Part shown: piece by piece, positions 1 through 64,000 of the stretch | Layout of the letters: each line of letters starts with the position of its first letter | How positions within the stretch are numbered: position 1 is the stretch's first letter | Source: Escherichia coli | Lineage (GTDB): Bacteria > Pseudomonadota > Gammaproteobacteria > Enterobacterales > Enterobacteriaceae | Assembly: GCF_002854065.1 (NCBI RefSeq) | Contig: NZ_CP024147.1 | Reading direction: 5' to 3' (one strand) | Length of the DNA: 64,000 nt | Made by a program: the position numbers and the translations under genes | Notes under the pieces: model-generated | What the model was told of the DNA's origin: nothing | The model's input: only the letters and a program-made list of their open reading frames with translations | Databases searched by the model: none

Positions 1-282
1 ACCACGCTGATACATTTCGATCACGATATCACAACCGCCTACCAGCTCGCCGTCAACCCACAGTTGCGGGAAGGTCGGCCAGTTAGCATATTTCGGCAGT
101 TCCGCACGAATGTCCGGATTCTGCAGAATATCAACATAGGCAAAACGTTCGCCACATGCGGCAAGCGCCTGGACTGCCTGGGCAGAGAAACCGCAGCTCG
201 GCAGTTTCGGTGAACCTTTCATGTACAGCAGGATCGGGTTTTCAGCAATCTGGCGTTGGATTTTTTCGATAGTGGTGCTCAT
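1..282 (-). CDS. grxD: Monothiol glutaredoxin Grx4, N-terminal 94 codons; the gene continues past the window start
   Basis: Reverse-strand translation from ATG (complement of 280-282) gives MSTTIEKIQRQIAENPILLYMKGSPKLPSCGFSAQAV... with the CGFS monothiol motif; the frame runs off the window edge. Confidence 0.9.
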   Translation of the reverse strand, partial: MSTTIEKIQRQIAENPILLYMKGSPKLPSCGFSAQAVQALAACGERFAYVDILQNPDIRAELPKYANWPTFPQLWVDGELVGGCDIVIEMYQRG

Positions 283-616
283 TGTCTTGCTTCCTCAAAC
301 TTCTTTACGGCAGTAATCTGACATTGTAGCGGGTCAGTGCGGCATCGGAAAATAACATTTTCATCACGCTTTTGCTATTTTATCCCTTTGCTCTATTTGT
401 TGCATTTCAAATGTTCGTTTCTTCCCTGATGCACGGCAAACTGGCGTATTTATGACCATTTTTAGCTTTCACTGCTGCATTTTTTTGCGCTCGCCAACGA
501 AACGTATTTTTTAACAATAAAAGCTATTAACTTTCTCTTCTTCTATGCATTAGAATCATCAAGTTTTGTAAATCAGACGCAGGCATGATAGACCTGCCTT
601 AACAGAGGGACGCTCA

Positions 617-1444
617 GTGGCGCGGATAAACCGTATTTCGATCACGCTCTGTGCTTTACTTTTTACCACCCTGCCTTTAACGCCTATGGCCCATGCTTCA
701 AAGCAAGCCAGGGAGAGTTCTGCTACCACTCATATCACCAAAAAAGCAGATAAAAAGAAAAGCACGGCAACCACCAAAAAGACCCAGAAAGCCAGCCAGA
801 AAACAGCGAAAAAAGCCGCCAGTAAAAGTACGACCAAAAGCAAAACCGCTTCTTCCGTTAAAAAATCTTCCATTACCGCTTCTAAAAACGCCAAAACTCG
901 CAGCAAACATACCGTCAATAAAACGGCCTCAGCCAGCTTTACCGAAAAGTGTACCAAACGTAAGGGCTATAAATCGCATTGTGTGAAAGTCAAAAATGCA
1001 GCGTCAGGAACCCTTGCCGACGCACACAAAGCGAAGGTGCAAAAAGCCACAAAAGTGGCAATGAATAAACTGATGCAGCAAATTGGTAAGCCATATCGTT
1101 GGGGTGGCAGCTCACCGCGTACCGGTTTTGATTGCAGCGGCCTGGTTTATTACGCTTATAAAGATTTGGTGAAAATTCGTATTCCGCGTACGGCGAATGA
1201 AATGTATCACCTGCGTGATGCAGCGCCAATCGAACGTAGTGAACTGAAAAACGGCGACCTGGTCTTTTTCCGTACTCAGGGACGCGGTACAGCCGATCAT
1301 GTCGGCGTATATGTCGGCAACGGCAAGTTTATTCAGTCACCGCGTACGGGTCAGGAAATTCAAATCACTTCTCTCAGTGAAGACTACTGGCAGCGCCACT
1401 ATGTTGGCGCTCGCCGGGTAATGACCCCAAAAACACTTCGCTAA
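617..1444 (+). CDS. mepH: NlpC/P60-family peptidoglycan DD-endopeptidase with signal peptide and Lys/Ser/Thr-rich linker
   Basis: 275-aa ORF with N-terminal signal peptide (LCALLFTTLPLTPMAHA) and C-terminal NlpC/P60 motifs (GFDCSGLVYYAY ... ADHVGVYVG); sits between grxD and sodB. Confidence 0.85.
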   Translation: MARINRISITLCALLFTTLPLTPMAHASKQARESSATTHITKKADKKKSTATTKKTQKASQKTAKKAASKSTTKSKTASSVKKSSITASKNAKTRSKHTVNKTASASFTEKCTKRKGYKSHCVKVKNAASGTLADAHKAKVQKATKVAMNKLMQQIGKPYRWGGSSPRTGFDCSGLVYYAYKDLVKIRIPRTANEMYHLRDAAPIERSELKNGDLVFFRTQGRGTADHVGVYVGNGKFIQSPRTGQEIQITSLSEDYWQRHYVGARRVMTPKTLR

Positions 1445-1450
1445 AACTTT

Positions 1451-1488
1451 ACCCTGTTGTTACGGCAACAGGGTAAGTTCATCTTTTG
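1451..1488 (+). terminator. Putative intrinsic terminator downstream of mepH
   Basis: Inverted repeat ACCCTGTTG / CAACAGGGT with a T-rich tract a few bases downstream. Confidence 0.4.
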
Positions 1489-1571
1489 TCTCACCTTTTA
1501 ATTTGCTACCCTATCCATACGCACAATAAGGCTATTGTACGTATGCAAATTAATAATAAAGGAGAGTAGCA

Positions 1572-2153
1572 ATGTCATTCGAATTACCTGCACTACCATA
1601 TGCTAAAGATGCTCTGGCACCGCACATTTCTGCGGAAACTATCGAGTATCACTACGGCAAGCATCATCAGACTTATGTCACTAACCTGAACAACCTGATT
1701 AAAGGTACCGCGTTTGAAGGTAAATCACTGGAAGAGATTATTCGCAGCTCTGAAGGTGGCGTATTCAACAACGCAGCTCAGGTCTGGAACCATACTTTCT
1801 ACTGGAACTGCCTGGCACCGAACGCCGGTGGCGAACCGACTGGAAAAGTCGCTGAAGCTATCGCCGCATCTTTTGGCAGCTTTGCCGATTTCAAAGCTCA
1901 GTTTACTGATGCAGCGATCAAAAACTTTGGTTCTGGCTGGACCTGGCTGGTGAAAAACAGCGATGGCAAACTGGCTATCGTTTCAACCTCTAACGCGGGT
2001 ACTCCACTGACCACCGATGCGACTCCGCTGCTGACCGTTGATGTCTGGGAACACGCATATTACATCGATTATCGCAATGCACGTCCTGGCTATCTGGAGC
2101 ACTTCTGGGCGCTGGTGAACTGGGAATTCGTAGCGAAAAATCTCGCTGCATAA
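1572..2153 (+). CDS. sodB: Iron superoxide dismutase
   Basis: 193-aa [39 protein letters not shown]... with Fe/Mn-SOD signature DVWEHAYY. Confidence 0.97.
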
Positions 2154-2265
2154 TAACTGATGGCAAATGCAGCATTGCCTGATGCGCTTCGCTTACCATG
2201 CCAACGCGGATGAGGCGTTAACAGCGCATTCGGCAAGATAAATCGCACGTTGTCAGCAACTGTAA

Positions 2266-2296
2266 CGCAGAAGGTTATCCTTCTGCGTTTTTGTTT
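2266..2296 (+). terminator. Intrinsic terminator of sodB
   Basis: Perfect stem CGCAGAAGG / CCTTCTGCG with TTAT loop, followed by TTTTTGTTT. Confidence 0.75.
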
Positions 2297-2298
2297 AA

Positions 2299-3468
2299 TT
2301 AGCTGTTAGCAACGCAAACTGTTTCAGGTTGTTTTCTGGCTGACATAAACACCAGCAATAATGCCAGTCCCGCGACAATCGCCCCCATCACCGGCACAAA
2401 GCTGTATCCCAGCCCAGCGGAAATTACCGCACCACCAGCGGCTGCTCCCAGCGCATTTCCAAGATTAAAGGCACCAATATTGACTGATGAAGACAGACCT
2501 GGCGCTTCACTGGCGACACGCATCACGCGCATCTGTAACGGCGGTACGACCGCAAAGGTTGCAGCGCCCCACACCACCATGCTAATAGCTGCGCCGAACT
2601 CATTGCGGGCCAGGAACGGGATTGCCAGCATAATCACCATCAGCAGCAACAAAAAGCCTTTCAACGTGCCGTTAACTGAACGATCTGCCAGTTTGCCGCC
2701 GAGATAGTTACCGATAGAGAATCCGACACCAATCAGCACCAGCATTGCCGTGACGAACACCGGTGTTGCGTGGGTAATACTTTGCAGTACCGGAGAGATA
2801 TAGGTGTAGAGAGTAAACATTGCACCAGCTCCCAGTACCGTCGTCAGCAATGCAGACAGCACCTGCGGACGCATTAATACCGCCAGCTCTTTTTTCACTT
2901 CAGGTCGTGCCCCTGCACCACCTTTAGGTAATGAGAAGAACAGACTTACCATTGAAATCACTCCCAGCCCCGCCGTTGCCAGAAATGACATCCGCCAGCC
3001 GATGGTTTCACCCAACCAGGTCGCCGCCGGCACGCCACCGATATTTGCCAGGGTTAACCCCATAAACATAGTGGCAACTGCGCTGGCCTGTTTATGTTTT
3101 GGCACCACGCTTGCAGCCACGACTGAACCCAAACCAAAAAATGCTCCATGATTCAGGCTGGTCAAAATGCGTGAAAGCATCAGGGTCATATAATCCGGCG
3201 CGATGGCGGAAAGTACGTTGCCGAGCGTGAAAATTGCCATCAGGAAAATCAACGCACTGCGGCGGGCACGATGAGAAAGTAGAAGCGTCATCAGCGGCGC
3301 GCCAACCATTACGCCAACTGCATAGGCACTGATTAACATTCCGGCAGCGGGAATCGAGACATCCACACCGCGCGCAATGACGGGCAACAAGCCCATTGGC
3401 GAGAACTCCGTTGTCCCGATACCAAACGCGCCAATCGCCAGCGCCAGCAACGGATAGTTAATTTTCAT
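2299..3468 (-). CDS. ydhP: MFS-family transporter
   Basis: 389-aa polytopic membrane ORF; gene order sodB-ydhP-purR. Confidence 0.85.
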   Translation of the reverse strand: MKINYPLLALAIGAFGIGTTEFSPMGLLPVIARGVDVSIPAAGMLISAYAVGVMVGAPLMTLLLSHRARRSALIFLMAIFTLGNVLSAIAPDYMTLMLSRILTSLNHGAFFGLGSVVAASVVPKHKQASAVATMFMGLTLANIGGVPAATWLGETIGWRMSFLATAGLGVISMVSLFFSLPKGGAGARPEVKKELAVLMRPQVLSALLTTVLGAGAMFTLYTYISPVLQSITHATPVFVTAMLVLIGVGFSIGNYLGGKLADRSVNGTLKGFLLLLMVIMLAIPFLARNEFGAAISMVVWGAATFAVVPPLQMRVMRVASEAPGLSSSVNIGAFNLGNALGAAAGGAVISAGLGYSFVPVMGAIVAGLALLLVFMSARKQPETVCVANS

Positions 3469-3632
3469 GCCTTATCTCCACCTCTTCGCGTCATTACGCG
3501 ATATTCATTAAAGTGGCGAAAGCATGCAGCAATCACAAAAAAATGAAAATAACAAAAAGAGAAAACACTTTTGCCATTTTGCTAACAAACAGGAAGGAGA
3601 TGCGAGGGAGAACGCGCTCCCTCGAGAGGAAA

Positions 3633-3722
3633 TCAGTGCAGCGCGGCAGTCAAACCCACGGCTACGATCAAACCGAGGACGATAATCGTTGTTACCAGTG
3701 AAAATTTAAGGTCGGTGCTCAT
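3633..3722 (-). CDS. ynhF: 29-aa single-helix small membrane protein
   Basis: Hand translation of the minus strand: ATG (complement 3720-3722) ... MSTDLKFSLVTTIIVLGLIVAVGLTAALH, stop at 3633-3635; AAGGAG Shine-Dalgarno 8 nt upstream. Too short for the ORF track. Confidence 0.7.
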   Translation of the reverse strand: MSTDLKFSLVTTIIVLGLIVAVGLTAALH

Positions 3723-3960
3723 CAAGTTTTCTCCTTTTTTATTACCACACAAAAAGTGATATTACGCATTTTTACACACTGTGATGAAAAAATCTCCCGT
3801 CATTTATAATGATAAGTGTTTTTACCACTTCCCCTTTTCGTCAAGATCGGCCAAAATTCCACGCTTACACTATTTGCGTACTGGCCATTGACCCCTTCCT
3901 GACGCTCCGTGTCGTTTTTCCGGCGTACCGCAACACTTTTGTTGTGCGTAAGGTGTGTAA

Positions 3961-3976
3961 AGGCAAACGTTTACCT
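3961..3976. promoter_or_regulatory. PurR operator O1 (PUR box) in the purR leader
   Basis: AGGCAAACGTTTACCT fits the PUR-box consensus ACGCAAACGTTTTCNT; 45 bp upstream of the purR start. Confidence 0.7.
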
Positions 3977-4020
3977 TGCGATTTTGCAGGAGCTGAAGTT
4001 AGGGTCTGGAGTGAAATGGA

Positions 4021-5046
4021 ATGGCAACAATAAAAGATGTAGCGAAACGAGCAAACGTTTCCACTACAACTGTGTCACACGTGATCAACAAAACACGTTT
4101 CGTCGCTGAAGAAACGCGCAACGCCGTGTGGGCAGCGATTAAAGAATTACACTACTCCCCTAGCGCGGTGGCGCGTAGCCTGAAGGTTAACCACACCAAG
4201 TCTATCGGTTTGCTGGCGACCAGCAGCGAAGCGGCCTATTTTGCCGAGATCATTGAAGCAGTTGAAAAAAATTGCTTCCAGAAAGGTTACACCCTGATTC
4301 TGGGCAATGCGTGGAATAATCTTGAGAAACAGCGGGCTTATCTGTCGATGATGGCGCAAAAACGCGTCGATGGTCTGCTGGTAATGTGTTCTGAGTACCC
4401 AGAGCCGTTGCTGGCGATGCTGGAAGAGTATCGCCATATCCCAATGGTGGTGATGGACTGGGGTGAAGCAAAAGCTGACTTCACCGATGCGGTCATTGAT
4501 AACGCGTTCGAAGGCGGCTACATGGCCGGGCGTTATCTGATAGAACGCGGCCATCGCGAAATCGGCGTTATCCCCGGCCCGCTGGAACGTAACACCGGCG
4601 CAGGCCGCCTTGCCGGTTTTATGAAGGCGATGGAAGAAGCGATGATCAAGGTGCCGGAAAGCTGGATTGTGCAGGGTGATTTTGAACCTGAATCCGGTTA
4701 TCGCGCCATGCAGCAAATCCTGTCGCAGCCGCATCGCCCTACTGCCGTCTTCTGTGGTGGCGATATCATGGCAATGGGCGCACTTTGTGCTGCTGATGAA
4801 ATGGGGCTGCGCGTCCCGCAGGATGTTTCGCTGATCGGTTATGATAACGTGCGCAACGCCCGCTATTTTACGCCGGCGCTGACCACGATCCATCAGCCAA
4901 AAGACTCGCTGGGTGAAACAGCGTTCAACATGCTGTTGGATCGTATCGTCAACAAACGTGAAGAACCGCAGTCCATTGAAGTGCATCCGCGCTTGATTGA
5001 ACGCCGCTCCGTGGCTGACGGCCCGTTCCGCGACTATCGTCGTTAA
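4021..5046 (+). CDS. purR: Purine repressor, LacI family
   Basis: 341-aa [39 protein letters not shown]... with LacI-type HTH. Confidence 0.97.
4049..4064. promoter_or_regulatory. PurR operator O2 inside the purR coding region
   Basis: GAGCAAACGTTTCCAC carries the GCAAACGTTT core, 88 bp downstream of O1, matching the known two-operator autoregulation layout. Confidence 0.6.
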
Positions 5047-5975
5047 TCACCCGTTGCGGGAGTCTCTTCCGGCTCCCGCAGCCACTCCTTATTCAGCGTC
5101 TCACTATCGCCGAGATACTCAAGCAACCAGGTTAACGCAGGCGACATATCATTTTGCTGCCATGTCAGACAACATGCCGAATCCGGAAAGGGGTTTTCCA
5201 GTTCTAATGCTACCCACTTCCCCTCATTAAGCCACGGTTTGGCGAAATGTGTTGGCACCATCCCTATGCATAATCCTGCCGAGATACAGGTTGCCGATGA
5301 TTCCCAGTCAGGCACGACAAGTCTTTTTTGGTTATCCAGCAACCAGGTAATACGCTTAGGTAGCGTTCGCGAGGTGTCTTCGCGCACCAACGACGGCCAG
5401 TTGCGCAACGTATCATCGCTGAACGGGCCATCCATCAACGCCAGCGGGTGATGGCTGGCAACAACGCAACTCCAGCTTAGCATCCCCATATCCCGGAAGG
5501 CATAACGACCGCCTACCGGAATCGCGCGTGTTGCGCCAATCGCCAGTTCCACGCGCCCGTCGGAAAGCGCATCCCAGACACCGTTGAACACTTCCTGAAA
5601 GACAAGAAGTTCGACATCATCAAAATGGCGATAAAAATCAACGATCATCTGCCGTGTACGTTCTGGCCTGACAATATTATCCACTGCAATAGCTAACTGA
5701 CCACGCCAGCCGTTCGCTATCTGCTGACATTGCTGGCGGGTGATCTGCATTTTTTTGACAACAGAGCGACCTTCTTTGAGAAACCACGCCCCGGCAGCGG
5801 TCAGTTCCACATCACGGTGACGTCGTTCAAACAGCGGCACCGCCAGCCACTCTTCCAGCTGACGTACGGTATAGCTGACCGCAGAAGGAACGCGATGCAA
5901 CTCCTGGGCTGCGGCACTAAAACTACCATTACGCGCTACCGCATCAACAACTTCGAGTGAATATTCTGACCACAT
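5043..5975 (-). CDS. punR: LysR-family transcriptional regulator
   Basis: 310-aa ORF with N-terminal LysR HTH ([27 protein letters not shown]); divergent from the punC transporter gene. Confidence 0.8.
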
Positions 5976-6087
5976 AGTCTGCCTGCAAAATTTTTGAAAC
6001 CAGTCATCAAATATTACCGTTTCACAACACTAATTTCACTCCCTACACTTTGCGGCGGTGTTTAATTGAGAGATTTAGAGAATATAC

Positions 6088-7299
6088 ATGCAACCTGGGA
6101 AAAGATTTTTAGTCTGGCTGGCGGGTTTGAGCGTACTCGGTTTTCTGGCAACCGATATGTATCTGCCTGCTTTCGCCGCCATACAGGCCGATCTGCAAAC
6201 GCCTGCGTCTGCTGTTAGTGCCAGCCTTAGTCTGTTCCTTGCCGGTTTTGCCGCAGCCCAGCTTCTGTGGGGGCCGCTTTCCGACCGTTATGGTCGTAAA
6301 CCGGTATTATTAATCGGCCTGACAATTTTTGCGTTAGGTAGTCTGGGGATGCTGTGGGTAGAAAACGCCGCTATGCTGCTGGTATTGCGTTTTGTACAAG
6401 CTGTGGGTGTCTGCGCCGCGGCGGTTATCTGGCAAGCGTTAGTGACGGATTATTATCCTTCACAGAAAGTTAACCGAATTTTTGCGACCATCATGCCGCT
6501 GGTGGGTCTATCTCCGGCCCTGGCTCCTCTGTTAGGAAGCTGGCTGCTGGTCCATTTTTCCTGGCAGGCGATTTTCGCCACCCTTTTTGCCATTACCGTG
6601 GTGCTGATTCTGCCTATTTTCTGGCTCAAACCCACGACGAAGGCCCGTAACAATAGTCAGGATGGTCTGACCTTTACCGACCTGCTACGTTCTAAAACCT
6701 ATCGCGGCAACGTGCTGATATACGCGGCCTGTTCAGCCAGTTTTTTTGCATGGCTGACCGGTTCACCGTTCATCCTTAGTGAAATGGGCTACAGCCCGGC
6801 AGTTATTGGTTTAAGTTATGTCCCGCAAACTATCGCGTTTCTGATTGGTGGTTATGGCTGTCGCGCCGCGCTGCAGAAATGGCAAGGCAAGCAGTTATTA
6901 CCGTGGTTGCTGGTGCTGTTTGCTGTCAGCGTCATTGCGACCTGGGCTGCGGGCTTCATTAGCCATGTGTCGCTGGTCGAAATCCTGATCCCATTCTGTG
7001 TGATGGCGATTGCCAATGGCGCGATCTACCCTATTGTTGTCGCCCAGGCGCTGCGTCCCTTCCCACACGCAACTGGTCGCGCCGCAGCGTTGCAGAACAC
7101 TCTACAACTGGGTCTGTGCTTCCTCGCAAGTCTGGTAGTTTCCTGGCTGATCAGTATCAGCACGCCATTGCTCACCACCACCAGCGTGATGTTATCAACA
7201 GTAGTGCTGGTCGCGCTGGGTTACATGATGCAACGTTGTGAAGAAGTTGGCTGCCAGAATCATGGCAATGCCGAAGTCGCTCATAGCGAATCACACTGA
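6088..7299 (+). CDS. punC: MFS transporter (purine nucleoside exporter)
   Basis: 403-aa polytopic membrane ORF, divergently paired with the LysR regulator. Confidence 0.8.
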
Positions 7300-7589
7300 T
7301 CTATATCGATATACTTATACTTAGGCTGCTAACAAAATTTTGTTGTATGATTGAAATTAGCGGCCTATACTAATTTCGAGTTGTTAAAGCTACGATAAAT
7401 ATTATGTTTTTACGGGGACAGGATCGTTCCCGACTCACTATGGATGGTCATTTCGGCAAGGGTTCCTCCTTTCCCTCTGTTCTACGTCGGATTATAGACT
7501 CGCGGTTTTTTCTGCGAGATTTCTCACAAAGCCCAAAAAGCGTCTACGCTGTTTTAAGGTTCTGATCACCGACCAGTGATGGAGAAACT

Positions 7590-8738
7590 ATGAGTTCATC
7601 GTGTATAGAAGAAGTCAGTGTACCGGATGACAACTGGTACCGTATCGCCAACGAATTACTTAGCCGTGCCGGTATAGCCATTAACGGTTCTGCCCCGGCG
7701 GATATTCGTGTGAAAAACCCCGATTTTTTTAAACGCGTTCTGCAAGAAGGCTCTTTGGGGTTAGGCGAAAGTTATATGGATGGCTGGTGGGAATGTGACC
7801 GACTGGATATGTTTTTTAGCAAAGTCTTACGCGCAGGTCTCGAGAACCAACTCCCCCATCATTTCAAAGACACGCTGCGTATTGCCGGCGCTCGTCTCTT
7901 CAATCTGCAGAGTAAAAAACGTGCCTGGATAGTCGGCAAAGAGCATTATGATTTGGGTAATGACTTGTTCAGCCGCATGCTTGATCCCTTCATGCAATAT
8001 TCCTGCGCTTACTGGAAAGATGCCGATAATCTGGAATCTGCCCAGCAGGCGAAGCTCAAAATGATTTGTGAAAAATTGCAGTTAAAACCAGGGATGCGCG
8101 TACTGGATATTGGCTGCGGCTGGGGCGGACTGGCGCACTACATGGCGTCTAATTATGACGTAAGCGTGGTTGGCGTCACCATTTCTGCCGAACAGCAAAA
8201 AATGGCTCAGGAACGCTGTGAAGGCCTGGATGTCACCATTTTGCTGCAAGATTATCGTGACCTGAACGACCAGTTTGATCGTATTGTTTCTGTGGGGATG
8301 TTCGAGCACGTCGGACCGAAAAATTACGATACCTATTTTGCGGTGGTGGATCGTAATTTGAAACCGGAAGGTATATTCCTGCTCCATACTATCGGTTCGA
8401 AAAAAACCGATCTGAATGTTGATCCCTGGATTAACAAATATATTTTTCCGAACGGTTGCCTGCCCTCTGTACGCCAGATTGCTCAATCCAGCGAACCCCA
8501 CTTTGTGATGGAAGACTGGCATAACTTCGGTGCTGATTACGATACTACGTTGATGGCGTGGTATGAACGATTCCTCGCCGCATGGCCAGAAATTGCGGAT
8601 AACTACAGTGAACGCTTTAAACGAATGTTTACCTATTATCTGAATGCCTGCGCAGGTGCTTTCCGCGCCCGTGATATTCAGCTCTGGCAGGTGGTGTTCT
8701 CACGCGGTGTTGAAAACGGCCTTCGAGTCGCTCGCTAA
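7590..8738 (+). CDS. cfa: Cyclopropane-fatty-acyl-phospholipid synthase
   Basis: 382-aa ORF with SAM-methyltransferase motif VLDIGCGWGGLA. Confidence 0.93.
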   Translation: MSSSCIEEVSVPDDNWYRIANELLSRAGIAINGSAPADIRVKNPDFFKRVLQEGSLGLGESYMDGWWECDRLDMFFSKVLRAGLENQLPHHFKDTLRIAGARLFNLQSKKRAWIVGKEHYDLGNDLFSRMLDPFMQYSCAYWKDADNLESAQQAKLKMICEKLQLKPGMRVLDIGCGWGGLAHYMASNYDVSVVGVTISAEQQKMAQERCEGLDVTILLQDYRDLNDQFDRIVSVGMFEHVGPKNYDTYFAVVDRNLKPEGIFLLHTIGSKKTDLNVDPWINKYIFPNGCLPSVRQIAQSSEPHFVMEDWHNFGADYDTTLMAWYERFLAAWPEIADNYSERFKRMFTYYLNACAGAFRARDIQLWQVVFSRGVENGLRVAR

Positions 8739-8748
8739 AGGCTATTCT

Positions 8749-8775
8749 ATCGCCCCCGCTCAGGGGGCGATTTCA
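8749..8775. terminator. Hairpin between convergent cfa and ribC, possible bidirectional terminator
   Basis: Perfect stem ATCGCCCCC / GGGGGCGAT with 5-nt loop; flanking T tracts are short. Confidence 0.45.
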
Positions 8776-8777
8776 GA

Positions 8778-9419
8778 TCAGGCTTCTGTACCTGGTTGAT
8801 TCATGGCATTTTCTCGTGCCGCCAGCACACGTTCTACCGTATCTACCACTGCCTGAGTTTGTGGATCGATTTCAATGTTGACGCGTGCGCCAAGTTTTTT
8901 CTTCCCAAGAGTCGTGCGTTCCAGTGTTTCCGGAATTAAATGGACGCAAAAACGCGTTGGCGTGACTTCGCCGACGGTCAGGCTAATACCGTCGATGCCA
9001 ATAAATCCTTTGTACAGGATATATTTCATCAACTGACTATCCTGGACTTTAAACCAGATCTGGCGATTATTTTCCGAGGTTAATATTTTCGCCACTTCAG
9101 CGGTGGTCATAATATGACCTGACATTAAGTGTCCGCCAATTTCATCACTGAATTTCGCCGCACGCTCAACGTTTACCCAATCCCCCACTTTTAAATCGCC
9201 AAGATTGGTAATGCGTAACGTTTCTTTCATCAGGTCAAAACTGACATGGTTGCCGTTAATTTCCGTCACGGTCAGGCAGCAACCGTTATGCGCCACGGAC
9301 GCACCGGTTTCCAGGCCGTCCAGCATGTGGTCGGGTAACTCCACCACATGCGTACGAAAATTTGGTTTCTCGTCAATCGACACCAGTTTTGCGGTGCCCT
9401 GTACAATCCCCGTAAACAT
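8778..9419 (-). CDS. ribC: Riboflavin synthase alpha subunit
   Basis: 213-aa [32 protein letters not shown]... with the duplicated lumazine-binding fold. Confidence 0.92.
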
Positions 9420-9612
9420 ACTTACAACTCCTGAAATCAGTTAAGACATTCTGTTCAGCACAATAGCAGGTGGCAAACGCCCTTACCAGTGAAGGGGTAA
9501 GAATGACTATTTTTTCACTGGAGAATTAATAAATCCTCGCTACAATAGACTGAATTTCCCCTGCTTCTTCTTTTTGCTGCCCATTCAGGCGGCTTTTTAG
9601 TCTCTCATATAA

Positions 9613-11007
<1,395 letters not shown>

Positions 11008-11016
11008 TAAAGACAA

Positions 11017-11050
11017 GGCGCAACCTTCACGGGTTGCGCCTGTATTTTTA
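11017..11050. terminator. Bidirectional intrinsic terminator between convergent mdtK and ydhQ
   Basis: Stem GGCGCAACC / GGTTGCGCC with T-rich runs on both strands. Confidence 0.65.
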
Positions 11051-12304
11051 CGCAGGCTGGAGCGTTGCGCCAATCCCGTCTTCGTCTGGCTGTAGTTTCA
11101 GTGCATTACACAGAGTTTGCCGACTGGCATCTGTTATCTCAACGCGTATATCCCCGGTAACTTCCCCTTTCACATTGATGAAGTCAGGTGAAATTTCTTT
11201 CGCACTGGTTTGCAGGCAAATCGCTCCCTCTCCGCGCAGGCGTTTCACTTTCAGTTGCACATGCGTTGCCGCACCAGTGATCAGCCACAGTTTTCCGCCA
11301 TTCAGATTGATGTTACCAATACTGAAAGTGACACTGTCACCTTTTACCGTACTGCCGTCGAGAATCAATACACCGCCCTGCTGTACAGTAATCGTTGATT
11401 GTTGCAGATCTGCGCCATAGCCAATAATCATTGAAGCGCCGTCCAGTAATGCAACACTCCCGGTCAGTTCAACCGGTGCGCGATCTTCCTCTACGACAAA
11501 ATTTTCGTCCGCGCTGGTGGGTGACAACAGGATCACTGTTCCACCTTGTATTACCGCATTTTCCAGCGTACCGGCATGCACTTCAGCCCGACCACCCACA
11601 TTAACGGACAGGTTTTGCGTCTTACCGGAACTGTAGAGCTGAAGACCATCCGTCCCCAGACGATAGATGGCTCCATTCTCAACAATAGTGTCAGAGTCTT
11701 CACCACCGAGATTATTCATGGTGCCACCAGCAAGCAACGTATCATTGGCTTTCCCCGCCAGCATAAAAACGCCGCCCTGATTAATCTCACAATTGCTGGC
11801 TTCCCCACCTGGATACACCAACAATTCACCACCTTCATCTACCACGACCGCTGAGGTTGTCCCATTGACCAACAGGCCGCCCTCTTGATCGAGAATAATT
11901 TTTTCCGCGCGATGGCCTTCCAGTACACGCAGGTTGCCGCCATTTTCCAGCAACAAACCGCAGGCATAACCTTTATCAACGCTGAATTCACCTTCGGGAT
12001 GGCGGCCATTAACCGTAGCGAGCGTAGAGAGACTAATTGCGCCTCCCTCGGACTGAACAATATCTGTGGCAATGGCACCGTCGCTGACCGATAGCGTGCC
12101 ATTGTTATCGTACTGTGTGCATTTGGCGATCCCACCGGTTGCCACTTTCAACCAGCCAGCCCCCGTGACCACGGTATTTTCGGCTCTTCCGCCAGCTTCA
12201 ACAATCAACTCGCCTTCAGTAAGTTGCGTCGCGCCAATGACCTCGCCGGTCTTAACAATTTGCACATTCCCGTCGCTCATCAAGTTTTTCGCATCAGATC
12301 CCAT
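11048..12304 (-). CDS. ydhQ: AIDA-type beta-helical repeat protein (adhesin-related) with no obvious signal peptide or beta-barrel
   Basis: 418-aa ORF with Gly-rich motifs recurring about every 19-20 residues (AGGRAENTVVTG, EGGLLVNGT, QGGVFMLAG, QGGVLILDG, NGGKLWLITG). Confidence 0.8.
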   Translation of the reverse strand: MGSDAKNLMSDGNVQIVKTGEVIGATQLTEGELIVEAGGRAENTVVTGAGWLKVATGGIAKCTQYDNNGTLSVSDGAIATDIVQSEGGAISLSTLATVNGRHPEGEFSVDKGYACGLLLENGGNLRVLEGHRAEKIILDQEGGLLVNGTTSAVVVDEGGELLVYPGGEASNCEINQGGVFMLAGKANDTLLAGGTMNNLGGEDSDTIVENGAIYRLGTDGLQLYSSGKTQNLSVNVGGRAEVHAGTLENAVIQGGTVILLSPTSADENFVVEEDRAPVELTGSVALLDGASMIIGYGADLQQSTITVQQGGVLILDGSTVKGDSVTFSIGNINLNGGKLWLITGAATHVQLKVKRLRGEGAICLQTSAKEISPDFINVKGEVTGDIRVEITDASRQTLCNALKLQPDEDGIGATLQPA

Positions 12305-12556
12305 GATTTATTCCTTTGCTGCATCTGTGTGCCTTTATTGCTACCTAAGTGTAAAGGCTACGGAGGATTTATCCACGACAGATTTGAGATGGTGGCAAAC
12401 AACTCTGTTTAAACTCTGATACACGAATTATTGGGTTGTATCAGATGTAAATGCGATCCTGAATAAAAATCGCCCTTGCAAATCAACAAAATATAGCCAA
12501 TTTGCTTAAAAGCTCTGCAAACGGTCGAAATAGCGCAGAAAATTACGTTTTGCCTC

Positions 12557-12585
12557 TTGCCACCTTCCCACTCTGCCGCTAATAT
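12557..12585 (+). promoter_or_regulatory. Putative sigma70 promoter for the valV-valW tRNA operon
   Basis: TTGCCA, 17-bp spacer, TAATAT, then GC-rich discriminator TCGTCCCC about 25 bp before the first tRNA; A/T-rich tract upstream. Confidence 0.45.
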
Positions 12586-12611
12586 TCGTCCCCGTTGTCA
12601 CCTACAACGTT

Positions 12612-12688
12612 GCGTTCATAGCTCAGTTGGTTAGAGCACCACCTTGACATGGTGGGGGTCGTTGGTTCGAGTCCAATTGAACGCACCA
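12612..12688 (+). tRNA. valV: tRNA-Val (anticodon GAC)
   Basis: 77-nt cloverleaf: acceptor GCGTTCA/TGAACGC, D-arm GCTCAGTTGGTTAGAGC, anticodon loop CTTGACATGG, T-arm GGTTCGAGTCC, 3' CCA. Confidence 0.95.
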
Positions 12689-12692
12689 TCCT

Positions 12693-12769
12693 GCGTCCGT
12701 AGCTCAGTTGGTTAGAGCACCACCTTGACATGGTGGGGGTCGGTGGTTCGAGTCCACTCGGACGCACCA
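12693..12769 (+). tRNA. valW: tRNA-Val (anticodon GAC), second copy
   Basis: 77-nt cloverleaf identical in core to valV but with acceptor stem GCGTCCG/CGGACGC; 4-nt spacer between the copies. Confidence 0.95.
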
Positions 12770-12800
12770 GATTTTCTTAATCTGGTCTTCTCCTTTTTCC
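12766..12800 (+). terminator. Intrinsic terminator after valW
   Basis: Stem ACCAGAT / ATCTGGT followed by CTTCTCCTTTTTCCC. Confidence 0.6.
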
Positions 12801-12876
12801 CTCTGCTTCTTCTCTGTATCCAATACGTTAAAAGATTTACACTGTCTTCGTATGCGTTATCAGAAGGAGAATCGCT

Positions 12877-13182
12877 ATGGCAACTTTGTTACAACTTCAT
12901 TTTGCTTTTAATGGCCCATTTGGCGACGCAATGGCTGAGCAGCTTAAACCACTTGCTGAGTCGATTAATCAGGAACCTGGTTTTCTGTGGAAGGTATGGA
13001 CAGAAAGTGAAAAGAACCACGAAGCCGGCGGGATCTACCTTTTCACTGATGAAAAAAGCGCCCTTGCCTATCTGGAAAAACACACTGCCCGACTGAAAAA
13101 TCTCGGCGTTGAGGAAGTTGTCGCCAAAGTTTTCGATGTCAATGAGCCACTGAGTCAAATCAATCAGGCAAAACTCGCCTGA
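12877..13182 (+). CDS. ydhR: Small conserved protein of unknown function
   Basis: 101-aa ORF with RBS GAAGGAG 6 nt before the ATG; position after the tRNA-Val pair. Confidence 0.8.
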
Positions 13183-13194
13183 CAGAATTTAATC

Positions 13195-13220
13195 AAGGGC
13201 GGTTAGCGCCCTTTTCATCC
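13195..13220 (+). terminator. Weak putative terminator after ydhR
   Basis: Short stem GGGCG / CGCCC followed by TTTTCATCC. Confidence 0.35.
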
Positions 13221-13307
13221 CTGTCTGAAATTTCTCAAATTCTAAAAATCTCAACCAAACTTATCTGATAACACTAAATTCGAAAGAATGCGTACAGGTA
13301 AGTAACA

Positions 13308-14912
13308 ATGAAAAAAATTGCTATTGTGGGTGCCGGGCCTACGGGGATCTACACCTTATTCTCGCTTCTACAGCAACAAACTCCACTTTCTATTTCTATC
13401 TTCGAGCAGGCTGGCGAGGCCGGTGTCGGGATGCCATACAGTGATGAGGAAAACTCAAAAATGATGCTGGCAAATATTGCCAGTATTGAAATACCACCGA
13501 TTTATTGTACGTATCTCGAATGGCTACAAAAGCAAGAAGCCAGCCATCTCCAGCGTTATGGCGTTAAAAAAGAAACCTTGCACGATCGTCATTTTTTACC
13601 GCGAATTCTGCTGGGCGAATATTTCCGCGATCAATTTTTACGATTAGTAGACCAGGCACGAAAGCAAAAATTTGCAGTGGCTGTTTATGAATCATGCCAG
13701 GTTACCGATCTGCAAATTACAAATGCTGGCGTCATGCTCGCTACAAATCAGGATTTACCCAGCGAGACGTTTGATTTAGCGGTGATTGCCACGGGTCACG
13801 TCTGGCCTGATGAAGAAGAAGCAACCCGAACGAATTTTCCCAGCCCGTGGTCAGGCCTGCTGGAAGCAAAGGTCGATGCGTGTAACGTGGGTATTATGGG
13901 AACATCCTTGAGCGGACTGGATGCGGCAATGGCAGTGGCTATTCAGCATGGTTCGTTCATTGAAGATGATAAACAACACGTCGTTTTTCACCGCGATAAC
14001 GCAAGTGAAAAGCTAAATATCACGTTGATGTCGCGCACGGGTATTTTACCCGAAGCCGATTTCTATTGCCCTATTCCCTACGAGCCCTTACACATCGTCA
14101 CCGATCAGGCATTAAATGCTGAGATTCAAAAAGGCGAATATGGCCTTTTGGATCGGGTATTTAGATTGATAGTAGAGGAAATCAAGTTTGCTGATCCAGA
14201 CTGGAGCCAACGCATAGCCTTAGAGAGCCTGAATGTCGATTCCTTTGCTCAAGCCTGGTTTGCCGAGCGCAAACAACGCGACCCATTTGACTGGGCAGAA
14301 AAAAATCTCCAAGAAGTCGAACACAATAAACGAGAAAAACATACTGTTCCCTGGCGTTATGTCATTCTGCGCCTGCATGAAGCAGTACAGGAAATTGTTC
14401 CACATCTGAATGAACACGACCATAAACGGTTCAGTAAAGGCCTTGCCCGGGTTTTCATAGATAATTATGCCGCAATCCCTTCAGAGTCTATTCGTCGGCT
14501 GCTGGCCTTACGTGAAGCGGGAATCATTCATATTCTCGCTCTCGGTGAAGACTACAAAATGGAAATTAACGAGTCGCGCACCGTCCTGAAAACGGAAGAC
14601 AACAGCTACTCGTTTGACGTTTTTATTGATGCCCGCGGGCAGCGTCCGCTTAAAGTGAAAGATATTCCTTTCCCTGGACTACGCGAACAATTACAGAAAA
14701 CAGGGGATGAAATCCCTGATGTTGGTGAAGATTATACGTTACAGCAACCCGAAGATATTCGTGGGCGCGTAGCGTTCGGCGCGTTGCCCTGGTTAATGCA
14801 CGACCAGCCTTTCGTTCAGGGACTTACGGCATGTGCAGAAATTGGTGAGGCGATGGCTCGGGCGGTCGTAAAACCTGCATCCCGTGCTCGTCGGCGTCTT
14901 TCGTTTGATTAA
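13308..14912 (+). CDS. ydhS: FAD/NAD(P)-binding protein of unknown function
   Basis: 534-aa ORF with N-terminal dinucleotide-binding motif IAIVGAGPTG. Confidence 0.8.
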   Translation: MKKIAIVGAGPTGIYTLFSLLQQQTPLSISIFEQAGEAGVGMPYSDEENSKMMLANIASIEIPPIYCTYLEWLQKQEASHLQRYGVKKETLHDRHFLPRILLGEYFRDQFLRLVDQARKQKFAVAVYESCQVTDLQITNAGVMLATNQDLPSETFDLAVIATGHVWPDEEEATRTNFPSPWSGLLEAKVDACNVGIMGTSLSGLDAAMAVAIQHGSFIEDDKQHVVFHRDNASEKLNITLMSRTGILPEADFYCPIPYEPLHIVTDQALNAEIQKGEYGLLDRVFRLIVEEIKFADPDWSQRIALESLNVDSFAQAWFAERKQRDPFDWAEKNLQEVEHNKREKHTVPWRYVILRLHEAVQEIVPHLNEHDHKRFSKGLARVFIDNYAAIPSESIRRLLALREAGIIHILALGEDYKMEINESRTVLKTEDNSYSFDVFIDARGQRPLKVKDIPFPGLREQLQKTGDEIPDVGEDYTLQQPEDIRGRVAFGALPWLMHDQPFVQGLTACAEIGEAMARAVVKPASRARRRLSFD

Positions 14913-14923
14913 AGGTAAAGCTA

Positions 14924-15736
14924 TCAGCACTCAACAAACTGATGCTGTTCATTAAGACGATAGCGGACTCCGGCTCGAATATTGTTTTCACCTTCAATGG
15001 CGACGGCGAAACGAACTCTTTCGCCGTCATGATATGCCAGTGCGGCGCTTCCTCCTGGCCCGAGAATAATTGAGTCGACCACGCCCGTGCTCACTACCGT
15101 TGAATTTTCACCGCTGGCAATGATGTGTACATTGTCGCCGCTGTTGACAATTTTGGCGTTTGCGCCAAAGCTGGCGATTTGCACCAGGTCACCATTACTG
15201 GCGACATGACATCGTTCACCCAATGTACAAACGCGTACTCGCATTCCGGTATTCGCAATCCGACTGCTATCTCCAGCGCTGCTTATCCGCGAAGAATTGC
15301 CGGTTACAGCAACCCGTGCGCGCTCACCGGAGCTGCCAATGTGACTGTTAAAGCCGACACTTCCAATCCGCACGCTATAACCCATACTGGCAATTTGTAC
15401 AGCATACCCAGCGGTTGCGATTCTGGCGTTATCCTCACAACAGCCGATGCGAGCATGATCGTCGCTGCGGGCAAACTGACTGCAAAATGCTCTCTCTCCG
15501 GGATCTGTGGCCAGTTTTTGCATAGAGGAAACTTCCTGATGCGCGAAGTTTTCATCCGCCAGCCATTTTTTCCACGCATACTCAACAAGACTCTCCGCCC
15601 AGTCCGTATATCCTTCCTCAATCAGTGCATGATGAATATCAGCATAACTACCGCCGCGCGGGAAATGGCGCAGGAACCAGCGATACATCACCGCTCCGAT
15701 ACGCCATTCTCGCAGGTCTGCTCGTGTAATGATCAT
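14924..15736 (-). CDS. ydhT: Nonapeptide-repeat protein, last gene of the ydhYVWXUT operon
   Basis: 270-aa ORF; residues about 102-218 are at least 13 tandem 9-residue units (YAVQIASMG, YSVRIGSVG, FNSHIGSSG, ...). Confidence 0.8.
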   Translation of the reverse strand: MIITRADLREWRIGAVMYRWFLRHFPRGGSYADIHHALIEEGYTDWAESLVEYAWKKWLADENFAHQEVSSMQKLATDPGERAFCSQFARSDDHARIGCCEDNARIATAGYAVQIASMGYSVRIGSVGFNSHIGSSGERARVAVTGNSSRISSAGDSSRIANTGMRVRVCTLGERCHVASNGDLVQIASFGANAKIVNSGDNVHIIASGENSTVVSTGVVDSIILGPGGSAALAYHDGERVRFAVAIEGENNIRAGVRYRLNEQHQFVEC

Positions 15737-15739
15737 TCG

Positions 15740-16525
15740 TTAGTGCCGGTGATAGCCATCGACCATGCTTTTAAAGGTTTCGTGTGGCGTACGCCCCGTG
15801 GTGCAAAGATAAAGATGACCGAAGATAAAAAAGAGGCTTATAAATGCCAGAGCAAAATGCGCCTGCAATAACCAGTATCTTACGCCAGGAAACACATCTC
15901 CCACGGCTTGCGGATAGAGACACAGCAGCCCCGTCAATAGTAACAACGGCAGCAATCCATACATGACACCAACATAGGCAACCTGCTGTAAGGGATTAAA
16001 TTTAGACTGGGTTGTTGCCGGGAAAGGATGTTCTTCCCCCTGCATAATGCCAAACAAATAAAATCGCGTTTGTTTTGCCGCCCGCTCCAGCCAACCCTGA
16101 CGACGAATGCGATAGTGGTGGCCATTACCCCCAACGGCATTGATCAGAACAAAGCCGTGCCAGCATGCCAGTAACAAAAATCCGCAAACTTCATGCACCG
16201 CAACCAGACTTTTAACCGCAGTTGCGCCCACCAGCGCAAAGTGATTTATCAGCCCACTTGCCAGCAACAATACAAAGAGTAACGCATTCGACCAGTGCCA
16301 TAATCTGACCGCTTTGCTGTAAAGATAAATCTTCTCACCATGATCGGTGGCTGATTTCTTCACGCCACGAGCACGAAGCAAGGCGTGCAGCCCCAGCACC
16401 AACCACATCCCAACCAGCAATACTCCGGCAATGATCAACCACACCGGCCAAAATTCGGGAGTGAACTGTGGCACATAGTTCGCTAACTGGCTCTGAAACT
16501 GTTCAGCATGTTGCGACGGGTTCAT
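15740..16525 (-). CDS. ydhU: PhsC/NrfD-like integral membrane cytochrome b-type subunit
   Basis: 261-aa polytopic ORF with conserved His in helices; 4-nt overlap with ydhX. Confidence 0.8.
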   Translation of the reverse strand: MNPSQHAEQFQSQLANYVPQFTPEFWPVWLIIAGVLLVGMWLVLGLHALLRARGVKKSATDHGEKIYLYSKAVRLWHWSNALLFVLLLASGLINHFALVGATAVKSLVAVHEVCGFLLLACWHGFVLINAVGGNGHHYRIRRQGWLERAAKQTRFYLFGIMQGEEHPFPATTQSKFNPLQQVAYVGVMYGLLPLLLLTGLLCLYPQAVGDVFPGVRYWLLQAHFALAFISLFFIFGHLYLCTTGRTPHETFKSMVDGYHRH

Positions 16526-17190
16526 ACATTTTCCTTTTTAATCAAATGTTGACCGAACCGGCGATACAGATGCGGTTTCCCGGCACCAGGTAGCTGATAT
16601 TGATAGTATTTATTATCCTGCAACCACACCTGAATTTCTGGGCTATCTTCGCGACCAAAGATCAATGCGTGTTCCGGGCAGGCGCTGACGCAAATGGGCG
16701 GAAAGCCTTTTGCCAGTCGGGACTCAGCGCAGAAATCACATTTATCTGCCACTTTAGTGACAGGGTTAAGGTAGCGAACCTGGTACGGACAAGCGCCAAT
16801 GCAATAACTGCAGCCGATGCACTGCGATTTTTCTACCCGCACGATCCCCTGCTCATCACGCCACGACGCCCCTGTCGGGCATACGTCGATGCACGGAGCA
16901 TCTTCGCAGTGCTGACATGACTGGCGAAAAAAGTGATACTGCGTTTCGTTGTCGTTATCGGTGACTGGAATGTGTGCTATCGATAAACGGCTTCCCTGAG
17001 CGGGGACGTGGTTAGTTTTACGGCATGCGCGGGCGCAAATATTACAGCCATTGCACCGTGACTCGTCATGAATCATGGCATACCGAACTTCCTTTTCTTG
17101 CCTCGTGTTCGCTAACAGAGAAGACGCAGAACCAGTAAAAAAGATTACTGTTCCCATCCCCAGAACAAATTTGCGTCGAGTGAAGGACAT
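16522..17190 (-). CDS. ydhX: Tat-exported 4Fe-4S ferredoxin-like subunit
   Basis: 222 aa from the internal Met (MSFTRRKFVLGMGTVIFFTGSASSLLA, twin-arginine signal); multiple CxxCxxCxxxCP clusters. The ORF-track start at 17241 is an unsupported extension. Confidence 0.8.
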   Translation of the reverse strand: MSFTRRKFVLGMGTVIFFTGSASSLLANTRQEKEVRYAMIHDESRCNGCNICARACRKTNHVPAQGSRLSIAHIPVTDNDNETQYHFFRQSCQHCEDAPCIDVCPTGASWRDEQGIVRVEKSQCIGCSYCIGACPYQVRYLNPVTKVADKCDFCAESRLAKGFPPICVSACPEHALIFGREDSPEIQVWLQDNKYYQYQLPGAGKPHLYRRFGQHLIKKENV

Positions 17191-17253
17191 CTGATTATCC
17201 CCTAATGCAGTGGCTGCAACTGTCCACCCTATCCATGACATCTCCCTGAAATT

Positions 17254-17901
17254 TCAGGGGTTCTGAAACTGCTCTACCTCGAACCATTCGCATAAGCCAT
17301 AAGCCTTGCCATAGGTCATAAATCGCTCGCTAAACAAGTACAACACCGCCGTCGATGACTCCACCTGCCGTATATCGGCATATTCAGGTGCAACATCCAT
17401 CGCGGCGATCGCGGCTTCAATCTGCGCTTCCTGGAAGTAATATGGCGCTTGCATCAGCATGGCGACTTTGTAAGGACGAGGATACGTCTGGCACTCAAAA
17501 CGAACGGCGTGTGCAATGGCGCGACAAATGTCCTGCTCCACAACTTGCAAAGACATCGCCGCGTAGTTTTCACTCATGGCCTGCGTTGAGTAATAGTAAT
17601 CATCCTGACTTCCCGTCATACAAGCGATATCCGCGTAGTCTCCGTTCTGCTTAATGCTTTCCAGCAAAACTGACAGTTCCTCTTCTGCAACTGAATAGGG
17701 TGGCGAGAGAAACACGGCGCGCGCCACCAGCTGCCCAGCCACAGAATGCTGGCGAATGAACTCTGCCAGGATTTCAGCCGGTTCTGGTTCGGTTACCGTA
17801 TCAACGGGGTGACGCATCCCCTGCAACCATTGCCGCTTCGCCTCGTCAACTTCGCTGACTTTCGCTAACGGCAATTCATCCTGATGGTTCATCTTACCCA
17901 T
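17254..17901 (-). CDS. ydhW: Operon protein of unknown function (possible maturation/chaperone factor)
   Basis: 215-aa ORF between ydhX and ydhV on the same strand. Confidence 0.75.
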   Translation of the reverse strand: MGKMNHQDELPLAKVSEVDEAKRQWLQGMRHPVDTVTEPEPAEILAEFIRQHSVAGQLVARAVFLSPPYSVAEEELSVLLESIKQNGDYADIACMTGSQDDYYYSTQAMSENYAAMSLQVVEQDICRAIAHAVRFECQTYPRPYKVAMLMQAPYYFQEAQIEAAIAAMDVAPEYADIRQVESSTAVLYLFSERFMTYGKAYGLCEWFEVEQFQNP

Positions 17902-17904
17902 TCC

Positions 17905-20091
<2,187 letters not shown>

Positions 20092-20504
20092 TCACCGCAT
20101 AACACACATTTCGAGGATTTTTTACTTTCGGTATTTACGGTGGCCATCATCCACGGGCATGCCGTAGTACAGGCGCTACAGCCAATACAACGTTTATGAT
20201 CGACGGTAATACAGCCTTCTTTCTGCTGCCAGGTAATCGCACCAATCGGGCAGACGTTCATGCATTGCGGCTCTTTGCATTGACGGCAGGTGTCCGCGGT
20301 ATAGTTGAGATCGCCATACAGGCCGCCGCCAGAGCCAACCCCGTTGTCGCCAAAGAAATAATTGCGATGGATTTTGATACGGGAGAAGAATGTCCCTACT
20401 GAGCCATCGTTGAAGTTGGTACAAGAGATTTCACAGCGGTGGCAACCCGTGCATCGCGCTCGCTGGGTCACCAGCTCCCCTTTGGGTGTATTTATCAACC
20501 CTAC

Positions 20505-20512
20505 TGTGCCGC
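20505..20512. repeat. IS1 target-site duplication, left copy (TGTGCCGC)
   Basis: Identical 8-mer immediately flanks both IS1 ends (20505-20512 and 21281-21288). Confidence 0.85.
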
Positions 20513-20567
20513 GGTGATGCTGCCAACTTACTGATTTAGTGTATGATGGTGTTTTTGAGGTGCTCCA

Positions 20568-20843
20568 GTGGCTTCTGTTTCTATCAGCTGTCCCTCCTGT
20601 TCAGCTACTGACGGGGTGGTGCGTAACGGCAAAAGCACTGCCGGACATCAGCGCTATCTCTGCTCTCACTGCCGTAAAACATGGCAACTGCAGTTCACTT
20701 ACACCGCTTCTCAACCCGGTACGCACCAGAAAATCATTGATATGGCCATGAATGGCGTTGGATGCCGGGCAACCGCCCGCATTATGGGCGTTGGCCTCAA
20801 CACGATTTTCCGCCATTTAAAAAACTCAGGCCGCAGTCGGTAA
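20568..20843 (+). CDS. insA: IS1 InsA (transposition repressor / N-terminal part of InsAB' transposase)
   Basis: 91-aa [46 protein letters not shown]... with zinc-finger-like Cys pairs. Confidence 0.95.
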
Positions 20844-21265
20844 CCTCGCGCATACAGCCGGGCAGTGACGTCATCGTCTGCGCGGAAATGGACGAACAGT
20901 GGGGATACGTCGGGGCTAAATCGCGCCAGCGCTGGCTGTTTTACGCGTATGACAGGCTCCGGAAGACGGTTGTTGCGCACGTATTCGGTGAACGCACTAT
21001 GGCGACGCTGGGGCGTCTTATGAGCCTGCTGTCACCCTTTGACGTGGTGATATGGATGACGGATGGCTGGCCGCTGTATGAATCCCGCCTGAAGGGAAAG
21101 CTGCACGTAATCAGCAAGCGATATACGCAGCGAATTGAGCGGCATAACCTGAATCTGAGGCAGCACCTGGCACGGCTGGGACGGAAGTCGCTGTCGTTCT
21201 CAAAATCGGTGGAGCTGCATGACAAAGTCATCGGGCATTATCTGAACATAAAACACTATCAATAA
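20762..21265 (+). CDS. insB: IS1 InsB (catalytic part of InsAB' transposase, made by -1 frameshift)
   Basis: 167-aa [19 protein letters not shown]...HYLNIKHYQ in the -1 frame relative to insA. Confidence 0.95.
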
Positions 21266-21280
21266 GTTGGAGTCATTACC

Positions 21281-21288
21281 TGTGCCGC
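21281..21288. repeat. IS1 target-site duplication, right copy (TGTGCCGC)
   Basis: Matches 20505-20512 exactly. Confidence 0.85.
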
Positions 21289-21631
21289 TATCAATATCTT
21301 CCTGTTTGCAACCCAAAAGTGACAGTAACGCAGGGGCAATTGTTAGACCAGCAAGGCCTTTTCCTGATATACGCAAGAATTCTAATCGCGTTAAGCCAAT
21401 ATCTAATAGTGGACGATCAACCGGGTTCATTTATTTCGCATCCTCTTCGCAAACACAGTGCTGACAATTCAGCAGCCTGATATTAAGCATTCAACTAATA
21501 CGCTGCTGACTCTGTCCTCAACACCAGATATTTTCCCTAACCCGATAGTGTATGAGAAAAGATTTAACGCCGATAAACTAATCCTTTATGGTTAGGAGAA
21601 AAAATAATGTGGTTATTCTGGGCTCTTAACA

Positions 21632-21645
21632 TTGATCATTATCAA
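21632..21645. promoter_or_regulatory. Consensus FNR site upstream of ydhY
   Basis: TTGATCATTATCAA is a perfect match to TTGAT-N4-ATCAA, in the AT-rich region about 200 bp upstream of the ydhY start. Confidence 0.6.
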
Positions 21646-21885
21646 TTAAAATTACAAAGCAAGAAATTATAAGTGAACTGATATTTATTATCATTTGAAA
21701 TGAATTTAACTTAAGCGACAATTATTTGTGACGGTCATTGCAGAAAATAAAAATAATATTATCGTTATAAATTAAAACACATATCGAAATTCGTATAATT
21801 TCAGCAGTTGTTATTTAGAATGATTAACTGGACCGCAACTGAAGCAAGAATATCAGGATGAAGCTTATCGCCTCATCCTGAATGG

Positions 21886-22095
21886 TCATTTTACCAGTGC
21901 GTTAATGACGGTTTCCATCGCCTGCTTTTCCAGCTCACTGCGCTGAATGCGTTTATTGGCTAATGCTGTACGTAATACGCCTGCGATAACAATATGCTTT
22001 GGTTCCTGCCCCAGATCGCGCATTTCCAGCACAACTTTACCGACAACTCTGCACATTTCTCGGTACAGTTCATCCTCTTTTGTCCGATTTCCCAT
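21886..22095 (-). CDS. fumD: Small fumarase D
   Basis: 69-aa ORF MGNRTKEDELYREMCRVVGKVVLEMRDLGQEPKHIVIAGVLRTALANKR...; position between ydhY and pykF. Confidence 0.8.
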   Translation of the reverse strand: MGNRTKEDELYREMCRVVGKVVLEMRDLGQEPKHIVIAGVLRTALANKRIQRSELEKQAMETVINALVK

Positions 22096-22409
22096 TCTTT
22101 ATACCTATTTATCATGCCAACTATCAGCATATATCAATCTAACCAATTAAACAAAAATCAAACAAAATCAGACAAATAACGCGATAAATTATTTTAACTG
22201 TAGCAATTGAGCGATGATGTATTTATACACCGGATGAACTTTCGCTTATCCTCACAGTGACAACCCCGGCACCAGACGTTGCGCAAACAGCGAAGTTTTT
22301 GCGTAACCTTTTCCCTGGAACGTTAAATCTTTGATAACAATTTATTGTCTAACAAGTTGTATATTTTTTGAAACGCTGTTTTTGTTTTCCTTTTGGATTA
22401 ATTTCAGCG

Positions 22410-22446
22410 TATAATGCGCGCCAATTGACTCTTGAATGGTTTCAGC
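22410..22446 (+). promoter_or_regulatory. Putative pykF promoter -10 (TATAAT) with downstream Cra-like operator
   Basis: TATAAT at 22410-22415; TGAATGGTTTCAGC at 22433-22446 resembles the Cra half-sites TGAAAC/GTTTCA. Confidence 0.4.
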
Positions 22447-22651
22447 ACTTTGGACTGTAGAACTCAACGACTCAAAAACAGGCACTCACGTTGGGCTGAG
22501 ACACAAGCACACATTCCTCTGCACGCTTTTTCGATGTCACCTATCCTTAGAGCGAGGCACCACCACTTTCGTAATACCGGATTCGCTTTCCGGCAGTGCG
22601 CCCAGAAAGCAAGTTTCTCCCATCCTTCTCAACTTAAAGACTAAGACTGTC

Positions 22652-24064
22652 ATGAAAAAGACCAAAATTGTTTGCACCATCGGACCGAAAACCGAATCTG
22701 AAGAGATGTTAGCTAAAATGCTGGACGCTGGCATGAACGTTATGCGTCTGAACTTCTCTCATGGTGACTATGCAGAACACGGTCAGCGCATTCAGAATCT
22801 GCGCAACGTGATGAGCAAAACTGGTAAAACCGCCGCTATCCTGCTTGATACCAAAGGTCCGGAAATCCGCACCATGAAACTGGAAGGCGGTAACGACGTT
22901 TCTCTGAAAGCTGGTCAGACCTTTACTTTCACCACTGATAAATCTGTTATCGGCAACAGCGAAATGGTTGCGGTAACGTATGAAGGTTTCACTACTGACC
23001 TGTCTGTTGGCAACACCGTACTGGTTGACGATGGTCTGATCGGTATGGAAGTTACTGCCATTGAAGGTAACAAAGTTATCTGTAAAGTGCTGAACAACGG
23101 CGACCTGGGTGAAAACAAAGGTGTGAACCTGCCTGGCGTTTCCATTGCCCTGCCAGCACTGGCTGAAAAAGACAAACAGGACCTGATCTTTGGTTGCGAA
23201 CAAGGCGTAGACTTTGTTGCTGCTTCCTTTATTCGTAAGCGTTCTGACGTTATCGAAATCCGTGAGCACCTGAAAGCGCACGGCGGCGAAAACATCCACA
23301 TCATCTCCAAAATCGAAAACCAGGAAGGCCTCAACAACTTCGACGAAATCCTCGAAGCCTCTGACGGCATCATGGTTGCGCGTGGCGACCTGGGTGTAGA
23401 AATCCCGGTAGAAGAAGTTATCTTCGCCCAGAAGATGATGATCGAAAAATGTATCCGTGCACGTAAAGTCGTTATCACTGCGACCCAGATGCTGGATTCC
23501 ATGATCAAAAACCCACGCCCGACTCGCGCAGAAGCCGGTGACGTTGCAAACGCCATCCTCGACGGTACTGACGCAGTGATGCTGTCTGGTGAATCCGCAA
23601 AAGGTAAATACCCGCTGGAAGCGGTTTCTATCATGGCGACCATCTGCGAACGTACCGACCGCGTGATGAACAGCCGTCTCGAGTTCAACAATGACAACCG
23701 TAAACTACGCATTACCGAAGCGGTATGCCGTGGTGCCGTTGAAACTGCTGAAAAACTGGATGCTCCGCTGATCGTGGTTGCTACCCAGGGCGGTAAATCT
23801 GCTCGCGCAGTACGTAAATACTTCCCGGATGCCACCATCCTGGCACTGACCACTAACGAAAAAACGGCTCATCAGTTGGTACTGAGCAAAGGCGTTGTGC
23901 CGCAGCTGGTTAAAGAGATCACTTCTACTGATGATTTCTACCGTCTGGGTAAAGAACTGGCTCTGCAGAGCGGTCTGGCACACAAAGGTGACGTTGTAGT
24001 TATGGTTTCTGGTGCACTGGTACCGAGCGGCACTACTAACACCGCATCTGTTCACGTCCTGTAA
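22652..24064 (+). CDS. pykF: Pyruvate kinase I
   Basis: 470 aa from [44 protein letters not shown]...; the ORF-track start at 22436 is an in-frame upstream extension with no stop. Confidence 0.97.
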
Positions 24065-24094
24065 TATTGCTTTTGTGAATTAATTTGTATATCG

Positions 24095-24120
24095 AAGCGC
24101 CCTGATGGGCGCTTTTTTTA
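24095..24120 (+). terminator. Intrinsic terminator of pykF
   Basis: Stem AAGCGCCC / GGGCGCTT with TGAT loop, followed by T7. Confidence 0.75.
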
Positions 24121-24300
24121 TTTAATCGATAACCAGAAGCAATAAAAAATCAAATCGGATTTCACTATATAATCTCACTTTATCTAAGATGAATCCGATG
24201 GAAGCATCCTGTTTTCTCTCAATTTTTTTATCTAAAACCCAGCGTTCGATGCTTCTTTGAGCGAACGATCAAAAATAAGTGCCTTCCCATCAAAAAAATA

Positions 24301-24330
24301 TTCTCAACATAAAAAACTTTGTGTAATACT
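24301..24330 (+). promoter_or_regulatory. Putative lpp promoter
   Basis: TTCTCA ... GTAATACT with 17-18 bp spacing, about 45 bp upstream of the lpp start; A-rich tract between. Confidence 0.4.
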
Positions 24331-24362
24331 TGTAACGCTACATGGAGATTAACTCAATCTAG

Positions 24363-24611
<249 letters not shown>

Positions 24612-24627
24612 TAGTACCTGTGAAGTG

Positions 24628-24658
24628 AAAAATGGCGCACATTGTGCGCCATTTTTTT
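24628..24658 (+). terminator. Intrinsic terminator of lpp
   Basis: Stem GGCGCAC / GTGCGCC followed by T7. Confidence 0.8.
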
Positions 24659-24673
24659 GTCTGCTATTTACCA

Positions 24674-25678
24674 CTACTGCGTCGCGCGTAACATATTCCC
24701 TTGCTCTGGTTCGCCATTCTGCGCTGACTCTACTGAAGGCGCATTGCTGGCTGTGGGAGTTGCTCCACTGCTCACCGCAACCGGATACCCTGCCCGACGA
24801 TACAACGCTTTATCGACTAACTTCTGATCTACAGCCTTATTGTCTTTAAATTGCGTAAAGCCTGCTGGCAGTGTGTATGGCATTGTCTGAACGTTCTGCT
24901 GTTCTTCTGCCGATAGTGGTCGATGTACTTCAACATAACGCATCCCGTTAGGCTCCACGGAATATTTCACCGGTTCGTTGATCACTTTCACCGGCGTTCC
25001 CGTCCGCACGCTGGAGAACAAGGCTTTAATATCCGGTGCATTCATGCGAATACACCCTGAACTAACGCGCAAACCGACGCTGTCCGGCGCACTGGTGCCA
25101 TGAATGAGGTATTCGCCATTACCATGCGCGAGGCGCAGTGCGTAACGTCCTAGTGGATTATTTGGCCCGGCAGGGACGACTGGCGGTAATTTAATGCCAC
25201 GCTCCAGCGAACGCTGACGAATGCCTGCCGTAGGCGTCCAGGTTGGGTTAGGGATTTTCTGCCCAACACGCGTTTCCATCACCGGCGTTTCCAGCCCCTG
25301 CAAACCAATACCAATCGGATAAACCTGCACGATATTTTCTCCCGGCGGATAATAATAAAGGCGCAGCTCTGCAAGGTTAACGATAATCCCCTGACGCGGC
25401 GCATCAGGTAATAACAGTTGCGAAGGAATAGTTATCGTCGTACCGGGTTTTGGCACCGGGGCGATAGTGTTATTGGCTTCAAGGATCAACATTGCCGCAG
25501 TATCAAAACGTCGGGCGATGGCCTGAAGGTTTTTATCCCCTTCCTGCACCGTATACGTTTGATTTTGCCCAACCAGTCGGCTTCCGGTTGGTGGTAGCGG
25601 ATAATCAACTGCCCAGGCAGCCTGGATGGCGCTAAAAGCGCCGATAAGCGTGAGTGTAAGCAAAGACGCGCGTTTCAT
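24674..25678 (-). CDS. ldtE: L,D-transpeptidase (YkuD domain, N-terminal signal peptide)
   Basis: 334-aa ORF with signal peptide and YkuD catalytic motif [20 protein letters not shown]. Confidence 0.85.
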
Positions 25679-25826
25679 TGTAAACCTCCTGTATTTGCCG
25701 GAGACTCACGCTGAAACGTCGGATGGCGCTTATGTTCACCTGAAACCGAAACACTCCTGTGCAGGTCAGTGTAAACATTGACCATCCGGCAATGTGAGCC
25801 AACCGGATGAAAGCTGTCCCTTTAGT

Positions 25827-26243
25827 TTAGCTAAGTGCAGCGGCTTTGGCGCGAATTGCGCGAATCATCGCTTCCAGACCTTGTGAACGAGATGGGGTGA
25901 GATGTTGGGTGAGCGCCATTTTTTCAAACCACGGACGCACATCGAAATTGACAATATCCTGCGGCATCATCTGATCGTAGAGAATAAAGACGACCGCAAT
26001 AAGCCCTTTCACAATCGCCGCATCGCTGTCGCCCTGCAATTCAATAATTCCCTGCGCATTCTGGCGCATGACAATCCACACCTGACTCTGGCAGCCCTGA
26101 ATGCTATTTTGTGGGCTTCTGTCTTCGTCGCGTAATTCTGGCAGACGCTGGCCCAGCTCAATAATGTAGAGATATTTCTCTTCCCAGTTGGCGCAGCGTA
26201 AAAAATTACGCAGCAATTTTTCTTTATCCGGCAATACAGCCAT
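25827..26243 (-). CDS. sufE: Cysteine desulfuration protein SufE
   Basis: 138-aa ORF, last gene of the co-directional suf cluster. Confidence 0.9.
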
Positions 26244-26255
26244 AGTGCCTCCCTG

Positions 26256-27476
26256 TTATCCCAGCAGACGGTGAATACGTTGTAATCCGGTCACCAGACG
26301 ATCCACTTCTTCATGGGTGTTATACATGGCCAGCGACGCCCGACACATCGCAGGGACGTTGTAATAGGCCATTAATGGCATAGCGCAGTGATGTCCGGTA
26401 CGCACAGCAATGCCGTAATTATCGAGAAAACTGCCAACATCATAGGCGTGGTGTTTACCGAGATTAAAAGCAATAACGCCAAGCCTGTTTTGTGGGCCAT
26501 AGAGAGTGAGATCCGGTACAGATTCCAGCTGTGATAGCGCGTAATGCATCAGATTCTGTTCATACTCGGCTATGTTATTAAGCCCCAGCGCCGAAACATA
26601 CTCCAGCGCCGCGCCAAGACCAATGATGCCCCCGGTATTGGGTGTACCGGCTTCAAACCGCCATGGTGCTTTGGTCCAGGTAGTGCCTTCACTCAGGCTG
26701 ACGGTGGCGATCATAGAACCGCCCCCTTCCCACGGCGGCATCTCCTGCAACAAGGCTTCTTTCACATAAAGAATGCCAATTCCGGTGGGGCCATACAGTT
26801 TATGCCCGGAGAACACGTAAAAGTCGCAATCCAGCGCCTGAACATCCACCGGATGATGCATCACCGCCTGAGCGCCATCCACCAGCACTTTTGCGCCATG
26901 CTGGTGCGCAAGCGTGATCATTTCCGCCAGTGGATTTTCTGTGCCAAGCACGTTGGAGACATGAGTAATTGCCAGCAGGCGAGTTTTCTCATCAAACAGC
27001 GTAGGCAGCGTCTCCAGTTGCAACGTACCGTCGGGATTGAGCGGGATCACACGCAGCTCTGCGCCAACGCGTGCGCAAAGCATCTGCCAGGGAACAATGT
27101 TAGCGTGGTGCTCCATCTGACTTATGATGATGTTATCGCCCGCCCGCACGTTGCTGTTGCCCCAGCTATTGGCGACCAGATTGATCCCTTCCGTCGTGCC
27201 GCGGACGAACACCAGCTCTTCTGCCGAACGGGCATTAATCAACAGCGATGCCCGCTTGCGCACGTTCTCCATTTTCTCGGTCGCCTGGGCGCTTAAGGTA
27301 TGAATACCACGATGCACCGCCGCGTAGCCATGACGATAAAACTCGGCCTCGGCGTCAATCACCTGGCTCGGTTTCTGCGCACTGGCGGCGCTGTCGAGAT
27401 AAGCCAGCGGCAAACCGTTTACCTCACGCGAAAGCACCGGAAAGTCGGCCCGCACTTTGTCGACGGAAAAAGTCAT
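26256..27476 (-). CDS. sufS: Cysteine desulfurase SufS (PLP-dependent)
   Basis: 406-aa ORF with class-V aminotransferase features ([13 protein letters not shown], active-site Cys in RTGHHCA). Confidence 0.93.
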
Positions 27477-28744
27477 CTTGCACCTCCTGGCAGCCGTTGA
27501 CCGATTCGGGCCAGCACCTGCTGTTTAAGCCCCTCATCACGCAGTGCTTCCGTCAGTTCGGCAGCAAAGGCGTAAATGATCATCTGCTGGGCATCCTGCT
27601 GATTGATCCCGCGCGAGCGCAGATAGAACATCTGTTCATCATCAATACGCCCCACCGTCGCGCCGTGGCTGCATTTCACATCATCTGCATAGATTTCCAG
27701 CTGCGGTTTCGTATCCACTTCCGCCAGTTTGCCCATCAGCAGATTATTGTTGGTCATCTGACCATCCGTTTTGATGGCGTGCTGCGCGACGTTGATCAAA
27801 CCGTTAAATACCGCGCGGCCTTTGTCGCTGACGATAGTTTTGTGCAACTGTCGGCTGTTACAAAAACCTTTATTGTGTTCCAGCCAGGTACGGGTATCAC
27901 ACACCTCGTTTTTCACCGGCATCGCCAGGCTATTGATCCGCAACATGCTGTTTTCGCCATTGAGTTGCGTACTGGTGTTGTGTCGTAACACTGCGCCACC
28001 CAGCAGGAAACTGTGGCTAAATGCGGTGGCATCGTCAGCCAGCAACAAATCGTTATGGGCAAAGTGGTGACTGAGCGGGTTTTCAAACGCCAGCTTGATA
28101 TGCTGCAAGTGGGCATTCGCTGCGACGTTGATAGTGAACCGTGCCCCGGTAAAATGACGAGCATCATTAAGGCTGACAAAATGTTCGATCACCGTTGCTT
28201 CGGCACCTTCCGCCAGATCCAGATGATGTCGGTAATGGGCAGTGTTCACCTCTTCACCTGCCACGCCCTGGGTGATATGCATTAACAGCAATGGCTTTGC
28301 CGGCCGTTGACCGCGCTTCACGGCGATATGCGTCACGCTTTGTGCCAGGCTTTCCGTCAAATGCAGAAACACTTCCGCCTGAATAGCGTCGGGTAACCCC
28401 TGACGGTCGTCGTTAATGCTCACTTCATATCCGCTGCCTTCAGTTGCATCGCTCAGCGCAGGCACGTAACGTCCATCGACAAACACCAGCCGCACGGCGT
28501 CTAACGTTAACGCTAAGGCATCACGCTGCTGTGGGGATATCTCCCCCGCAATGCTGACAAACTGGCTATTGGTCAGCCCTTCCAGCGGCGTATATTTCCA
28601 GTTTTCATGTTTACGTGTCGGCAGTCCGGTACGCAGCAATTGTTGTAAATGCTGTTGTGCTTGCGGGGAACGTTTCACCCCTTCAGCTTCAAACAAATGA
28701 TGCCACTGTTGCAGTGCGTTACTGCTGTTCGGTAAGCCAGCCAT
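27473..28744 (-). CDS. sufD: Fe-S cluster assembly protein SufD
   Basis: 423-aa ORF; 4-nt overlap with sufS and 26-nt overlap with sufC. Confidence 0.9.
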
Positions 28745-29465
28745 AACCCTGCTCCTCCAGTTGTTTGACCAACGTGAAATCGCCGGATTTCACAATTCGT
28801 CCCTGATATAGCACATGGACGTAATCAGGCTTGATGTAGTCGAGAATGCGTTGGTAGTGCGTAACAATGATGAATGAGCGCTTGCCGTCACGCAGCGAGT
28901 TCACGCCATCGGCAACCACTTTTAATGCGTCAATATCCAGCCCGGAGTCCGATTCATCAAGAATGCATAACCCCGGTTCCAGCACCGCCATTTGCAGAAT
29001 ATCGTTGCGCTTTTTCTCGCCGCCGGAAAAGCCAACGTTTACCGAACGGGTTAATAAATCTTCCGGCATCTTCAGGAGAGCGATTTTCTCTTCCATCAAA
29101 TCCTGAAAATCAAAGCGGTCGAGCGTTTCCTGGCCGCGATAGCTGCGCACCGCATTAAGTGCCGTTTGCAGGAAAAACTGGTTACTGACACCTGGAATCT
29201 CCACCGGATACTGGAAGGCCATAAAGATGCCTTCGCCTGCACGATCTTCCGGCGACAGTGCAAGCAAATCTTTGCCTTTGAACTCAACCGTGCCGCCCGT
29301 CACTTCATAATCTTCTCGCCCGGCAAGCGTTGCCGATAAGGTACTTTTGCCCGAACCGTTTGGCCCCATAATGGCGTGAACTTCGCCGGGACGAACGTCG
29401 AGGCTTAATCCACGCAGGATAGTTTTATCTTCCACGCTGACGTGTAAATCTTTAATACTTAACAT
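28719..29465 (-). CDS. sufC: Fe-S cluster assembly ATPase SufC
   Basis: 248-aa ORF with Walker A GPNGSGKST and ABC signature. Confidence 0.95.
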   Translation of the reverse strand: MLSIKDLHVSVEDKTILRGLSLDVRPGEVHAIMGPNGSGKSTLSATLAGREDYEVTGGTVEFKGKDLLALSPEDRAGEGIFMAFQYPVEIPGVSNQFFLQTALNAVRSYRGQETLDRFDFQDLMEEKIALLKMPEDLLTRSVNVGFSGGEKKRNDILQMAVLEPGLCILDESDSGLDIDALKVVADGVNSLRDGKRSFIIVTHYQRILDYIKPDYVHVLYQGRIVKSGDFTLVKQLEEQGYGWLTEQQ

Positions 29466-29474
29466 GTTTATTCC

Positions 29475-30962
29475 TTATCCGACGCTGTGTTCAAGACTGA
29501 TGGCGAGGAGTTTTTGTGCTTCAACGGCAAATTCCAGCGGCAGTTCTGAGAACACGTCTTTGCAGAAACCGTTAACAATCATCGAGATGGCGTCTTCTTC
29601 GCTGATCCCGCGTTGCAGGCAGTAAAACAGTTGATCTTCACCAATACGTGATGTCGTTGCCTCGTGCTCCAGTTGTGCGCTGTTATTGCGACATTCGACA
29701 TACGGGAAGGTATGCGCCCCACAATTAGCGCCAATCAGCATTGAGTCGCACTGAGTGAAATTGCGCGCATTGGTTGCCGTCGGCATGATTTTCACTAAGC
29801 CGCGATAACTGTTCTGACTATGTCCGGCAGAGATCCCTTTCGAGATAATGGTCGATTTGGTGTTTTTACCGATGTGGATCATCTTGGTGCCGGTATCAGC
29901 TTGCTGATGACCGCTGGTCAGCGCCACTGAGTAAAACTCACCAATGGAGTTATCGCCGCGCAAAATGCAGCTGGGATATTTCCACGTAATCGCTGACCCG
30001 GTTTCTGATTGCGTCCATGACATTTTGCTGTTTTTGCCTTCGCACAAAGCACGCTTGGTGACGAAGTTGAGAATACCGCCGGTGTTGTTATCGCCAGGGA
30101 ACCAGTTTTGTACCGTGGAATATTTCACCTCGGCGTTTTTATGGATGATGACTTCCACCACTGCCGCGTGCAACTGATAGCTGTCACGCACCGGAGCGGA
30201 ACAGCCTTCAATGTAGCTGACGTAGCTGTCTTCGTCGGCCACCAGAATGGTGCGCTCAAACTGCCCGGTTTTTTCCGCGTTAATGCGAAAATAGGTGGAA
30301 AGTTCCATCGGGCAGCGCACGCCTTTAGGCACATAAATAAACGTACCGTCAGAGGCTACCGCCGCATTAAGCGCGGCAAAGAAGTTGTCATTCCCCGGCA
30401 CCACGGTGCCGAGATATTTACGCACCAGTTCCGGGTGATCGTGGATCGCCTCACCAAAGGAACAGAAAATAATTCCCTGCTCCGCCAGTTTTTCGCGATA
30501 AGTAGTGGCAACCGAAACTGAGTCGAAAATGGCATCCACCGCCACCTCTTTGCCTTCCCGCACGGGAACGCCCAACTGCTCAAACGCCGCCTCCACCTCT
30601 TTACTTAAAAAGGCGTTCGCGCCAGTTTGCTGCACCGCGCCAGGTTCAGACGCGCAAGTGTCGTCACAATTACCGCACGATGGTGCTGAGTAGTAGCTGT
30701 AATCCTGATAATTCAGCTTGTCGTAGTGCGCTTTCAACCAGTGCGGTTCTTCCATCTCCAGCCATGCGCGATAGGCGTTTAGACGAAACTCCAGCATCCA
30801 CTCCGGCTCATTACGCTTCGCCGAAATTGCGCGCACCACCTCTTCGTTTATCCCCTTTGCCAGCTCATCGGTGGCTAACTGGGTGAAGAATCCTTCTTTA
30901 TAATTCAGCGGGCCGCCGGTCCAGGTTTTGACATCATCAGTTGCTTCAGTATTACGAGACAT
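29475..30962 (-). CDS. sufB: Fe-S cluster scaffold SufB
   Basis: 495 aa from [24 protein letters not shown]...; the ORF-track start at 31001 adds 13 residues that overlap the sufA 3' end. Confidence 0.93.
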
Positions 30963-30970
30963 AGTACCGC

Positions 30971-31339
30971 CTATACCCCAAAGCTTTCGCCACAGCCACA
31001 TTCATTCTGGGCTTTAGGGTTGTGAAATTTGAATATCTGATTAAGTCCTTCACGAACGAAATCGACTTCCGTGCCATCAATAAACGGCATCGCTTGCAGC
31101 GGGACAAACAGCTTCGCGCCGTCGTGTTCAAACAGCAGATCGTCTTTGTCCGGCTCGCTAACACTGTCGAGCACATAGCCAAAGCCCGCGCAGCCCGTTT
31201 GCTTCACACCTAAGCGCACGCCGACCATACCTGGCTGCTTTGCCACCAGCTCGCGGATGTGGACAGCGGCTGCGGGTGTCAGCGTTAAGCCTTGCCAGGC
31301 GAAATCCTGTGGATTAAAGGTTCCTGAATGCATGTCCAT
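30971..31339 (-). CDS. sufA: Fe-S cluster A-type carrier SufA
   Basis: 122-aa ORF with C-terminal CGCGESF motif; first gene of the sufABCDSE operon. Confidence 0.93.
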
Positions 31340-31383
31340 CGATTTACCTCACTTCATCGCTTTCAGCGTATAACAGCATGTTA

Positions 31384-31402
31384 GTGATAATGATTATCAG
31401 TT
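31384..31402. promoter_or_regulatory. Fur box in the suf promoter
   Basis: GTGATAATGATTATCAGTT matches the Fur consensus GATAATGATAATCATTATC; about 45-60 bp upstream of the sufA start. Confidence 0.65.
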
Positions 31403-31516
31403 CAACCCAGCAAACGCAGGGGCTTTACCGTAAAACATGCTTTTTGCCTGCTTTTAATAAGCATAGACCCTGATGTGTGGGTTAACAGGCACGCTAAGAA
31501 TTAGGTATCTCATTGT

Positions 31517-31536
31517 TAGATAATGATTATTATCTA
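31517..31536. promoter_or_regulatory. Second Fur-box-like inverted repeat in the distal suf control region
   Basis: TAGATAATGATTATTATCTA: 7-bp arms TAGATAA / TTATCTA around GATAAT-like hexamers, about 180-200 bp upstream of sufA. Confidence 0.35.
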
Positions 31537-31621
31537 AGGAGCATTAAGGCTGTGATGAAAAAGAAAAAGTTGTATTGAAAATGACTATTTAAGAGATAGG
31601 TAAAAAAGTGCAGCGTTCAGA

Positions 31622-31690
31622 AATAAGAAAACCCTTAAGTCTGTGCGACACAGGCTTAAGGGTTTCTACCCCATCCGGCGCTTATCTCCG
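31622..31690 (-). ncRNA. rydB: Probable small RNA RydB
   Basis: Minus-strand 17-bp hairpin (31629-31665, one A-C mismatch) followed by UUUUCUUAUUU, at the sufA-ydiH position where RydB is annotated in K-12; the 5' end is estimated. Confidence 0.4.
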
Positions 31691-31887
31691 GCACTCTCAG
31701 TGGCTTAGCTCTTGAAGGGGCGATAAGAATAATCTCATAAAGCTAACCCGCCGTTTTAACACAAACTGCGATTAGTATTATTTTTGAACAATATCAGGCG
31801 GGTAGATAAGCAGTATTAAGAAGGTCATCGAACCTGGACGGAGGTTAATCCAGGTCGATTTGGCGAACTTGCGGCATTAAGTCAGGA

Positions 31888-32076
31888 TCAATGCACGCCC
31901 AGACGCCAGGCAAAGTAGATTTCTTCTTTTAATTCAGCAGAAGAGAGAGTAAGCAGGTCAGCAAATTCAAGTTCTAGTTGTTTCAGACGTTTAAGATATT
32001 GGGCAGGTGAAAGATTGCTCTGGTCACGGCGTAAAAATTCAATGGCCAGCTGGGTGGGATCAAGTTGAGTAGACAT
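31888..32076 (-). CDS. ydiH: Small protein of unknown function
   Basis: 62 aa from MSTQLDPTQLAIEFLRRDQSNLSPAQYLKRL... with AGGA RBS; the ORF-track extension to 32157 lacks an RBS. Confidence 0.7.
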   Translation of the reverse strand: MSTQLDPTQLAIEFLRRDQSNLSPAQYLKRLKQLELEFADLLTLSSAELKEEIYFAWRLGVH

Positions 32077-32175
32077 AGCATCCTCGCTTTTAGACAAGAC
32101 CTGCACAGTATACCACCGTTTACTGTGCAGATAATGACCAAAAGCAATATGCGTCACACTTTTCTGGTGACAACG

Positions 32176-32586
32176 TCACAAAATGGCGGTCGTCAATCGT
32201 GACGAACAGCACAAACGCCCTTTCTCATCGAAGATTTCAATCTGCCAGACCTGGTGACGCGAACCGAGATGCAACGGTTTGCATACGCCGCGCACCCGCC
32301 CTTCTCGTGCCGAGCGGACATGGTTAGCATTGATTTCCAGACCAACCACTTTTTGCTCACCTTCGGTACATAAATAACCGGCAACGGAACCGATACTTTC
32401 GGCCAGTACCACGGATGCACCTCCATGTAGCAACCCGAAAAGCTGCTTTGTCCGCGAGTCTACTGGCATTGTCGCTTCAAGGGTGTCATCACCAATATGT
32501 TCAAAGCGAATATCCAGTAACCCCACCATGTTTCCTTCACCCATGGCATTCAGTGCTTCCAGGGTGATTTTTCGTTTCCATATCAT
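32176..32586 (-). CDS. menI: Hotdog-fold 1,4-dihydroxy-2-naphthoyl-CoA thioesterase
   Basis: 136-aa ORF with PaaI/YdiI-type motif HGGASVVLAESIGS. Confidence 0.85.
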   Translation of the reverse strand: MIWKRKITLEALNAMGEGNMVGLLDIRFEHIGDDTLEATMPVDSRTKQLFGLLHGGASVVLAESIGSVAGYLCTEGEQKVVGLEINANHVRSAREGRVRGVCKPLHLGSRHQVWQIEIFDEKGRLCCSSRLTTAIL

Positions 32587-35500
32587 TTAATAATCTCCAG
32601 TAAAGCCTGCACAGGATGGCGTACCCCCGTGCCTTCAACCCGTTTGACCTGACTACGGCAGGAATATCCGGTCGCCAGACAGCGGTTACGCGGCAGTCGC
32701 TGCATAGCCTGATGCCAGGATAACTCATAGATCCCGAGCGAATTTTTATGGTTTTTCGCTTCATGTCCGTAAGTCCCTGCCATGCCGCAGCAACCCACGC
32801 TGACATTTTCCAGTTTCGCGCCAAAACGGGCAAATATCGCGGCCCATTGTGCTGGCGCACCCGGCAAGGCGGTAACTTCGGTACAGTGACCAAAGAAATA
32901 CCATGATTCACCGCTGACTGTAGCCACTGGCTGTGACTCAAGTGCGCTTGCCAGCCATTCATTCGCCAGTAAGACGTTAAACTCGCCACGTTCCTCGCCC
33001 AGTGCCAGTTTATATTCATCGCGATAACAAAGTACCAGCGCCGGATCGACGCCTACCATTGGCATACCCAGCTTCGCCATACGGTTGAGGAAATCCGCCG
33101 TCTTTTTCGCCGTCTTCGCAAAACGATTAAGAAAACCTTTAATATGCTGGGCTTTGCCATTTGGCGAAAATGGCAGTAACACAGGCTGGAAACCTAATTT
33201 TTCGACCAGACGGACAAAATCCGCCACCACTTGCGCATCGTAATAGCTGGTAAAGGGGTCCTGCACCACCAACACCGTGCGCGCTTTCTGCTCTGCATTG
33301 AGAGCTTCAAGCTGTTCCAGCGTCATGTTTGCCGAGCGATGCCCCACCATTTGTTGTTGTAGCGAGGGGACCGACAGCAGCGGCAAATCAACCATGCCGA
33401 TATGTTTTTCCGAGAGTTTGCGCATCAGCGGCTGGTTAATGAAGAAGTTAAAGGTTTTCGGCGCGCGTGCCATCAGCGGTGCGTAGCTCTCGACCGTAGC
33501 GACGAGGTGGTCGCGCAGCGGACGTAAATAACGGGTGTGATAGAGCTGCAGGAAACGAGAGCGAAACTCCGGCACATCAATTTTGATGGGGCACTGGGTC
33601 GAACAAGCTTTACAGGCCAGACAGCCCGACATCGCCTCTTTGACTTCGTGTGAGAAGTCATATTCGCCTTTATTCGCATGCCAGCTATTGCGCGTGCGGG
33701 CAATTAACGTCCGCAAACTGACGCCGGATTCAGGCAGTTCTTGTTCCAGTTTGAGTGGATCAACGCCGCGATCCGCCAACAAACGCAGCCATTCACGCAC
33801 CAGCGTTGCGCGCCCTTTCGGTGAATGAATCCGGTTCTGGGTGATCTTCATCGACGGACACATCGGACTACGGGCATCAAAGTTGAAGCATAAACCGTTG
33901 CCGTTACACTCCATCGCACCGCGCCACTGCTGGCGTACCGCAATGGGGATCTGCCGATCGAATGTACCGCGCTTCACCGCGTCCACTTTCATCATCGGCG
34001 CATCGAGACCTTCTGGCGGGCAAATCTTCCCTGGGTTGAGTCGGTTATGCGGGTCAAATGCCGCTTTCACTTTGCGCAGTTCTGCAAAAAGTTCCTCACC
34101 GAAAAACGCCGGGCTGTATTCAGCGCGAAAACCTTTGCCGTGCTCGCCCCACAACAAACCACCGTATTTCGCAGTCAGCGCCACCACGTCATCAGAAATT
34201 TGCTTCATCAAAATCTCTTGTTGCGGATCGCACATATCCAGTGCCGGACGGACGTGCAACACCCCAGCATCGACATGACCAAACATGCCATAACTTAAGC
34301 CGTGGCTGTCGAGCAGCGCGCGAAATTCAGCAATATAATCGGCCAGATGTTCCGGCGGTACGCAGGTATCCTCAGCAAACGGAATTGGCTTAGCGGCACC
34401 TTTGGCATTGCCAAGCAGACCAACGGCTTTTTTGCGCATTGCATAGATACGTTCAACCCCCGCCAGCTCACGGCACACCTGCCAGCCGATGACACCTGCT
34501 TGATGACTGGCGATCAGCTCATCCAACCGCGCACAGAGTGCATTTACCCGCTCATCAATCAGCGCCTCATCATCACCAGCAAATTCCACAATGTTCAGCC
34601 CGAGCATCTCTTGGTCAGGCACATCGGTAATCAACTCGCTGACGGAATGCCAGACAATATCTTCCCGCGCCAGATTCAGCACTTTTGAGTCCACCGTCTC
34701 TACCGAAAGCGCCCGCGCCTCAACCATAAACGGCGCGTTACGCAGCGCAGAGTCAAAAGAGTCATATTTGACGTTCACCAGACGGCGCACTTTAGGCAAG
34801 CGCGTAATATCCAGCCGCGCTTCGGTAATAAAGGCCAGCGTCCCTTCTGAACCCGTCAGAATGCGCGTCAGGTCGAACTCGGTCATCTCATCGTTAAAGA
34901 CATGACGCAGATCGTAACCGGTAAGAAAGCGGTTAAGTTTGGGGAAGTTGTCGATAATTAACTGGCGTTGCTGACGGCAACGTTGATAAACCGTGTTATA
35001 AATTCGCCCGATTGCGGTATTGGTTTTACCCAGCGTTTCCGCCAGTTCGACGGGTAAAGGTTGCGTATCGAGAATATCGCCCCCCAACAACACCGCGCGT
35101 ACGCCAAGTACGTGATCTGACGTTTTGCCATAGACCAGCGATCCCTGACCGGATGCATCGGTATTGATCATCCCGCCGAGCGTTGCCCGGTTGCTGGTCG
35201 AAAGTTCTGGTGCAAAAAAGTAGCCGAACGGTTTCAGGTACTGATTGAGTTGGTCTTTTATCACCCCGGCCTCAACGCGCACCCAGCCCTCTTCAGGGTT
35301 AATTTCGATGATGCGGTTCATATGGCGGGACATATCAACAATAATCCCCTGGTTGAGCGCCTGACCGTTAGTGCCGGTGCCGCCGCCGCGGGGGGTAAAG
35401 ATCAGCGATGAATAGCGTTCCTGCGCGGCAAGACGGGCGATCAGCGCCACATCTGCGGTTGAACGCGGAAATACCACCGCATCGGGGAGAAGTTGGTAAA

Positions 35501-35639
35501 TACTGTTGTCGGTCGACATTGTCAGACGATCGGCATAACTTGTCGCCGTATCGCCGGTAAAACCTTGTTGCTCCAGCTCTTGCAAAAAATTAAGCACCAG
35601 TTGAACGACTCCGGGTGCCTGGGAAATCTGTGGAATCAT
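32583..35639 (-). CDS. ydiJ: Large FAD-linked oxidase / Fe-S oxidoreductase fusion (D-2-hydroxyglutarate dehydrogenase-like)
   Basis: 1018 aa from MIPQISQAPGVVQLV...; N-terminal FAD-binding PCMH domain, C-terminal CxxCxxC clusters. ORF-track start at 35711 is an unsupported extension. Confidence 0.85.
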   Translation of the reverse strand: MIPQISQAPGVVQLVLNFLQELEQQGFTGDTATSYADRLTMSTDNSIYQLLPDAVVFPRSTADVALIARLAAQERYSSLIFTPRGGGTGTNGQALNQGIIVDMSRHMNRIIEINPEEGWVRVEAGVIKDQLNQYLKPFGYFFAPELSTSNRATLGGMINTDASGQGSLVYGKTSDHVLGVRAVLLGGDILDTQPLPVELAETLGKTNTAIGRIYNTVYQRCRQQRQLIIDNFPKLNRFLTGYDLRHVFNDEMTEFDLTRILTGSEGTLAFITEARLDITRLPKVRRLVNVKYDSFDSALRNAPFMVEARALSVETVDSKVLNLAREDIVWHSVSELITDVPDQEMLGLNIVEFAGDDEALIDERVNALCARLDELIASHQAGVIGWQVCRELAGVERIYAMRKKAVGLLGNAKGAAKPIPFAEDTCVPPEHLADYIAEFRALLDSHGLSYGMFGHVDAGVLHVRPALDMCDPQQEILMKQISDDVVALTAKYGGLLWGEHGKGFRAEYSPAFFGEELFAELRKVKAAFDPHNRLNPGKICPPEGLDAPMMKVDAVKRGTFDRQIPIAVRQQWRGAMECNGNGLCFNFDARSPMCPSMKITQNRIHSPKGRATLVREWLRLLADRGVDPLKLEQELPESGVSLRTLIARTRNSWHANKGEYDFSHEVKEAMSGCLACKACSTQCPIKIDVPEFRSRFLQLYHTRYLRPLRDHLVATVESYAPLMARAPKTFNFFINQPLMRKLSEKHIGMVDLPLLSVPSLQQQMVGHRSANMTLEQLEALNAEQKARTVLVVQDPFTSYYDAQVVADFVRLVEKLGFQPVLLPFSPNGKAQHIKGFLNRFAKTAKKTADFLNRMAKLGMPMVGVDPALVLCYRDEYKLALGEERGEFNVLLANEWLASALESQPVATVSGESWYFFGHCTEVTALPGAPAQWAAIFARFGAKLENVSVGCCGMAGTYGHEAKNHKNSLGIYELSWHQAMQRLPRNRCLATGYSCRSQVKRVEGTGVRHPVQALLEIIK

Positions 35640-35740
35640 TATATTGACCCTTTCCTGCGGTCTGTGATGTAGGTCGATACACTGTTCTTTCAGGCGGCTG
35701 CAATAGCGCACAGAAAGGTGATGTTTATTTACTCTATGGA

Positions 35741-35858
35741 TTTCGAGTTGCAGGAAGGCGGCAAGCGAGTGAACTCCAGGAGCTTACAACAGTAAGTAAC
35801 TGGGGTGAACGAACGTAGCCGCAGCATATGCAACTTGAAATACGACGAGTAAATCGTT
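35741..35858. repeat. ERIC (IRU) enterobacterial repetitive intergenic element
   Basis: GTGAACTCCAGGAGCTTACAACAGTAAGTAACTGGGGTGAACGAACGTAGCCGCAGCATATGCAACTTGAAATACGACGAGTA closely matches the ERIC consensus; boundaries approximate. Confidence 0.55.
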
Positions 35859-36027
35859 TGCGTGTTGCCTGAGTTGTTGTACCACATTTTTTTCTAACAC
35901 GCCCATCAGAATTAAGGGCAGAATCGGCCTGTTAAAAACCGCTGAAATTGCTCATCATTATGCAGGTGAGTTTCGCGTGTTCACGTCGCGTCGACGATTT
36001 GACGCACAAAAAAGGTGAAAAGTAGTT

Positions 36028-37140
36028 ATGGTAAATGTTCGTCAGCCCAGGGATGTCGCACAAATTCTGCTTTCGGTGCTGTTTTTAGCCATCATGATTG
36101 TGGCATGTCTGTGGATTGTTCAACCCTTTATTCTCGGCTTTGCATGGGCCGGTACGGTGGTTATCGCCACCTGGCCGGTATTGTTACGTTTGCAAAAGAT
36201 CATGTTTGGCCGCCGCTCTCTCGCCGTTCTGGTTATGACGCTGTTATTAGTGATGGTGTTTATCATCCCTATTGCTTTGCTGGTTAACAGTATCGTCGAC
36301 GGCAGCGGCCCGCTTATTAAAGCCATTTCCAGCGGTGACATGACGTTACCCGATCTGGCGTGGCTTAATACCATTCCGGTGATTGGCGCGAAGCTGTATG
36401 CAGGCTGGCACAACTTGCTGGATATGGGGGGGACGGCGATCATGGCGAAAGTCCGCCCTTATATTGGTACCACCACCACCTGGTTCGTTGGGCAAGCGGC
36501 GCATATCGGGCGCTTTATGGTGCATTGTGCGCTGATGCTTCTCTTCAGTGCCCTGCTGTACTGGCGCGGTGAACAGGTGGCACAAGGCATTCGCCATTTT
36601 GCAACCCGTCTGGCAGGCGTTCGCGGAGATGCCGCCGTGCTGCTGGCGGCACAGGCTATCCGCGCGGTGGCGCTGGGTGTGGTGGTGACGGCGTTAGTAC
36701 AGGCAGTGCTTGGCGGTATCGGCCTCGCCGTATCCGGCGTACCTTATGCAACGTTGCTAACGGTGTTAATGATCCTCTCCTGCCTTGTCCAGCTTGGCCC
36801 GTTGCCGGTACTGATTCCGGCGATTATCTGGCTCTACTGGACCGGCGATACCACCTGGGGAACGGTATTGTTAGTGTGGAGCGGTGTGGTTGGCACGCTG
36901 GATAACGTCATCCGCCCAATGTTAATTCGCATGGGTGCCGATTTACCGCTGATCCTGATCCTCTCTGGCGTTATTGGTGGTTTGATTGCTTTCGGGATGA
37001 TCGGTCTGTTTATTGGTCCGGTTCTGTTAGCCGTTTCCTGGCGTCTGTTTGCCGCGTGGGTGGAAGAAGTCCCGCCGCCGACGGACCAACCGGAAGAAAT
37101 TCTCGAAGAACTTGGCGAAATCGAGAAACCGAATAAGTAA
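36028..37140 (+). CDS. ydiK: AI-2E (UPF0118) family membrane transporter
   Basis: 370-aa polytopic ORF with acidic C-terminal tail. Confidence 0.85.
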   Translation: MVNVRQPRDVAQILLSVLFLAIMIVACLWIVQPFILGFAWAGTVVIATWPVLLRLQKIMFGRRSLAVLVMTLLLVMVFIIPIALLVNSIVDGSGPLIKAISSGDMTLPDLAWLNTIPVIGAKLYAGWHNLLDMGGTAIMAKVRPYIGTTTTWFVGQAAHIGRFMVHCALMLLFSALLYWRGEQVAQGIRHFATRLAGVRGDAAVLLAAQAIRAVALGVVVTALVQAVLGGIGLAVSGVPYATLLTVLMILSCLVQLGPLPVLIPAIIWLYWTGDTTWGTVLLVWSGVVGTLDNVIRPMLIRMGADLPLILILSGVIGGLIAFGMIGLFIGPVLLAVSWRLFAAWVEEVPPPTDQPEEILEELGEIEKPNK

Positions 37141-37146
37141 TTTCTC

Positions 37147-37175
37147 ATCAGGCGGCTCTGCCGCCTGATTGTTAA
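37147..37175 (+). terminator. Hairpin after ydiK (weak terminator)
   Basis: Stem ATCAGGCGG / CCGCCTGAT, but little T-tract downstream. Confidence 0.35.
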
Positions 37176-37325
37176 CCACCGCTAATTGATATTTGCTTGC
37201 TCTTCCCCATATTTTCCTGCTTACCGCCATTCAGCTGGTAGTACCTGTCGCAAATTCTTTACAGTTTTTAAACTAATGAGACGAATCTGATCGACGCAAA
37301 AAGTCCGTATGCCTACTATTAGCTC

Positions 37326-37430
37326 ACGGTTATAAATCAACATATTGATTTATAAGCATGGAAATCCCCTGAGTGAAACAACGAATTGCTGTGTGTAGTC
37401 TTTGCCCATCTCCCACGATGGGCTTTTTTT
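37326..37430 (+). ncRNA. rprA: RprA small regulatory RNA
   Basis: Sequence ACGGTTATAAATCAACATATTGATTTATAAGCATGGAAATCCCCTGAGTGAAACAACGAATTGCTGTGTGTAGTCTTTGCCCATCTCCCACGATGGGCTTTTTTT matches RprA as I recall it, including the terminator hairpin and U-tail. Confidence 0.88.
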
Positions 37431-37568
37431 TAACATTTTTCCGCTTCGCTACCTCGCCCCTCACTCTTTCCAATAATGTTGCACAAGATACTGTGACTCT
37501 CTTCAAGCCGTCAGCAGGCTGATAATGTTATTTATATTTTATTGTTTATTTCATGCAGCCATTACACG

Positions 37569-37925
37569 ATGAACGCTTATGAACTCCAGGCACTCCGCCA
37601 TATTTTTGCCATGACTATTGATGAATGCGCGACCTGGATTGCCCAGACCGGTGACAGTGAAAGCTGGCGTCAGTGGGAAAATGGCAAATGCGCCATTCCT
37701 GATCGTGTAGTCGAGCAACTGTTGGCTATGCGTCAGCAACGAAAAAAACATCTTCATGCCATTATAGAGAAAATAAATAACCGCATCGGCAACAACACCA
37801 TGCGTTTTTTCCCCGACTTAACCGCGTTTCAACGTGTCTACCCGGATGGCAATTTTATTGACTGGAAGATCTATCAATCGGTAGCCGCTGAATTATATGC
37901 ACACGATCTGGAGCGGCTTTGTTAA
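37569..37925 (+). CDS. ydiL: Small protein of unknown function (DUF1870)
   Basis: 118 aa from MNAYELQALRHIFAMTIDECATWIAQ...; the ORF-track start at 37542 is an extension. Confidence 0.75.
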   Translation: MNAYELQALRHIFAMTIDECATWIAQTGDSESWRQWENGKCAIPDRVVEQLLAMRQQRKKHLHAIIEKINNRIGNNTMRFFPDLTAFQRVYPDGNFIDWKIYQSVAAELYAHDLERLC

Positions 37926-38024
37926 TTTCTCCACAAAAAGGAATTGTCGTTGTTACAACAATAATGAACGGATACTGACACAAAATCGCTACACTTTTTA
38001 AAGCACCTTTGCTAAGTAGAACCT

Positions 38025-39239
38025 ATGAAAAATCCCTATTACCCTACCGCACTTGGGTTGTATTTTAATTACCTGGTGCATGGTATGGGCGTCATTTTGA
38101 TGAGCCTGAATATGGCCTCGCTGGAGACACTTTGGCAGACTAATGCCGCGGGTGTCTCGATAGTTATCTCATCGCTGGGCATTGGTCGATTAAGTGTCTT
38201 GCTTTTTGCAGGATTATTATCCGATCGCTTTGGTCGCCGCCCTTTTATCATGCTCGGGATGTGCTGCTATATGGCCTTCTTTTTTGGCATCCTGCAGACC
38301 AATAACATCATTATTGCTTATGTTTTTGGCTTTCTGGCGGGAATGGCAAACAGTTTTCTCGATGCAGGCACTTATCCCAGTTTGATGGAAGCTTTTCCAC
38401 GCTCACCTGGGACAGCCAATATTTTAATTAAAGCATTTGTTTCCAGCGGACAATTTTTATTACCGCTAATCATTAGCCTGTTAGTGTGGGCTGAACTGTG
38501 GTTCGGTTGGTCCTTTATGATTGCTGCAGGCATTATGTTTATTAACGCTCTGTTTTTATACCGTTGTACGTTCCCACCCCATCCGGGTCGTCGCTTACCT
38601 GTCATAAAGAAAACCACCAGCTCTACGGAACATCGCTGTTCAATTATCGATTTAGCCAGTTATACCTTATATGGCTATATCTCAATGGCAACGTTTTATC
38701 TGGTTAGCCAGTGGCTGGCACAGTACGGACAATTTGTTGCAGGCATGTCATACACTATGTCGATCAAACTACTTAGTATCTACACCGTGGGTTCGCTGCT
38801 TTGTGTATTTATTACCGCTCCACTCATTCGTAATACCGTTCGCCCAACAACATTACTGATGCTGTACACCTTTATCTCATTTATTGCTCTGTTTACCGTC
38901 TGCCTGCATCCCACATTTTATGTGGTGATAATATTTGCTTTTGTCATTGGTTTTACCTCTGCTGGAGGTGTTGTGCAAATTGGCCTGACGTTAATGGCTG
39001 AACGTTTCCCCTACGCTAAAGGTAAAGCTACAGGTATCTATTACAGTGCGGGCAGTATTGCGACCTTTACTATTCCGTTGATTACGGCTCATCTGTCCCA
39101 AAGAAGTATTGCCGATATTATGTGGTTCGATACCGCCATCGCTGCCATCGGCTTTTTACTGGCACTGTTTATCGGCTTACGCAGCCGCAAAAAAACGCGG
39201 CATCACTCGCTAAAGGAAAATGTCGCTCCGGGTGGGTAA
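38025..39239 (+). CDS. ydiM: MFS transporter
   Basis: 404-aa 12-helix membrane ORF. Confidence 0.8.
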   Translation: MKNPYYPTALGLYFNYLVHGMGVILMSLNMASLETLWQTNAAGVSIVISSLGIGRLSVLLFAGLLSDRFGRRPFIMLGMCCYMAFFFGILQTNNIIIAYVFGFLAGMANSFLDAGTYPSLMEAFPRSPGTANILIKAFVSSGQFLLPLIISLLVWAELWFGWSFMIAAGIMFINALFLYRCTFPPHPGRRLPVIKKTTSSTEHRCSIIDLASYTLYGYISMATFYLVSQWLAQYGQFVAGMSYTMSIKLLSIYTVGSLLCVFITAPLIRNTVRPTTLLMLYTFISFIALFTVCLHPTFYVVIIFAFVIGFTSAGGVVQIGLTLMAERFPYAKGKATGIYYSAGSIATFTIPLITAHLSQRSIADIMWFDTAIAAIGFLLALFIGLRSRKKTRHHSLKENVAPGG

Positions 39240-39465
39240 TGCAATATTCTTTTCAGGTCATGCAAGATCTTACGGATAAATAACTCTTTCTGCGCTAACT
39301 AAGGAAAATCGCGATCAAAAACAAACTATGACATGCAATATTCCTGGAAACATAAACTTTATGCCATGTACCCAGGGAAAATCATCTTCAGTATAGTAAT
39401 TATGTAAACCGTCGGAGAACAATACGTACGGTAACGAAATAATCTTTCAGCAAGGAGCTGTGAAA

Positions 39466-40731
39466 ATGTCTCAAAATAAGGCTTTCAGCACGCCATTTAT
39501 CCTGGCTGTTCTTTGTATTTACTTCAGCTACTTCCTGCACGGCATTAGTGTTATTACGCTTGCCCAAAATATGTCATCTCTGGCGGAAAAGTTTTCCACT
39601 GACAACGCGGGCATTGCCTACTTAATTTCCGGTATCGGTTTGGGGCGATTGATCAGTATTTTATTCTTCGGTGTGATCTCCGATAAGTTTGGTCGTCGGG
39701 CGGTGATATTAATGGCAGTAATAATGTATCTGCTATTCTTCTTTGGTATTCCCGCTTGCCCGAATTTAACTCTCGCCTACGGTCTGGCAGTGTGCGTAGG
39801 TATCGCTAACTCAGCGCTGGATACGGGTGGCTACCCCGCGCTCATGGAATGCTTTCCGAAAGCCTCTGGTTCGGCGGTCATACTGGTTAAAGCGATGGTG
39901 TCATTCGGGCAAATGTTCTACCCAATGCTGGTGAGCTATATGTTGCTCAATAATATCTGGTACGGCTATGGGCTGATTATTCCGGGTATTCTGTTTGTAC
40001 TGATCACGCTGATGCTGTTGAAAAGCAAATTCCCCAGCCAGTTGGTGGACGCCAGCGTAGCTAATGAATTACCGCAAATGAACAGCAAACCGTTAGTCTG
40101 GCTGGAAGGTGTTTCATCGGTACTGTTCGGTGTAGTCGCATTCTCGACCTTTTATGTGATTGTGGTGTGGATGCCCAAATATGCGATGGCTTTTGCTGGT
40201 ATGTCAGAAGCTGAGGCATTAAAAACCATCTCTTATTACAGTATGGGCTCGTTGGTCTGTGTCTTTATTTTTGCCGCACTACTGAAAAAAATGGTCCGGC
40301 CCATCTGGGCTAATGTATTTAACTCTGCACTGGCAACAATAACAGCAGCCATTATCTACCTGTACCCTTCTCCACTGGTGTGTAATGCCGGCGCCTTTGT
40401 TATCGGTTTCTCAGCAGCTGGCGGCATTTTACAGCTCGGTGTTTCGGTCATGTCAGAGTTTTTCCCAAAAAGCAAAGCCAAAGTCACCAGTATTTATATG
40501 ATGATGGGTGGACTGGCTAACTTTGTTATTCCGCTGATTACCGGTTATCTGTCGAACATCGGCCTGCAATATATCATTGTTCTCGATTTTACTTTCGCGC
40601 TGCTGGCCCTGATTACCGCAATTATTGTTTTTATCCGCTATTACCGCGTTTTTATTATTCCTGAGAATGATGTGCGGTTTGGCGAGCGCAAATTTAGCAC
40701 CCGGTTAAACACAATTAAGCATAGAGGTTAA
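39466..40731 (+). CDS. ydiN: MFS transporter
   Basis: 421 aa from ATG at 39466 (AAGGAG 8 nt upstream); paralogous to ydiM. The GTG at 39460 is too close to the RBS. Confidence 0.8.
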
Positions 40732-40742
40732 AGGAGTTAATT

Positions 40743-41609
40743 ATGGATGTTACCGCAAAATACGAATTGATTGGGTTGATGGCTTATCCTATCCGCCACA
40801 GTTTATCGCCTGAAATGCAGAATAAAGCCTTAGAAAAAGCGGGATTGCCATTTACCTATATGGCCTTCGAAGTGGATAACGATAGCTTTCCCGGAGCAAT
40901 TGAAGGATTAAAAGCTCTAAAAATGCGCGGAACTGGTGTATCAATGCCGAACAAACAACTGGCGTGTGAATATGTTGATGAATTAACGCCAGCAGCCAAA
41001 CTGGTGGGTGCCATCAACACCATCGTTAATGATGATGGCTACCTGCGCGGCTATAACACCGACGGCACGGGCCATATTCGCGCCATTAAAGAGAGCGGTT
41101 TTGATATCAAAGGCAAAACAATGGTGCTGTTAGGGGCCGGAGGTGCCTCAACGGCGATTGGCGCGCAGGGGGCAATTGAAGGTTTAAAAGAAATTAAACT
41201 CTTTAACCGTCGGGATGAGTTCTTCGATAAAGCCCTCGCCTTCGCGCAGCGGGTTAACGAAAACACCGATTGTGTCGTCACGGTTACCGATCTCGCCGAT
41301 CAGCAAGCCTTTGCTGAAGCCCTGGCTTTCGCCGACATTTTAACCAATGGCACAAAAGTGGGTATGAACCCCCTTGAGAATGAATCATTGGTTAATGATA
41401 TCAGTCTGTTACATCCGGGACTGCTGGTCACTGAATGCGTGTATAACCCGCATATGACGAAGTTATTGCAGCAGGCGCAACAAGCTGGTTGCAAAACGAT
41501 TGATGGATACGGCATGTTGTTGTGGCAAGGGGCTGAACAGTTCACGTTATGGACTGGCAAAGATTTCCCTCTGGAATATGTTAAACAGGTCATGGGGTTC
41601 GGTGCCTGA
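40743..41609 (+). CDS. ydiB: Quinate/shikimate 5-dehydrogenase (NAD(P)-dependent)
   Basis: 288-aa ORF with shikimate-dehydrogenase fold motifs ([13 protein letters not shown] Rossmann). Confidence 0.88.
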
Positions 41610-41639
41610 CAGGCTGACCGCGTGCAGAAAGGGTAAAAA

Positions 41640-42398
41640 ATGAAAACCGTAACTGTAAAAGATCTCGTCATTGGTGCGGGCGCACCTAAAATCATCGTCT
41701 CGCTGATGGCGAAAGATATCGCCCGCGTGAAATCCGAAGCTCTCGCCTATCGTGAAGCGGACTTTGATATTCTGGAATGGCGTGTGGACCACTTTGCCGA
41801 CCTCTCCAATGTGGAGTCTGTCATGGCGGCAGCAAAAATTCTCCGTGAAACCATGCCAGAAAAACCGCTGCTGTTTACCTTCCGCAGTGCCAAAGAAGGC
41901 GGCGAGCAGGCGATTTCCACCGAGGCTTATATTGCACTCAATCGTGCAGCCATCGACAGCGGCCTGGTTGATATGATCGATCTGGAGTTATTTACCGGCG
42001 ATGATCAGGTTAAAGAAACCGTCGCCTACGCCCACGCGCATGATGTGAAAGTTGTCATGTCCAACCATGACTTCCATAAAACGCCGGAAGCCGAAGAAAT
42101 CATTGCCCGTCTGCGCAAAATGCAATCCTTCGACGCCGATATTCCTAAGATTGCGCTGATGCCGCAAAGTACCAGCGATGTGCTGACGTTGCTTGCCGCG
42201 ACCCTGGAGATGCAGGAGCAGTATGCCGATCGTCCAATCATCACGATGTCAATGGCAAAAACTGGCGTAATTTCTCGTCTGGCTGGTGAAGTATTTGGCT
42301 CGGCGGCAACTTTTGGTGCGGTAAAAAAAGCCTCTGCGCCAGGGCAAATCTCGGTAAATGATTTGCGCACAGTATTAACTATTTTACATCAGGCATAA
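41640..42398 (+). CDS. aroD: 3-dehydroquinate dehydratase type I
   Basis: 252-aa [55 protein letters not shown]... Confidence 0.93.
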
Positions 42399-42543
42399 GC
42401 AATAATATTTCGGCGGGAATATCCTCCCCCGCCGAACTAAAAAAAATATATTCAACCGTATTTAATAAAAATATTTCGTGAGTCTCTGTGCGCTAATTAT
42501 CCATCTGGCGTAGGGAAAATCACACCTGAATCAGGAATTAACA

Positions 42544-44139
42544 ATGAAACCTGTAAAACCACCTCGTATTAATGGACGAGTGCCGGTCCTGTCGGCACAG
42601 GAAGCGGTGAATTATATTCCCGACGAAGCAACACTTTGTGTGTTAGGCGCTGGCGGCGGTATTCTGGAAGCCACCACGTTAATTACTGCTCTTGCTGATA
42701 AATATAAACAGACTCAAACGCCACGTAATTTATCGATTATTAGTCCAACAGGGCTTGGCGATCGCGCCGACCGTGGTATTAGTCCGCTGGCGCAAGAAGG
42801 TCTGGTTAAATGGGCATTATGCGGTCACTGGGGACAATCGCCGCGTATTTCTGATCTCGCAGAACAAAATAAAATTATTGCTTATAACTATCCACAAGGT
42901 GTACTTACACAAACCTTACGCGCCGCCGCAGCCCACCAGCCTGGTATTATTAGTGATATTGGCATCGGGACATTTGTCGATCCACGCCAGCAAGGCGGCA
43001 AACTGAATGAAGTCACTAAAGAAGACCTGATTAAACTGGTCGAGTTTGATAACAAAGAATATCTCTATTACAAAGCGATTGCGCCAGATATCGCCTTCAT
43101 TCGCGCTACCACCTGCGACAGCGAAGGCTACGCCACTTTTGAAGATGAGGTGATGTATCTCGACGCATTGGTTATTGCCCAGGCGGTGCACAATAACGGC
43201 GGTATTGTGATGATGCAGGTGCAGAAAATGGTTAAGAAAGCCACGCTGCATCCTAAATCTGTCCGTATTCCGGGTTATCTGGTGGATATTGTGGTGGTCG
43301 ATCCGGATCAAACCCAACTGTATGGCGGTGCACCGGTTAACCGCTTTATTTCTGGTGACTTCACCCTTGATGACAGTACCAAACTTAGCCTGCCCCTAAA
43401 CCAACGTAAATTAGTTGCGCGGCGCGCATTATTCGAAATGCGTAAAGGCGCGGTGGGGAATGTCGGCGTCGGTATTGCTGACGGCATTGGCCTGGTCGCT
43501 CGGGAAGAAGGTTGTGCTGATGACTTTATTCTGACGGTAGAAACAGGTCCGATTGGCGGAATTACTTCACAGGGTATCGCCTTTGGCGCGAACGTGAATA
43601 CCCGCGCCATTCTGGATATGACGTCCCAGTTTGATTTTTATCACGGTGGTGGTCTGGATGTTTGTTATTTGAGTTTTGCTGAAGTCGACCAGCACGGTAA
43701 CGTCGGTGTGCATAAATTCAATGGTAAAATCATGGGCACTGGTGGATTTATTGATATCAGTGCCACTTCGAAGAAAATCGTTTTCTGCGGCACATTAACT
43801 GCGGGCAGTTTAAACACAGAAATTACCGACGGCAAATTAAATATCGTCCAGGAAGGACGGGTGAAGAAATTTATTCGGGAACTACCGGAAATTACTTTCA
43901 GCGGAAAAATCGCTCTCGAGCGAGGGCTGGATGTTCGTTATATCACTGAGCGCGCAGTATTCACGCTGAAAGAAGACGGCCTGCATTTAATCGAAATCGC
44001 CCCTGGCGTCGATTTACAAAAAGATATTCTCGACAAAATGGATTTCACCCCAGTAATTTCGCCAGAACTCAAACTGATGGACGAAAGATTATTTATCGAT
44101 GCGGCGATGGGTTTTGTCCTGCCTGAAGCGGCTCATTAA
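42544..44139 (+). CDS. ydiF: Fused alpha/beta family-I CoA-transferase
   Basis: 531-aa ORF with CoA-transferase glutamate-site region; immediately upstream of ydiO. Confidence 0.85.
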   Translation: MKPVKPPRINGRVPVLSAQEAVNYIPDEATLCVLGAGGGILEATTLITALADKYKQTQTPRNLSIISPTGLGDRADRGISPLAQEGLVKWALCGHWGQSPRISDLAEQNKIIAYNYPQGVLTQTLRAAAAHQPGIISDIGIGTFVDPRQQGGKLNEVTKEDLIKLVEFDNKEYLYYKAIAPDIAFIRATTCDSEGYATFEDEVMYLDALVIAQAVHNNGGIVMMQVQKMVKKATLHPKSVRIPGYLVDIVVVDPDQTQLYGGAPVNRFISGDFTLDDSTKLSLPLNQRKLVARRALFEMRKGAVGNVGVGIADGIGLVAREEGCADDFILTVETGPIGGITSQGIAFGANVNTRAILDMTSQFDFYHGGGLDVCYLSFAEVDQHGNVGVHKFNGKIMGTGGFIDISATSKKIVFCGTLTAGSLNTEITDGKLNIVQEGRVKKFIRELPEITFSGKIALERGLDVRYITERAVFTLKEDGLHLIEIAPGVDLQKDILDKMDFTPVISPELKLMDERLFIDAAMGFVLPEAAH

Positions 44140-44152
44140 CAGGAGTATCACG

Positions 44153-45304
44153 ATGGATTTTTCTTTAACTGAAGAACAAGAACTGCTGCTGGCCAGTATT
44201 CGCGAACTGATTACGACTAACTTTCCGGAAGAGTATTTCCGCACCTGCGATCAAAACGGGACATACCCGCGTGAATTTATGCGGGCACTGGCGGATAACG
44301 GTATTTCCATGCTTGGCGTGCCGGAAGAATTTGGTGGTATCCCTGCGGATTACGTCACCCAGATGCTGGCGCTGATGGAAGTGTCAAAATGCGGTGCTCC
44401 GGCATTTTTGATCACCAACGGTCAATGTATTCACAGTATGCGCCGTTTCGGTTCTGCAGAGCAGCTACGTAAAACGGCAGAAAGCACCCTGGAAACCGGC
44501 GACCCCGCCTATGCCCTGGCGTTGACGGAACCAGGTGCTGGCTCAGATAACAACAGCGCCACTACCACTTACACGCGTAAAAACGGCAAGGTTTACATCA
44601 ACGGACAGAAAACTTTTATTACCGGTGCGAAAGAGTACCCGTATATGCTGGTGCTGGCGCGCGATCCTGAACCGAAAGATCCCAAAAAAGCCTTCACCCT
44701 GTGGTGGGTCGACTCCAGTAAGCCCGGCATTAAGATTAACCCGCTGCATAAAATCGGCTGGCATATGCTCAGCACCTGCGAAGTCTATCTCGACAACGTG
44801 GAAGTTGAAGAGAGCGACATGGTGGGCGAAGAAGGAATGGGTTTCCTCAATGTGATGTACAACTTTGAGATGGAGCGCCTGATCAACGCCGCGCGCAGCA
44901 CCGGCTTTGCCGAGTGTGCCTTTGAAGATGCCGCCCGCTATGCCAACCAACGTATCGCTTTTGGTAAACCCATTGGTCATAACCAGATGATCCAGGAAAA
45001 ACTGGCGCTGATGGCGATTAAGATCGACAACATGCGCAACATGGTGCTGAAAGTAGCATGGCAAGCCGATCAGCATCAGTCACTGCGCACCAGCGCGGCG
45101 CTGGCAAAACTGTATTGCGCACGTACCGCAATGGAAGTCATTGATGATGCGATTCAAATCATGGGCGGTCTGGGCTATACCGATGAAGCGCGCGTCTCCC
45201 GCTTCTGGCGTGATGTCCGTTGTGAACGTATTGGCGGCGGTACAGACGAAATTATGATTTACGTAGCAGGTCGGCAAATCCTGAAAGACTATCAGAACAA
45301 ATAA
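44153..45304 (+). CDS. ydiO: Acyl-CoA dehydrogenase family protein
   Basis: 383 aa from MDFSLTEEQELLLASIRELI... (AGGAG RBS at 44141-44145); ACAD fold motifs. Confidence 0.85.
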   Translation: MDFSLTEEQELLLASIRELITTNFPEEYFRTCDQNGTYPREFMRALADNGISMLGVPEEFGGIPADYVTQMLALMEVSKCGAPAFLITNGQCIHSMRRFGSAEQLRKTAESTLETGDPAYALALTEPGAGSDNNSATTTYTRKNGKVYINGQKTFITGAKEYPYMLVLARDPEPKDPKKAFTLWWVDSSKPGIKINPLHKIGWHMLSTCEVYLDNVEVEESDMVGEEGMGFLNVMYNFEMERLINAARSTGFAECAFEDAARYANQRIAFGKPIGHNQMIQEKLALMAIKIDNMRNMVLKVAWQADQHQSLRTSAALAKLYCARTAMEVIDDAIQIMGGLGYTDEARVSRFWRDVRCERIGGGTDEIMIYVAGRQILKDYQNK

Positions 45305-45346
45305 TCTGCAGGCGGCGCAGCTTCTTAACAAACTGCGCCGCCAGAT

Positions 45347-46258
45347 TTACCCGGCAAGACTTACCGGTTGAGGAAATTCAGATAAGATTTCTTGTTCCGC
45401 AAAACAGTTTTTAAATTGCCTGCGGTAATCGCTGGGCGAACAACCGACATGGCGCAAAAACAGTTTGGCAAAGTGATCGACATTTTCATAACCCACACGC
45501 CAGGAGATCTCTGCCTGTGATAATTCAGTATTAGTGAGTAACCATTTCGCTTCCGTCATACGCCGTTGAATAACATAGTTAATAGGGGAAATACGATACT
45601 CTTTGGTAAATTCATGGCAAATATAACTGACGCTGGCACGAAATTTTTTCGATAACTGTTCTAAAGTGATTTTTTCGCGATAATTATTATTTAGATAGAA
45701 AAGAATATCTTTTATCAGAACATCTTTTTTAATATACCCCTGCTCCGAACGATAAGCATTTTTAAAGTTTTCGTAGTAAAGAATTGCTAATGTATAGGCA
45801 AATGCATCCCATAACGAAGATGTTTGGCTATTTTTACTTTGCGGCAAAATCACACTTAGCTCATTAAATAAGGTTTTAATGACTTCTTTTCCCTGCCCCG
45901 CGGCAATTACCGGACAAGAATGCGGTTGCAGTAGATGATTTTCCTCAGCCCCCTGAAACTGAAAGCCGTACAGCGCACAGGTACACGTCGTTGCCGGATC
46001 GTTAACGTCAGAGGCCACCGCATGCAGCCTGCCGCGTTCTATCACCACTATATCATCTGCATGCGCGACATATAACGAAGAATCGATGGTAAACCTTGCC
46101 ACCCCTTTCTTGACGTAAATCAGCTCGGTTTCATTGTCATGAACGTGATGTCCAGACTCCCATTTTGGATCATCGCTAAATGCAAAACGTGAAAGCCGTG
46201 GCGTTTTACCAGCGACAAACAGCGTTTCACTGGCATTATCAAAACAGCGTTGATACAT
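45347..46258 (-). CDS. ydiP: AraC-family transcriptional regulator
   Basis: 303-aa ORF with C-terminal AraC HTH; divergent from ydiQ. Confidence 0.8.
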   Translation of the reverse strand: MYQRCFDNASETLFVAGKTPRLSRFAFSDDPKWESGHHVHDNETELIYVKKGVARFTIDSSLYVAHADDIVVIERGRLHAVASDVNDPATTCTCALYGFQFQGAEENHLLQPHSCPVIAAGQGKEVIKTLFNELSVILPQSKNSQTSSLWDAFAYTLAILYYENFKNAYRSEQGYIKKDVLIKDILFYLNNNYREKITLEQLSKKFRASVSYICHEFTKEYRISPINYVIQRRMTEAKWLLTNTELSQAEISWRVGYENVDHFAKLFLRHVGCSPSDYRRQFKNCFAEQEILSEFPQPVSLAG

Positions 46259-46573
46259 GACAACCTCCCTATTCCATGAGCAAGCAAAAACAATATATGC
46301 CGGATAAAATACGGCGTGTATTGCGGTTATACAACCGCGTTTAGCGAGAGCTAAACAAGATTATTTACACTGAATGCAAGATTGTACGGTCATGGAATAA
46401 CTATATTGCCGCAAATTGCACTTTTGTTTTAGCGATCGCATTTTTTTTGCAAGATTGTTGGCAAGGAAAACAGCTTGCTCCGTCGAAAACCCCGCACCGC
46501 TATCGCACACTATTTTCAGGCCATTTTTACCTTCCATCGGAGATGGTTCCGTATGCGACTCACAGGAGAAATC

Positions 46574-47338
46574 ATGAAAATAATAACCTGCTTTAAGCTG
46601 GTGCCTGAAGAACAGGACATTGTTGTCACTCCAGAATACACCCTGAATTTCGACAATGCCGACGCCAAAATCAGCCAGTTCGATCTCAATGCCATTGAAG
46701 CTGCAAGCCAGCTTGCAACAGATGACGATGAGATAGCCGCGCTGACCGTTGGCGGCTCATTGTTGCAGAACTCGAAAGTGCGCAAAGACGTGCTATCCCG
46801 CGGGCCGCACAGCCTGTATATGGTGCAGGATGCACAACTTGAGCATGCACTGCCTCTCGATACCGCAAAAGCGCTGGCGGCAGCAGTTGAAAAGATCGGC
46901 TTCGATTTACTGATCTTTGGTGAAGGTTCCGGCGACCTTTATGCCCAGCAGGTTGGCTTGCTGGTCGGAGAAATTCTGCAACTTCCGGTGATTAATGCAG
47001 TGAGTGCTATTCAGCGTCAGGGCAATACACTGGTGATTGAACGCACGCTTGAAGATGACGTTGAAGTTATTGAACTCTCTGTTCCAGCCGTGCTCTGCGT
47101 CACCTCCGATATTAACGTGCCACGCATTCCTTCGATGAAAGCCATTCTCGGCGCGGGTAAAAAACCGGTAAATCAGTGGCAGGCAAGTGATATTGGCTGG
47201 AGCCAGAGCGCACCACTTGCTGAACTGACCGGCATTCGCGTACCGCCGCAAACAGAACGTAAGCACATCATTCTCGATAACGATTCGCCGGAGGCCATTG
47301 CCGAGCTGGCGGAACATCTGAAGAAAGCCCTGAACTGA
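46574..47338 (+). CDS. ydiQ: Electron-transfer flavoprotein beta subunit (FixA-like)
   Basis: 254 aa from MKIITCFKLVPEEQDIVV... (AGGAG RBS at 46565-46569); the ORF-track start at 46475 is an extension. Confidence 0.85.
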   Translation: MKIITCFKLVPEEQDIVVTPEYTLNFDNADAKISQFDLNAIEAASQLATDDDEIAALTVGGSLLQNSKVRKDVLSRGPHSLYMVQDAQLEHALPLDTAKALAAAVEKIGFDLLIFGEGSGDLYAQQVGLLVGEILQLPVINAVSAIQRQGNTLVIERTLEDDVEVIELSVPAVLCVTSDINVPRIPSMKAILGAGKKPVNQWQASDIGWSQSAPLAELTGIRVPPQTERKHIILDNDSPEAIAELAEHLKKALN

Positions 47339-47357
47339 AGCCTACGGAGAAGAAACG

Positions 47358-48296
47358 ATGAGTCAATTAAACAGCGTCTGGGTCTTTAGCGATAATCCTG
47401 AACGTTATGCTGAACTGTTTGGCGGCGCTCAGCAATGGGGCCAACAGGTGTATGCCATTGTACAAAATACCGACCAGGTGCAGACAGTTATGCCTTATGG
47501 TCCAAAATGTATTTATGTTCTTGAGCAAAACGACGCGCTGCAACGCACTGAAAATTACGCCGAAAGCATTGCTGCTCTGCTGAAAGATAAACACCCCGCT
47601 ATGTTGCTACTGGCCGCGACGAAACGTGGTAAAGCTCCGGCAGCACGGTTAAGTGTGCAACTGAATGCGGCGCTGGTGAACGATGCCACGGCGGTGGATA
47701 TTGTCGATGGTCACATTTGCGCCGAACACCGGATGTATGGCGGGTTAGCGTTCGCTCAGGAAAAGATCAACAGCTCGCTAGCGATCATTACCCTTGCACC
47801 CGGTGTTCAGGAACCGTGCACCAGTGATACCTCTCATCAGTGCCCGACAGAAACGGTACCTTATGTTGCTCCGCGTCATGAAATTCTCTGTCGCGAGCGC
47901 CGTGCGAAAGCGGCAAGCAGCGTGGACCTGAGCAAAGCAAAACGTGTGGTTGGCGTCGGTCGTGGTCTGGCAGCGCAGGATGACCTGAAAATGGTCCACG
48001 AACTGGCGGCGGTGCTGAATGCTGAAGTCGGCTGTTCACGTCCAATTGCCGAAGGCGAGAACTGGATGGAGCGTGAACGTTATATCGGTGTCTCCGGCGT
48101 GTTGCTGAAATCCGATCTCTACCTGACGCTGGGGATCTCCGGGCAGATCCAACATATGGTTGGCGGCAACGGCGCAAAAGTGATTGTCGCCATCAATAAA
48201 GATAAAAATGCGCCAATCTTCAACTATGCCGACTACGGTCTGGTGGGCGATATCTACAAAGTCGTCCCTACCCTGATTAGCCAGTTGAGCCGCTAA
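47358..48296 (+). CDS. ydiR: Electron-transfer flavoprotein alpha subunit (FixB-like)
   Basis: 312-aa ORF with ETF-alpha FAD-binding C-terminal domain. Confidence 0.85.
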   Translation: MSQLNSVWVFSDNPERYAELFGGAQQWGQQVYAIVQNTDQVQTVMPYGPKCIYVLEQNDALQRTENYAESIAALLKDKHPAMLLLAATKRGKAPAARLSVQLNAALVNDATAVDIVDGHICAEHRMYGGLAFAQEKINSSLAIITLAPGVQEPCTSDTSHQCPTETVPYVAPRHEILCRERRAKAASSVDLSKAKRVVGVGRGLAAQDDLKMVHELAAVLNAEVGCSRPIAEGENWMERERYIGVSGVLLKSDLYLTLGISGQIQHMVGGNGAKVIVAINKDKNAPIFNYADYGLVGDIYKVVPTLISQLSR

Positions 48297-48351
48297 TTCC
48301 CCTTTCAACCACATCTCCCGCTGTAAACGCAGCGGGAAGGGAGCATAACGC

Positions 48352-49641
48352 ATGTCGGATGACAAATTTGATGCCATTGTGGTCGGTGCGGGCGTTGCTG
48401 GTAGCGTTGCCGCACTGGTCATGGCACGAGCCGGGCTGGATGTCCTGGTGATAGAACGCGGCGACAGTGCCGGATGTAAAAACATGACCGGCGGGCGTCT
48501 TTATGCCCACACACTTGAAGAGATTATTCCAGGCTTTGCAGCATCAGCGCCGGTAGAACGCAAGGTCACACGCGAGAAAATCTCCTTCTTAACCGAAGAG
48601 AGCGCCGTTACCCTCGATTTTCACCGCGAGCAACCAGATGTTCCGCAACACGCATCTTATACCGTATTGCGTAATCGTCTGGACCCGTGGTTGATGGAAC
48701 ATGCCGAGCAGGCGGGCGCACAGTTTATCCCGGGAGTTCGCGTCGATGCGCTGGTTCGTGAAGGAAACAAGGTCACTGGCGTCCAGGCTGGGGATGATAT
48801 TCTCGAAGCGAATGTGGTGATTCTGGCTGATGGCGTTAACTCGATGCTTGGCCGTTCGCTGGGAATGGTTCCCGCTTCCGATCCGCATCATTACGCTGTT
48901 GGTGTTAAAGAGGTTATTGGCCTCACACCAGAACAGATCAACGATCGCTTTAATATTACGGGCGAGGAAGGTGCCGCCTGGCTGTTTGCCGGTTCCCCTT
49001 CTGACGGCCTGATGGGTGGCGGATTCCTCTATACCAATAAGGATTCCATATCGTTGGGGCTGGTTTGTGGATTGGGTGATATCGCCCATGCGCAAAAAAG
49101 CGTGCCGCAAATGCTGGAAGATTTTAAACAACACCCCGCCATTCGCCCGCTGATTAGCGGCGGCAAGTTGCTTGAATATTCCGCGCATATGGTGCCGGAA
49201 GGCGGTCTGGCAATGGTGCCGCAACTGGTTAACGAGGGCGTGATGATCGTTGGTGACGCCGCAGGCTTCTGCCTGAATTTGGGTTTTACGGTCCGCGGCA
49301 TGGATTTAGCCATTGCATCGGCTCAGGCTGCCGCCACAACGGTGATCGCCGCCAAAGAACGCGCGGATTTCTCCGCCAGCAGTCTTGCGCAATACAAACG
49401 TGAGCTGGAACAAAGTTGTGTTATGCGCGATATGCAGCATTTTCGCAAGATCCCGACGCTGATGGAAAATCCGCGCCTGTTTAGTCAGTATCCGCGCATG
49501 GTCGCCGACATCATGAACGATATGTTCACCATTGACGGCAAACCAAACCAGCCGGTACGCAAAATGATCATGGGACACGCGAAGAAAATTGGGCTGATCA
49601 ACTTGCTGAAAGATGGCATTAAGGGAGCAACCGCGCTATGA
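48352..49641 (+). CDS. ydiS: ETF:quinone oxidoreductase-like FAD flavoprotein (FixC-like)
   Basis: 429-aa ORF with N-terminal GxGxxG (VVGAGVAGSVAA). Confidence 0.85.
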   Translation: MSDDKFDAIVVGAGVAGSVAALVMARAGLDVLVIERGDSAGCKNMTGGRLYAHTLEEIIPGFAASAPVERKVTREKISFLTEESAVTLDFHREQPDVPQHASYTVLRNRLDPWLMEHAEQAGAQFIPGVRVDALVREGNKVTGVQAGDDILEANVVILADGVNSMLGRSLGMVPASDPHHYAVGVKEVIGLTPEQINDRFNITGEEGAAWLFAGSPSDGLMGGGFLYTNKDSISLGLVCGLGDIAHAQKSVPQMLEDFKQHPAIRPLISGGKLLEYSAHMVPEGGLAMVPQLVNEGVMIVGDAAGFCLNLGFTVRGMDLAIASAQAAATTVIAAKERADFSASSLAQYKRELEQSCVMRDMQHFRKIPTLMENPRLFSQYPRMVADIMNDMFTIDGKPNQPVRKMIMGHAKKIGLINLLKDGIKGATAL

Positions 49642-49931
49642 GCCAGAACGCTACGGTTAACGTCGACATCAAATTAGGCGTCAATAAATTCCATGTTGAT
49701 GAGGGCCACCCGCATATCATTTTGGCGGCAAATCCCGATATCAATGAATTCCGTAAATTAATGAAAGCCTGCCCTGCCGGACTTTATAAGCAGGATGATG
49801 CCGGCAACATTCATTTTGATTCCGCCGGTTGTCTGGAGTGCGGCACCTGTCGGGTGCTGTGCGGTAACACTATTCTCGAACAGTGGCAATATCCCGCAGG
49901 CACCTTCGGTATTGATTTTCGCTACGGCTAA
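49638..49931 (+). CDS. ydiT: Ferredoxin-like protein (FixX-like)
   Basis: 97-aa ORF with Cys cluster CPAGLY...CLECGTCRVLC; 4-nt overlap with ydiS. Confidence 0.85.
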   Translation: MSQNATVNVDIKLGVNKFHVDEGHPHIILAANPDINEFRKLMKACPAGLYKQDDAGNIHFDSAGCLECGTCRVLCGNTILEQWQYPAGTFGIDFRYG

Positions 49932-51253
49932 TCATGCATCCCACAGGCCCGCATCTCGGGCCTGATGTTCTGTTTCGAGAGTCCAAAATGAAAGTGACAT
50001 TAACGTTTAACGAACAACGTCGTGCGGCGTATCGTCAGCAAGGGCTATGGGGCGATGCTTCGCTGGCCGATTACTGGCAGCAGACCGCTCGTGCGATGCC
50101 AGACAAAATTGCCGTGGTCGATAATCATGGAGCATCGTACACCTATAGCGCGCTCGATCACGCCGCGAGCTGTCTGGCAAACTGGATGTTAGCGAAGGGT
50201 ATTGAATCAGGCGATCGCATCGCATTTCAACTGCCAGGCTGGTGTGAATTTACCGTTATCTATCTTGCCTGCCTGAAAATCGGTGCGGTTTCCGTACCGC
50301 TGTTGCCTTCCTGGCGGGAAGCAGAACTGGTATGGGTGCTTAATAAGTGTCAGGCAAAAATGTTCTTTGCACCGACGTTGTTTAAACAAACGCGTCCGGT
50401 AGATTTAATCCTGCCGCTGCAAAATCAGCTTCCACAACTACAACAAATTGTCGGCGTGGACAAACTGGCTCCCGCCACCTCTTCCCTCTCATTAAGTCAG
50501 ATTATCGCCGACAATACCCCACTGACCACGGCGATAACGACCCACGGCGATGAATTAGCCGCGGTGCTGTTTACCTCCGGAACCGAGGGCCTGCCAAAGG
50601 GCGTGATGCTTACGCATAACAATATTCTCGCCAGTGAGCGGGCTTATTGCGCGCGGCTGAATCTGACCTGGCAGGATGTCTTTATGATGCCTGCGCCACT
50701 CGGCCACGCAACGGGCTTTCTGCATGGCGTAACAGCACCATTTTTGATTGGTGCTCGCAGCGTGTTGTTAGATATTTTCACTCCTGATGCGTGTCTCGCG
50801 CTGCTTGAGCAGCAGCGTTGCACCTGTATGCTCGGCGCAACGCCGTTTGTCTATGATCTTTTGAATTTACTAGAGAAACAACCCGCAGACCTTTCAGCGC
50901 TGCGCTTCTTTCTTTGCGGCGGTACCACAATCCCCAAAAAAGTGGCGCGTGAATGCCAGCAGCGCGGCATTAAATTATTAAGTGTTTATGGTTCCACAGA
51001 AAGTTCGCCGCATGCGGTGGTGAATCTCGATGATCCTTTGTCGCGCTTTATGCACACCGATGGTTACGCTGCCGCAGGTGTAGAGATTAAAGTGGTCGAT
51101 GACGCACGCAAGACCTTACCGCCAGGTTGCGAAGGTGAAGAAGCCTCGCGTGGCCCCAATGTGTTTATGGGGTATTTTGATGAACCTGAATTAACCGCCC
51201 GAGCCCTGGATGAAGAAGGCTGGTATTACAGCGGCGATCTCTGCCGTATGGAT

Positions 51254-51262
51254 GAAGCTGGC
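51254..51262. repeat. IS1 target-site duplication, left copy (GAAGCTGGC)
   Basis: Identical 9-mer at 51254-51262 and 52031-52039 flanking the IS1. Confidence 0.9.
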
Positions 51263-51317
51263 GGTGATGCTGCCAACTTACTGATTTAGTGTATGATGGT
51301 GTTTTTGAGGTGCTCCA

Positions 51318-51593
51318 GTGGCTTCTGTTTCTATCAGCTGTCCCTCCTGTTCAGCTACTGACGGGGTGGTGCGTAACGGCAAAAGCACTGCCGGACATCA
51401 GCGCTATCTCTGCTCTCACTGCCGTAAAACATGGCAACTGCAGTTCACTTACACCGCTTCTCAACCCGGTACGCACCAGAAAATCATTGATATGGCCATG
51501 AATGGCGTTGGATGCCGGGCAACCGCCCGCATTATGGGCGTTGGCCTCAACACGATTTTCCGCCATTTAAAAAACTCAGGCCGCAGTCGGTAA
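51318..51593 (+). CDS. insA: IS1 InsA
   Basis: 91-aa ORF identical to the copy A InsA. Confidence 0.95.
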
Positions 51594-52015
51594 CCTCGCG
51601 CATACAGCCGGGCAGTGACGTCATCGTCTGCGCGGAAATGGACGAACAGTGGGGATACGTCGGGGCTAAATCGCGCCAGCGCTGGCTGTTTTACGCGTAT
51701 GACAGGCTCCGGAAGACGGTTGTTGCGCACGTATTCGGTGAACGCACTATGGCGACGCTGGGGCGTCTTATGAGCCTGCTGTCACCCTTTGACGTGGTGA
51801 TATGGATGACGGATGGCTGGCCGCTGTATGAATCCCGCCTGAAGGGAAAGCTGCACGTAATCAGCAAGCGATATACGCAGCGAATTGAGCGGCATAACCT
51901 GAATCTGAGGCAGCACCTGGCACGGCTGGGACGGAAGTCGCTGTCGTTCTCAAAATCGGTGGAGCTGCATGACAAAGTCATCGGGCATTATCTGAACATA
52001 AAACACTATCAATAA
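51512..52015 (+). CDS. insB: IS1 InsB
   Basis: 167-aa ORF identical to the copy A InsB. Confidence 0.95.
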
Positions 52016-52030
52016 GTTGGAGTCATTACC

Positions 52031-52039
52031 GAAGCTGGC
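52031..52039. repeat. IS1 target-site duplication, right copy (GAAGCTGGC)
   Basis: Matches 51254-51262 exactly. Confidence 0.9.
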
Positions 52040-52436
52040 TATATAAAAATAACCGGGCGCAAGAAAGATATTATTGTCCGCGGCGGCGAAAATATTAGCA
52101 GCCGTGAAGTGGAAGATATTTTATTACAGCATCCTAAAATTCACGATGCTTGTGTGGTTGCAATGCCCGATGAACGCTTAGGTGAACGTTCATGCGCTTA
52201 TGTCGTGCTGAAAGCACCGCATCATTCATTATCGCTGGAAGATGTAGTGGCTTTTTTTAGCCGTAAACGGGTCGCAAAATATAAATACCCTGAACATATC
52301 GTGGTAATCGAAAAACTACCGCGCACTGCCTCAGGTAAAATACAAAAGTTTTTGTTAAGAAAAGATATTATGCGGCGATTAACGCAGGATGTCTGTGAAG
52401 AGATTGAATAAGTTTCATCTTCGGGGGTCACATAAC

Positions 52437-52477
52437 CCCGGCGACAAAACGCCGCCGGGTATTTATTTTATTTCTTC
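52437..52477 (+). terminator. Putative intrinsic terminator after fadK, overlapping the ppsA stop
   Basis: Stem CCCGGCG / CGCCGGG followed by TATTTATTTTATTTCTT. Confidence 0.5.
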
Positions 52478-54846
52478 AGTTCAGCCAGGCTTAACCAGGT
52501 TTGCACCACGGTGTCCGGATTCAGAGACAGGCTATCGATCCCCTCTTCCATCAACCATGCGGCAAAATCTTCGTGGTCGGACGGACCCTGACCGCAAATC
52601 CCGACATATTTGCCCTGTTTCTTCGCGGCACGAATCGCCATCGACAGCAGTGCTTTCACCGCATCGTTGCGCTCATCGAACAATTCAGACACCACGCCGG
52701 AGTCACGATCCAGACCGAGCGCCAGCTGCGTCATATCGTTTGAGCCAATTGAGAAGCCGTCGAAATATTCGAGGAACTGCTCGGCCAGCAAGGCGTTGGA
52801 CGGGATTTCACACATCATGATGATTTTCAGCCCGTTCTCACCACGCTTCAGCCCCTGACGCGCCAGTTCCTCAACCACCGCTTTCGCCTGATCTACGGTA
52901 CGCACGAACGGGATCATGATCTCAACGTTGGTCAGCCCCATGTCGTTGCGCACACGTTTCACTGCTTCGCACTCCAGCGCGAAACAGTCGCGGAAGCTGT
53001 CGGAAACATAGCGGCCCGCGCCACGGAAGCCGAGCATCGGGTTCTCTTCATCTGGCTCGTAACGCTCACCACCGACCAGGTTGGCATATTCGTTCGATTT
53101 AAAATCAGAGAGCCGGACAATGACGCGCTTCGGATAAAACGCGGCACCCAGCGTCGCGATCCCTTCAGTCAGACGACCAACGTAAAATTCACGCGGAGAA
53201 TCAAAACCTTTCATCATCTCGCGGATTTCGTTTTGCAACTGCGGTTCCTGATCGTCAAACTCAAGCAGTGCGCGTGGGTGGACGCCAATCATACGGTTGA
53301 TGATAAATTCCAGACGCGCAAGTCCCACGCCTTCGTTCGGCAGACAGGCGAAGTCGAAAGCTCGGTCCGGGTTACCGACGTTCATCATCACTTTCAACGG
53401 CAGATCCGGCATCGTTTCTACGCTGGAGCTTTTCACGCTAAATTCCAGCAACTCCGCATAGACGTAACCGGTATCACCTTCGGCACAAGAAACAGTGACG
53501 TTCTCACCGTCTTTCATCCGTTCTGTTGCATCACCACAGCCCACTACCGCCGGAATGCCCAGTTCACGAGCGATGATCGCCGCGTGACAGGTACGACCGC
53601 CACGGTTGGTGACGATGGCAGATGCTTTCTTCATGATCGGTTCCCAGTCCGGGTCGGTCATGTCAGTGACCAGCACGTCACCAGGTTCGATGCGGTTCAT
53701 TTCGCTGATGTCATGGATGACTTTCACCGGACCCGCACCGATGCGATGACCGATAGCACGGCCTTCGGCGATAATCTTACCCTGTGAATGCAGCGTATAA
53801 CGCTCCATGACCTGACCGCGTGAGCGCACGGTTTCCGGACGCGCCTGCACAATGAACAGTTTGCCGGTGTGGCCATCTTTCGCCCACTCAATATCCATCG
53901 GGCGACCGTAGTGTTTCTCAATTTGTACGGCCTGTTTTGCCAGTTCCTGCACTTCTTCGTTGGTCAGCGAGAAGATGTCACGCTGTTCCTGCGGTACGTC
54001 TTCGATTTTAACCTGCTTGCCGTGCTCCTGGGTCGGCGCGTAAACCATGCGGATTTTTTTCGACCCCATGGTGCGGCGCACGATAGCCGGGCGATTCGCC
54101 GCCAGTGTCGGTTTATGCACGTAAAACTCATCCGGGTTAACCGCACCCTGCACGACCATCTCACCAAGGCCCCATGCGGAAGTGATAAACACCACCTGGT
54201 CAAAGCCGGATTCGGTATCAATGGAGAACATCACGCCAGATGATGCGAGGTCAGAGCGCACCATCCGTTGAACACCAGCGGAGAGCGCCACACCACGGTG
54301 ATCGTAACCCTGGTGCACACGATAAGAGATGGCGCGATCGTTAAACAGAGAAGCAAATACATGTTTCACTGCCACGAGAACGGCGTCAAAACCCTGAACG
54401 TTGAGGAAGGTTTCCTGCTGACCGGCAAAAGAAGCGTCCGGCATATCTTCTGCGGTGGCGGAGGAGCGCACCGCAAAAGAGGCGTTTTCGTCATCGGCGG
54501 AAAGCTGTGCATAGGCTTCGCGGATGGCGTTTTCCAGCTCAGGCTGGAAGGGAGTGTCGATAATCCACTGGCGGATTTGCGTGCCCGCTTTCGCAAGCTG
54601 AGTAACATCGTCAATATCCGTTTTATCCAGCAGTTCATAAATGCGCTGGTTTACGCCGCTTTGGTCCAGAAACTGGTTAAACGCGTCGGCGGTTGTGGCG
54701 AAACCATTCGGAACGGAAACACCCATTCCGGAAAGGTTAGTAATCATTTCACCCAGGGAGGCATTTTTGCCCCCAACCCTGTCTACATCATTCATGCCGA
54801 GTTGGTTATACCAAAGCACCAGCGGTGACGAGCCATTGTTGGACAT
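52468..54846 (-). CDS. ppsA: Phosphoenolpyruvate synthase
   Basis: 792-aa [37 protein letters not shown]... with PEP-utilising phosphohistidine domain. Confidence 0.96.
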
Positions 54847-54933
54847 CGAACAATCCTTTTGTGATAAATGAACGGTTTGAGAAACACATTTCTGCGCATT
54901 TATCTTTGCATATTTAACCGGATGAAAAAAACG

Positions 54934-54948
54934 GTGAATCGTTCAAGC
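54934..54948. promoter_or_regulatory. Putative Cra activator site upstream of ppsA
   Basis: GTGAATCGTTCAAGC has a good TGAATC left half-site, about 90 bp upstream of the ppsA start. Confidence 0.4.
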
Positions 54949-55178
54949 AAATATATTTTTTTACTTTTTAAGACTGATCCCAGCGTTGCGCAAACCTGCT
55001 CTCTTCGACAATTTCCACATAAACCATCGGTATAAACGAAACCATAAAAATGAAATGCTGTTTTCATAAAAAATAAAATTGAAGGTTCATTTTATAAACC
55101 AGACATAACGTTCTACGCTTCTGTGCGTTTTTAATTTATGCTTTCATAGAATTATGTCTGCATCACGGGAAGAACAAA

Positions 55179-56012
55179 ATGGATAATGCTGTTGATCGCC
55201 ACGTTTTTTATATTTCTGATGGTACGGCAATAACTGCGGAGGTATTAGGACACGCAGTAATGTCACAATTTCCCGTCACTATCAGCAGCATCACGCTGCC
55301 GTTTGTCGAAAATGAGAGCCGTGCACGGGCAGTGAAGGATCAGATTGACGCAATTTATCACCAGACAGGCGTGCGCCCGCTGGTCTTCTACTCCATCGTG
55401 TTGCCGGAGATTCGCGCCATCATCTTGCAAAGTGAAGGTTTTTGCCAGGATATCGTTCAGGCGCTGGTTGCCCCGCTACAACAAGAGATGAAACTGGATC
55501 CAACGCCGATTGCTCATCGTACCCATGGCCTTAACCCTAATAATCTCAATAAATATGATGCGCGCATTGCGGCGATTGATTACACCCTCGCCCACGATGA
55601 CGGCATTTCGTTGCGCAATCTGGACCAGGCTCAGGTGATCCTGCTCGGTGTTTCTCGCTGTGGTAAAACCCCCACCAGTCTGTATCTGGCAATGCAGTTT
55701 GGTATCCGCGCGGCAAACTACCCCTTTATTGCCGACGATATGGATAATCTGGTGCTACCCGCGTCGCTCAAACCGCTTCAGCATAAATTGTTCGGCCTGA
55801 CTATCGACCCGGAACGTCTGGCGGCGATTCGCGAGGAACGTCGGGAGAACAGTCGCTATGCCTCGCTTCGTCAGTGCAGGATGGAAGTCGCGGAAGTGGA
55901 AGCCTTGTACCGTAAAAATCAGATCCCGTGGATTAACAGTACCAATTATTCGGTAGAAGAGATTGCCACCAAGATCCTCGATATCATGGGCCTTAGTCGC
56001 CGAATGTACTAG
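55179..56012 (+). CDS. ppsR: PEP synthase regulatory protein (bifunctional kinase/pyrophosphorylase)
   Basis: 277-aa ORF with P-loop-like [11 protein letters not shown]; divergent from ppsA. Confidence 0.9.
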
Positions 56013-56025
56013 AGAACTAGTGCAT
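56006..56025. promoter_or_regulatory. TrpR operator of aroH
   Basis: GTACTAGAGAACTAGTGCAT matches the Trp-repressor operator half-sites CTAG-N4-CTAG; overlaps the ppsR stop codon. Confidence 0.7.
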
Positions 56026-56168
56026 TAGCTTATTTTTTTGTTATCATGCTAACCACCCGGCGAGGTGTGACACACCTCGCACTTGAAATCAGCAGCGATT
56101 GGTTTATCGTGATGCGCATCACTTCCCGGCAGTCCTGCCGTAGAAGCAACAAATTTCTGAGACTTGTA

Positions 56169-57215
56169 ATGAACAGAACTGACGAACTCCGTACTGCGCG
56201 TATTGAGAGCCTGGTAACGCCCGCCGAACTCGCGCTACGGTATCCCGTAACGCCTGGAGTCGCCACCCATGTCACCGACTCCCGCCGCAGAATTGAAAAA
56301 ATACTGAATGGTGAAGATAAGCGACTGTTGGTCATTATTGGCCCCTGCTCGATCCACGATCTCACCGCTGCAATGGAGTACGCCACCCGTCTGCAGTCGC
56401 TGCGCAACCAGTACCAGTCACGGCTGGAAATCGTAATGCGCACCTATTTTGAAAAACCACGAACTGTTGTCGGCTGGAAAGGACTAATCTCCGATCCAGA
56501 TTTAAACGGCAGCTATCGGGTAAATCACGGTCTGGAGCTGGCGCGCAAATTACTTTTACAGGTAAATGAGCTGGGCGTCCCAACCGCGACCGAGTTCCTC
56601 GATATGGTGACCGGTCAGTTTATTGCTGATTTAATCAGTTGGGGCGCGATTGGCGCACGTACTACCGAAAGTCAGATCCACCGTGAAATGGCTTCGGCAC
56701 TCTCCTGTCCGGTAGGTTTTAAAAATGGTACCGATGGCAACACGCGGATTGCTGTGGATGCTATCCGCGCAGCCCGCGCCAGCCATATGTTCCTCTCGCC
56801 AGACAAAAATGGTCAGATGACCATCTATCAGACCAGCGGCAACCCGTATGGCCACATTATTATGCGTGGCGGCAAAAAACCGAATTATCATGCCGATGAT
56901 ATCGCCGCAGCCTGCGATACGCTGCACGAGTTTGATTTACCTGAACATCTGGTGGTGGATTTCAGCCACGGTAACTGCCAGAAGCAGCACCGTCGCCAGT
57001 TAGAAGTTTGTGAGGATATTTGTCAGCAAATTCGCAATGGCTCTACGGCGATTGCTGGAATTATGGCGGAAAGTTTCCTGCGCGAAGGAACGCAAAAAAT
57101 CGTCGGCAGTCAGCCGCTCACTTACGGTCAATCCATTACCGACCCGTGTCTGGGCTGGGAAGATACCGAACGCCTGGTCGAAAAACTCGCCTCTGCGGTA
57201 GATACCCGCTTCTGA
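56169..57215 (+). CDS. aroH: Tryptophan-sensitive DAHP synthase
   Basis: 348 aa from MNRTDELRTARIESLVTPAELALRYP...; the ORF-track start at 56046 runs through the operator region. Confidence 0.95.
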   Translation: MNRTDELRTARIESLVTPAELALRYPVTPGVATHVTDSRRRIEKILNGEDKRLLVIIGPCSIHDLTAAMEYATRLQSLRNQYQSRLEIVMRTYFEKPRTVVGWKGLISDPDLNGSYRVNHGLELARKLLLQVNELGVPTATEFLDMVTGQFIADLISWGAIGARTTESQIHREMASALSCPVGFKNGTDGNTRIAVDAIRAARASHMFLSPDKNGQMTIYQTSGNPYGHIIMRGGKKPNYHADDIAAACDTLHEFDLPEHLVVDFSHGNCQKQHRRQLEVCEDICQQIRNGSTAIAGIMAESFLREGTQKIVGSQPLTYGQSITDPCLGWEDTERLVEKLASAVDTRF

Positions 57216-57304
57216 ATGCGTGCCCATTCCTGACGGGATGGGCATTTCTGCGCAACTTGTTGTCTTCTCAACACATTACTGCTTGCTCTGGTCAGCCATA
57301 ATAT

Positions 57305-57323
57305 TGATAATAAGAATCATTGT
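57305..57323. promoter_or_regulatory. Fur-box-like site upstream of ydiE
   Basis: TGATAATAAGAATCATTGT resembles the Fur consensus; 24 bp upstream of the ydiE start. Confidence 0.5.
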
Positions 57324-57346
57324 TATATCAATTATTATTAATTTTT

Positions 57347-57538
57347 ATGCGTTATACGGATAGCAGAAAACTCACGCCTGAAACGGATGCCAATCACAAG
57401 ACCGCTTCCCCGCAGCCTATTCGGCGAATTTCCAGCCAGACACTGTTAGGTCCGGATGGCAAACTGATTATCGATCATGACGGGCAAGAATATCTGCTCC
57501 GTAAAACTCAGGCTGGCAAGCTGCTGTTGACCAAGTAG
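57347..57538 (+). CDS. ydiE: HemP-family small protein
   Basis: 63 aa from [28 protein letters not shown]...; the ORF-track start at 57320 lies inside the putative Fur box. Confidence 0.75.
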
Positions 57539-57541
57539 CCT

Positions 57542-59017
<1,476 letters not shown>

Positions 59018-59040
59018 TTAAACACCAGCAAACAGGAGGG

Positions 59041-59754
59041 TTATCGCTGAACCAACGTCGTTATCTGATTTATAGGAACGGCAGGCCACAGGCATCCCTG
59101 GAGAGCATGGAAATCGAAGGGGGTAATCTGTGCCAATATTTCTGCCGTATCAATGCCCCCCGCGATGATGCAATTGCAACAAGGGGAAATTTGCGCCTGG
59201 ATCGCACGAATAAACGGTTCGAAGGAGCGGTGCGTGATTTGTTGCTGAATAAAACTTTTATCCAGCATGACGCGGGTGAAAAGACCATCAAAAACCGCTT
59301 TCATTGTGCTATTGCCTGCTCCCAAATTACCTAACACAAGGGGATACACTTGCGATAAGGATAAAAGACCGCGATTATCTTTTCCTTCATTGAGATGCGG
59401 GTAATTCTCATTAATCAACAGTTCAATAAACGGATATTTTAATAGTTCGCCTGCGTAATTATCCCTGTCTAATAATAATGTAGCCACTTGTGGCGTTAAA
59501 TTAAGCCAGGCAAAGAGTTTATGTTGAATAAAAAAATGTTGGCATGATTTTAGTAATTCCAACTGCTCTGAAAATAATTGCCAATGTTGCTCCTCGGTAA
59601 GTTGCGCTATAACCCGACTCGTCGGGATACGCACCGTGCCATCTTCACTGGAGAAATGGGTAATTAACTCAACGCCGACAAGGACTTGCTGGTTATCTCT
59701 TATCGGCAGGAAATAGCAATCAGAATGATAAAGATTCTCCAAAAAAATCTTCAT
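59041..59754 (-). CDS. ydiV: Degenerate EAL-domain anti-FlhD4C2 factor
   Basis: 237-aa ORF; position between selO and nlpC. Confidence 0.8.
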   Translation of the reverse strand: MKIFLENLYHSDCYFLPIRDNQQVLVGVELITHFSSEDGTVRIPTSRVIAQLTEEQHWQLFSEQLELLKSCQHFFIQHKLFAWLNLTPQVATLLLDRDNYAGELLKYPFIELLINENYPHLNEGKDNRGLLSLSQVYPLVLGNLGAGNSTMKAVFDGLFTRVMLDKSFIQQQITHRSFEPFIRAIQAQISPCCNCIIAGGIDTAEILAQITPFDFHALQGCLWPAVPINQITTLVQR

Positions 59755-60000
59755 GGTAACCGTCCCTCTCGAAGGATGTTTTTCAGTATCCGGCTAAAAG
59801 GGATGAGGCCATAAGACATAACAATTACAGAAGGAGTAACTTTCATTTGTTCCATGTTAACCACTTTTTCAGGGGTCCTTTTTTTAGATTATCCTGATTA
59901 TAAACGAATAATCCATTTACGGAATTTTTGTCTGCAAAATACTACTGTATTCTGGAGTAAATGGACGGCGATGTATCATCGCCGTCCAATTTTCGACATA

Positions 60001-60465
60001 CTAGATTCGTCTCGCCTGCCAGAAATTTTTCTGCCAATAGACATTATCAAGTGAGGAACGCATCACTCCCTTGCTGGTAGAGGCGTGGATAAATTGGTTG
60101 TTGGTATCGTAAATACCTACATGCAAACCATTTTGTCCGGAACCCGTTTTGAAAAAGACCAGGTCACCAGGCAGCAACTCGTCTTTATCAATTTGCGTGC
60201 CGATAGAGGCTTGTTCTTTGGTTTCTCGGGGCAGCTGCAAATCGAAACGATCGCGCATCGTCACAACCACAAATCCCGAACAGTCCACACCGCGCCGCGT
60301 CATGCCACCATAACGATACGGCGTGCCATGCCAGCTTTGTAGCTGGTCGTTCAAACCGGCAATAACGGTAATCGAATCAGAAAGTCTGGCATTTGGCGGC
60401 GGTGCTTTATGGTGGCTACACCCGGCCAGAAACAGTGCTGTGATCAAAATAAGGCAGAAACGCAT
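60001..60465 (-). CDS. nlpC: NlpC/P60-family lipoprotein
   Basis: 154-aa ORF with lipobox LAGC and Cys-His peptidase motifs (VDCSGFVV ... LHVGIY). Confidence 0.9.
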   Translation of the reverse strand: MRFCLILITALFLAGCSHHKAPPPNARLSDSITVIAGLNDQLQSWHGTPYRYGGMTRRGVDCSGFVVVTMRDRFDLQLPRETKEQASIGTQIDKDELLPGDLVFFKTGSGQNGLHVGIYDTNNQFIHASTSKGVMRSSLDNVYWQKNFWQARRI

Positions 60466-60542
60466 TCCGTACGGTTCCTCTGTTTTTTATTCTTGCATTA
60501 ATTTAGCGTCGTAATTACCCGATTTTCAAGATACTAATGAAA

Positions 60543-61292
60543 TCAGATGGTCGAAATCAGCATTCTGTGACCTTCGATATCCAGACGGCGAAAATTCATC
60601 CCATAGGCCTGCGCCAGATTTGGCGGCGTGAGCACCTCTTCTCTGCGTCCACTGGCCAGCATTTTTCCACCTTTTAGCAACCACGCCCGATGCGCATGAC
60701 GCAATGTGTGGTTGAGATCGTGACTGCTCATCACAATCGCCAGTCCTTGCTGACACAGCGCGCTCAGAATTTTGTCTAACGCACTTTGTTGCGCAACATC
60801 AAGACTGTTCATCGGCTCATCAAGAAGCAGCAATTGGCCTGCGGGATTGGCTTGTGGTGTGATTTGCAGCACCACCGCAGCAAGACGTACGCGTTGCCAT
60901 TCACCGCCGGAAAGTTGATTGGTGCTACGTCCGAGTTTGTCATCAAGAGCCAGCGCCCCTGCGACATCATTCAGTAGTTCGGTACGCGTTTTATCGTGCT
61001 GATGCAGTGTCAGGTAGTGCCAGACCGGCATTGCAAACGGCGGCGTCTGCTGTTGTGAAAGATAGGCGCGATGCAGCGCGAGTTTTGTTGCGGACCATGC
61101 TTCCAGTGGTTGCCCCGCGAACTGAATGCTTCCCTTACCGCTGGTCATTCCGGCCATTCGCGCCAGTAAGGTACTCTTACCCGCGCCATTCGGCCCCACC
61201 AGGTGCAGGATCTCCCCAGCCCGAACCTCGCCAGAAAGCGGCCCCAGGCGGGTAGATTCCGCAACATCCTGTAACTGCATCACAATAGACAT
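60543..61292 (-). CDS. btuD: Vitamin B12 ABC importer ATPase
   Basis: 249-aa ORF with Walker [10 protein letters not shown] and LSGGEWQR signature. Confidence 0.93.
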
Positions 61293-61843
61293 TATTTTGC
61301 CAACGCCAGTTTAATGCTTTCCATCACAATGGGATCTTCCGGCGTCATATCCGGGGAAAAACGCTGGATGACCAATCCGTCCCTGCCAACTAAAAATTTC
61401 TCAAAATTCCATAAAATATCATCAGGGTACAGCGGTGCACGACCTTTGCTGACCATACGGGCATAGAATCCGCTCTCTTCCGGCGCGACTGCGGTCGGCG
61501 CTGCGGCAATCAATTTTTGATACAGCGGATGGCGTCCTTCGCCATTAACTTCAATCTTACTGAACATCGGGAACGTCACCCCCCATGTGGTGGTACAGTA
61601 AGTTTTAATCTCTTCATCGCTGCCCGGTTCTTGTTCCAGAAACTGGTTGCACGGGAATCCCAGCACCACAAAACCTCGATCGGCCCAGGCTTTCTGAATA
61701 TTCTCCAACTGCTCATATTGCGGCGTTAAGCCACACTTTGAGGCGACATTGACAATCAACAGCACATTACCGGCGTACTTCTCCAGCGTGGTCACTTCAC
61801 CGTCGATATCTTTCACTACGGTCGTCAGAATGGAATCTTGCAT
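61292..61843 (-). CDS. btuE: Glutathione-peroxidase homologue
   Basis: 183-aa ORF with GPx motifs ([17 protein letters not shown]); 1-nt overlap with btuD. Confidence 0.92.
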
Positions 61844-61905
61844 CGTTTCTCCTGGGTGTGGTCAGTAAAAATCTTAGCTTTTAATCATAGACCGTCTTTT
61901 TGCGG

Positions 61906-62886
61906 CTAACGTCCTGCTTTTAACAATAACCAGATAAACACCGGCGCACCCAACGTTGCGGTGACCACGCCAATAGGCAGCTCTGCGGCAGCTAATGCCA
62001 GGCGCGCTACAATATCGGCCAGCAGCAATGCGCTCGCCCCTGCCAGCGCGCAGCCGGGAAGTAATACGCGATGATCGGTTAAACCACACAACCGAATAAT
62101 ATGTGGGATCACCAGACCAATAAAGCCGATAGCACCCGCCAGCGCCACACTGACGCCAACCATCCAGCCGGTCGCTGCCACCAGCACATTGCGCCAGAAC
62201 CACAGGGGTAAACCCAGTTGCCGCGCCGAGATCTCGCCAAGTGCTAACATATTCATCGGCCTGGACTGACAACAGATCCACAACAACACGGGGATCAATG
62301 CCAGCATCAGCCAGCTTTGCCGCCAGTCTACGCCGCCAAAACCGCCCATCATCCAGTACATCAGCTGACGTAAATCAACGGAGGTGGAAAAGTAGATAGC
62401 CCACGTCATTAGTGCGCTACAGATAATCCCTAATGCAACGCCAGCCAGCAATAACCGACTGGTCGAAAGATGACGACGGGCGAAACGTAAGAGTATTAAA
62501 GTGATGATAAGCGCGCCAGCAATCGCACACAGCCCTAGCGCCCAGTTGGGGAGTTGCCCTTGCCCAAGCAATACCGCGGCGATAAGCCCCACGCCTGCGC
62601 CGTTAGAGACGCCAAGTAGTCCAGGTTCTGCCAGAGGATTTTCAAACAACGCCTGCATTACAGCGCCGGATATAGCCAGCGCCGCACCAACCAGCAATAC
62701 AGCCAGCGTACGTGGCAGGCGAATTTGCCAGACGAACAGTTCGCCACGAGGAGAAAACCAGTCACCTGGCGAAATCCATTGTTCACCGGCGCAAAGGCTT
62801 AAGAGAAGCGCCAGCAGCATCAAAACTGACAGGCATAATAACCAGCGAATATTTTGTCGCTGTTGTTGGCGGGCAAGTGTCAGCAT
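61906..62886 (-). CDS. btuC: Vitamin B12 ABC importer permease
   Basis: 326-aa polytopic ORF of the FecCD permease family. Confidence 0.92.
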
Positions 62887-62945
62887 GGTATCCGTTCTGC
62901 TGAAGTGTCATGGCGTTGATTTTACGGTGACTCTTCGACAGTGAA

Positions 62946-62975
62946 AAGAAAAAAGGCCGCAGAGCGGCCTTTTTA
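62946..62975. terminator. Bidirectional intrinsic terminator downstream of ihfA
   Basis: Stem GGCCGC / GCGGCC flanked by an A-run upstream and T-run downstream. Confidence 0.6.
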
Positions 62976-62986
62976 GTTAGATCAGA

Positions 62987-63286
62987 TTACTCGTCTTTGG
63001 GCGAAGCGTTTTCGACCCGGCTTTTTAACTTCTGCCCGGGTCTGAAGGTCACCACGCGCCGTGCTGTAATGGGAATATCCTCGCCCGTTTTCGGGTTACG
63101 TCCCGGGCGTTGATTCTTATCACGCAGATCGAAGTTACCAAAACCAGAGAGTTTCACCTGTTCGCCGTTTTCCAGAGCGCGACGGATCTCTTCGAAAAAC
63201 AGTTCAACCAGTTCTTTGGCATCCCGCTTGCTAAGCCCAAGCTTATCAAACAGATATTCTGACATTTCAGCTTTTGTAAGCGCCAT
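62987..63286 (-). CDS. ihfA: Integration host factor alpha subunit
   Basis: 99-aa [55 protein letters not shown]... Confidence 0.97.
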
Positions 63287-63290
63287 AGGT

Positions 63291-64000
<710 letters not shown>

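Follow-up and report, generated by a model that had tools for sequence, protein, structure and literature searches.

The lysine-rich, predicted disordered N-terminal tail of Escherichia coli MepH and its four-residue length difference from K-12

The Lys-, Ser- and Thr-rich region near the beginning of MepH was analyzed in a stretch of 64,000 nucleotides of Escherichia coli DNA (contig NZ_CP024147.1), which we call the window. Our overall explanation, which we hold with high confidence, is that this region is a basic disordered tail at the N-terminal of the mature protein, that the long allele found here is the ancestral one, that K-12 has undergone a deletion, and that the additional reading frames listed over the same DNA are spurious. 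The composition of the tail is far beyond chance. The window contains 68 segments of 150 aa or more without a stop, and in this set the MepH tail ranks lowest in 40-residue entropy, with 2.24 bits (next lowest 2.73, median 3.74), and highest in net charge over 80 residues, with +24 (99th percentile +13). In spans of 25-40 residues it has ~2.2 bits, where ~3.7 would be typical. A preliminary description of this DNA had spoken of a basic low-complexity stretch, and these two extremes bear it out.

Gene identity and predicted architecture of MepH

The gene had been called MepH in the preliminary description, and this call is supported by the Pfam match to the NLPC_P60 family (PF00877), which scores 125.8 bits (cut-off 23; E = 8e-37), and by RefSeq, where an identical sequence in E. 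coli TR01 carries the mepH annotation (WP_000101186.1). The gene order grxD-mepH-sodB-ydhP is the same in the window and in K-12 MG1655, where mepH is ydhO (b1655); grxD is located upstream on the opposite strand, and sodB (1572-2153) and then ydhP follow downstream. Over 12 kb the window shares 100% identity with E. coli CUWW06 and 100416, and GTG is the start codon at 83 of 83 orthologous mepH loci. Every feature of the MepH/NlpC-P60 family that could be tested was found at this locus. MepH is described as a soluble periplasmic endopeptidase that is redundant with MepS and MepM (PMC11211486), and DD-endopeptidase activity on 4-3 cross-links is reported in the literature on K-12 MepH (PMC11211486; PMC8996183). 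A permissive Rfam scan of window positions 1-3600 gave no match inside mepH; its only results were a sub-threshold match to the SodB thermometer downstream and a chance match to a snoRNA. The features of the locus are collected in Table 1.

Table 1. Features at the mepH locus (window positions; residue numbers are those of the 275-residue protein)
Feature	Position	Strand	Basis and remarks
Shine-Dalgarno-like AGAGGG	604..609	+	Read from the sequence; 7 nt 5' of the mepH GTG
mepH (ydhO) CDS, long allele	617..1444	+	ORF list; GTG start, 275 aa plus stop
Predicted Sec-type signal peptide, residues 1-27	617..697	+	Sequence rules; MARINR, hydrophobic core, A-H-A
Alternative-frame ORF, 97 aa	693..986	+	ORF list; compositional by-product
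Polycationic K/S/T/A-rich N-terminal tail, predicted disordered, residues 28-107	698..937	+	Composition, entropy, AlphaFold2, conservation
Antisense ORF, 70 aa	698..910	-	ORF list; compositional by-product
Antisense ORF, 75 aa	730..957	-	ORF list; compositional by-product
12 bases without counterpart in K-12, residues Q57-K58-A59-S60	784..795	+	Alignments with K-12 MG1655 and O157:H7 9234; placement ambiguous by 7 bases, up to 791-802
Direct repeat CCAGAAA, upstream copy	784..790	+	Pattern search
Direct repeat CCAGAAA, downstream copy	796..802	+	Short allele retains exactly one copy
Two adjacent SNPs relative to K-12	910..911	+	Alignments; CAT ACC here, CAC GCC in K-12
Cys-x9-Cys element, predicted beta-hairpin, residues 108-126	938..994	+	Invariant columns, AlphaFold2
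Predicted long helix, residues 133-154	1013..1078	+	AlphaFold2, pLDDT ~70-75; precedes the catalytic domain
NlpC/P60 catalytic domain, residues 157-267	1085..1417	+	Pfam PF00877
Terminator-like hairpin, 13 pairs, then T-rich run	1448..1477	+	Consensus scan only; directly after the mepH stop

The mepH ORF contains verbatim the peptide that had been described (...KKADKKKSTATTKKTQKASQKTAKKAASKSTTKSKTASSVKKSSITASKNAKTRSKH...), and the stretch 698-990 to which it was assigned corresponds to codons 28-125, the last of which ends at 991. Residues 28-125 consist of 26.5% Lys, 17% Ser, 17% Thr and 13% Ala and carry a net charge of +26; hydrophobic residues make up 10% of this segment versus 30% of the rest of MepH. 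The disorder that had been considered probable, with disorder prediction proposed as a check, is also what the structural model suggests. In the AlphaFold2 model, residues 14-108 have a pLDDT below 50 with neither helix nor strand, and the tail itself lies at ~29-34; the model was built from a shallow alignment of 40 close orthologues, its mean pLDDT is 53 and a low pLDDT is an indirect sign of disorder. On this basis residues 28-107 are predicted to be intrinsically disordered.

The low-complexity region had been drawn as far as about residue 125, an extent that holds for residues 28-107 but not for the end of the segment, where residues 108-126 form the conserved Cys-x9-Cys element. Identity in this element reaches ~0.65-0.68 across genera, and none of 40 orthologues deviates at C112 or C122. 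AlphaFold2 places strands at residues 108-113 and 121-126, and since C112 and C122 face each other in the modelled hairpin, a disulfide is probably formed between them.

The label 'linker', which had been given to the whole region, did not survive the analysis of its N-terminal side. In 40 orthologues A27 is invariant and S28 nearly so, and signal-peptide cleavage can be placed, from the sequence, between these two residues. Reading of the MepH N-terminal also shows that a lipobox is absent, with Leu preceding C12 and just five hydrophobic residues before it. Because the signal peptide (A-H-A|S) is probably cleaved and no lipobox is found, the mature protein would begin with this region as a free tail. 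An interdomain linker was rejected, since the only neighbour on the N-terminal side is the signal peptide.

On the C-terminal side, the catalytic domain contains C173 (in DCSG) and H228 (in DHVG), both invariant in 40 orthologues, as is Q240. The latter is probably the third polar residue, in the place where MepS has a histidine. A PDB sequence search gave matches to MepS/Spr (2k1g, 7v6s and 8xud, over residues ~149-270 with E values of ~1e-19 to 1e-20) and to other NlpC/P60 structures, and nothing covers the residues before ~127 except a low-complexity alignment to the linker of LytE. No structure of MepH itself was present in the PDB copy that was searched.

Conservation and possible role of the tail

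The evolution of the tail was analyzed in 80 mepH loci of Enterobacteriaceae, taking one genome per species. Across these 80 genomes the tail is between 61 and 98 aa long, a range of 37 residues between genera, and its identity to the window sequence is ~30%, versus 90% for the catalytic domain. When 19 pairs of related species are pooled, pN/pS amounts to 0.26 for the tail versus 0.024 for the domain. What is kept across the 80 genomes is the composition: Lys makes up 14-28% and Ser plus Thr 21-44% of the tail, and the net charge stays between +15 and +22. The first part of the tail, residues 28-50, reaches an identity of ~0.4 versus ~0.3 for the remaining tail; it contains a KKK motif, and S28, K42 and K47 are invariant or nearly so. 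This pattern points to a disordered tail selected for its bulk composition and charge, with sequence and length free to drift.

In the arrangement that we propose, a tail of ~80 residues with a charge of +21 would extend from the signal-peptidase site A27|S28 to the Cys-x9-Cys hairpin, which would be followed by the catalytic domain. Such a polycationic tail would tether the soluble MepH electrostatically, and independently of its exact sequence, to the anionic sacculus. An electrostatic peptidoglycan tether is the role that fits the tail best, and we offer it tentatively, at somewhat less than even confidence; in the literature that was searched, no study of the MepH tail was found. The tail might also be a handle for the NlpI-Prc proteolytic system.

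A different role, by analogy with MepS, is that the tail is chiefly a docking site or degron for NlpI-Prc and not a peptidoglycan tether. MepH degradation does depend on Prc and NlpI, by which its level and half-life are held down (PMC8996183), and there is a precedent in MepS, whose disordered N-terminal binds NlpI and folds upon binding (PMC11211486); the slightly better conservation of residues 28-50 relative to the remainder would also fit a docking site. However, the segment of MepS that binds NlpI makes its contacts through hydrophobic side chains (L24, F31, L34, V35, and V38; PMC11211486), whereas just 10% of the MepH tail is hydrophobic, and a bulk charge that is kept over 61-98 residues exceeds what a short docking motif needs. 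We regard this role as rather unlikely, and the electrostatic tether remains the preferred reading.

Several known proteins can be compared with MepH. K-12 MepH (YdhO, b1655) is encoded by the same gene at the same locus and differs by the loss of Q57-K58-A59-S60 and by T99A. The paralogue MepS (Spr) shares with MepH the catalytic fold, a disordered segment before the domain and control by NlpI-Prc (PMC8996183). Yet in MepS, which is a lipoprotein, the disordered segment spans ~36 residues and makes hydrophobic contacts (PMC11211486), whereas MepH has a predicted signal-peptidase-I signal and a polycationic, hydrophobic-poor tail of 80 residues. In Bacillus subtilis, PBP1 and RsgI are other examples of wall enzymes or sensors with extracytoplasmic disordered low-complexity segments, and it was proposed that these regions explore gaps in the peptidoglycan mesh by virtue of their bulk properties and not of a particular sequence (PMC9732909); as organism, envelope and enzyme all differ from those of MepH, the likeness may be taken as an analogy only. 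Gram-positive NlpC/P60 hydrolases such as LytE (PDB 8i2e) also have a hydroxyl-rich low-complexity spacer before the NlpC/P60 domain, and 8i2e is the sole PDB sequence that aligns into the tail (query residues 57-267). In those enzymes, however, the linker connects the catalytic domain with LysM or another wall-binding domain, whereas the MepH tail is lysine-rich and has no second domain to join.

The four-residue difference from K-12 and its history within E. coli

MepH has 275 aa in the window and 271 aa in K-12 (NP_416172.1). Their alignment, which the preliminary description had proposed as a check, contains one gap of four residues, caused by a single in-frame indel of 12 bases, and the substitution T99A; every other aligned residue is identical. 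The suggestion that the K-12 protein is a few residues shorter, pointing to an indel in this region, was thus correct, and an identical K-12 protein, which had been named beforehand as the outcome that would speak against it, was not found, as the two sequences differ in length and at residue 99. Of the two adjacent SNPs, the one in H98 is synonymous and the other accounts for T99 in the window and A99 in K-12. The TA of the window at these two positions is derived, with CG in the outgroups and in most E. coli.

The 12 bases also occur in E. albertii, E. whittamii, the divergent Escherichia genome L006 and Citrobacter species. E. albertii MepH has 275 aa (..RKSNKASQKTAKK..) and that of E. whittamii 276 aa; the outgroup residues at the indel are ..NKASQKT.. 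and ..TKTSQKT.., with ..TKTSQKTVKK.. in Citrobacter. Because the outgroups hold these bases, the sequence comparison indicates that the length of 275 aa is ancestral and that K-12-like strains carry a deletion. The outgroups have CAATAAA or TAATAAA in place of the upstream repeat copy, so that the perfect CCAGAAA repeat is specific to E. coli. Judging from these sequences, the perfect repeat, and hence the predisposition to deletion, arose within E. coli via an Asn-to-Gln change.

Both alleles are common. A 59-base query, which can seed on the long junction only, matched 1875 of 5426 complete E. coli genomes, and two longer queries of 179-191 bases gave 1878 long plus 3546 short alleles in one case and 1874 long plus 3550 short in the other. 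Thus nearly every complete E. coli genome (of 5,424) has either form, ~35% of them the long and ~65% the short. Local haplotypes were compared over 1.84 kb of grxD-mepH-sodB in 15 genomes after the indel columns had been removed. No fewer than four local haplotype groups include the short allele, and every one of them has its nearest neighbour among long-allele sequences, not among the other short groups. The short sequences of K-12, O8:H8, K71-77 and E47 are 3-5 SNPs from the long O111:H8; short APEC O18 is 5 SNPs from long Nissle 1917; short O157:H7 9234 is nearest to the long sequence of the window (10 SNPs); and short YZMc3-1 shows 0 SNPs over the 1.84 kb relative to the long O157:H16 Santai. 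When YZMc3-1 and Santai are compared over 12 kb, the indel of 12 bases and a pair of distant SNPs (3171 and 5321) are the only differences.

According to the mechanism that we suggest, the 12 bases would have been lost by replication slippage, more than once, between the CCAGAAA copies, which are spaced 12 bases apart. Since the end-points are defined by the repeat and YZMc3-1 and Santai are nearly identical, recurrent slippage is favoured, and it is most likely the cause of the loss in E. coli, with the recurrence deduced from 15 sampled haplotypes over 1.84 kb. Lovett and colleagues are said to have described RecA-independent slippage deletions between short, closely spaced direct repeats. 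The mepH indel resembles slippage deletions at short direct repeats in that the lost segment is one 12-base period and one 7-base copy is left; the likeness is drawn from the mepH end-points, and a repeat of 7 bases is short, so low rates would be expected.

The main rival to recurrent slippage is that the short allele arose once and that homologous recombination moved the short or the long allele among lineages. E. coli recombines often, the local tree covers 1.84 kb and 15 sequences, and the lone long sequence of O111:H8, which is nested among short K-12-like ones at 3-5 SNPs, is what such a transfer could produce. Exchange of short tracts could give rise to the observed distribution of the short allele as well. 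For the YZMc3-1/Santai pair, however, it would need an imported tract without any other marker, and it would have to account for a short form on four distinct backgrounds and for a deletion whose two ends fall precisely on a perfect 7-base direct repeat, as is classic for slippage. We therefore give a single origin with transfer a minor share of the probability and keep to recurrent slippage.

With regard to its consequence, the indel shifts the net charge of the tail only from +21 to +20. We assume that the four-residue difference is most likely neutral, because the indel is in frame in a fast-evolving region and both alleles coexist. It is also conceivable, although quite improbable in our estimate, that the tail is a functional targeting module encoded in its composition and that the repeated loss of QKAS is a selected fine-tuning of length or charge, not neutral slippage. 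If this were true, the tail would hold MepH on the anionic sacculus, guide it into pores of the mesh, much as proposed for PBP1 and RsgI of Bacillus, or dock it to NlpI-Prc.

Still less probable is an adaptive or phase-variable switch, i.e., a contingency locus that tunes MepH activity. The apparent repeated origin and the high frequency of both forms could be read in this way, but the change removes 4 of ~80 residues, in frame, in a region that differs by up to 37 residues in length from one genus to another, and there are just two 7-base copies and no tandem tract, with one copy left after the deletion, so that the change would be poorly reversible. Neither Tandem Repeats Finder nor a generic repeat finder gave anything relevant in the tail. 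A phase-variable simple-sequence locus was rejected, since the tandem repeat tract of such a locus is absent here and the indel keeps the reading frame.

The weakest alternative in this part is that the lineage of the window gained the 12 bases by insertion or duplication and that the K-12 length is ancestral: the 12 bases do match the following 12 at 8/12, both beginning with CCAGAAA as in a diverged tandem duplication, but the corresponding codons in E. albertii, E. whittamii, L006 and Citrobacter, together with a long form that 35% of E. coli have and that is spread across distinct local haplotype groups, make it highly improbable.

Alternative reading frames and significance

The three overlapping alternative-frame ORFs that had been ascribed to A-rich DNA are indeed in the ORF list, and their origin agrees with the base composition. 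The DNA at 698-990 contains 41.6% A and 15.0% T, versus 24.9% A and 25.4% T window-wide. A-rich, T-poor codons leave few stops in the other frames, and thus give rise to three spurious ORFs. When the tail codons were shuffled 2000 times, 46% of the shuffles reached or exceeded the open run of 693-986, 14% that of 698-910 and 25% that of 730-957. In 69 orthologues, stops occur in the three alternative frames in 59-78% of cases, and the 693-986 frame is stop-free in 22%.

That one or more of these frames is a real overlapping gene has next to no probability: the frames are 70-97 codons long and mutually overlapping, and the pooled synonymous divergence is lower in the tail (0.24) than in the domain (0.36), but equally long open runs arise when the codons are shuffled with the composition of the MepH peptide unchanged, most of the 69 orthologues have stops in those frames, no Rfam or other signal was found, and the low synonymous divergence can be attributed to a gene-start effect together with alignment bias in low-complexity sequence. 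According to Eyre-Walker and Bulmer (1993), synonymous divergence is reportedly lower near the 5' end of enterobacterial genes. Overlapping genes were rejected on the grounds that the ORF lengths are as composition predicts and the frames are broken in most orthologues, and the three overlapping ORFs should stay unannotated as genes.

RefSeq already lists the gene with its domain, as well as the two length alleles under separate protein accessions, and in this sense the feature is an ordinary one. What the analysis adds is limited to which way the indel went, how frequent the deletion is and that it probably recurred, and to where the disordered part ends. The mepH allele of the window is intact, its length is the ancestral one, and it is the K-12 reference that carries a derived four-residue deletion. 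As a result, MepH numbering differs by 4 after position 56 between K-12 and about one third of E. coli genomes.

A cysteine pair between the MepH tail and the catalytic domain

A short segment of MepH that follows the disordered tail and precedes the NlpC/P60 catalytic domain has two cysteines spaced by nine residues (KCTKRKGYKSHC; see the table below). In the alignment of 40 Enterobacteriaceae orthologues the columns of C112 and C122 are invariant, and in the AlphaFold2 model the segment is predicted to fold as a beta-hairpin which places C112 opposite C122. Based on this predicted geometry, the two residues probably form a disulfide in the periplasm. A description of this motif was not found in the literature that was searched.

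Features in and next to mepH (window positions)
Feature	Position	Location	Source
Signal peptide	617-697	mepH codons 1-27	
Lysine-rich disordered tail	698-937	MepH residues 28-107	
Cys-x9-Cys motif	938-994	MepH residues 108-126, between disordered tail and catalytic domain	
SodB 5' UTR thermometer match (RF02775)	1497-1601	just upstream of sodB	Rfam, sub-threshold

Synonymous divergence and the surroundings of mepH

Synonymous divergence is reduced toward the 5' end of mepH. The pooled pS is 0.10 in the signal peptide codons, much below the 0.36 of the catalytic domain, while the tail, at 0.24, lies somewhat below it; in 17 of the 19 species pairs pS is lower in the tail than in the catalytic domain. 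The gene starts with GTG in all 83 loci. The low values are probably the result of a general 5'-end effect together with alignment bias. Another possible explanation is a constraint at the mRNA level that lowers the synonymous divergence in this part of the gene.

On the sodB side, the RF02775 match spans the full length of the model with an E-value of 0.004, but its 31.4 bits fall short of the gathering score, which is 98. On the grxD side, all that is left of the adjoining large helicase gene lhr upstream of grxD is a pair of short pseudogene remnants, with rnt directly upstream, in four strains: FCI5 (locus L085), A4 (L088), Nissle 1917 (L092) and APEC O18 (L095). It is full-length in K-12, O157, O111 and the remaining sampled genomes.

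Unusual and damaged mepH alleles

Strain TR01 (L002), labelled O157:H7, carries the mepH haplotype of the window with the long allele, and is identical to the window over 1 kb (100%) and nearly so over 12 kb (99.9%). In all other O157:H7 and O55:H7 genomes among the matches listed, including O157:H7 9234 (L003), the allele is the short one and residue 99 is Thr (T99). Either TR01 is an atypical strain or its mepH locus is recombinant. The single mepH copy tallied as being on plasmids comes from a 420,355-base record (H232, NZ_CP090612.1); this record could be part of a chromosome that was assigned wrongly, or else a replicon of very large size.

Three damaged alleles, all of them rare, were also seen. 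FCI5 (NZ_CM172810.1) has a 5-base gap at about 789-793, at the CCAGAAA repeat site, and its mepH is annotated as frameshifted; in TUM2805 (H40) a deletion has brought grxD and the 3' portion of mepH together; and in Citrobacter amalonaticus AUH_CA_2023_1 (L057) a premature stop follows 57 codons, within the A-rich tail. Sequencing errors in homopolymers may account for some of the three.

Another lesion is found in E. coli ST2747 (L096, NZ_CP007394.1), where a deletion of ~225 bases, equivalent to window positions 593-817, has taken away the ribosome-binding site and start codon along with the signal peptide and one half of the tail, and RefSeq labels the gene a pseudogene. This strain looks like a natural mepH null, which fits the redundancy among MepS, MepM and MepH.

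Follow-up and report, generated by a model that had tools for sequence, protein, structure and literature searches.

A 29-codon reading frame between ydhP and purR of Escherichia coli matches cydH, the gene for a single-helix subunit of cytochrome bd-I

Background

Cytochrome bd-I is the high-affinity quinol oxidase that Escherichia coli uses at low oxygen. The purified E. coli enzyme contains an unexpected fourth subunit, a single helix that mass spectrometry (MS) identified as YnhF, and the gene for this protein lies between ydhP and purR, outside cydABX (Theßeling et al. 2019). That report, citing earlier work, states that YnhF is made at low oxygen and that it retains its formyl-methionine. 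The same authors proposed that YnhF blocks an oxygen channel to heme b595, and that oxygen reaches heme d via a narrower channel from CydB. In reviews the protein is called CydH; its helix is placed in a cleft of CydA between TM1 and TM9, opposite CydX. One review notes that CydH co-occurs with long-Q-loop cydAB, and the bd-II and mycobacterial enzymes are described in reviews as being without a CydH-like subunit. Structures published in 2025 again show a CydA-CydB-CydX-CydH heterotetramer, and top-down proteomics has recovered the intact 29-amino-acid protein, its sequence fully (100%) covered and its N-terminus formylated.

The subject of this report is a 29-codon reading frame in a 64,000-nucleotide stretch of E. 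coli DNA (contig NZ_CP024147.1), referred to throughout as the window and numbered from its first letter. An initial annotation of the window, made from the letters alone, had described the frame as a hydrophobic small ORF named ynhF. Here the identity, conservation, and expression signals of this frame are described, and the locus is compared with the bd-I subunits and with a small RNA family that matches it.

Position and identity of the gene

Read directly from the window, the frame lies on the minus strand, opens with an ATG at 3722-3720, and closes with a TGA at 3635-3633, giving 29 codons in all. Translation of 3633-3722 on the minus strand yields the 29-amino-acid peptide MSTDLKFSLVTTIIVLGLIVAVGLTAALH. 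The coding sequence and its ribosome binding site are as follows:

3633..3722, minus strand: cydH (ynhF) coding sequence, assigned from the sequence, RefSeq coordinates, PDB identity, an NCBIfam match, and conservation.
3731..3736, minus strand: Shine-Dalgarno sequence AAGGAG, read directly, separated from the cydH ATG by an 8-nt spacer (3730-3723).

Start codon, stop codon, and peptide are thus those given in the initial annotation, and the strong AAGGAG ribosome binding site that it described is found at 3736-3731, 8 nt 5' of the ATG. The intergenic position between ydhP and purR is likewise confirmed by the flanking genes, ydhP at 2299-3468 (minus) and purR at 4021-5046 (plus); sodB, punR, and punC are also encoded within the window. 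The mean Kyte-Doolittle hydropathy over residues 8-28 is 2.43, a value that fits one transmembrane helix and supports the single-helix prediction made at the outset.

The identity of the gene is established by several kinds of record. Of 5426 complete E. coli genomes, 5425 contain a 701-nt stretch that includes the ORF, and among the matches listed the annotation at that stretch reads “cydH: cytochrome bd-I accessory subunit CydH”. In a collinear E. coli strain, the RefSeq cydH CDS has the same coordinates as the frame in the window. The peptide is identical at 29 of 29 positions to chain H of PDB entry 6RKO (CydH/YnhF in the cryo-EM structure of cytochrome bd-I); seven further PDB entries contain this sequence too (eight in all). 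The CydH equivalog model of NCBIfam, NF033411, matches with 50.2 bits (cutoff 30), residues 1-29 corresponding to profile positions 1-29. The exact peptide carries the name YnhF or CydH in public protein collections; no Pfam family was found for it. The name ynhF given initially is therefore borne out by the database records and by the PDB and NCBIfam identity, and the current name is CydH. With a probability of roughly 95%, the ORF is cydH (formerly ynhF, also cydY), a translated gene for a single-helix subunit of cytochrome bd-I.

This 29-codon gene is already known: it has been annotated, named, detected by MS, and resolved by cryo-EM. The ORF finding is correct but ordinary, since cydH is an annotated E. 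coli gene with a structurally resolved product. The evidence supports the view that the earlier reading was incomplete rather than wrong, the gene having gained a partner and the new name CydH (also CydY) since 2019; now that the partner is known and the structure has been solved under the new name, the earlier interpretation is outdated. The name ynhF is accordingly out of date, and the function of a cytochrome bd-I subunit should go with the gene. Because cytochrome bd is a target for antibacterial drugs, it is of some practical use to have its subunits correctly annotated. The locus can also serve as a positive control: a genuine 29-codon gene was recoverable from raw sequence, without tools, through its ribosome binding site and its hydrophobic frame.

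In E. coli PCN061 (NZ_CP006636.1, 1697591-1699069), an IS1A element splits the ydhP-cydH-purR stretch into two pieces.

The start codon and the ORF track

The frame had been described as missed by the ORF track, and this holds. In a mechanical ORF list it appears as a 39-amino-acid ORF with a TTG start (3633..3752), which the list shows only at a length threshold as low as 20 amino acids; cydH would therefore escape an ORF track run at the usual cutoff. The 39-amino-acid extension to the TTG at 3752 was considered and rejected. In the commonest upstream sequence among orthologs (12 of 80 species), a TAA interrupts the frame six codons 5' of the ATG, and the N-terminus defined by top-down MS, that of the 29-residue formyl-methionine form, also rules the extension out.

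A different in-frame TTG, at 3723-3725 (minus), stands immediately 5' of the cydH ATG. The resulting TTGATG is present in 76 of 80 species, and this TTG is better conserved than the remaining spacer.

The initial annotation had added that other small proteins may sit in the larger intergenic gaps. Among annotated CDSs no such case came up: for a nearly identical strain, RefSeq has no other CDS shorter than 50 amino acids in the span of the window.

Conservation and selection

Orthologous loci were collected from 80 Enterobacteriaceae species (80 loci) via the adjacent purR gene, with PurR at least 92% identical. Because the loci were fetched through purR synteny, conservation of the ORF was not presupposed by the sample. 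Conservation of the reading frame in related bacteria had been named initially as a check on the ORF, and the frame is kept throughout: a gap-free 29-codon ORF divergent from purR is present in 80 of 80 species. All 80 orthologs begin with ATG; the stop codon is TGA in 63 and TAA in 17, and there are no internal stops. The distance from the ORF to the purR ATG is 286-303 nt, and the GGAG core of the ribosome binding site is nearly universal at the same spacing before the ATG. No ribosome-profiling data on cydH, the other check that had been suggested alongside an epitope-tag fusion, were found in the literature surveyed; the intact-mass MS detection and the cryo-EM models of the protein are stronger evidence than such data.

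The orthologs comprise 78 distinct nucleotide sequences and 53 distinct peptides. Variation falls mainly on the third codon position (entropy of 0.47, 0.28, and 1.25 at positions one to three across the 80 species), and the pooled dN/dS is about 0.12. The cydH ORF is under purifying selection, far beyond chance. The invariant residues are M1, L5, T11, T12, L16, I19, V20, and A26. An arrangement of the conserved residues on one helical face was considered and dropped, the clustering not being significant (P = 0.19). Beyond the family sampled here, the literature credits CydH with a wider proteobacterial distribution.

Expression signals around cydH

Two elements close to the coding sequence may mark the ends of a cydH transcript:

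3603..3624, minus strand: stem-loop CGAGGGAG-CGCGTT-CTCCCTCG, present in both the MFE and centroid folds and starting 9 nt past the cydH stop codon.
3768..3776, minus strand: TGnAAAAAT block, invariant or nearly so in a 40-species alignment and conserved in the 80-species profile as well.

The stem-loop is probably the 3' end of the cydH transcript or a terminator. Its cells are 90.6% paired across 40 species, and in three of its eight pairs both sides have changed. In E. coli the stem-loop is not followed by a clean T-run, and folding of the 71-nt stretch gives a z-score of just -1.16; a terminator scan of 3400-4100 returned three terminator-like matches, none of them this stem-loop. The TGnAAAAAT block is a candidate extended -10 element of cydH, from which the leader would be about 40 nt long.

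A consensus promoter scan of 3400-4100 found no sigma-70 site. Patterns for FNR, ArcA, and CRP upstream of cydH occur at or below chance in a pattern scan, and the best FNR-like match overlaps the cydH start codon. As there is no promoter match and no FNR, ArcA, or CRP site above chance, the route of low-oxygen induction is not readable from the sequence. In published experiments, a study of RNases refers to a mapped ynhF transcription start site (TSS) and to trimming of the ynhF 5' leader by RNase G, and a ChIP study in Salmonella reported a MarA/RamA peak in the purR<>ynhF region.

Alternative readings of the locus

Two further features bear on how the region is to be read, one of them a match to an RNA family and the other an operator:

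3630..4020, minus strand: match to Rfam RF02081 (STnc550, typed “Gene; sRNA”), 396.5 bits, full model positions 1-388.
3961..3976, no strand assigned: palindromic PurR-type operator AGGCAAACGTTTACCT, found by pattern scan, with a core invariant in the alignment; it lies in the purR leader and not in the cydH part.

The RF02081 match, far above the family's gathering threshold of 48 bits, spans the cydH CDS and the entire spacer, stopping one base short of the purR ATG. Taken at face value, this match to an sRNA-typed covariance model, together with the origin of the candidate in Salmonella Hfq co-immunoprecipitation sequencing, would make the locus a non-coding, Hfq-associated sRNA in which the ORF is incidental. 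That reading is highly improbable. The original data are weak: in the supplement of Sittka et al. 2008, STnc550 is a class IV candidate from the purR/sodB intergenic region, with 6 reads in the control and 10 after Hfq co-immunoprecipitation (1.7-fold) and a Northern result of “nd”; in the literature searched, STnc550 appears only in that supplement and in no paper text. With one mismatch, the probe target falls within the Salmonella cydH ORF on the coding strand and in frame, covering the codons for LGVIV, residues 16-20 of CydH. The consensus structure fares no better. On a 40-species alignment it has 14 pairs in which both sides change, where shuffles average 14.2, and 305 of 500 shuffles reach at least 14 compensatory pairs; covariation support for the RF02081 structure in this alignment is thus not above that of shuffles, several helices are less than 60% paired, and the best-paired helix (helix 5) is the PurR operator palindrome at 3961-3976, a DNA site. 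Two sibling candidates, STnc250 (ypfM) and STnc570 (yneM), had already been recognised as small-ORF mRNAs by Sittka et al. 2008. Against an incidental ORF stand also the evolution of cydH as a protein and the detection of CydH by MS and cryo-EM. STnc550 appears to combine cydH mRNA with the control DNA of purR and not to be a structured non-coding RNA. RF02081 is then apparently mis-typed as an sRNA, and Rfam-based pipelines will label the cydH locus as a non-coding RNA gene. The open frame might, in turn, owe its conservation to selection on the opposite strand, or be a chance frame within conserved regulatory DNA, an explanation that deserves next to no credence. An antisense frame over 87 nt of cydH is indeed open in 77 of the 78 distinct sequences, and non-coding DNA around cydH is conserved about as strongly as the ORF. 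However, this antisense frame shares its wobble positions with the sense frame, and its codons begin with the complement of the sense second position, almost always T, C, or G, so that stops are hard to form and the open frame is treated as a composition artefact. The antisense frame contains no start-initiated ORF of at least 20 amino acids in the window; a conserved ATG, stop, and GGAG at fixed spacing belong to the sense frame only, whose product has been physically observed.

The cydH-purR spacer is unusually conserved, with a majority fraction of 0.77-0.94 in the 80-species profile. Its best-conserved block, 3844-3903, reaches 0.89-0.94, above the cydH ORF itself, and is presumably purR promoter DNA. 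In a ChIP-chip study, AGGCAAACGTTTACCT is listed among the inferred binding sites of GalR, under a region bound by GalR and labelled ynhF/purR. One might suppose that the cydH transcript starts far upstream and crosses the purR promoter and leader in antisense orientation, with mutual transcriptional interference, in which case respiratory state would be coupled to purine regulation. The strong conservation of the roughly 300-nt spacer, the STnc550 candidate spanning it, and the reported RNase G processing of the ynhF leader hint at such a start. The idea is decidedly unlikely, however: purR's own signals explain the conservation equally well, and the candidate extended -10 at 3768-3776 implies a short leader. 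Unlikely, too, is the broader proposal that CydH has, besides its place in bd-I, a second and independent role in a stress response, or that its mRNA leader is regulatory. In its favour are an older database name, “stress response protein YnhF”, the orphan position of cydH outside the cyd operon, the conservation of the entire spacer, and the published TSS, trimmed leader, and MarA/RamA peak described above. Against it, the purR promoter, operator, and ribosome binding site can account for the spacer, the “stress response” name apparently comes from expression profiling only, and the literature surveyed reports no partner of CydH other than CydA.

CydH in cytochrome bd-I

In published work on the E. 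coli enzyme, the 29-residue product is one transmembrane helix, keeps its N-formyl-methionine, and assembles with CydA, CydB, and CydX into cytochrome bd-I. In the cryo-EM structures, the CydH helix covers an entry on the membrane side of the path to heme b595 and shields this heme from the membrane. In the Geobacillus enzyme the entry on the heme b595 side is the oxygen route; in E. coli bd-I, oxygen would reach heme d via the narrower channel starting in CydB. The channel-blocking role of CydH is a structural interpretation, and the literature surveyed yielded no study in which a cydH deletion was tested genetically or kinetically.

At the level of the gene, cydH is an orphan outside cydABX, divergent from purR at a distance of about 300 nt, with a transcript of its own that probably ends at the conserved stem-loop just past the stop codon. 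The cydAB genes are absent from the window.

Other features of the window

Two copies of IS1 are present. The copy at 20513-21280 interrupts ydhY with a target duplication of 9 bp; strain CUWW06 lacks this copy. The copy at 51263-52030 adjoins a 7.2-kb stretch (44089-51262) that is lost in CUWW06 beside that strain's own IS1.

Several other Rfam matches were recorded. HPnc0260, a Helicobacter antisense RNA, matches at 12731-12893 (minus) with 109.9 bits and overlaps the second tRNA-Val gene; the match is probably driven by tRNA sequence and not by a real homolog. STnc540 matches at 62887-63045 (minus) in the btuC-ihfA spacer; in Salmonella it is the himA/btuC candidate, with a Northern band of about 85 nt (Sittka et al. 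2008). RprA (37326-37433, plus) and RydB (31661-31721, minus) are present, as expected.

Comparison with known systems

The closest described system is CydH/CydY (YnhF) of E. coli bd-I itself. The likeness is complete in sequence, in the length of 29 amino acids, in the single helix, and in the position between ydhP and purR; no difference from the ORF in the window was found, and the two are the same gene. The RNA family over the locus compares less simply: RF02081 is typed as non-coding, yet the translated cydH ORF makes up its 3' quarter, and STnc550 resembles STnc250 (ypfM) and STnc570 (yneM), which are known small-ORF mRNAs.

Among other proteins, CydX, AppX, and CydS are like CydH in being very small single-pass membrane proteins that sit on CydA (or AppC) and were overlooked by early annotation. 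CydX and CydH give no BLASTP alignment at E <= 100 (with chain X of 6rko as the CydX query). CydX is encoded in the cydABX operon, whereas cydH is an orphan gene. CydX lies across CydA from CydH, close to heme b558, and assembly and stability depend on it; CydH, unlike CydX, is credited with shielding heme b595.

Follow-up and report, generated by a model that had tools for sequence, protein, structure and literature searches.

When two genes converge with no intergenic space, any signal that forms a 3′ end for one of them must sit within the coding sequence of its partner. purR and punR of Escherichia coli are such a pair, and their junction raises two questions: how do their transcripts end, and why do both reading frames stop at the same few bases? 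A preliminary description, made from the sequence of a 64-kb stretch of E. coli DNA (the window, to which all positions refer unless given as K-12), had held that the overlapping stop codons leave neither gene a terminator of its own and that transcription from each side must run into the opposing gene.

The shared stop of purR and punR

The junction is made up of the following features:

4021–5046, (+) strand: purR coding sequence, 341 aa, LacI-family purine repressor, with its TAA stop at 5044–5046 (ORF list and RefSeq).
5043–5975, (−) strand: punR (formerly ydhB) coding sequence, 310 aa, LysR-family activator of punC (ORF list and RefSeq).
5043–5046, unstranded: TTAA common to both gene ends, comprising the last base of purR codon 341 (CGT) and the purR TAA stop; the minus-strand reading gives the punR TAA stop.

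The sequence at 5040–5049 is tcgTTAAtca, and the punR stop is the reverse complement of 5043–5045 (tta, read as TAA). The two stop codons have 2 nt in common, and the coding sequences overlap by 4 nt. PurR matches the NCBIfam equivalog NF007979 over residues 1–341 of 341 with 711 bits (cut-off 501), and PunR matches NF008294 with 529 bits (cut-off 345) over residues 1–300 only; the Pfam LysR_substrate domain in PunR stops at residue 290. As both equivalog scores exceed their cut-offs, both ORFs are genuine genes. RefSeq places purR and punR at the same coordinates in E. coli O157:H7 TR01, which is 100% identical to the window over 4700–5400 (a 701-nt query). The K-12 MG1655 annotation (purR 1737844–1738869, punR 1738866–1739798; window positions are K-12 positions minus 1733823) has the same 4-nt overlap, and the K-12 junction sequence is identical to that of the window. 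The 4700–5400 query was matched in 5424 of 5426 complete E. coli genomes, and the 61-nt junction is single-copy and present at ≥95% identity in 5423 of the 5426. That the two stops have TTAA in common, as first described, is therefore upheld by the sequence, the ORF list and RefSeq in both O157:H7 and K-12, and a check of re-annotation for other stop positions returned identical stops in TR01 and MG1655. The overlap is a correct annotation and no error.

This arrangement is an ordinary one that belongs to a well-described class. Convergent overlaps have a modal length of 4 bp, and the only tetramers that permit a 4-bp overlap of opposed stops are CTAA, TTAA, CTAG and TTAG (Lillo and Krakauer 2007, PMC2174442). 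purR and punR are true convergent protein-coding genes, as judged by their equivalog matches and by synteny kept in 79 species, and a tetranucleotide common to both stops is present, TTAA in the window and TTAA or CTAA in the 28 species that overlap (see below). Like the overlaps of Lillo and Krakauer, the pair shares a YTAR motif at its stops and would carry any terminator inside the partner's coding sequence; there is no essential difference, and the purR/punR series shows both the overlapping and the non-overlapping state in one gene family. Convergent overlaps are consistent with an origin by stop-codon mutation (PMC2174442), and the purR–punR overlap fits this known route. RefSeq annotation already contains the overlap itself, and published tables already list where purR mRNA ends. 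In the paper on PunR (PMC8376909) the words 'terminator' and 'convergent' are absent, and the lone 'overlap' refers to regulons and not to the gene junction. Within the window, the nine annotated convergent pairs have gaps of 145, −4, 39, 40, 11, 62, 42, 56 and 3 nt, with purR/punR as the sole overlap; hemP/selO (3-nt gap) and ydhS/ydhT (11-nt gap) are likewise too tight for an intergenic terminator.

A conserved hairpin inside the last codons of punR

Immediately downstream of purR lies an inverted repeat:

5053–5082, unstranded: hairpin with arms at 5053–5064 and 5071–5082 and a 6-nt loop at 5065–5070.

The hairpin begins 7 nt past the purR stop and is wholly contained in punR codons 298–308. 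At its core, an inverted-repeat search found a perfect 8-bp DNA repeat (5055–5062 / 5073–5080). As purR-sense RNA in E. coli, it folds with 12 pairs, two of them G-U, at −23.2 kcal/mol (z −5.8), and 0 of 200 shuffled sequences were as stable. Across the 64 kb the arm pattern has a single match, with 0.00 matches expected.

To place the hairpin in its family we scanned species-representative genomes with PunR, which gave 80 loci; 78 of the fetched loci were usable and, with the window, make up 79 cases. In each of these 79 Enterobacteriaceae cases purR lies next to punR and the two genes converge, and a hairpin lies directly 3′ of purR in every one of the 79 species sampled, although only the inner 9–10 pairs make up the stem portion conserved across the family. 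The arms differ considerably in sequence, with 25 distinct 3′ arms among the species, and they are matched to one another: the duplex energy is −18.8 kcal/mol for a species' own arms versus −11.4 kcal/mol when the 3′ arm is combined with a left region taken from a species whose 3′ arm differs at ≥3 of 12 positions. In a covariance-model alignment, 7 of the 12 pairs show changes on both sides. Compensated cells number 57–59, as against 16–17 in shuffles (0 of 500 shuffles reach the observed count), and the covariation score is 0.205 versus 0.117, a significance that these shuffle tests overstate since the sampled species are related. The fraction of cells that pair is 84–86% as observed and only 27–50% in slid controls, counted on a structural alignment that was itself fitted to the covariance model. 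MAFFT alignment followed by RNAalifold gave almost no structure at the junction, because variable loop and spacer lengths misaligned the 5′ arm. Outside the Enterobacteriaceae, in Erwinia, Pantoea and Providencia, the hairpin is weak or absent.

A perfect 8-bp DNA inverted repeat could also be read as an element that acts in DNA, as the operator of a protein or as a REP-like repeat, and not as an RNA structure. We consider this very improbable: the element is single-copy per genome and has no Rfam match, and its arms vary freely yet stay complementary, with 25 different 3′ arms, which argues against sequence-specific recognition. A dispersed REP/BIME palindrome in particular is ruled out by the single copy in nearly all E. 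coli genomes and the one match in the window. Rfam 15 yielded no match at the gathering score at the junction; over 4900–5300 at E ≤ 10, the sole match was ar7 (E = 1.8; 13.8 bits, where the gathering score is 60), and we take it to be chance.

Which of the two RNAs the hairpin serves is not betrayed by its strand preference. In E. coli the purR-sense fold is the more stable (−23.2 versus −17.0 kcal/mol for punR-sense), and the means over the 79 species are −21.1 and −20.9 kcal/mol (p = 0.68), such that a strand test drawing on both G-U pairs and energies found no asymmetry across those species. The boundary thus holds a single hairpin that is stable on both strands, as in bidirectional terminators of the SEnd-seq class.

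The purR 3′ end and its possible causes

Two features of the purR transcript lie just beyond the hairpin:

5084–5087, (+) strand: steady-state 3′ ends of purR mRNA (K-12 1738907–1738910), giving a 3′ UTR of 38–41 nt.
5083–5160, (+) strand: C-rich, G-poor purR read-through RNA, a possible Rho loading region by composition only (C/G = 1.71, 94th percentile of the window's 78-nt windows).

Adams et al. 2021 (PMC7815308, Supplementary file 1) place purR 3′ ends by Term-seq at K-12 1738907 in LB (OD 0.4) and 1738908 in M63, and count both ends as 'primary' for this gene and as antisense with respect to ydhB; they are window positions 5084 and 5085, 2–3 nt past the stem. The TRS study of 2023 puts the primary 3′ terminus of purR at 1738909/1738910 (window 5086/5087), predicts the same −23.2 kcal/mol hairpin, and reports an R-bar of 0.85–0.95, where R is 1 minus local read-through (PMC10687069, Supplementary Data 2–4). 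The resulting 3′ UTR is antisense to punR codons 297–310 and the punR stop. In total RNA-seq (PMC7373196, Table S1c), purR sense RNA stands at 31–57 RPM and antisense RNA over punR at 1.0–3.8 RPM. Plus-strand RNA over punR thus amounts to 3–7% of the purR level, which is about what the 38–41-nt 3′ UTR would contribute alone. Taken together, the mapped 3′ end and the low plus-strand signal over punR indicate that purR transcription enters punR by ~40 nt and not far.

These data divide the remaining claims of the preliminary description. There is indeed no intergenic room for a terminator of either gene, but purR has a conserved, covarying hairpin inside punR and a mapped 3′ end just past it; purR transcripts do enter the opposing gene, but only by ~40 nt and with an R-bar of 0.85–0.95. 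Antisense RNA, which had been proposed as a check, amounts at gene level in the total RNA-seq to the 3–7% over punR on the plus strand and to 3.9–10.5 RPM over purR on the other, a level compatible both with read-through from punR and with its absence. A stronger form of the original proposal would have no functional terminator for either gene, with convergent polymerases running far into each other's templates and producing long antisense RNAs and transcriptional interference. The nil intergenic space and the missing U-tract on either flank of the hairpin are compatible with this, as is the lack of any minus-strand punR/ydhB 3′ end in the Adams and TRS data sets, which list only the purR end. 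The antisense over purR, next to 15–28 RPM of punR sense RNA, is compatible with it too, but 4–12 RPM of antisense is ordinary for the other genes in the same table. Given the position and sharpness of the purR 3′ end, the low plus-strand RNA over punR and the covariation of the hairpin, we consider this stronger form unlikely.

Several mechanisms could release RNA polymerase here. One candidate is intrinsic (Rho-independent) termination of the canonical kind, with the hairpin as a purR terminator that came to be embedded in punR by chance. The stem-loop is stable, G+C-rich and 7 nt past the stop, the 3′ end is just downstream, and terminators within the partner's coding sequence are documented in E. 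coli, where 19 of 58 convergent overlaps have predicted rho-independent terminators within the partner gene (PMC2174442). However, the tail that follows the stem, CACUCCUUA / CACUCCUUAUUC, has 3 U in its first 9 nt and lacks a U-rich tract (about ≥5 U in 8), and it is constrained as punR coding sequence (ETLNKEW). The 3′ ends also fall 2–5 nt past the stem, as compared with the usual 7–9 nt, and a consensus terminator scan left the site uncalled, since its simple loop and T-run criteria are not matched here. The hairpin thus departs from the textbook form of a terminator, and finding a 3′ end at steady state is no proof that transcription terminates at the site. An intrinsic terminator, if a weak one, is therefore an improbable account and ranks third among the three modes of release that we weighed.

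The mode that we rank first, tentatively and at somewhat less than even odds, is Rho-dependent. Rho would end purR transcription further downstream, in untranslated C-rich RNA antisense to punR, and exonucleases would trim the RNA 3′-to-5′ back to the protective hairpin. Precise ends right after stable stem-loops that lack a U-tract, with rut sites immediately downstream, are the pattern given for Rho-dependent transcripts by Dar and Sorek (PMC6061677). purR resembles the class as portrayed there: it has a U-tract-less stem-loop, a precise 3′ end 2–5 nt after the stem, and C-rich RNA downstream, with a C/G of 1.71 over 5083–5160. It departs from the class in that the Rho regions tabulated with and without bicyclomycin (Adams et al., Supplementary file 2) include none within ~400 nt, at K-12 1738600–1739399, although weak expression lowers the sensitivity of such calls. 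Composition, moreover, predicts Rho loading weakly, and C-richness is in any case common on the antisense strand of a gene.

Bidirectional terminators between convergent genes were reportedly described with SEnd-seq by Ju et al. in 2019. The hairpin could act in this manner, pausing polymerases from both sides so that head-on and trailing collisions release them. For such elements between convergent E. coli genes, pausing and polymerase collision have been described as the mechanism (Wang et al., bioRxiv 10.1101/2022.10.23.513370), and purR–punR is likewise a convergent pair with one boundary stem-loop, equally stable on both strands over the 79 species and unlike an intrinsic terminator in its tail. 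It differs from them in having no intergenic DNA, an element within coding sequence, and a single mapped 3′ end, that of purR and not of punR. Both genes are weakly expressed regulators by RPM, and so collisions between polymerases should be rare. We regard collision or pausing as possible but doubtful, and rank it second. The window also offers a canonical bidirectional intrinsic terminator for comparison, that of cfa/ribE (ribC in K-12), whose hairpin at ~8751–8771 is likewise G+C-rich and common to a convergent pair and for which 3′ ends are published on both strands, for cfa and for ribC. The cfa and ribE genes stand 39 nt apart and their hairpin is flanked by T-rich and A-rich sequence, whereas purR/punR has neither the gap nor such flanks.

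We infer that the hairpin gives rise to the purR 3′ end. As its stability is equal on both strands across species, we conjecture that punR transcripts may use it too.

Where the punR frame ends, and what follows from it

The codons of punR that overlie the hairpin fall into two parts, of which the second is the C-terminal tail of the E. coli protein:

5046–5066, (−) strand: punR codons 304–310 (ETPATGD), drawn from the left arm of the hairpin and a short spacer; codon 304 is 5064–5066.

To determine where punR ends in each species, we walked each ORF from its own start. A 310-aa PunR with the 4-nt overlap, at TTAA or CTAA, was found in 28 of the 79 species (27 fetched loci and the window), namely Escherichia, most Citrobacter, Salmonella arizonae, Trabulsiella, Silvania, Leclercia, Pluralibacter, Pseudocitrobacter and Intestinirhabdus. 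Five species have a purR–punR gap of 1–5 nt. In the other 46, which include Klebsiella, Raoultella, Enterobacter, Kluyvera, Kosakonia, Lelliottia and some Citrobacter, PunR has 303 aa and its stop is codon 304, 14–45 nt from purR. Overlaps longer than 4 nt occurred in none of the 79. Of the 49 distinct sequences without an overlap, 37 have the entire punR stop inside the hairpin loop. On outgroup contigs, obtained through PurR homologues, gene calls give the 4-nt overlap in one from Erwinia amylovora (PunR 310 aa) and in one from Pantoea (301 aa, no hairpin). In Providencia the two genes are 15 nt apart, in Hafnia other genes separate purR from the regulator, and Pectobacterium is without punR.

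The conserved portion of PunR finishes at residue 303 with ...EWLREPE, and the 3′ arm of the hairpin is always punR coding sequence, at about codons 298–302 (W-L-R-E-P). The tail beyond it is of a different character. Among the 28 species with a 310-aa PunR, mean pairwise amino acid identity is 0.31 over residues 304–310 as against 0.86–0.87 over residues 281–303, there are 25 different tails, and the tail falls outside both the NCBIfam and the Pfam models. From these sequence comparisons, the last seven residues of PunR in E. coli are probably a dispensable read-through of a structural element. Selection of the overlap for translational or regulatory coupling was considered and rejected, because the tail is hypervariable and 51 of the 79 species have no overlap.

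The purR stop is well placed to catch a punR frame that lacks its own. The base before the purR stop is a pyrimidine in 79 of 79 species, and the motif is YTAA or YTAG in 78, the exception being TTGA; in one frame of the opposite strand this motif reads as a stop. We simulated loss of the punR stop in the non-overlapping species: at a spacing of 5, 14 or 17 nt, most frames end at the purR YTAA and give the 4-nt overlap, with an earlier stop in the spacer intervening in a few species of such frame-compatible spacing. At other spacings, most gain 15–330 codons, with an overlap of purR as long as 972 nt, yet a long extension of punR into purR is present in none of the 79 species sampled. On this simulation, a frame without the codon-304 stop can end cheaply only in the 4-nt overlap.

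We therefore favour, with a probability of about 0.8, a reading in which the shared TTAA is a by-product of where the punR frame ends and no device of its own, the hairpin defines the purR 3′ end, and the purR stop is a backstop. A stem-loop immediately 3′ of purR, present throughout the Enterobacteriaceae, would set the 3′ end of purR mRNA in E. coli. In most species, punR stops at codon 304. Where that stop is absent and the frame is right (17 nt or equivalent), translation would continue for seven more codons through the 5′ arm and spacer, and the punR frame would then meet the reverse complement of the purR stop, Y followed by TAA, as an automatic backstop, producing the 4-nt overlap.

A further proposal is that the hairpin, together with an overlap of ≥40 nt between the mRNA 3′ ends, couples the production of PurR and PunR reciprocally. 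Strong purR transcription, through paused or colliding polymerases or through sense–antisense pairing across the final punR codons, would leave less full-length punR mRNA, and punR transcription would act likewise on purR. Complementarity between the mRNA 3′ ends would extend over at least 42 nt, provided that punR mRNA reaches its own stop, and in this they resemble excludons and overlapping 3′ UTRs processed by RNase III (review PMC7154746; tool paper PMC12288877). They differ from these in that the purR–punR overlap is very short and there is no evidence of mutual regulation; in rnc mutants, purR and punR show no consistent change in sense or antisense read levels (PMC7373196, Table S1c). 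We think this coupling quite improbable. If true, it would provide an RNA-level reciprocal link between repression of purine synthesis by PurR and activation of purine uptake by PunR–PunC, and would partly explain the conserved purR-punR-punC synteny across Enterobacterales.

The value of these observations is chiefly practical. The overlap annotation is right, and the seven-residue tail of PunR should not be over-interpreted. In-frame deletions of punR/ydhB in the Keio design are said to retain the last few codons only. A Keio-type ydhB deletion would then lose the 3′ arm of the hairpin and could alter purR mRNA stability, making it a possible confounder in studies of purine regulation. As an illustration the comparison across species is tidy, but it is no discovery and raises no new question in termination biology. 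It does offer a small, clean case in which an RNA hairpin and a coding sequence co-evolve, with the stop codon of the partner gene as a backstop.

RNA-family matches, and putative regulatory sites around the purR start

An Rfam search of the window identified a full-length match to an enterobacterial sRNA family immediately upstream of purR, and inspection of the sequence revealed two palindromic sites nearby:

3630-4020, minus strand: STnc550 family, full-length match (396 bits)
3960-3977, plus strand: palindromic site with GCAAACGTTT
4047-4065, plus strand: palindromic site with GCAAACGTTT

As it spans cydH/ynhF (3633-3722) and the entire purR upstream region, its last base lying one base short of the purR start codon, the STnc550 match runs antisense to both the promoter and the 5' UTR of purR. 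The two palindromic sites flank the start codon and resemble PurR operators, and we take them to be putative sites of purR autoregulation. In published Term-seq tables (Adams et al., PMC7815308), plus-strand transcripts have a 3' end in the purR 5' UTR at window 4010 (K-12 1737833) and another within the gene at window 4129 (K-12 1737952). These early 3' ends may reflect premature termination or roadblocking.

The ORF list of the window puts ydhP at 2299-3468 and the record of the O157:H7 strain TR01 puts it at 2298-3467, whereas purR coordinates agree exactly. This indicates that the two sequences differ by 1 nt in length, somewhere in 3468-4020.

A further Rfam match was found at the tRNA-Val genes:

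12731-12893, minus strand: HPnc0260, an antisense RNA family (110 bits)

It overlaps the plus-strand tRNA-Val pair (12612-12769); on the strand facing it are the last part of the second tRNA-Val gene and the beginning of ydhR.

Convergent junctions at purR-punR and elsewhere

Among the species sampled in our Enterobacteriaceae comparison, a 45-nt purR-punR spacer was present only in Enterobacter sp. kpr-6, in which an additional GC-rich palindromic insert, gcgctgcctgggcctgcggttttacgctgcaggcctgc, separates the usual hairpin from the purR stop. This insert is possibly a small inserted repeat. Three other convergent pairs annotated in the window bear comparison:

8738-8778: cfa (plus) and ribE (minus; ribC in K-12), hairpin at about 8751-8771
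14912-14924: ydhS/ydhT, 11 nt apart
55985-55989: hemP/selO, 3 nt apart

Because the gaps of hemP/selO and ydhS/ydhT are just 3 and 11 nt, their terminators, like that of purR, must sit within the coding sequence of the partner gene. The 39-nt gap between cfa and ribE, in contrast, contains a GC-rich hairpin, tcgcccccgctcagggggcga, flanked by T-rich and A-rich sequence, and 3' ends have been published there on both strands, at K-12 1742597-1742600 (+) and 1742565-1742568 (−) (PMC7815308, PMC10687069). This hairpin represents a textbook case of a bidirectional intrinsic terminator and makes a useful contrast to the purR/punR junction.

Follow-up and report, generated by a model that had tools for sequence, protein, structure and literature searches.

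At positions 11048-12304 of the window (the whole 64,000-nucleotide stretch of Escherichia coli DNA analysed here), the minus strand carries an ATG-initiated open reading frame of 418 amino acids, exactly where the first-pass annotation had placed it, and the product begins with MGSDAKNLMSDGNVQIV. The gene is the known E. coli ydhQ: the protein scores 939.3 bits against the NCBIfam equivalog PRK09945 (NF007409, cut-off 830), with residues 1-418 lying end to end on profile positions 1-418, and the RefSeq label 'ydhQ: AIDA repeat-containing protein' recurs in 5424 of 5426 complete E. coli genomes. Its stop codon is located 40 bp from the end of the convergent mdtK, and the GC-rich hairpin common to both genes (Table 1) is likely a bidirectional intrinsic terminator. 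With a GC content of about 51%, ydhQ is not foreign in base composition; an anti-phage defence role was dismissed as PADLOC gave no match, and so was a phage origin, the PHROG matches being to unannotated Ag43-like families only. The gene measures 1257 bp in EDL933-type genomes as well, and the 69-bp length polymorphism that these matches seemed to show was produced by the alignment, owing to the duplicated tRNA-Val at the end of the query.

Table 1. Features of ydhQ and its flanks, in window coordinates.
Feature	Position	Strand	Basis or remark
GC-rich hairpin between convergent mdtK and ydhQ	11016..11041	.	Terminator scan, both strands
ydhQ CDS, 418 codons plus stop at 11048-11050	11048..12304	minus	ORF list
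C-terminal beta-helix, residues 281-418	11051..11464	minus	With truncated pertactin/autochaperone-type domain
Truncated Pertactin domain, Pfam match to residues 330-403	11096..11317	minus	PF03212
Acidic loop, residues 261-280 (SPTSADENFVVEEDRAPVEL)	11465..11524	minus	pLDDT, invariance
AIDA-type right-handed beta-helix, residues 12-260, rungs of 18-19 residues	11525..12271	minus	
Most conserved block, residues 85-140 (GGAISLSTLATVNGRHPEGEFSVDKGYACGLLLENGGNLRVLEGHRAEK)	11885..12052	minus	Invariance, dN, Ag43/P0026 alignment
N-terminal tail, residues 1-11 (MGSDAKNLMSD)	12272..12304	minus	Hydropathy; pLDDT <50
Shine-Dalgarno AAGGAA	12311..12316	minus	6 nt upstream of ATG; kept in every orthologous locus aligned
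Sigma-70-like promoter candidate, TGGATA-16 nt-TACACT	12348..12375	minus	Inferred, weak consensus
Sigma-32-like promoter candidate, GTTTAAA-13 nt-CACCATCT	12387..12414	minus	Inferred

Two candidate promoters precede the gene. The sigma-70-like candidate scores 8/12, no better than shuffled sequence; the block is invariant in the alignment, and of the seven orthologous upstream regions scanned, six have its hexamers, identically placed, as their best or nearly best match, while in E. albertii they are unchanged but fall outside the two best matches. The sigma-32-like candidate agrees with CTTGAAA/CCCCATNT at 11 of 14 positions; since 15 of 300 shuffles also attain this score, it is only marginally above chance. 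Similar motifs occupy this position in E. marmotae, E. whittamii and sp. E4742. This candidate is consistent with the co-induction of ydhQ alongside heat-shock genes, and Nonaka et al. (2006) are said to have placed ydhQ in the sigma-32 regulon. Under scFv misfolding stress, ydhQ was up together with dnaJ, grpE, lon, hslR, ycjF, ycjX and yhdN (PMC2868799). The gene may be expressed from a promoter of its own and be induced along with the heat-shock and misfolding response.

Glycine makes up 15.1% of the protein, and BLOSUM autocorrelation, scored against 500 shuffles, reveals peaks at lags 17, 19, 36 and 54 in residues 1-230 (z 3.6-4.5), with the rungs of the structure model beginning at residues 14, 32, 51, 70 and 89, thus 18-19 residues apart. 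The Gly-rich repeats of about 19-20 residues from which the first-pass annotation took the whole protein to be built are real, but confined to the N-terminal ~60%, with no 19-residue autocorrelation peak in residues 231-418, which form a junction/autochaperone-like region. The assignment of these repeats to AIDA-like beta-helical passengers was borne out throughout. Pfam places AIDA (PF16168) on three stretches (E 3.9e-28) and the NCBIfam model TIGR04415 'O_hepto_targRPT' yields 45.1 bits (cut-off 30), congruent with the imperfect ~19-residue Gly-rich strand-loop-strand repeats of AIDA-I-type (SAAT) proteins. An AF2 model from a 17-sequence alignment is all-beta, with pLDDT 90.5 and pTM 0.87, and displays the right-handed beta-helix of type Va passengers; in phmmer, the PDB returned Ag43 (E 3e-26), and the best structural match is TibA55-350 (PDB 4Q1Q). 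Towards the C-terminus, a partial Pertactin domain covers profile positions 2-78 of 121 (E 3.3e-6, 27.5 bits).

Three parts of the protein stand out by conservation. The N-terminal tail is hydrophilic and predicted disordered, yet 73% invariant among seven orthologues. In residues 85-140, 82% of positions are invariant, rising to 95% in windows starting at 107-116, and the lowest dN of the gene (0.013-0.039) falls on residues 71-140. The same block is the stretch of YdhQ that aligns best to the Ag43 structures and to the repeated units of P0026, and it is the hairpin-bearing module common to Ag43 and the repeated units of large AIDA-type autotransporters. Finally, the acidic loop is 85% invariant though predicted disordered (pLDDT <50 at residues 265-274), and autotransporter P0135 has a 9-residue gap at this position; the loop is a candidate linear interaction motif.

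The modules that export a type Va autotransporter are, in contrast to the passenger fold, missing from YdhQ. At the N-terminus there is no Sec signal peptide, which in this class often carries an ESPR extension: Kyte-Doolittle hydropathy over 19-residue windows peaks at 0.86 within the first 60 positions, arginine is absent from the first 39 residues, the first cysteine is at position 62, and Pfam gave no ESPR match, in line with a negative SignalP 6.0 result (PMC13101318). The frame is closed by a stop two codons before the ATG, which makes an N-terminal extension impossible. Neither the C-terminal 12-stranded barrel (PF03797, no match even at E<=1) nor the preceding alpha-helical linker is present, and when four full-length autotransporters were run by tblastn over the entire 64-kb window, the sole match was at 11108-12307, with no barrel remnant. 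A signal peptide in a longer or frame-shifted reading was rejected as well, given the upstream stop and the fact that no frame of the window shows similarity to an ESPR or a barrel. The autochaperone (AC_1/Pertactin-type) domain is incomplete, with PF18883 (AC_1) not detected by Pfam and with full-length relatives matching positions 1-114 or 2-120, as compared with 2-78 of PF03212 in YdhQ. With signal peptide, N-terminal passenger, linker and barrel gone, YdhQ is unable to use the type V route for its own export. The hydrophilic N-terminus without a secretion signal and the absence of a C-terminal barrel, both read from the sequence at first pass, thereby stand; a cleavable signal peptide or a fold unrelated to a beta-helix had been named there as findings that would overturn the proposal, and what we recovered is a confidently predicted beta-helix without such a peptide.

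Among known proteins, Ag43 (Flu) of E. coli is one of the closest. YdhQ is related to it by phmmer (E 2e-25) and colinear with Ag43 residues 250-602 at 30% identity, ending inside the Ag43 AC_1 domain (573-690), and resembles the C-terminal half of the alpha-domain plus the start of the beta43 autochaperone region. Ag43 in addition possesses an ESPR signal peptide, some 200 further N-terminal passenger residues, the complete AC_1 domain and a barrel (766-1015), and its matching segment has a pI of 5.9 and a net charge of -4, as opposed to 4.4 and -26 for YdhQ. The equivalent of Ag43 residues 53-249, which presumably carry the main self-association interface, is missing from YdhQ. The Ag43/Cah equivalog NF033177 and AIDA-I NF033176 are matched only partially, at 88.7 and 56.4 bits against cut-offs of 1200 each. 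Furthermore, ydhQ belongs to the chromosomal core, whereas K-12 flu resides on the cryptic prophage CP4-44. A similar colinearity links YdhQ to P0135 residues 245-594, where the Pertactin domain occupies 519-634 and the barrel 717-956.

The closest K-12 paralogue is the adhesin-like autotransporter YpjA (phmmer E 4e-55, seven repeat matches): YdhQ 32-392 aligns colinearly to YpjA 819-1127, and residues 188-394, the C-terminal half, match YpjA 923-1129. YpjA is however 1526 residues long, has far more repeat modules, possesses both a signal peptide and a C-terminal translocator, and is only ~28% identical to YdhQ. Of the paralogues suggested at first pass, YpjA is hence retained, while YcgV and YfaL show no similarity detectable by phmmer. 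TibA55-350 is itself a leaderless passenger fragment like YdhQ, and was reportedly produced folded in the E. coli cytoplasm in the work behind 4Q1Q. It is, though, a piece engineered from an adhesin that is secreted, and was examined for its role as a heptosyltransferase substrate, whereas YdhQ is a natural, selected gene product that also includes part of the autochaperone region. Pentapeptide-repeat proteins (Qnr/MfpA) and bactofilins are comparable by analogy only: they are rigid, repetitive, often acidic cytosolic beta-helices, and act as binding surfaces or mimics rather than as enzymes.

We compared YdhQ with 218 homologous secreted passenger segments and found its composition shifted away from them. 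Charged residues amount to 18.7% (10.2+-3.8 in the secreted segments) and Ser+Thr+Asn to 19.6% (31.0+-5.1), with Leu and Glu about doubled. The net charge as such is not the distinguishing feature, as it falls at the 12th percentile of the passenger segments; the outlier is the total charged fraction.

The mdtK-valV site is occupied by a 418-residue orthologue with identical start and stop in several lineages of Escherichia, E. albertii, E. marmotae and E. whittamii among them. In Salmonella and Enterobacter, ydhQ is absent between mdtK and tRNA-Val, the mdtK stop being followed by ~150 bp and then by two tRNA-Val genes, a spacer too short for the full-length autotransporter that we considered for this locus in the sister genera. 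A motif scan of genome contigs likewise recovered ydhQ in Escherichia only. Thus, ydhQ is a lineage-specific insertion, a gene of ~1.45 kb between the mdtK terminator and the valV promoter. Beyond the YdhQ cluster, no leaderless YdhQ-like protein was found among 1.84 billion representatives, only full-length autotransporters or contig fragments; the short candidates P0115, P0123, P0137 and P0142 have signal peptides, and P0066 is a fragment of a larger passenger.

The gene could in principle be a functionless relic of a degraded autotransporter that is still open and transcribed and translated as noise. Such a view would fit with the loss of both export modules, the autochaperone domain cut at profile position 78 of 121, a few truncated singletons of 370-403 residues, and a deletion without a known phenotype, the Keio ydhQ mutant serving as a neutral control and the locus as an integration site (PMC6962156, bioRxiv 10.1101/2023.03.28.534373). 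The substitution pattern is however that of a gene under selection. We obtained dN/dS values of 0.06-0.13 at dS of 0.4-1.1 or more, differences from E. albertii distribute as 55/34/190 over codon positions 1/2/3, and indels are absent in five of six orthologues. Neutrality would predict 16-44 stop-creating changes, with a probability of at most 1e-7 that none appears. Since neighbouring mdtK has a dN/dS of ~0.02, five-fold below the ~0.1 of ydhQ, the constraint is moderate. Every orthologous locus examined keeps the start, stop and Shine-Dalgarno, the gene is compact, cleanly trimmed on both flanks and equipped with its own terminator, and the 418-residue cluster holds 8778 member sequences as opposed to the singleton truncations, which together with the near-universal presence in E. 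coli indicates that ydhQ is essentially never disrupted. K-12 does carry several decayed autotransporter pseudogenes, for example ydbA, yaiT, ycgH and ydeK, which we take to be broken by IS elements, frameshifts or stops. They have lost export parts like ydhQ, but the latter differs by its intact frame, constant length and purifying selection, and none of the broken or variable frame, dN/dS near 1 and patchy presence of a pseudogene is seen. The protein is moreover detected and regulated, being quantified in proteomes (PMC6561319). The relic reading is consequently strongly disfavoured, and we judge it improbable. Purifying selection on the exact 418-codon form implies that YdhQ does something useful in this form, and the 'autotransporter remnant' of the first-pass annotation thus describes its origin but not its present state.

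Alternatively, YdhQ may still be an extracellular or surface adhesin modulating adhesion or aggregation, for instance by docking onto Ag43-type helices, and leave the cell by a non-classical route, be it lysis or outer-membrane vesicles, flagellar type III export via the disordered tail, or the barrel of another autotransporter in trans. Its fold is that of self-associating autotransporter passengers, and the 11 disordered N-terminal residues are conserved; on the other hand, signal peptide, linker and barrel are lacking, the composition has moved away from secreted passengers, and the counterpart of the presumed self-association interface of Ag43 is missing. When ten Ag43 homologues were induced by Roux et al. 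(2005), adhesion reportedly resulted for four only (yfaL, yeeJ, ypjA and ycgV), not for ydhQ. A passage of PMC9110714, citing earlier work, nevertheless lists ydhQ as an adhesion/biofilm gene that is required in early adhesion and has positively selected sites, and vesicle proteomes include YDHQ among COG3468 members (PMC10458587). An FlhDC gSELEX peak has been placed in the ydhQ-valV spacer (PMC9962212), but the site adjoins the valV promoter and is ~230 bp away from where ydhQ starts, and no sigma-28 (flagellar) match upstream of ydhQ is better than shuffles. Fusions to a foreign signal peptide gave reporter activity consistent with export, yet the display assays used (agarase halos, membrane-permeable dye) do not prove outer-membrane insertion, and in the same work the fusions without signal peptide stayed inside, pFAST-YdhQ being fluorescent and cytoplasmic and the agarase reporter inactive (PMC13101318). 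We regard an extracellular role as unlikely, and the architecture gives no support to the 'adhesin' or 'autotransporter' labels or to the biofilm roles assigned to ydhQ.

AIDA-type 19-residue repeats are modified by autotransporter heptosyltransferases (BAHT; Aah/TibC-type) while still in the cytoplasm, ahead of export, and YdhQ might accordingly be a cytoplasmic substrate, decoy or assembly partner of such enzymes. It resides in the compartment where they act, its TIGR04415 score exceeds the cut-off for heptosylation-target repeats, and its best structural match is a TibC-glycosylated fragment. BAHT genes, however, occur in a minority of E. coli strains only (ETEC/DAEC) and are not known from K-12, whereas all of E. 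coli has ydhQ and other Escherichia species conserve it. No BAHT gene adjoins ydhQ, and the genus-wide purifying selection would be left unexplained, rendering this role very improbable.

Aggregated, these findings make it most likely that YdhQ is a working cytoplasmic beta-helix and not a dead remnant, with a probability of roughly 0.6 that it is a soluble right-handed helix descended from an Ag43/YpjA/TibA-type (AIDA-I-type) passenger and serves as a binding scaffold. The 'cytoplasmic beta-helix protein with another role' entertained at first pass is favoured by the purifying selection, the rarity of disruption, the detection in proteomes and the fusions folded in the cytosol. The surviving part would correspond to the last ~300 passenger residues together with the initial two thirds of the autochaperone domain; of the other parts of such an autotransporter, namely signal peptide, N-terminal passenger part, alpha-helical linker and 12-stranded barrel, none is left. 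As a rigid acidic scaffold in the cytosol, the protein may make contacts through the hairpin module at residues 85-140, the disordered tail and the acidic loop. Two large-scale studies hint at its partners: YdhQ co-purifies with EF-Tu (PMC2672614) and is among 17 unannotated RNA-binding proteins from OOPS cross-linking (bioRxiv 10.1101/2023.07.03.547468), both data sets being high-throughput and EF-Tu a frequent contaminant. On these grounds the partners are probably found in the translation/RNA machinery, with direct RNA binding unlikely in view of the pI of 4.4 and net charge of -26. The lack of a signal peptide, cytosolic folding, protein expression, heat-shock co-induction and EF-Tu/RNA association were already published, and for all but the first we rely on that literature; the shared mdtK-valV site across Escherichia, the dN/dS values and the lack of indels in five of six orthologues, the absence from Salmonella and Enterobacter and the composition shift are new here.

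It is conceivable, if tentative, that a type V passenger was domesticated in the Escherichia ancestor as a stress-induced cytoplasmic factor for translation/RNA or protein homeostasis, in which case it may act via the invariant hairpin module and the two conserved disordered acidic motifs. YdhQ would then be the first protein of autotransporter descent to work inside the cell. The passengers of autotransporters are regarded as modules of the cell exterior alone, which fold only after export. YdhQ is an exception found in nature: a piece of a passenger acquires its fold in the cytosol, and selection has maintained it through the whole history of the genus, which suggests that evolution can put such a fold to intracellular use. 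Should the gene act in stress or translation, its routine deletion as a 'neutral' locus needs a caveat. Lastly, YdhQ provides a compact soluble model of beta-helix folding without secretion.

The reading frame between mdtK and the tRNA-Val pair is the known E. coli y-gene ydhQ, as follows from the genome annotation and from the end-to-end match of its product to the NCBIfam equivalog PRK09945 (939 bits, cut-off 830). Of 5426 complete E. coli genomes, 5425 gave a megablast match to the segment; in 5424 the match was near full length, with 95-100% identity, and the annotation there reads "ydhQ: AIDA repeat-containing protein". The start site is fixed by conservation across the orthologues, all of which keep the Shine-Dalgarno sequence AAGGAA 6 nt upstream of the ATG and the first eight residues, MGSDAKNL, and a longer N-terminus is excluded because the frame is closed by a stop codon just two codons before the ATG. 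The hairpin in the gap to mdtK looks like a terminator shared by the two genes in both directions.

Features of the ydhQ locus and of its upstream region
Feature	Position	Strand	Details
ydhQ	11048-12304	-	418 codons, ATG start; from the ORF list
mdtK	9634-11007	+	convergent with ydhQ, gap 40 bp
tRNA-Val pair	12612-12688, 12693-12769	+	divergent, 307 bp upstream of the ydhQ start codon
GC-rich hairpin	11016-11041		10-11 bp, T-runs on both strands, in the 40-bp mdtK/ydhQ gap
sigma-32-like GTTTAAA-13-CACCATCT	-110 upstream of ydhQ		score 11/14, reached by 15/300 shuffles
sigma-70-like TGGATA-16-TACACT	-71 upstream of ydhQ		conserved

The first-pass annotation had described YdhQ as AIDA-like beta-helical passenger repeats without visible secretion signal or translocator, and all its descriptive elements hold. 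The Gly-rich repeats (15.1% Gly) appear as BLOSUM autocorrelation peaks at lags 17, 19, 36 and 54 in residues 1-230 (z 3.6-4.5, relative to 500 shuffles); rungs of the structure model start at residues 14, 32, 51, 70 and 89, and the periodicity is restricted to the N-terminal ~60%. Pfam AIDA PF16168 matches in three stretches (E 3.9e-28), as does the strand-loop-strand repeat model TIGR04415, and a partial Pertactin PF03212 domain covers residues 330-403 (profile positions 2-78 of 121). The N-terminus is indeed hydrophilic: across the first 60 positions the best 19-residue Kyte-Doolittle window scores 0.86, Arg does not occur before residue 40, and Cys first appears at 62. None of ESPR, AC_1 and the beta-barrel PF03797 was detected in YdhQ by Pfam even at E<=1, and when Ag43 and three further full-length autotransporters were searched by tblastn against the whole window, only 11108-12307 matched. 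The lack of a barrel is thus plain from the domain matches, and YdhQ cannot autotransport.

Among the paralogues proposed for comparison, YpjA is related and is the closest in K-12 (phmmer E 4e-55; YpjA 819-1127 vs YdhQ 32-392), followed by Ag43, whereas YcgV and YfaL gave no phmmer match. Residues 250-602 of K-12 Ag43, which carries ESPR (6-49), AC_1 (573-690) and barrel (766-1015), are colinear with YdhQ 26-379 (30% identity, E 3e-25), and residues 245-594 of P0135, a 978-aa full-length autotransporter with Pertactin (519-634) and barrel (717-956), are colinear with YdhQ 12-416. Given this colinearity with Ag43, P0135 and YpjA, YdhQ corresponds, as judged from the alignments, to the C-terminal ~300 residues of an AIDA-type passenger together with roughly two thirds of the autochaperone domain. 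Moreover, YdhQ appears to span the alpha/beta junction of Ag43, since the Asp551-Pro552 dipeptide, the alpha/beta processing site, aligns near YdhQ residues 326-328.

A single-sequence AlphaFold model of YdhQ, albeit mediocre (pLDDT 69.5), already matches the Ag43 and TibA passengers in Foldseek. The model generated from a 17-sequence alignment is all-beta (pLDDT 90.5, pTM 0.87), with disorder predicted for residues 1-11 and 265-274 only, and Vag8, Hap and pertactin are further, lower-ranked structural matches. By sequence, Ag43-family passengers of solved structure are matched at E 3e-26 to 3e-22. Model and structural matches agree on a beta-helix rather than an unrelated fold.

YdhQ has been termed a "leaderless autotransporter" in a 2026 toolkit paper, with SignalP 6.0 detecting no signal peptide (PMC13101318). 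In the same study, a pFAST-YdhQ fusion lacking a signal peptide fluoresced in the cytoplasm, and the agarase fusion was inactive; once a foreign signal peptide was added, both behaved as exported. 'Surface display' was reported for the latter setup, although YdhQ is barrel-less, a point on which that paper is silent; its assays (agarase halos, membrane-permeable fluorogen) do not distinguish surface-anchored protein from periplasmic or leaked protein, and are no proof of outer-membrane anchoring. These data bear on the alternative that YdhQ is exported by a non-classical route as an adhesin, which we consider unlikely. In its favor, ydhQ is labelled a biofilm/adhesion gene with positively selected sites (PMC9110714). 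The cytoplasmic location of the leaderless fusion speaks against it. Work by Roux et al. in 2005, the source behind the adhesion label, reportedly found adhesion upon induction only for yfaL, yeeJ, ypjA and ycgV.

The annotation had left open whether YdhQ is an autotransporter remnant or a cytoplasmic beta-helix protein; "remnant" fits as a description of origin only. Orthologues that share start and stop and are exactly 418 aa long are found in an E. ruysiae-like lineage (90% identity), E. whittamii/sp. E4742 (87%), E. marmotae (83%), a further lineage (82%) and E. albertii (80%), and a 419-aa form with 71-72% identity stems from one unassigned assembly. Wherever a locus extends far enough to display neighbours, the gene has mdtK on one flank and the ydhR side on the other, and the short contig with the 419-aa form retains tRNA-Val-flanking sequence. 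Relative to the window copy, dN/dS is 0.06-0.13 (Nei-Gojobori; dS 0.41 to >1), compared to ~0.02 for mdtK. Differences fall mainly on third codon positions (to E. albertii, for instance, 55/34/190 on positions 1/2/3), and five orthologues are entirely without indels. As 3.1% of single-base changes would create a stop, neutrality predicts 16-44 stops along these paths, and the probability of none is 1e-7 to 7e-20. Finally, 8778 sequences belong to the 418-aa cluster, and truncated forms are singletons. A decaying remnant is ruled out by the dN/dS, the third-position bias, the absence of stops and the size of the cluster. That YdhQ is a functionless relic, a reading in keeping with the use of the Keio deletion as neutral control and of the locus as integration site, is accordingly improbable.

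Synonymous divergence of ydhQ and the adjacent mdtK is out of step (dS 1.14 vs 0.67 to E. albertii, 0.41 vs 0.67 to the E. ruysiae-like lineage), hinting at recombination or at different mutation or codon-bias regimes at the junction.

The reading we favor, with a probability of roughly 0.6, is that of a working, soluble beta-helix protein of the cytoplasm that descends from an Ag43/YpjA-type passenger. Its composition is a sign of adaptation to the present state, away from secreted passengers: among 218 homologous passenger segments of 105 proteins, charged residues (DEKR) amount to 10.2 +- 3.8% vs 18.7% in YdhQ (top 1.4%), Ser+Thr+Asn to 31.0 +- 5.1% vs 19.6% (bottom 2%), Leu to 5.4% vs 10.5% and Glu to 2.7% vs 6.9%. 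The matching segment of Ag43 has pI 5.9 and net charge -4, in contrast to pI 4.4 and -26 for YdhQ. Net charge alone was rejected as an outlier, lying at the 12th percentile of the passenger segments. Autotransporter heptosyltransferases (BAHT) modify AIDA-type repeats in the cytoplasm, and the location and repeats of YdhQ would suit a BAHT substrate or decoy; we regard this as very improbable.

Across seven orthologues, 60% of positions are invariant, yet unevenly so: 82% in residues 85-140, the hairpin-bearing module that Ag43 also has (95% around 107-135), 85% in an acidic loop with a core predicted to be disordered (residues 261-280, SPTSADENFVVEEDRAPVEL), and 73% in the disordered N-terminal tail, compared to 41-62% in the remaining helix. 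We infer that the conserved disordered segments are interaction motifs, for which such segments are typical. The cytoplasmic beta-helix would probably serve as a rigid acidic binding scaffold, with contacts via the hairpin module and the two motifs. While ydhQ was catalogued long ago, and the missing signal peptide and cytosolic folding are published, five points are new: purifying selection is demonstrated throughout the genus, the insertion between mdtK and valV is shown to be clean and specific to Escherichia, YdhQ is mapped exactly onto Ag43 and YpjA, its composition has shifted away from that of secreted passengers, and the disordered motifs are conserved. That a type V passenger should have left a conserved descendant inside the cell is a modestly surprising idea, and directly testable.

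High-throughput data point only weakly to a specific role. In the favored reading, YdhQ is induced with the heat-shock/misfolding response: three other species have motifs resembling the sigma-32-like element in the equivalent position, and ydhQ is reportedly in the sigma-32 regulon list of Nonaka et al. from 2006. Upon production of a misfolding scFv, ydhQ mRNA rose with dnaJ, grpE, lon, hslR, ycjF, ycjX and yhdN (PMC2868799). YdhQ may also associate with the translation/RNA machinery, being among 17 proteins lacking annotation that OOPS identified as RNA-binding (bioRxiv 10.1101/2023.07.03.547468) and co-purified with EF-Tu (PMC2672614). Furthermore, YdhQ is quantified in proteomes, with a 5.5-fold change with vanillin (PMC6561319), and ydhQ is a predicted CsrA target (PMC5389547).

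An FlhDC gSELEX peak lies in the ydhQ-valV spacer, 12305-12611 (PMC9962212). The half nearest valV (about 12455-12560) is almost invariant across Escherichia species and contains the gSELEX sequence AACGGTCGAAATAGCGCAGAA as well as a sigma-70-like TTGCCA-17-TAATAT facing valV; a ~20-bp spacer insertion marks the 71%-identity lineage.

In Salmonella enterica and Enterobacter, only ~150 bp separate the mdtK stop from the same tRNA-Val pair, and tblastn found no ydhQ-like sequence at this site. A motif scan covering one genome for each GTDB species gave matches in Escherichia only. Among 1.84 billion protein representatives, a scan found nothing close to YdhQ apart from the YdhQ cluster itself and fragments; the hits that rank next are full-length autotransporters of 1000-6000 aa with <=37% identity. 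Consequently, ydhQ is a compact ~1.45-kb Escherichia-specific insertion, located between the mdtK terminator and the valV promoter, with ameliorated GC (~51%) and no surviving close full-length relative. SPI-2 (ssaU and other T3SS genes) starts just 3' of the tRNA-Val(GAC) pair in Salmonella, and lineage-specific DNA accumulates on either side of the tRNAs, which makes the mdtK-valV-valW region a hot-spot. The pair there (region 6363-6835 of the Salmonella locus, L013) is the same as the one flanking ydhQ at 12612-12769, and in Enterobacter it is followed by unrelated genes (HSP20, GlgS-like, T6SS fragments).

Further along, E. albertii (2251-3432 of its locus, L002) lacks the 534-aa ydhS (NAD_binding_9) and has a ydhT-like gene directly after ydhR; ydhS is carried by E. 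coli, E. marmotae, the E. ruysiae-like lineage and sp. E4742 (E. whittamii). The 270-aa YdhT (14924-15736, minus strand), 3 kb from ydhQ, has a C-terminal half made up of short Gly/Ser-rich repeats (SSGERARVAVTGNSSRISSAGDSSRIANTG, NGDLVQIASFGANAKIVNSGDNVHIIASGENSTVVSTG) and a weak tblastn match to the passenger of a large AIDA-type autotransporter (P0026 978-1057, E 0.46); it appears to be another leaderless protein of the solenoid/beta-helix kind.

Follow-up and report, generated by a model that had tools for sequence, protein, structure and literature searches.

The valV-valW locus of Escherichia coli: two tandem tRNA-Val(GAC) genes that differ by three compensated base pairs at a conserved mdtK-linked position

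The stretch of DNA analyzed here (referred to as the window, 64 kb in length) contains exactly two tRNA genes, both recognized by ARAGORN as tRNA-Val with a GAC anticodon. They constitute the chromosomal valV-valW operon of Escherichia coli, in which two valine tRNA genes with this anticodon are arranged in tandem. Both match the Rfam tRNA model (RF00005) well above its gathering score of 29. ARAGORN and Rfam place the genes precisely where a previous reading of the sequence alone (the sequence-only reading) had placed them, and the gene names proposed in that reading are borne out by identity to the annotated genes of strain K-12:

12612-12688, + strand: valV, tRNA-Val(GAC), corresponding to tRNA-Val2B (ARAGORN; Rfam tRNA, 70.1 bits; identical to K-12 b1665); acceptor stem GCGUUCA/UGAACGC, T stem GUUGG/CCAAU, CCA encoded
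12693-12769, + strand: valW, tRNA-Val(GAC), corresponding to tRNA-Val2A (ARAGORN; Rfam tRNA, 69.6 bits; identical to K-12 b1666); acceptor stem GCGUCCG/CGGACGC, T stem GGUGG/CCACU, CCA encoded

The tRNA with this anticodon reads GUC and GUU codons. Both genes and the differences between their sequences are already documented, and add nothing new to genome annotation.

Pairwise alignment shows that valV and valW are identical at 71 of 77 positions. The six differences (valV/valW) are T/C at 12616/12697, A/G at 12618/12699, T/G at 12662/12743, A/C at 12676/12757, T/C at 12678/12759 and A/G at 12680/12761, which correspond to positions 5, 7, 50, 64, 66 and 68 in the canonical tRNA numbering. Together they make up three Watson-Crick pairs swapped on both sides: from valV to valW, 5:68 changes from U-A to C-G, 7:66 from A-U to G-C, and 50:64 from U-A to G-C. 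The probability that six random sites form exactly three complete stem pairs is 7.8e-6, indicating that structural constraint, expected of any tRNA, underlies the pattern. The acceptor strands quoted in the sequence-only reading (GCGTTCA/TGAACGC and GCGTCCG/CGGACGC) agree with the alignment, as does its statement that the acceptor-stem changes are compensated and that full pairing is kept, given that every one of the 21 cloverleaf pairs is standard in valV and in valW, with 49:65 being G.U in each. Its description of the copies as identical through the D, anticodon and T arms is accurate for the first two arms and fails for the T arm, where they differ at 50:64; similarly, the T-stem strings CCAAT and CCACT are correct as 3' strands, but the changed pair is the second of the stem and not the closing one. 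Minimum free energy folding of the single tRNAs tells little about such modified, tertiary-structured RNAs, as it mis-predicts the T arm and yields z-scores of only about -2.

The locus is nearly universal in the species. An 801-nt stretch around valV-valW finds a match in 5425 of 5426 complete E. coli genomes, in many cases at 100%, and 5414 complete genomes carry the 197-nt core with an identity of at least 99%. In K-12 MG1655, b1665 (valV) and b1666 (valW) occupy the same positions as in the window, with ydhQ and ydhR on either side; promoter, leader, both genes and spacer are identical in sequence, and the only 2 mismatches over 501 nt lie in the flanks, one ~140 nt before valV and the other 37 nt beyond valW. 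One isolate departs from this arrangement. In E. coli CEC96047 (NZ_AP026104.1, 1548584-1549490), an IS3-family element stands in place of valV and its promoter, leaving only the last 9 nt (the valV 3' CACCA plus the spacer) before an intact valW. This is a natural strain with a single Val(GAC) copy.

Both RNAs are known from cells. The valV and valW genes have been tabulated as encoding Val2A and Val2B (PMC3378859), and each RNA has been isolated from E. coli RNA using a separate 30-mer probe (PMC1851638), from which it follows that both are made. The published Val2A probe matches exactly at 12737-12766 on the - strand, within valW, and the Val2B probe at 12656-12685 on the - strand, within valV; each has a single match in the window, and these exact matches assign tRNA-Val2B to valV and tRNA-Val2A to valW. 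The differences between the two genes therefore already serve to purify the two tRNAs separately. The RNA sequences of tRNA-Val2A and tRNA-Val2B date from the classical RNA sequencing of the early 1970s. Val2 tRNAs are also known to be aminoacylated in vivo (PMC4176162, Table 3).

The elements that govern expression of the pair can be placed in the window as follows:

12557-12562, + strand: -35 hexamer TTGCCA (consensus scan, 5/6 match, 17-nt spacer)
12580-12585, + strand: -10 hexamer TAATAT (consensus scan, 4/6 match)
12593-12611, + strand: 5' leader, which RNase P removes from the dicistronic precursor (position deduced from the published starts; identical to K-12)
12689-12692, + strand: 4-nt intergenic spacer TCCT (UCCU in the RNA), from sequence
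12770-12835, + strand: T/C-rich, G-poor trailer (C 17, G 7 and T 30 of 66 nt), a probable Rho-dependent termination zone

A single sigma-70 promoter drives both genes, which are transcribed together into a dicistronic precursor (PMC2190699). This promoter, with a -35 box matching at 5/6 positions and a -10 box at 4/6, was reported from primer extension (PMC2190699), and the consensus scan agrees with it (TTGCCA, 17 nt, TAATAT at 12557-12585). Two transcription starts have been mapped 18-19 nt ahead of the first nucleotide of mature valV (PMC2190699), which places them at about 12593-12594 in the window, and a C-rich stretch, TCGTCCCC, lies between the -10 box and the transcription start. The UCCU spacer lacks an RNase E site, so that separation of the two tRNAs depends on RNase P acting at the valW 5' end; cleavage by this enzyme at both mature 5' ends separates valV and valW (PMC2190699, PMC4176162). 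Termination is Rho-dependent, ydhR lies outside the transcript, and the trailer is removed by the 3' exonucleases PNPase and RNase II (PMC2190699). The base composition of the trailer at 12770-12835 fits a zone of this kind, and it is probably here that Rho acts. A weak A/U-rich hairpin at 12766-12786 also fits a terminator-like scan, for which 0.9 such sites are expected by chance.

Other RNA families were also matched in the window. The Rfam model RF02194 (HPnc0260, a bacterial antisense RNA) matches 12731-12893 on the - strand with 110 bits (gathering score 59), extending over the valW-ydhR spacer and the 3' half of valW. At its 3' end this model is itself the complement of a tRNA T arm plus acceptor. 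Weaker matches antisense to the last Val(GAC) gene recur in Proteus, Enterobacter, Rahnella and Salmonella, in which other DNA follows that gene. For these reasons the match was not taken for a real antisense gene, and is probably driven by the tRNA complement. Four further gathering-level Rfam matches correspond to known enterobacterial sRNAs, expected in this region of the E. coli chromosome:

3630-4020, - strand: STnc550 sRNA
31661-31721, - strand: rydB sRNA
37326-37433, + strand: RprA sRNA
62887-63045, - strand: STnc540 sRNA

The occurrence of the pair outside E. coli was analyzed by scanning species-representative genomes for a tRNA 3' end followed, 1-30 nt further on, by a Val(GAC) core, which recovered at least 120 loci. 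A match required a tandem arrangement and, in one copy or more, fixed letters at positions 8-43, so that invariance of the D and anticodon arms among the matches means little, and covariation in the stems is unaffected. An exact valV followed by an exact valW was found in at least 47 loci (47 of 120 among the matches listed), distributed over at least 15 genera of Enterobacteriaceae. These include Escherichia, Citrobacter, Enterobacter, Kosakonia, Cedecea, Mangrovibacter, Shimwellia and Siccibacter, as well as Silvania, Superficieibacter, Phytobacter, Pluralibacter, Lelliottia, Pseudescherichia and Pseudenterobacter. Variations on this arrangement also occur. Salmonella keeps the first copy, and its second copy has changed at two more compensated pairs (6:67 U-A and 50:64 A-U); Pluralibacter, Kluyvera, Entomohabitans and relatives carry a third copy (GCGTTTA) between the other two; and Pantoea, Erwinia and Tatumella have arrays in which a valW sequence is flanked on both sides by other covarying variants. 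Many Enterobacterales have one Val(GAC) form only (among the matches listed). In Cedecea neteri, Enterobacter sp. Cy-643 and Cedecea davisae an extra exact valV-type copy, which is a dispersed duplicate, lies 2-4 kb downstream of the valV-valW pair.

The arrays share a common genomic context. An MdtK orthologue (71-97% identity) was found at 85 loci among the matches listed, in most of them within a few hundred nucleotides of the array (typically ~150-400 nt). Since the linked arrays span Enterobacteriaceae, Erwiniaceae, Yersiniaceae and Morganellaceae, they represent one orthologous locus. The comparison with other enterobacterial loci that had been suggested alongside the sequence-only reading thus recovers the valV-then-valW pair at this mdtK-linked position across many genera. 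In most Enterobacteriaceae mdtK lies ~155 nt upstream of the array and ydhS ~120-220 nt downstream. Only in Escherichia is the tRNA pair flanked by ydhQ (11048-12304, - strand; AIDA-repeat, adhesin-like) and ydhR (12877-13182, + strand; Pfam PF08803), so that both flanks have gained a gene there, with no integrase present.

Across the 30 distinct Val(GAC) sequences among the matches listed, the cloverleaf is 99.8% paired, compared with at most 51% in slid controls, and double changes affect 12 of the 21 pairs. The three pairs that distinguish valV from valW, namely 5:68, 7:66 and 50:64, also show more variation than any other pair, with 4, 3 and 4 types, respectively. The only unpaired cell of 630 belongs to the third copy of Pantoea stewartii (663-739 of scanned locus L014), in which C49 stands opposite U65 and breaks the otherwise invariant G49.U65; this might point to a decaying copy or to a sequencing error.

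A different kind of array occupies the same mdtK-linked locus in Serratia, Rahnella, Proteus, Morganella, Xenorhabdus and Photorhabdus. These genera carry the same tRNA as 2-5 identical copies with uniform 20-30-nt spacers and without a V-type copy; in Serratia, Rahnella, Xenorhabdus and Photorhabdus the repeated unit is the valW-type sequence. Identical copies with uniform spacers are the pattern expected of concerted evolution, and a literature search turned up nothing specific on such evolution of tandem tRNAs in bacteria. The valV-then-valW heterogeneity is old and stable across Enterobacteriaceae, and in sister families the arrays at this locus have stayed homogeneous.

Taken together, we infer that valV and valW are an old tandem duplicate which has acquired neutral compensatory changes, and that the copies are functionally redundant, a reading to which we assign a probability of about 0.82. 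According to this interpretation, an old tandem duplication would have been followed by the accumulation of three compensatory base-pair substitutions, which would account for all six differences. The substitutions would have fallen at the three stem positions least constrained in identity, where selection would keep pairing and not sequence. Aminoacylation identity and predicted affinity for EF-Tu would be unchanged, and two redundant genes would together set the dosage of tRNA-Val(GAC).

Published determinants of valine identity are consistent with this. The elements reported for E. coli ValRS are A35, C36, A73, G45 and the pairs G3-C70 and U4-A69, with G20 as a minor element (PMC9976931). 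All the former are present and identical in valV and valW, so that a changed ValRS identity element was rejected as an explanation of the differences. G20 is absent from both copies alike, position 20 being U in each in the numbering of a 9-nt D loop. This minor element was defined on tRNA-Val1. A difference in EF-Tu affinity acting through 50:64 was rejected as well. In the T-stem model of EF-Tu binding, which considers pairs 49:65, 50:64 and 51:63, U50-A64 and G50-C64 each contribute 0.0 kcal/mol (PMC3239215, Table 2), so that the predicted affinities are equal; 7:66 lies near the EF-Tu contact surface and outside this three-pair model. The existence of strain CEC96047, which lacks valV, also counts in favour of redundancy. 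Against a neutral reading stands the observation that exact valV and valW have remained distinct across many genera without homogenization, despite the homogeneous arrays of the Serratia, Rahnella and Proteus type, which could reflect selection keeping two forms different.

One way in which such selection could act is through the architecture of the operon itself, an explanation that we consider improbable, though less so than the other alternatives. It holds that compensated divergence is what lets two tRNAs with the same anticodon sit 4 nt apart in a dicistronic precursor processed by RNase P only. With identical stems, nothing would keep the 3' acceptor strand of valV from pairing perfectly with the 5' acceptor strand of valW, and the resulting small-loop hairpin would hide the cleavage site; the changes at 5:68 and 7:66, with 50:64, would put mismatches into this inter-tRNA helix, and chimeras produced by unequal crossing-over would also be mismatched. 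Spacer lengths follow the expected trend: among the 151 adjacent Val(GAC) pairs in the matches listed, spacers range from 10 to 30 nt where the neighbours share an acceptor stem (n = 36, median 24.5); where the stems differ, the median is 7 nt and 51 of 115 spacers are at most 4 nt long, a correlation which is, however, phylogenetically non-independent. A similar trend is apparent in 12 tRNA clusters of K-12, where all 16 same-stem spacers are at least 28 nt long and 8 of 19 different-stem spacers are shorter than 10 nt (Fisher p = 0.004), valV-valW being the only same-anticodon pair with a spacer below 10 nt.

Folding predictions point in the same direction, within the bounds of an equilibrium model that includes neither co-transcriptional folding nor tertiary interactions. 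With ViennaRNA, the probability that both acceptor stems form is 0.73 in the native precursor and drops to 2e-5 and 6e-5 in the in silico constructs W-UCCU-W and V-UCCU-V, respectively, with an inter-tRNA helix probability of 0.97. Predicted equilibrium structures of the full-length transcript had likewise been reported to place the RNase P sites within stems, and processing during transcription was favoured (PMC2190699). Nevertheless, ViennaRNA predicts the swapped fold for every natural identical array, all with spacers of 10-30 nt, so that equilibrium prediction is no guide to what cells tolerate. In Pluralibacter, Entomohabitans and Enterobacter sp. JUb54, moreover, valV is followed by the GCGTTTA copy, which has one pair different, at spacers of only 2-5 nt; these neighbours are predicted to swap and yet they exist. 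Also, a neutral account explains the spacer lengths equally well, with young duplicates that have flank-sized spacers being homogenized as tRNA-plus-spacer units, and old ones diverging as their spacers shrink.

The same observations could be generalized into a rule by which bacterial tRNA neighbours with spacers shorter than about 10 nt must have different acceptor stems. It holds in the 151 Val(GAC) neighbour pairs among the matches listed and in the 12 K-12 clusters, but its strict form is contradicted by the natural near-identical neighbours with 2-5-nt spacers, and we regard the rule as unlikely to be general. Were it true, reflecting a constraint on folding and processing and not the age of the duplication, it would offer a simple principle for designing polycistronic tRNA operons, of use in building synthetic tRNA arrays and in studying how RNase P-dependent processing works.

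Functional specialization of the two isodecoders is less likely still, and we give it very little credence. Here Val2A and Val2B would differ in EF-Tu affinity or decoding speed, in stability or modification, in susceptibility to tRNA-targeting nucleases or in a role outside translation, and selection would keep both. The joint persistence of exact valV and valW across at least 15 genera would fit this proposal, as would the location of 50:64 and 7:66 in or beside the EF-Tu-contacting region of the tRNA (PMC3239215). On the other hand, the EF-Tu model scores both 50:64 pairs alike and the reported ValRS determinants are unchanged, as described above. The same three pairs vary freely in relatives, the Salmonella second copy differing yet again; many Enterobacterales among the matches listed carry a single form; and a natural E. 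coli isolate dispenses with valV altogether. Finally, a literature search returned nothing specific on a functional difference between Val2A and Val2B.

Horizontal acquisition of one copy or of the whole locus as a tRNA tied to a genomic island or prophage remnant, a reading that could draw on the Escherichia-specific ydhQ and ydhR and on an IS1 located ~7.7 kb downstream in this strain, was rejected on annotation, absence of att-like repeats and conserved synteny, and is effectively refuted by the last, given that the array occurs at the same mdtK-linked position throughout the Enterobacterales (among the matches listed) and that the IS1 is strain-specific, lies within ydhY and is unrelated to the tRNAs. 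The sequence-only reading had likewise seen no integrase or island at this tRNA locus, and this holds up: in a collinear E. coli genome, none of the 27 features annotated up to 12 kb away on each side is an integrase, and when up to 3 mismatches are allowed, the last 18 nt of valW recur in the 64-kb window only at the 3' end of valV. The IS1 is 768 bp long (~20513-21280, + strand), and Pfam matches confirm its InsA and InsB. It sits inside the coding region of ydhY, bordered by a TGTGCCGC duplication, and strain Santai, collinear in other respects, lacks it.

In its organization, the old and probably redundant valV-valW duplicate resembles several other tRNA operons of E. coli. In the valU-valX-valY-lysV operon, the lysT cluster and leuQPV, too, the spacers are short or non-A/U-rich, and separation of the tRNAs depends on RNase P (PMC2190699, PMC4176162). 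The valY-lysV, valT-lysW and valZ-lysY spacers are 4, 2 and 3 nt long, respectively, similar to the UCCU of valV-valW. In operons of the valU, lysT and leuQPV type, however, the tRNAs on the two sides of a very short spacer differ in amino-acid identity, and 28-146 nt lie between identical neighbours. The systems also differ in how transcription ends, the valU and lysT transcripts having Rho-independent terminators and valV-valW being reported as Rho-dependent.

Follow-up and report, generated by a model that had tools for sequence, protein, structure and literature searches.

The window analysed here, a 64,000-nucleotide stretch of Escherichia coli contig NZ_CP024147.1, includes a tail-to-tail junction between ydhS on the plus strand and ydhT on the minus strand, the orientation of convergent excludons. 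In the ORF list and the RefSeq annotation ydhS (13308..14912) encodes a 534-residue FAD-NAD(P)-binding protein, matching the Pfam family NAD_binding_9 with E = 7.5e-31, and ends with a TAA stop codon at 14910-14912. Facing it, and defined by the same two sources, ydhT (14924..15736, minus strand) is the final gene of the ydhYVWXUT operon, whose 270-residue product matched no Pfam family; conservation of its C-terminal peptide QFVEC extends to Citrobacter, and its TGA stop occupies 14926..14924 on the minus strand. The stop codons are separated by the spacer AGGTAAAGCTA (14913..14923), the sequence of segment 14880-14960 being ...TTCGTTTGAT TAA AGGTAAAGCTA TCA GCACTC..., and the spacer holds a second in-frame stop for either gene, TAA at 14916-14918 for ydhS and UAG at 14923..14921 on the minus strand for ydhT. 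A distance of 11 bp between the stops, as given by the initial annotation, is confirmed by the sequence, the ORF list, a script and the RefSeq annotations alike. The MG1655 RefSeq record has the same 11-bp gap between b1668 (ydhS, 1747131..1748735, plus strand) and b1669 (ydhT, 1748747..1749559, minus strand), and the window is identical to MG1655 over all 81 bp around the junction. Chromosome NZ_CP182139.1 is identical to the window over positions 14400-15400, where RefSeq again places ydhS and ydhT with an 11-bp gap.

FNR activates ydhYVWXUT from a site at -42.5 (PMC3688515, with reference to Partridge et al. 2008). Mapping of ORF lists and RefSeq annotations places the genes preceding ydhT, all on the minus strand, at 15740..16525 (ydhU), 16522..17190 (ydhX), 17254..17901 (ydhW) and 17905..20007 (ydhV). 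Comparison with K-12 and inspection of the ORFs revealed that ydhY, with which the operon begins (20028..21430, minus strand), is split into segments 20028..20512 and 21281..21430 by a 768-bp IS1 element (20513..21280) lying in the opposite orientation, on the plus strand. This element carries insA (20568..20843) and insB' (20762..21265), and is flanked by a 9-bp target duplication, CTGTGCCGC. The ydhY::IS1 insertion is missing in K-12 and in strain CUWW06, and the window is otherwise collinear with K-12 positions 1,733,821-1,796,266, the exceptions being two identical 768-bp IS1 copies; among 5426 complete E. coli genomes just 12 have an IS1 adjoining the same ydhY stretch, none of them identical. 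The insertion here is, from what is generally known of IS1, likely polar. Since the element resides within promoter-proximal ydhY, an intact ydhYVWXUT transcript is impossible in the window strain, and the insertion probably lowers the transcription that reaches ydhT, and hence the antisense RNA covering ydhS. For annotation of this strain the broken ydhY is a more consequential fact than the junction itself.

Overlap of the ydhS and ydhT transcripts is nearly unavoidable, because each mRNA includes its own stop codon, and avoidance would require both 3' ends to fall within the same 11 nt. Indeed, such an overlap has been published before: in the ExcludonFinder article (NAR 2025, PMC12288877, Table 1), ydhS-ydhT is one of 165 convergent overlapping pairs in MG1655, identified from RNA-seq coverage and seen in 50% or more of 58 MG1655 samples; for this pair, whose genes are weakly expressed, the call depends on a coverage threshold. 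Overlaps of this kind are common in E. coli, affecting 276 of 370 convergent operons with a mean length of 286 nt (Conway et al. 2014, mBio, PMC4161252). The suggestion that the two genes are mutually read through in antisense is thus supported by the geometry together with the MG1655 entry in the ExcludonFinder table, the junction being identical in the two strains. Its more specific form, in which the ydhYVWXUT transcript extends into ydhS, agrees with the overlap published for K-12, but does not apply to an intact operon in the window strain, where ydhY carries IS1.

It had also been argued that the gap leaves no room for a terminator hairpin. It is correct that an 11-bp spacer is too short for a hairpin plus U-tract, but a small space between stops does not, in itself, exclude a terminator, because hairpins may sit inside the genes. 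Terminators were sought by folding, by a hairpin scan and by alignment, and no strong or conserved terminator hairpin was found at or near the ydhS/ydhT junction. Folding of the 81-nt junction gave structures not more stable than those of dinucleotide shuffles on either strand (z = +0.23 for plus, +0.56 for minus). The best candidate in the ydhT transcript is a weak, imperfect AU/GU-rich hairpin (14921..14963, minus strand, -12.0 kcal/mol) followed by CUUUACCUUUAAU, which spans the final codons of ydhT, its stop and three spacer bases. Could this element, together with the U-containing spacer, constitute a true intrinsic terminator, such that most ydhY-T transcripts end in the spacer or slightly beyond it and reach no more than a few nucleotides into ydhS? 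Overlap between terminator hairpins and coding ends is a known phenomenon, and according to PMC12288877, predicted terminators lie inside the transcription unit of the neighbour for 146 of 165 convergent excludons. However, the 17 pairs of the stem include four G-U wobbles and are interrupted by two bulges, its base is AU-rich, its tail, CUUUACCUU, contains an interrupted U-tract, and the surrounding region is no stabler than shuffled sequence. Its equivalent on the plus strand, with the tail GUUCAUUAA, attains just -7.3 kcal/mol.

Comparison with other lineages likewise weighs against this explanation. When six Escherichia junctions are aligned, the inner part of the hairpin stem is invariant because it codes for the conserved YdhT C-terminus QHQFVEC, while the outer pairs, which use the spacer triplet UAG, are lost elsewhere in Escherichia (CGC, CAC or CUC) without compensating changes. 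Two other Escherichia lineages have a weaker U-rich tail, and E. albertii has none. A true intrinsic terminator at the ydhT end is thus unlikely; the hairpin amounts at most to a marginal terminator or to a stem protecting the 3' end, although with its U-containing tail it could end a fraction of E. coli ydhT transcripts. A second terminator-like hairpin, CAGGGAUUUCAUCCCCUG followed by UUUUCUGU (14701..14718, minus strand), lies within ydhS in antisense, approximately 205 nt beyond the ydhT stop, with a stability of -6.8 to -7.5 kcal/mol. One of its G-C pairs is lost in three of four other Escherichia lineages without a compensating change, and terminator-like matches in the region number 19 against 10.8 +/- 4.0 in shuffles. 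An intrinsic terminator at this position was rejected, the hairpin being weak and unconserved and similar matches being frequent by chance. Within the zone of ydhS read-through, antisense to ydhT, a weak hairpin of -8.3 kcal/mol (15515..15547, plus strand) precedes UUUUCAUCC. The search for terminators inside coding sequence, recommended for the opposing genes in the initial annotation, thus included weak and unconserved candidates at 14963..14921 and 14718..14701.

The distance between stops was placed in context using all 14 convergent pairs in the K-12 annotation from 1.700 to 1.798 Mb, a 98-kb interval that includes the window, with one hairpin scan run on all junctions. Gaps of 11 bp or less occur in four of these pairs, namely purR-punR (-4 bp, a 4-bp overlap), ydhK-sodC (0 bp), ydiE-selO (3 bp) and ydhS-ydhT itself (11 bp, with the minus- and plus-strand hairpins described above), and all four junctions have weak hairpins or none. 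The remaining gaps measure at least 33 bp, and at most of these junctions one strand or both can form a hairpin of -14 to -27 kcal/mol, often a palindrome that serves transcription from either side. Specifically, paired values for the two strands were -18.5/-20.3 kcal/mol for add-ydgJ (33 bp), -20.3/-18.8 for mdtK-ydhQ (40 bp), -23.4/-21.9 for slyB-slyA (46 bp), -16.6/-22.0 for fadK-ppsA (56 bp) and -17.7/-15.0 for lpp-ldtE (63 bp), with a one-strand hairpin of -27.3 kcal/mol for ydiO-ydiP (42 bp) and a weaker one of -10.5 kcal/mol for gstA-pdxY (43 bp). The K-12 annotation gives gaps of 39 bp for cfa-ribC, 50 bp for lhr-grxD and 161 bp for sodB-ydhP. The range of -14 to -27 kcal/mol found for the real terminators of neighbouring junctions by the same scan is a further point against an intrinsic terminator in the 14963..14921 segment. 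Within this interval ExcludonFinder Table 1 (PMC12288877) includes precisely the four pairs separated by at most 11 bp and lacks all ten pairs with wider gaps, and this selection of short-gap pairs alone fits the earlier no-room logic well. The ydhS/ydhT arrangement is not unusual but ordinary. Its value for teaching lies in this partition, in which gaps of at least 33 bp mostly bear hairpins, and gaps of at most 11 bp lack strong ones and are exactly those published as overlapping in that table.

Conservation of the junction was followed at two levels. Within the species, two RefSeq chromosomes match the 1 kb around it at 100% identity, a match to this stretch occurs in 5418 of 5426 complete E. 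coli genomes, and a 101-bp junction query found matches in 5417 of 5426, those sampled (with identities down to 93%) each being exactly 101 bases long. At the species level, a YdhT scan yielded ten loci from Escherichia and Citrobacter; this result set did not contain typical E. coli, E. fergusonii or Salmonella, and absence from these groups cannot be deduced from it. In four other Escherichia lineages, namely E. whittamii, two further Escherichia species and a divergent record labelled 'E. coli', ydhS and ydhT converge with exactly 11 bp between them, and across five Escherichia lineages the spacer is constant in length with 7 of its 11 positions variable. The locus of E. albertii has no ydhS, and ydhT there lies opposite ydhR at a distance of 63 bp. 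In Citrobacter amalonaticus an amino-acid ABC-transporter operon separates ydhT from ydhS, the last gene of that operon stopping 4 bp from the ydhT stop. No ydhS was found within 4 kb of ydhT at any of three other Citrobacter loci, and at the one of them inspected directly a different neighbour lies 59 bp from ydhT. Two explanations for the spacer were considered and set aside: a conserved motif such as a protein-binding site, given that 7 of 11 positions differ among Escherichia lineages, and a constant length as a sign of selection, since indels are rare and an unchanged 11 bp is expected at such divergence.

These comparisons bear on a second alternative, by which the convergence is a selected excludon: transcriptional interference, together with RNase III cutting of the RNA duplex, would keep ydhR/ydhS from being expressed at the same time as the FNR-activated, anaerobic ydhY-T operon. 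The pair does appear among convergent excludons in the ExcludonFinder table (PMC12288877), the 11-bp spacing is retained in 5417 of 5426 E. coli genomes as well as in the four other Escherichia lineages, and the two sides plausibly belong to opposite oxygen regimes, ydhR and ydhS encoding putative flavin or oxygen-linked enzymes and the operon answering to FNR (Pfam; PMC3688515). Yet the arrangement is not retained beyond the genus, where other neighbours are found in Citrobacter, and even within it E. albertii lacks ydhS at the locus; the length of the spacer can be explained without selection while its sequence drifts freely. In addition, both ydhS and ydhT are weakly expressed, which would make collisions rare, and the ydhY::IS1 insertion of the window strain suggests that the operon is dispensable. 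A selected regulatory excludon is therefore quite unlikely. Its most explicit version, an oxygen-linked switch in which anaerobic FNR induction of ydhY-T drives polymerases and antisense RNA into the ydhS 3' end and so silences a flavin- or oxygen-dependent ydhR/ydhS function, while aerobic ydhS transcription damps ydhT, is very unlikely; were it true, ydhS/ydhT would be a functional excludon, not a by-product of gene packing. Across the lineages compared, the junction is instead a lineage-specific outcome of gene gain and loss, its length spared by indels and its sequence drifting. The alignment shows a spacer free of sequence constraint, and the evolutionary pattern as a whole argues for neutral packing over a selected switch.

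Rho-dependent termination of untranslated or antisense transcription has reportedly been described by Peters et al. 2012. The RNA past both the ydhS and the ydhT stop, untranslated and with C exceeding G, is the substrate that would be expected for Rho. A composition script found the first ~220 nt of the RNA read through from ydhT (14704..14923, minus strand), complementary to the ydhS 3' end, to be moderately C-rich and G-poor, with C at 0.31-0.34, G at 0.20-0.29 and a C/G ratio of 1.1-1.6, a moderate bias by this heuristic measure. A 126-nt segment in this area (14935..14810, minus strand) is less stably folded than shuffles (z = +2.13). On the opposite strand the ydhS read-through RNA, antisense to ydhT, contains C-rich, G-poor stretches within 15193..15652 (plus strand); by the same heuristic its C/G ratio is 1.3-3.0 at about 100-740 nt beyond the stop, rising to as much as 2.0 in 15333-15412 and 3.0 in 15553-15632. 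On base composition, then, 14704..14923 on the minus strand may be regarded as a putative Rho loading and termination zone for ydhT read-through, and 15193..15652 on the plus strand as a putative Rho zone for ydhS transcripts.

The following sequence of events can be proposed. Polymerase transcribing ydhS would run beyond TAA into ydhT in antisense, and polymerase leaving the FNR-activated ydhY-T operon would run beyond TGA into ydhS in antisense. Ribosomes would be released at the stops, each with its in-frame back-up in the spacer, leaving the RNA downstream untranslated, and Rho would load on the C-rich, G-poor stretches to cause diffuse termination approximately 100-700 nt into the gene on the other strand. 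If both genes were active, polymerases colliding head-on would add to termination, in line with the contribution of such collisions to termination between convergent genes described by Wang et al. (bioRxiv 10.1101/2022.10.23.513370). Exonucleases may shorten the transcripts as far as weak stems, for example that at 14963..14921, and the complementary 3' tails can pair, in which case RNase III cleavage would produce a mild mutual interference. A 3' end mapped within the spacer, which had been put forward as an observation that would refute read-through, could then reflect exonuclease trimming to the hairpin rather than termination; because such trimming is possible, read-through could not be dismissed on that observation alone. 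Taken together, the junction is quite probably an ordinary, tightly packed convergent one with no dedicated terminator, at which transcripts of both genes would have diffuse, mainly Rho-dependent ends. From the full Term-seq and Rho-region tables of Adams et al. 2021 (aerobic LB and M63), which cover bicyclomycin-sensitive regions, ydhS, ydhT and ydhU are all missing, probably because these genes are nearly silent aerobically, and their omission is hence uninformative on Rho. The SMRT-Cappable-seq supplementary tables consulted give no 3' ends for ydhS, ydhT or ydhU.

Several known systems resemble this junction to differing degrees. Bidirectional intrinsic terminators between convergent genes are said to have been described by Ju et al. 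2019. Such terminators share with the ydhS/ydhT junction their position between convergent stops (bioRxiv 10.1101/2022.10.23.513370), but are GC-rich palindromes flanked by A- and U-tracts, whereas ydhS/ydhT has an 11-bp spacer and weak, asymmetric stems. None of their three features, a GC-rich hairpin on both strands, U-tracts 3' of the stems and conservation of the hairpin, was found at the junction, and a bidirectional terminator made from coding sequence was rejected on grounds of stability, strand asymmetry and lack of conservation. In the same K-12 interval, slyB-slyA, mdtK-ydhQ, lpp-ldtE and fadK-ppsA do possess palindromic hairpins of the terminator type, at -15 to -23 kcal/mol on both strands. 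The closer likeness is to the convergent excludons of Conway et al. 2014 and ExcludonFinder, from which ydhS/ydhT does not differ structurally, having genes on opposite strands, a very short gap and a reported overlap; the hallmark of an excludon is, however, antagonistic expression, and the likeness here consists of the arrangement and the reported overlap. The junction can be viewed as a textbook-style case of E. coli convergent genes packed without a terminator, in a genome where antisense 3' overlaps are pervasive. Its nearest counterparts are purR-punR, ydhK-sodC and ydiE-selO, which like ydhS-ydhT have gaps of at most 11 bp, are all entries in the ExcludonFinder table and have no terminator-like hairpin at the junction. 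Compared with these three pairs, ydhS-ydhT has the widest gap, and one of its sides is the end of an FNR-regulated operon of six genes instead of a lone gene.

The 11-bp spacer between the convergent ydhS and ydhT stop codons (14913..14923) holds a second in-frame stop for both genes. On the ydhS side the reading frame ends in TAA-AGG-TAA, with the back-up TAA (14916-14918) present in four of five Escherichia lineages, while ydhT terminates in UGA-UAG, its back-up UAG lying at 14923..14921 and replaced in the closest clade by UAA (UGA-UAA). A mechanical call also returned a 68-residue ATG-initiated reading frame on the minus strand (14824..15030), starting in another frame within the 3' part of ydhT, crossing the spacer and running antisense into ydhS; its status as a gene is unsupported. 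Genomic SELEX has placed a binding peak of the TetR-type regulator RcdA within ydhT, between ydhS and ydhU (PMC3535384).

Three other convergent junctions of the same chromosomal region are tighter than that of ydhS and ydhT, namely purR-punR (4-bp overlap, K-12 1738866-1738869) and ydiE-selO (3-bp gap, K-12 1789805-1789807), both inside the span of the window, and ydhK-sodC (0-bp gap, K-12 1724133/1724134), located outside it. A terminator-like hairpin was sought at these three junctions and found at none, and all three are among the published convergent excludons of MG1655 (ExcludonFinder, PMC12288877). Convergent junctions of the same region with a gap of at least 33 bp mostly carry strong hairpins, many of them palindromic.

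The neighbour facing ydhT is not the same gene from genus to genus. At the E. albertii locus retrieved in the species-level scan (L006) ydhS is absent, and ydhR lies opposite ydhT with 63 bp between them (L006 4814..4876). In the Citrobacter amalonaticus locus (L007) a four-gene amino-acid ABC transporter operon separates ydhT from ydhS (L007 4811..7920), and the end of this operon is 4 bp from the ydhT stop.

The gene that opens the ydhYVWXUT operon, ydhY, is interrupted by a 768-bp IS1 (insA, insB'; 20513..21280) inserted in the opposite orientation, with the target duplication at 20504-20512 and 21280-21288. This insertion is missing from both K-12 and CUWW06, the latter being identical to the window at the ydhS-ydhT junction (14400-15400), and in a set of 5426 complete E. 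coli genomes just 12 carry an IS1 next to this part of ydhY. A second, 100% identical IS1 is inserted in fadK (51263..52030), flanked by the target duplication GAAGCTGGC. The two copies share the same orientation and form direct repeats 30 kb apart, through which the ydhY-to-fadK segment could be deleted.
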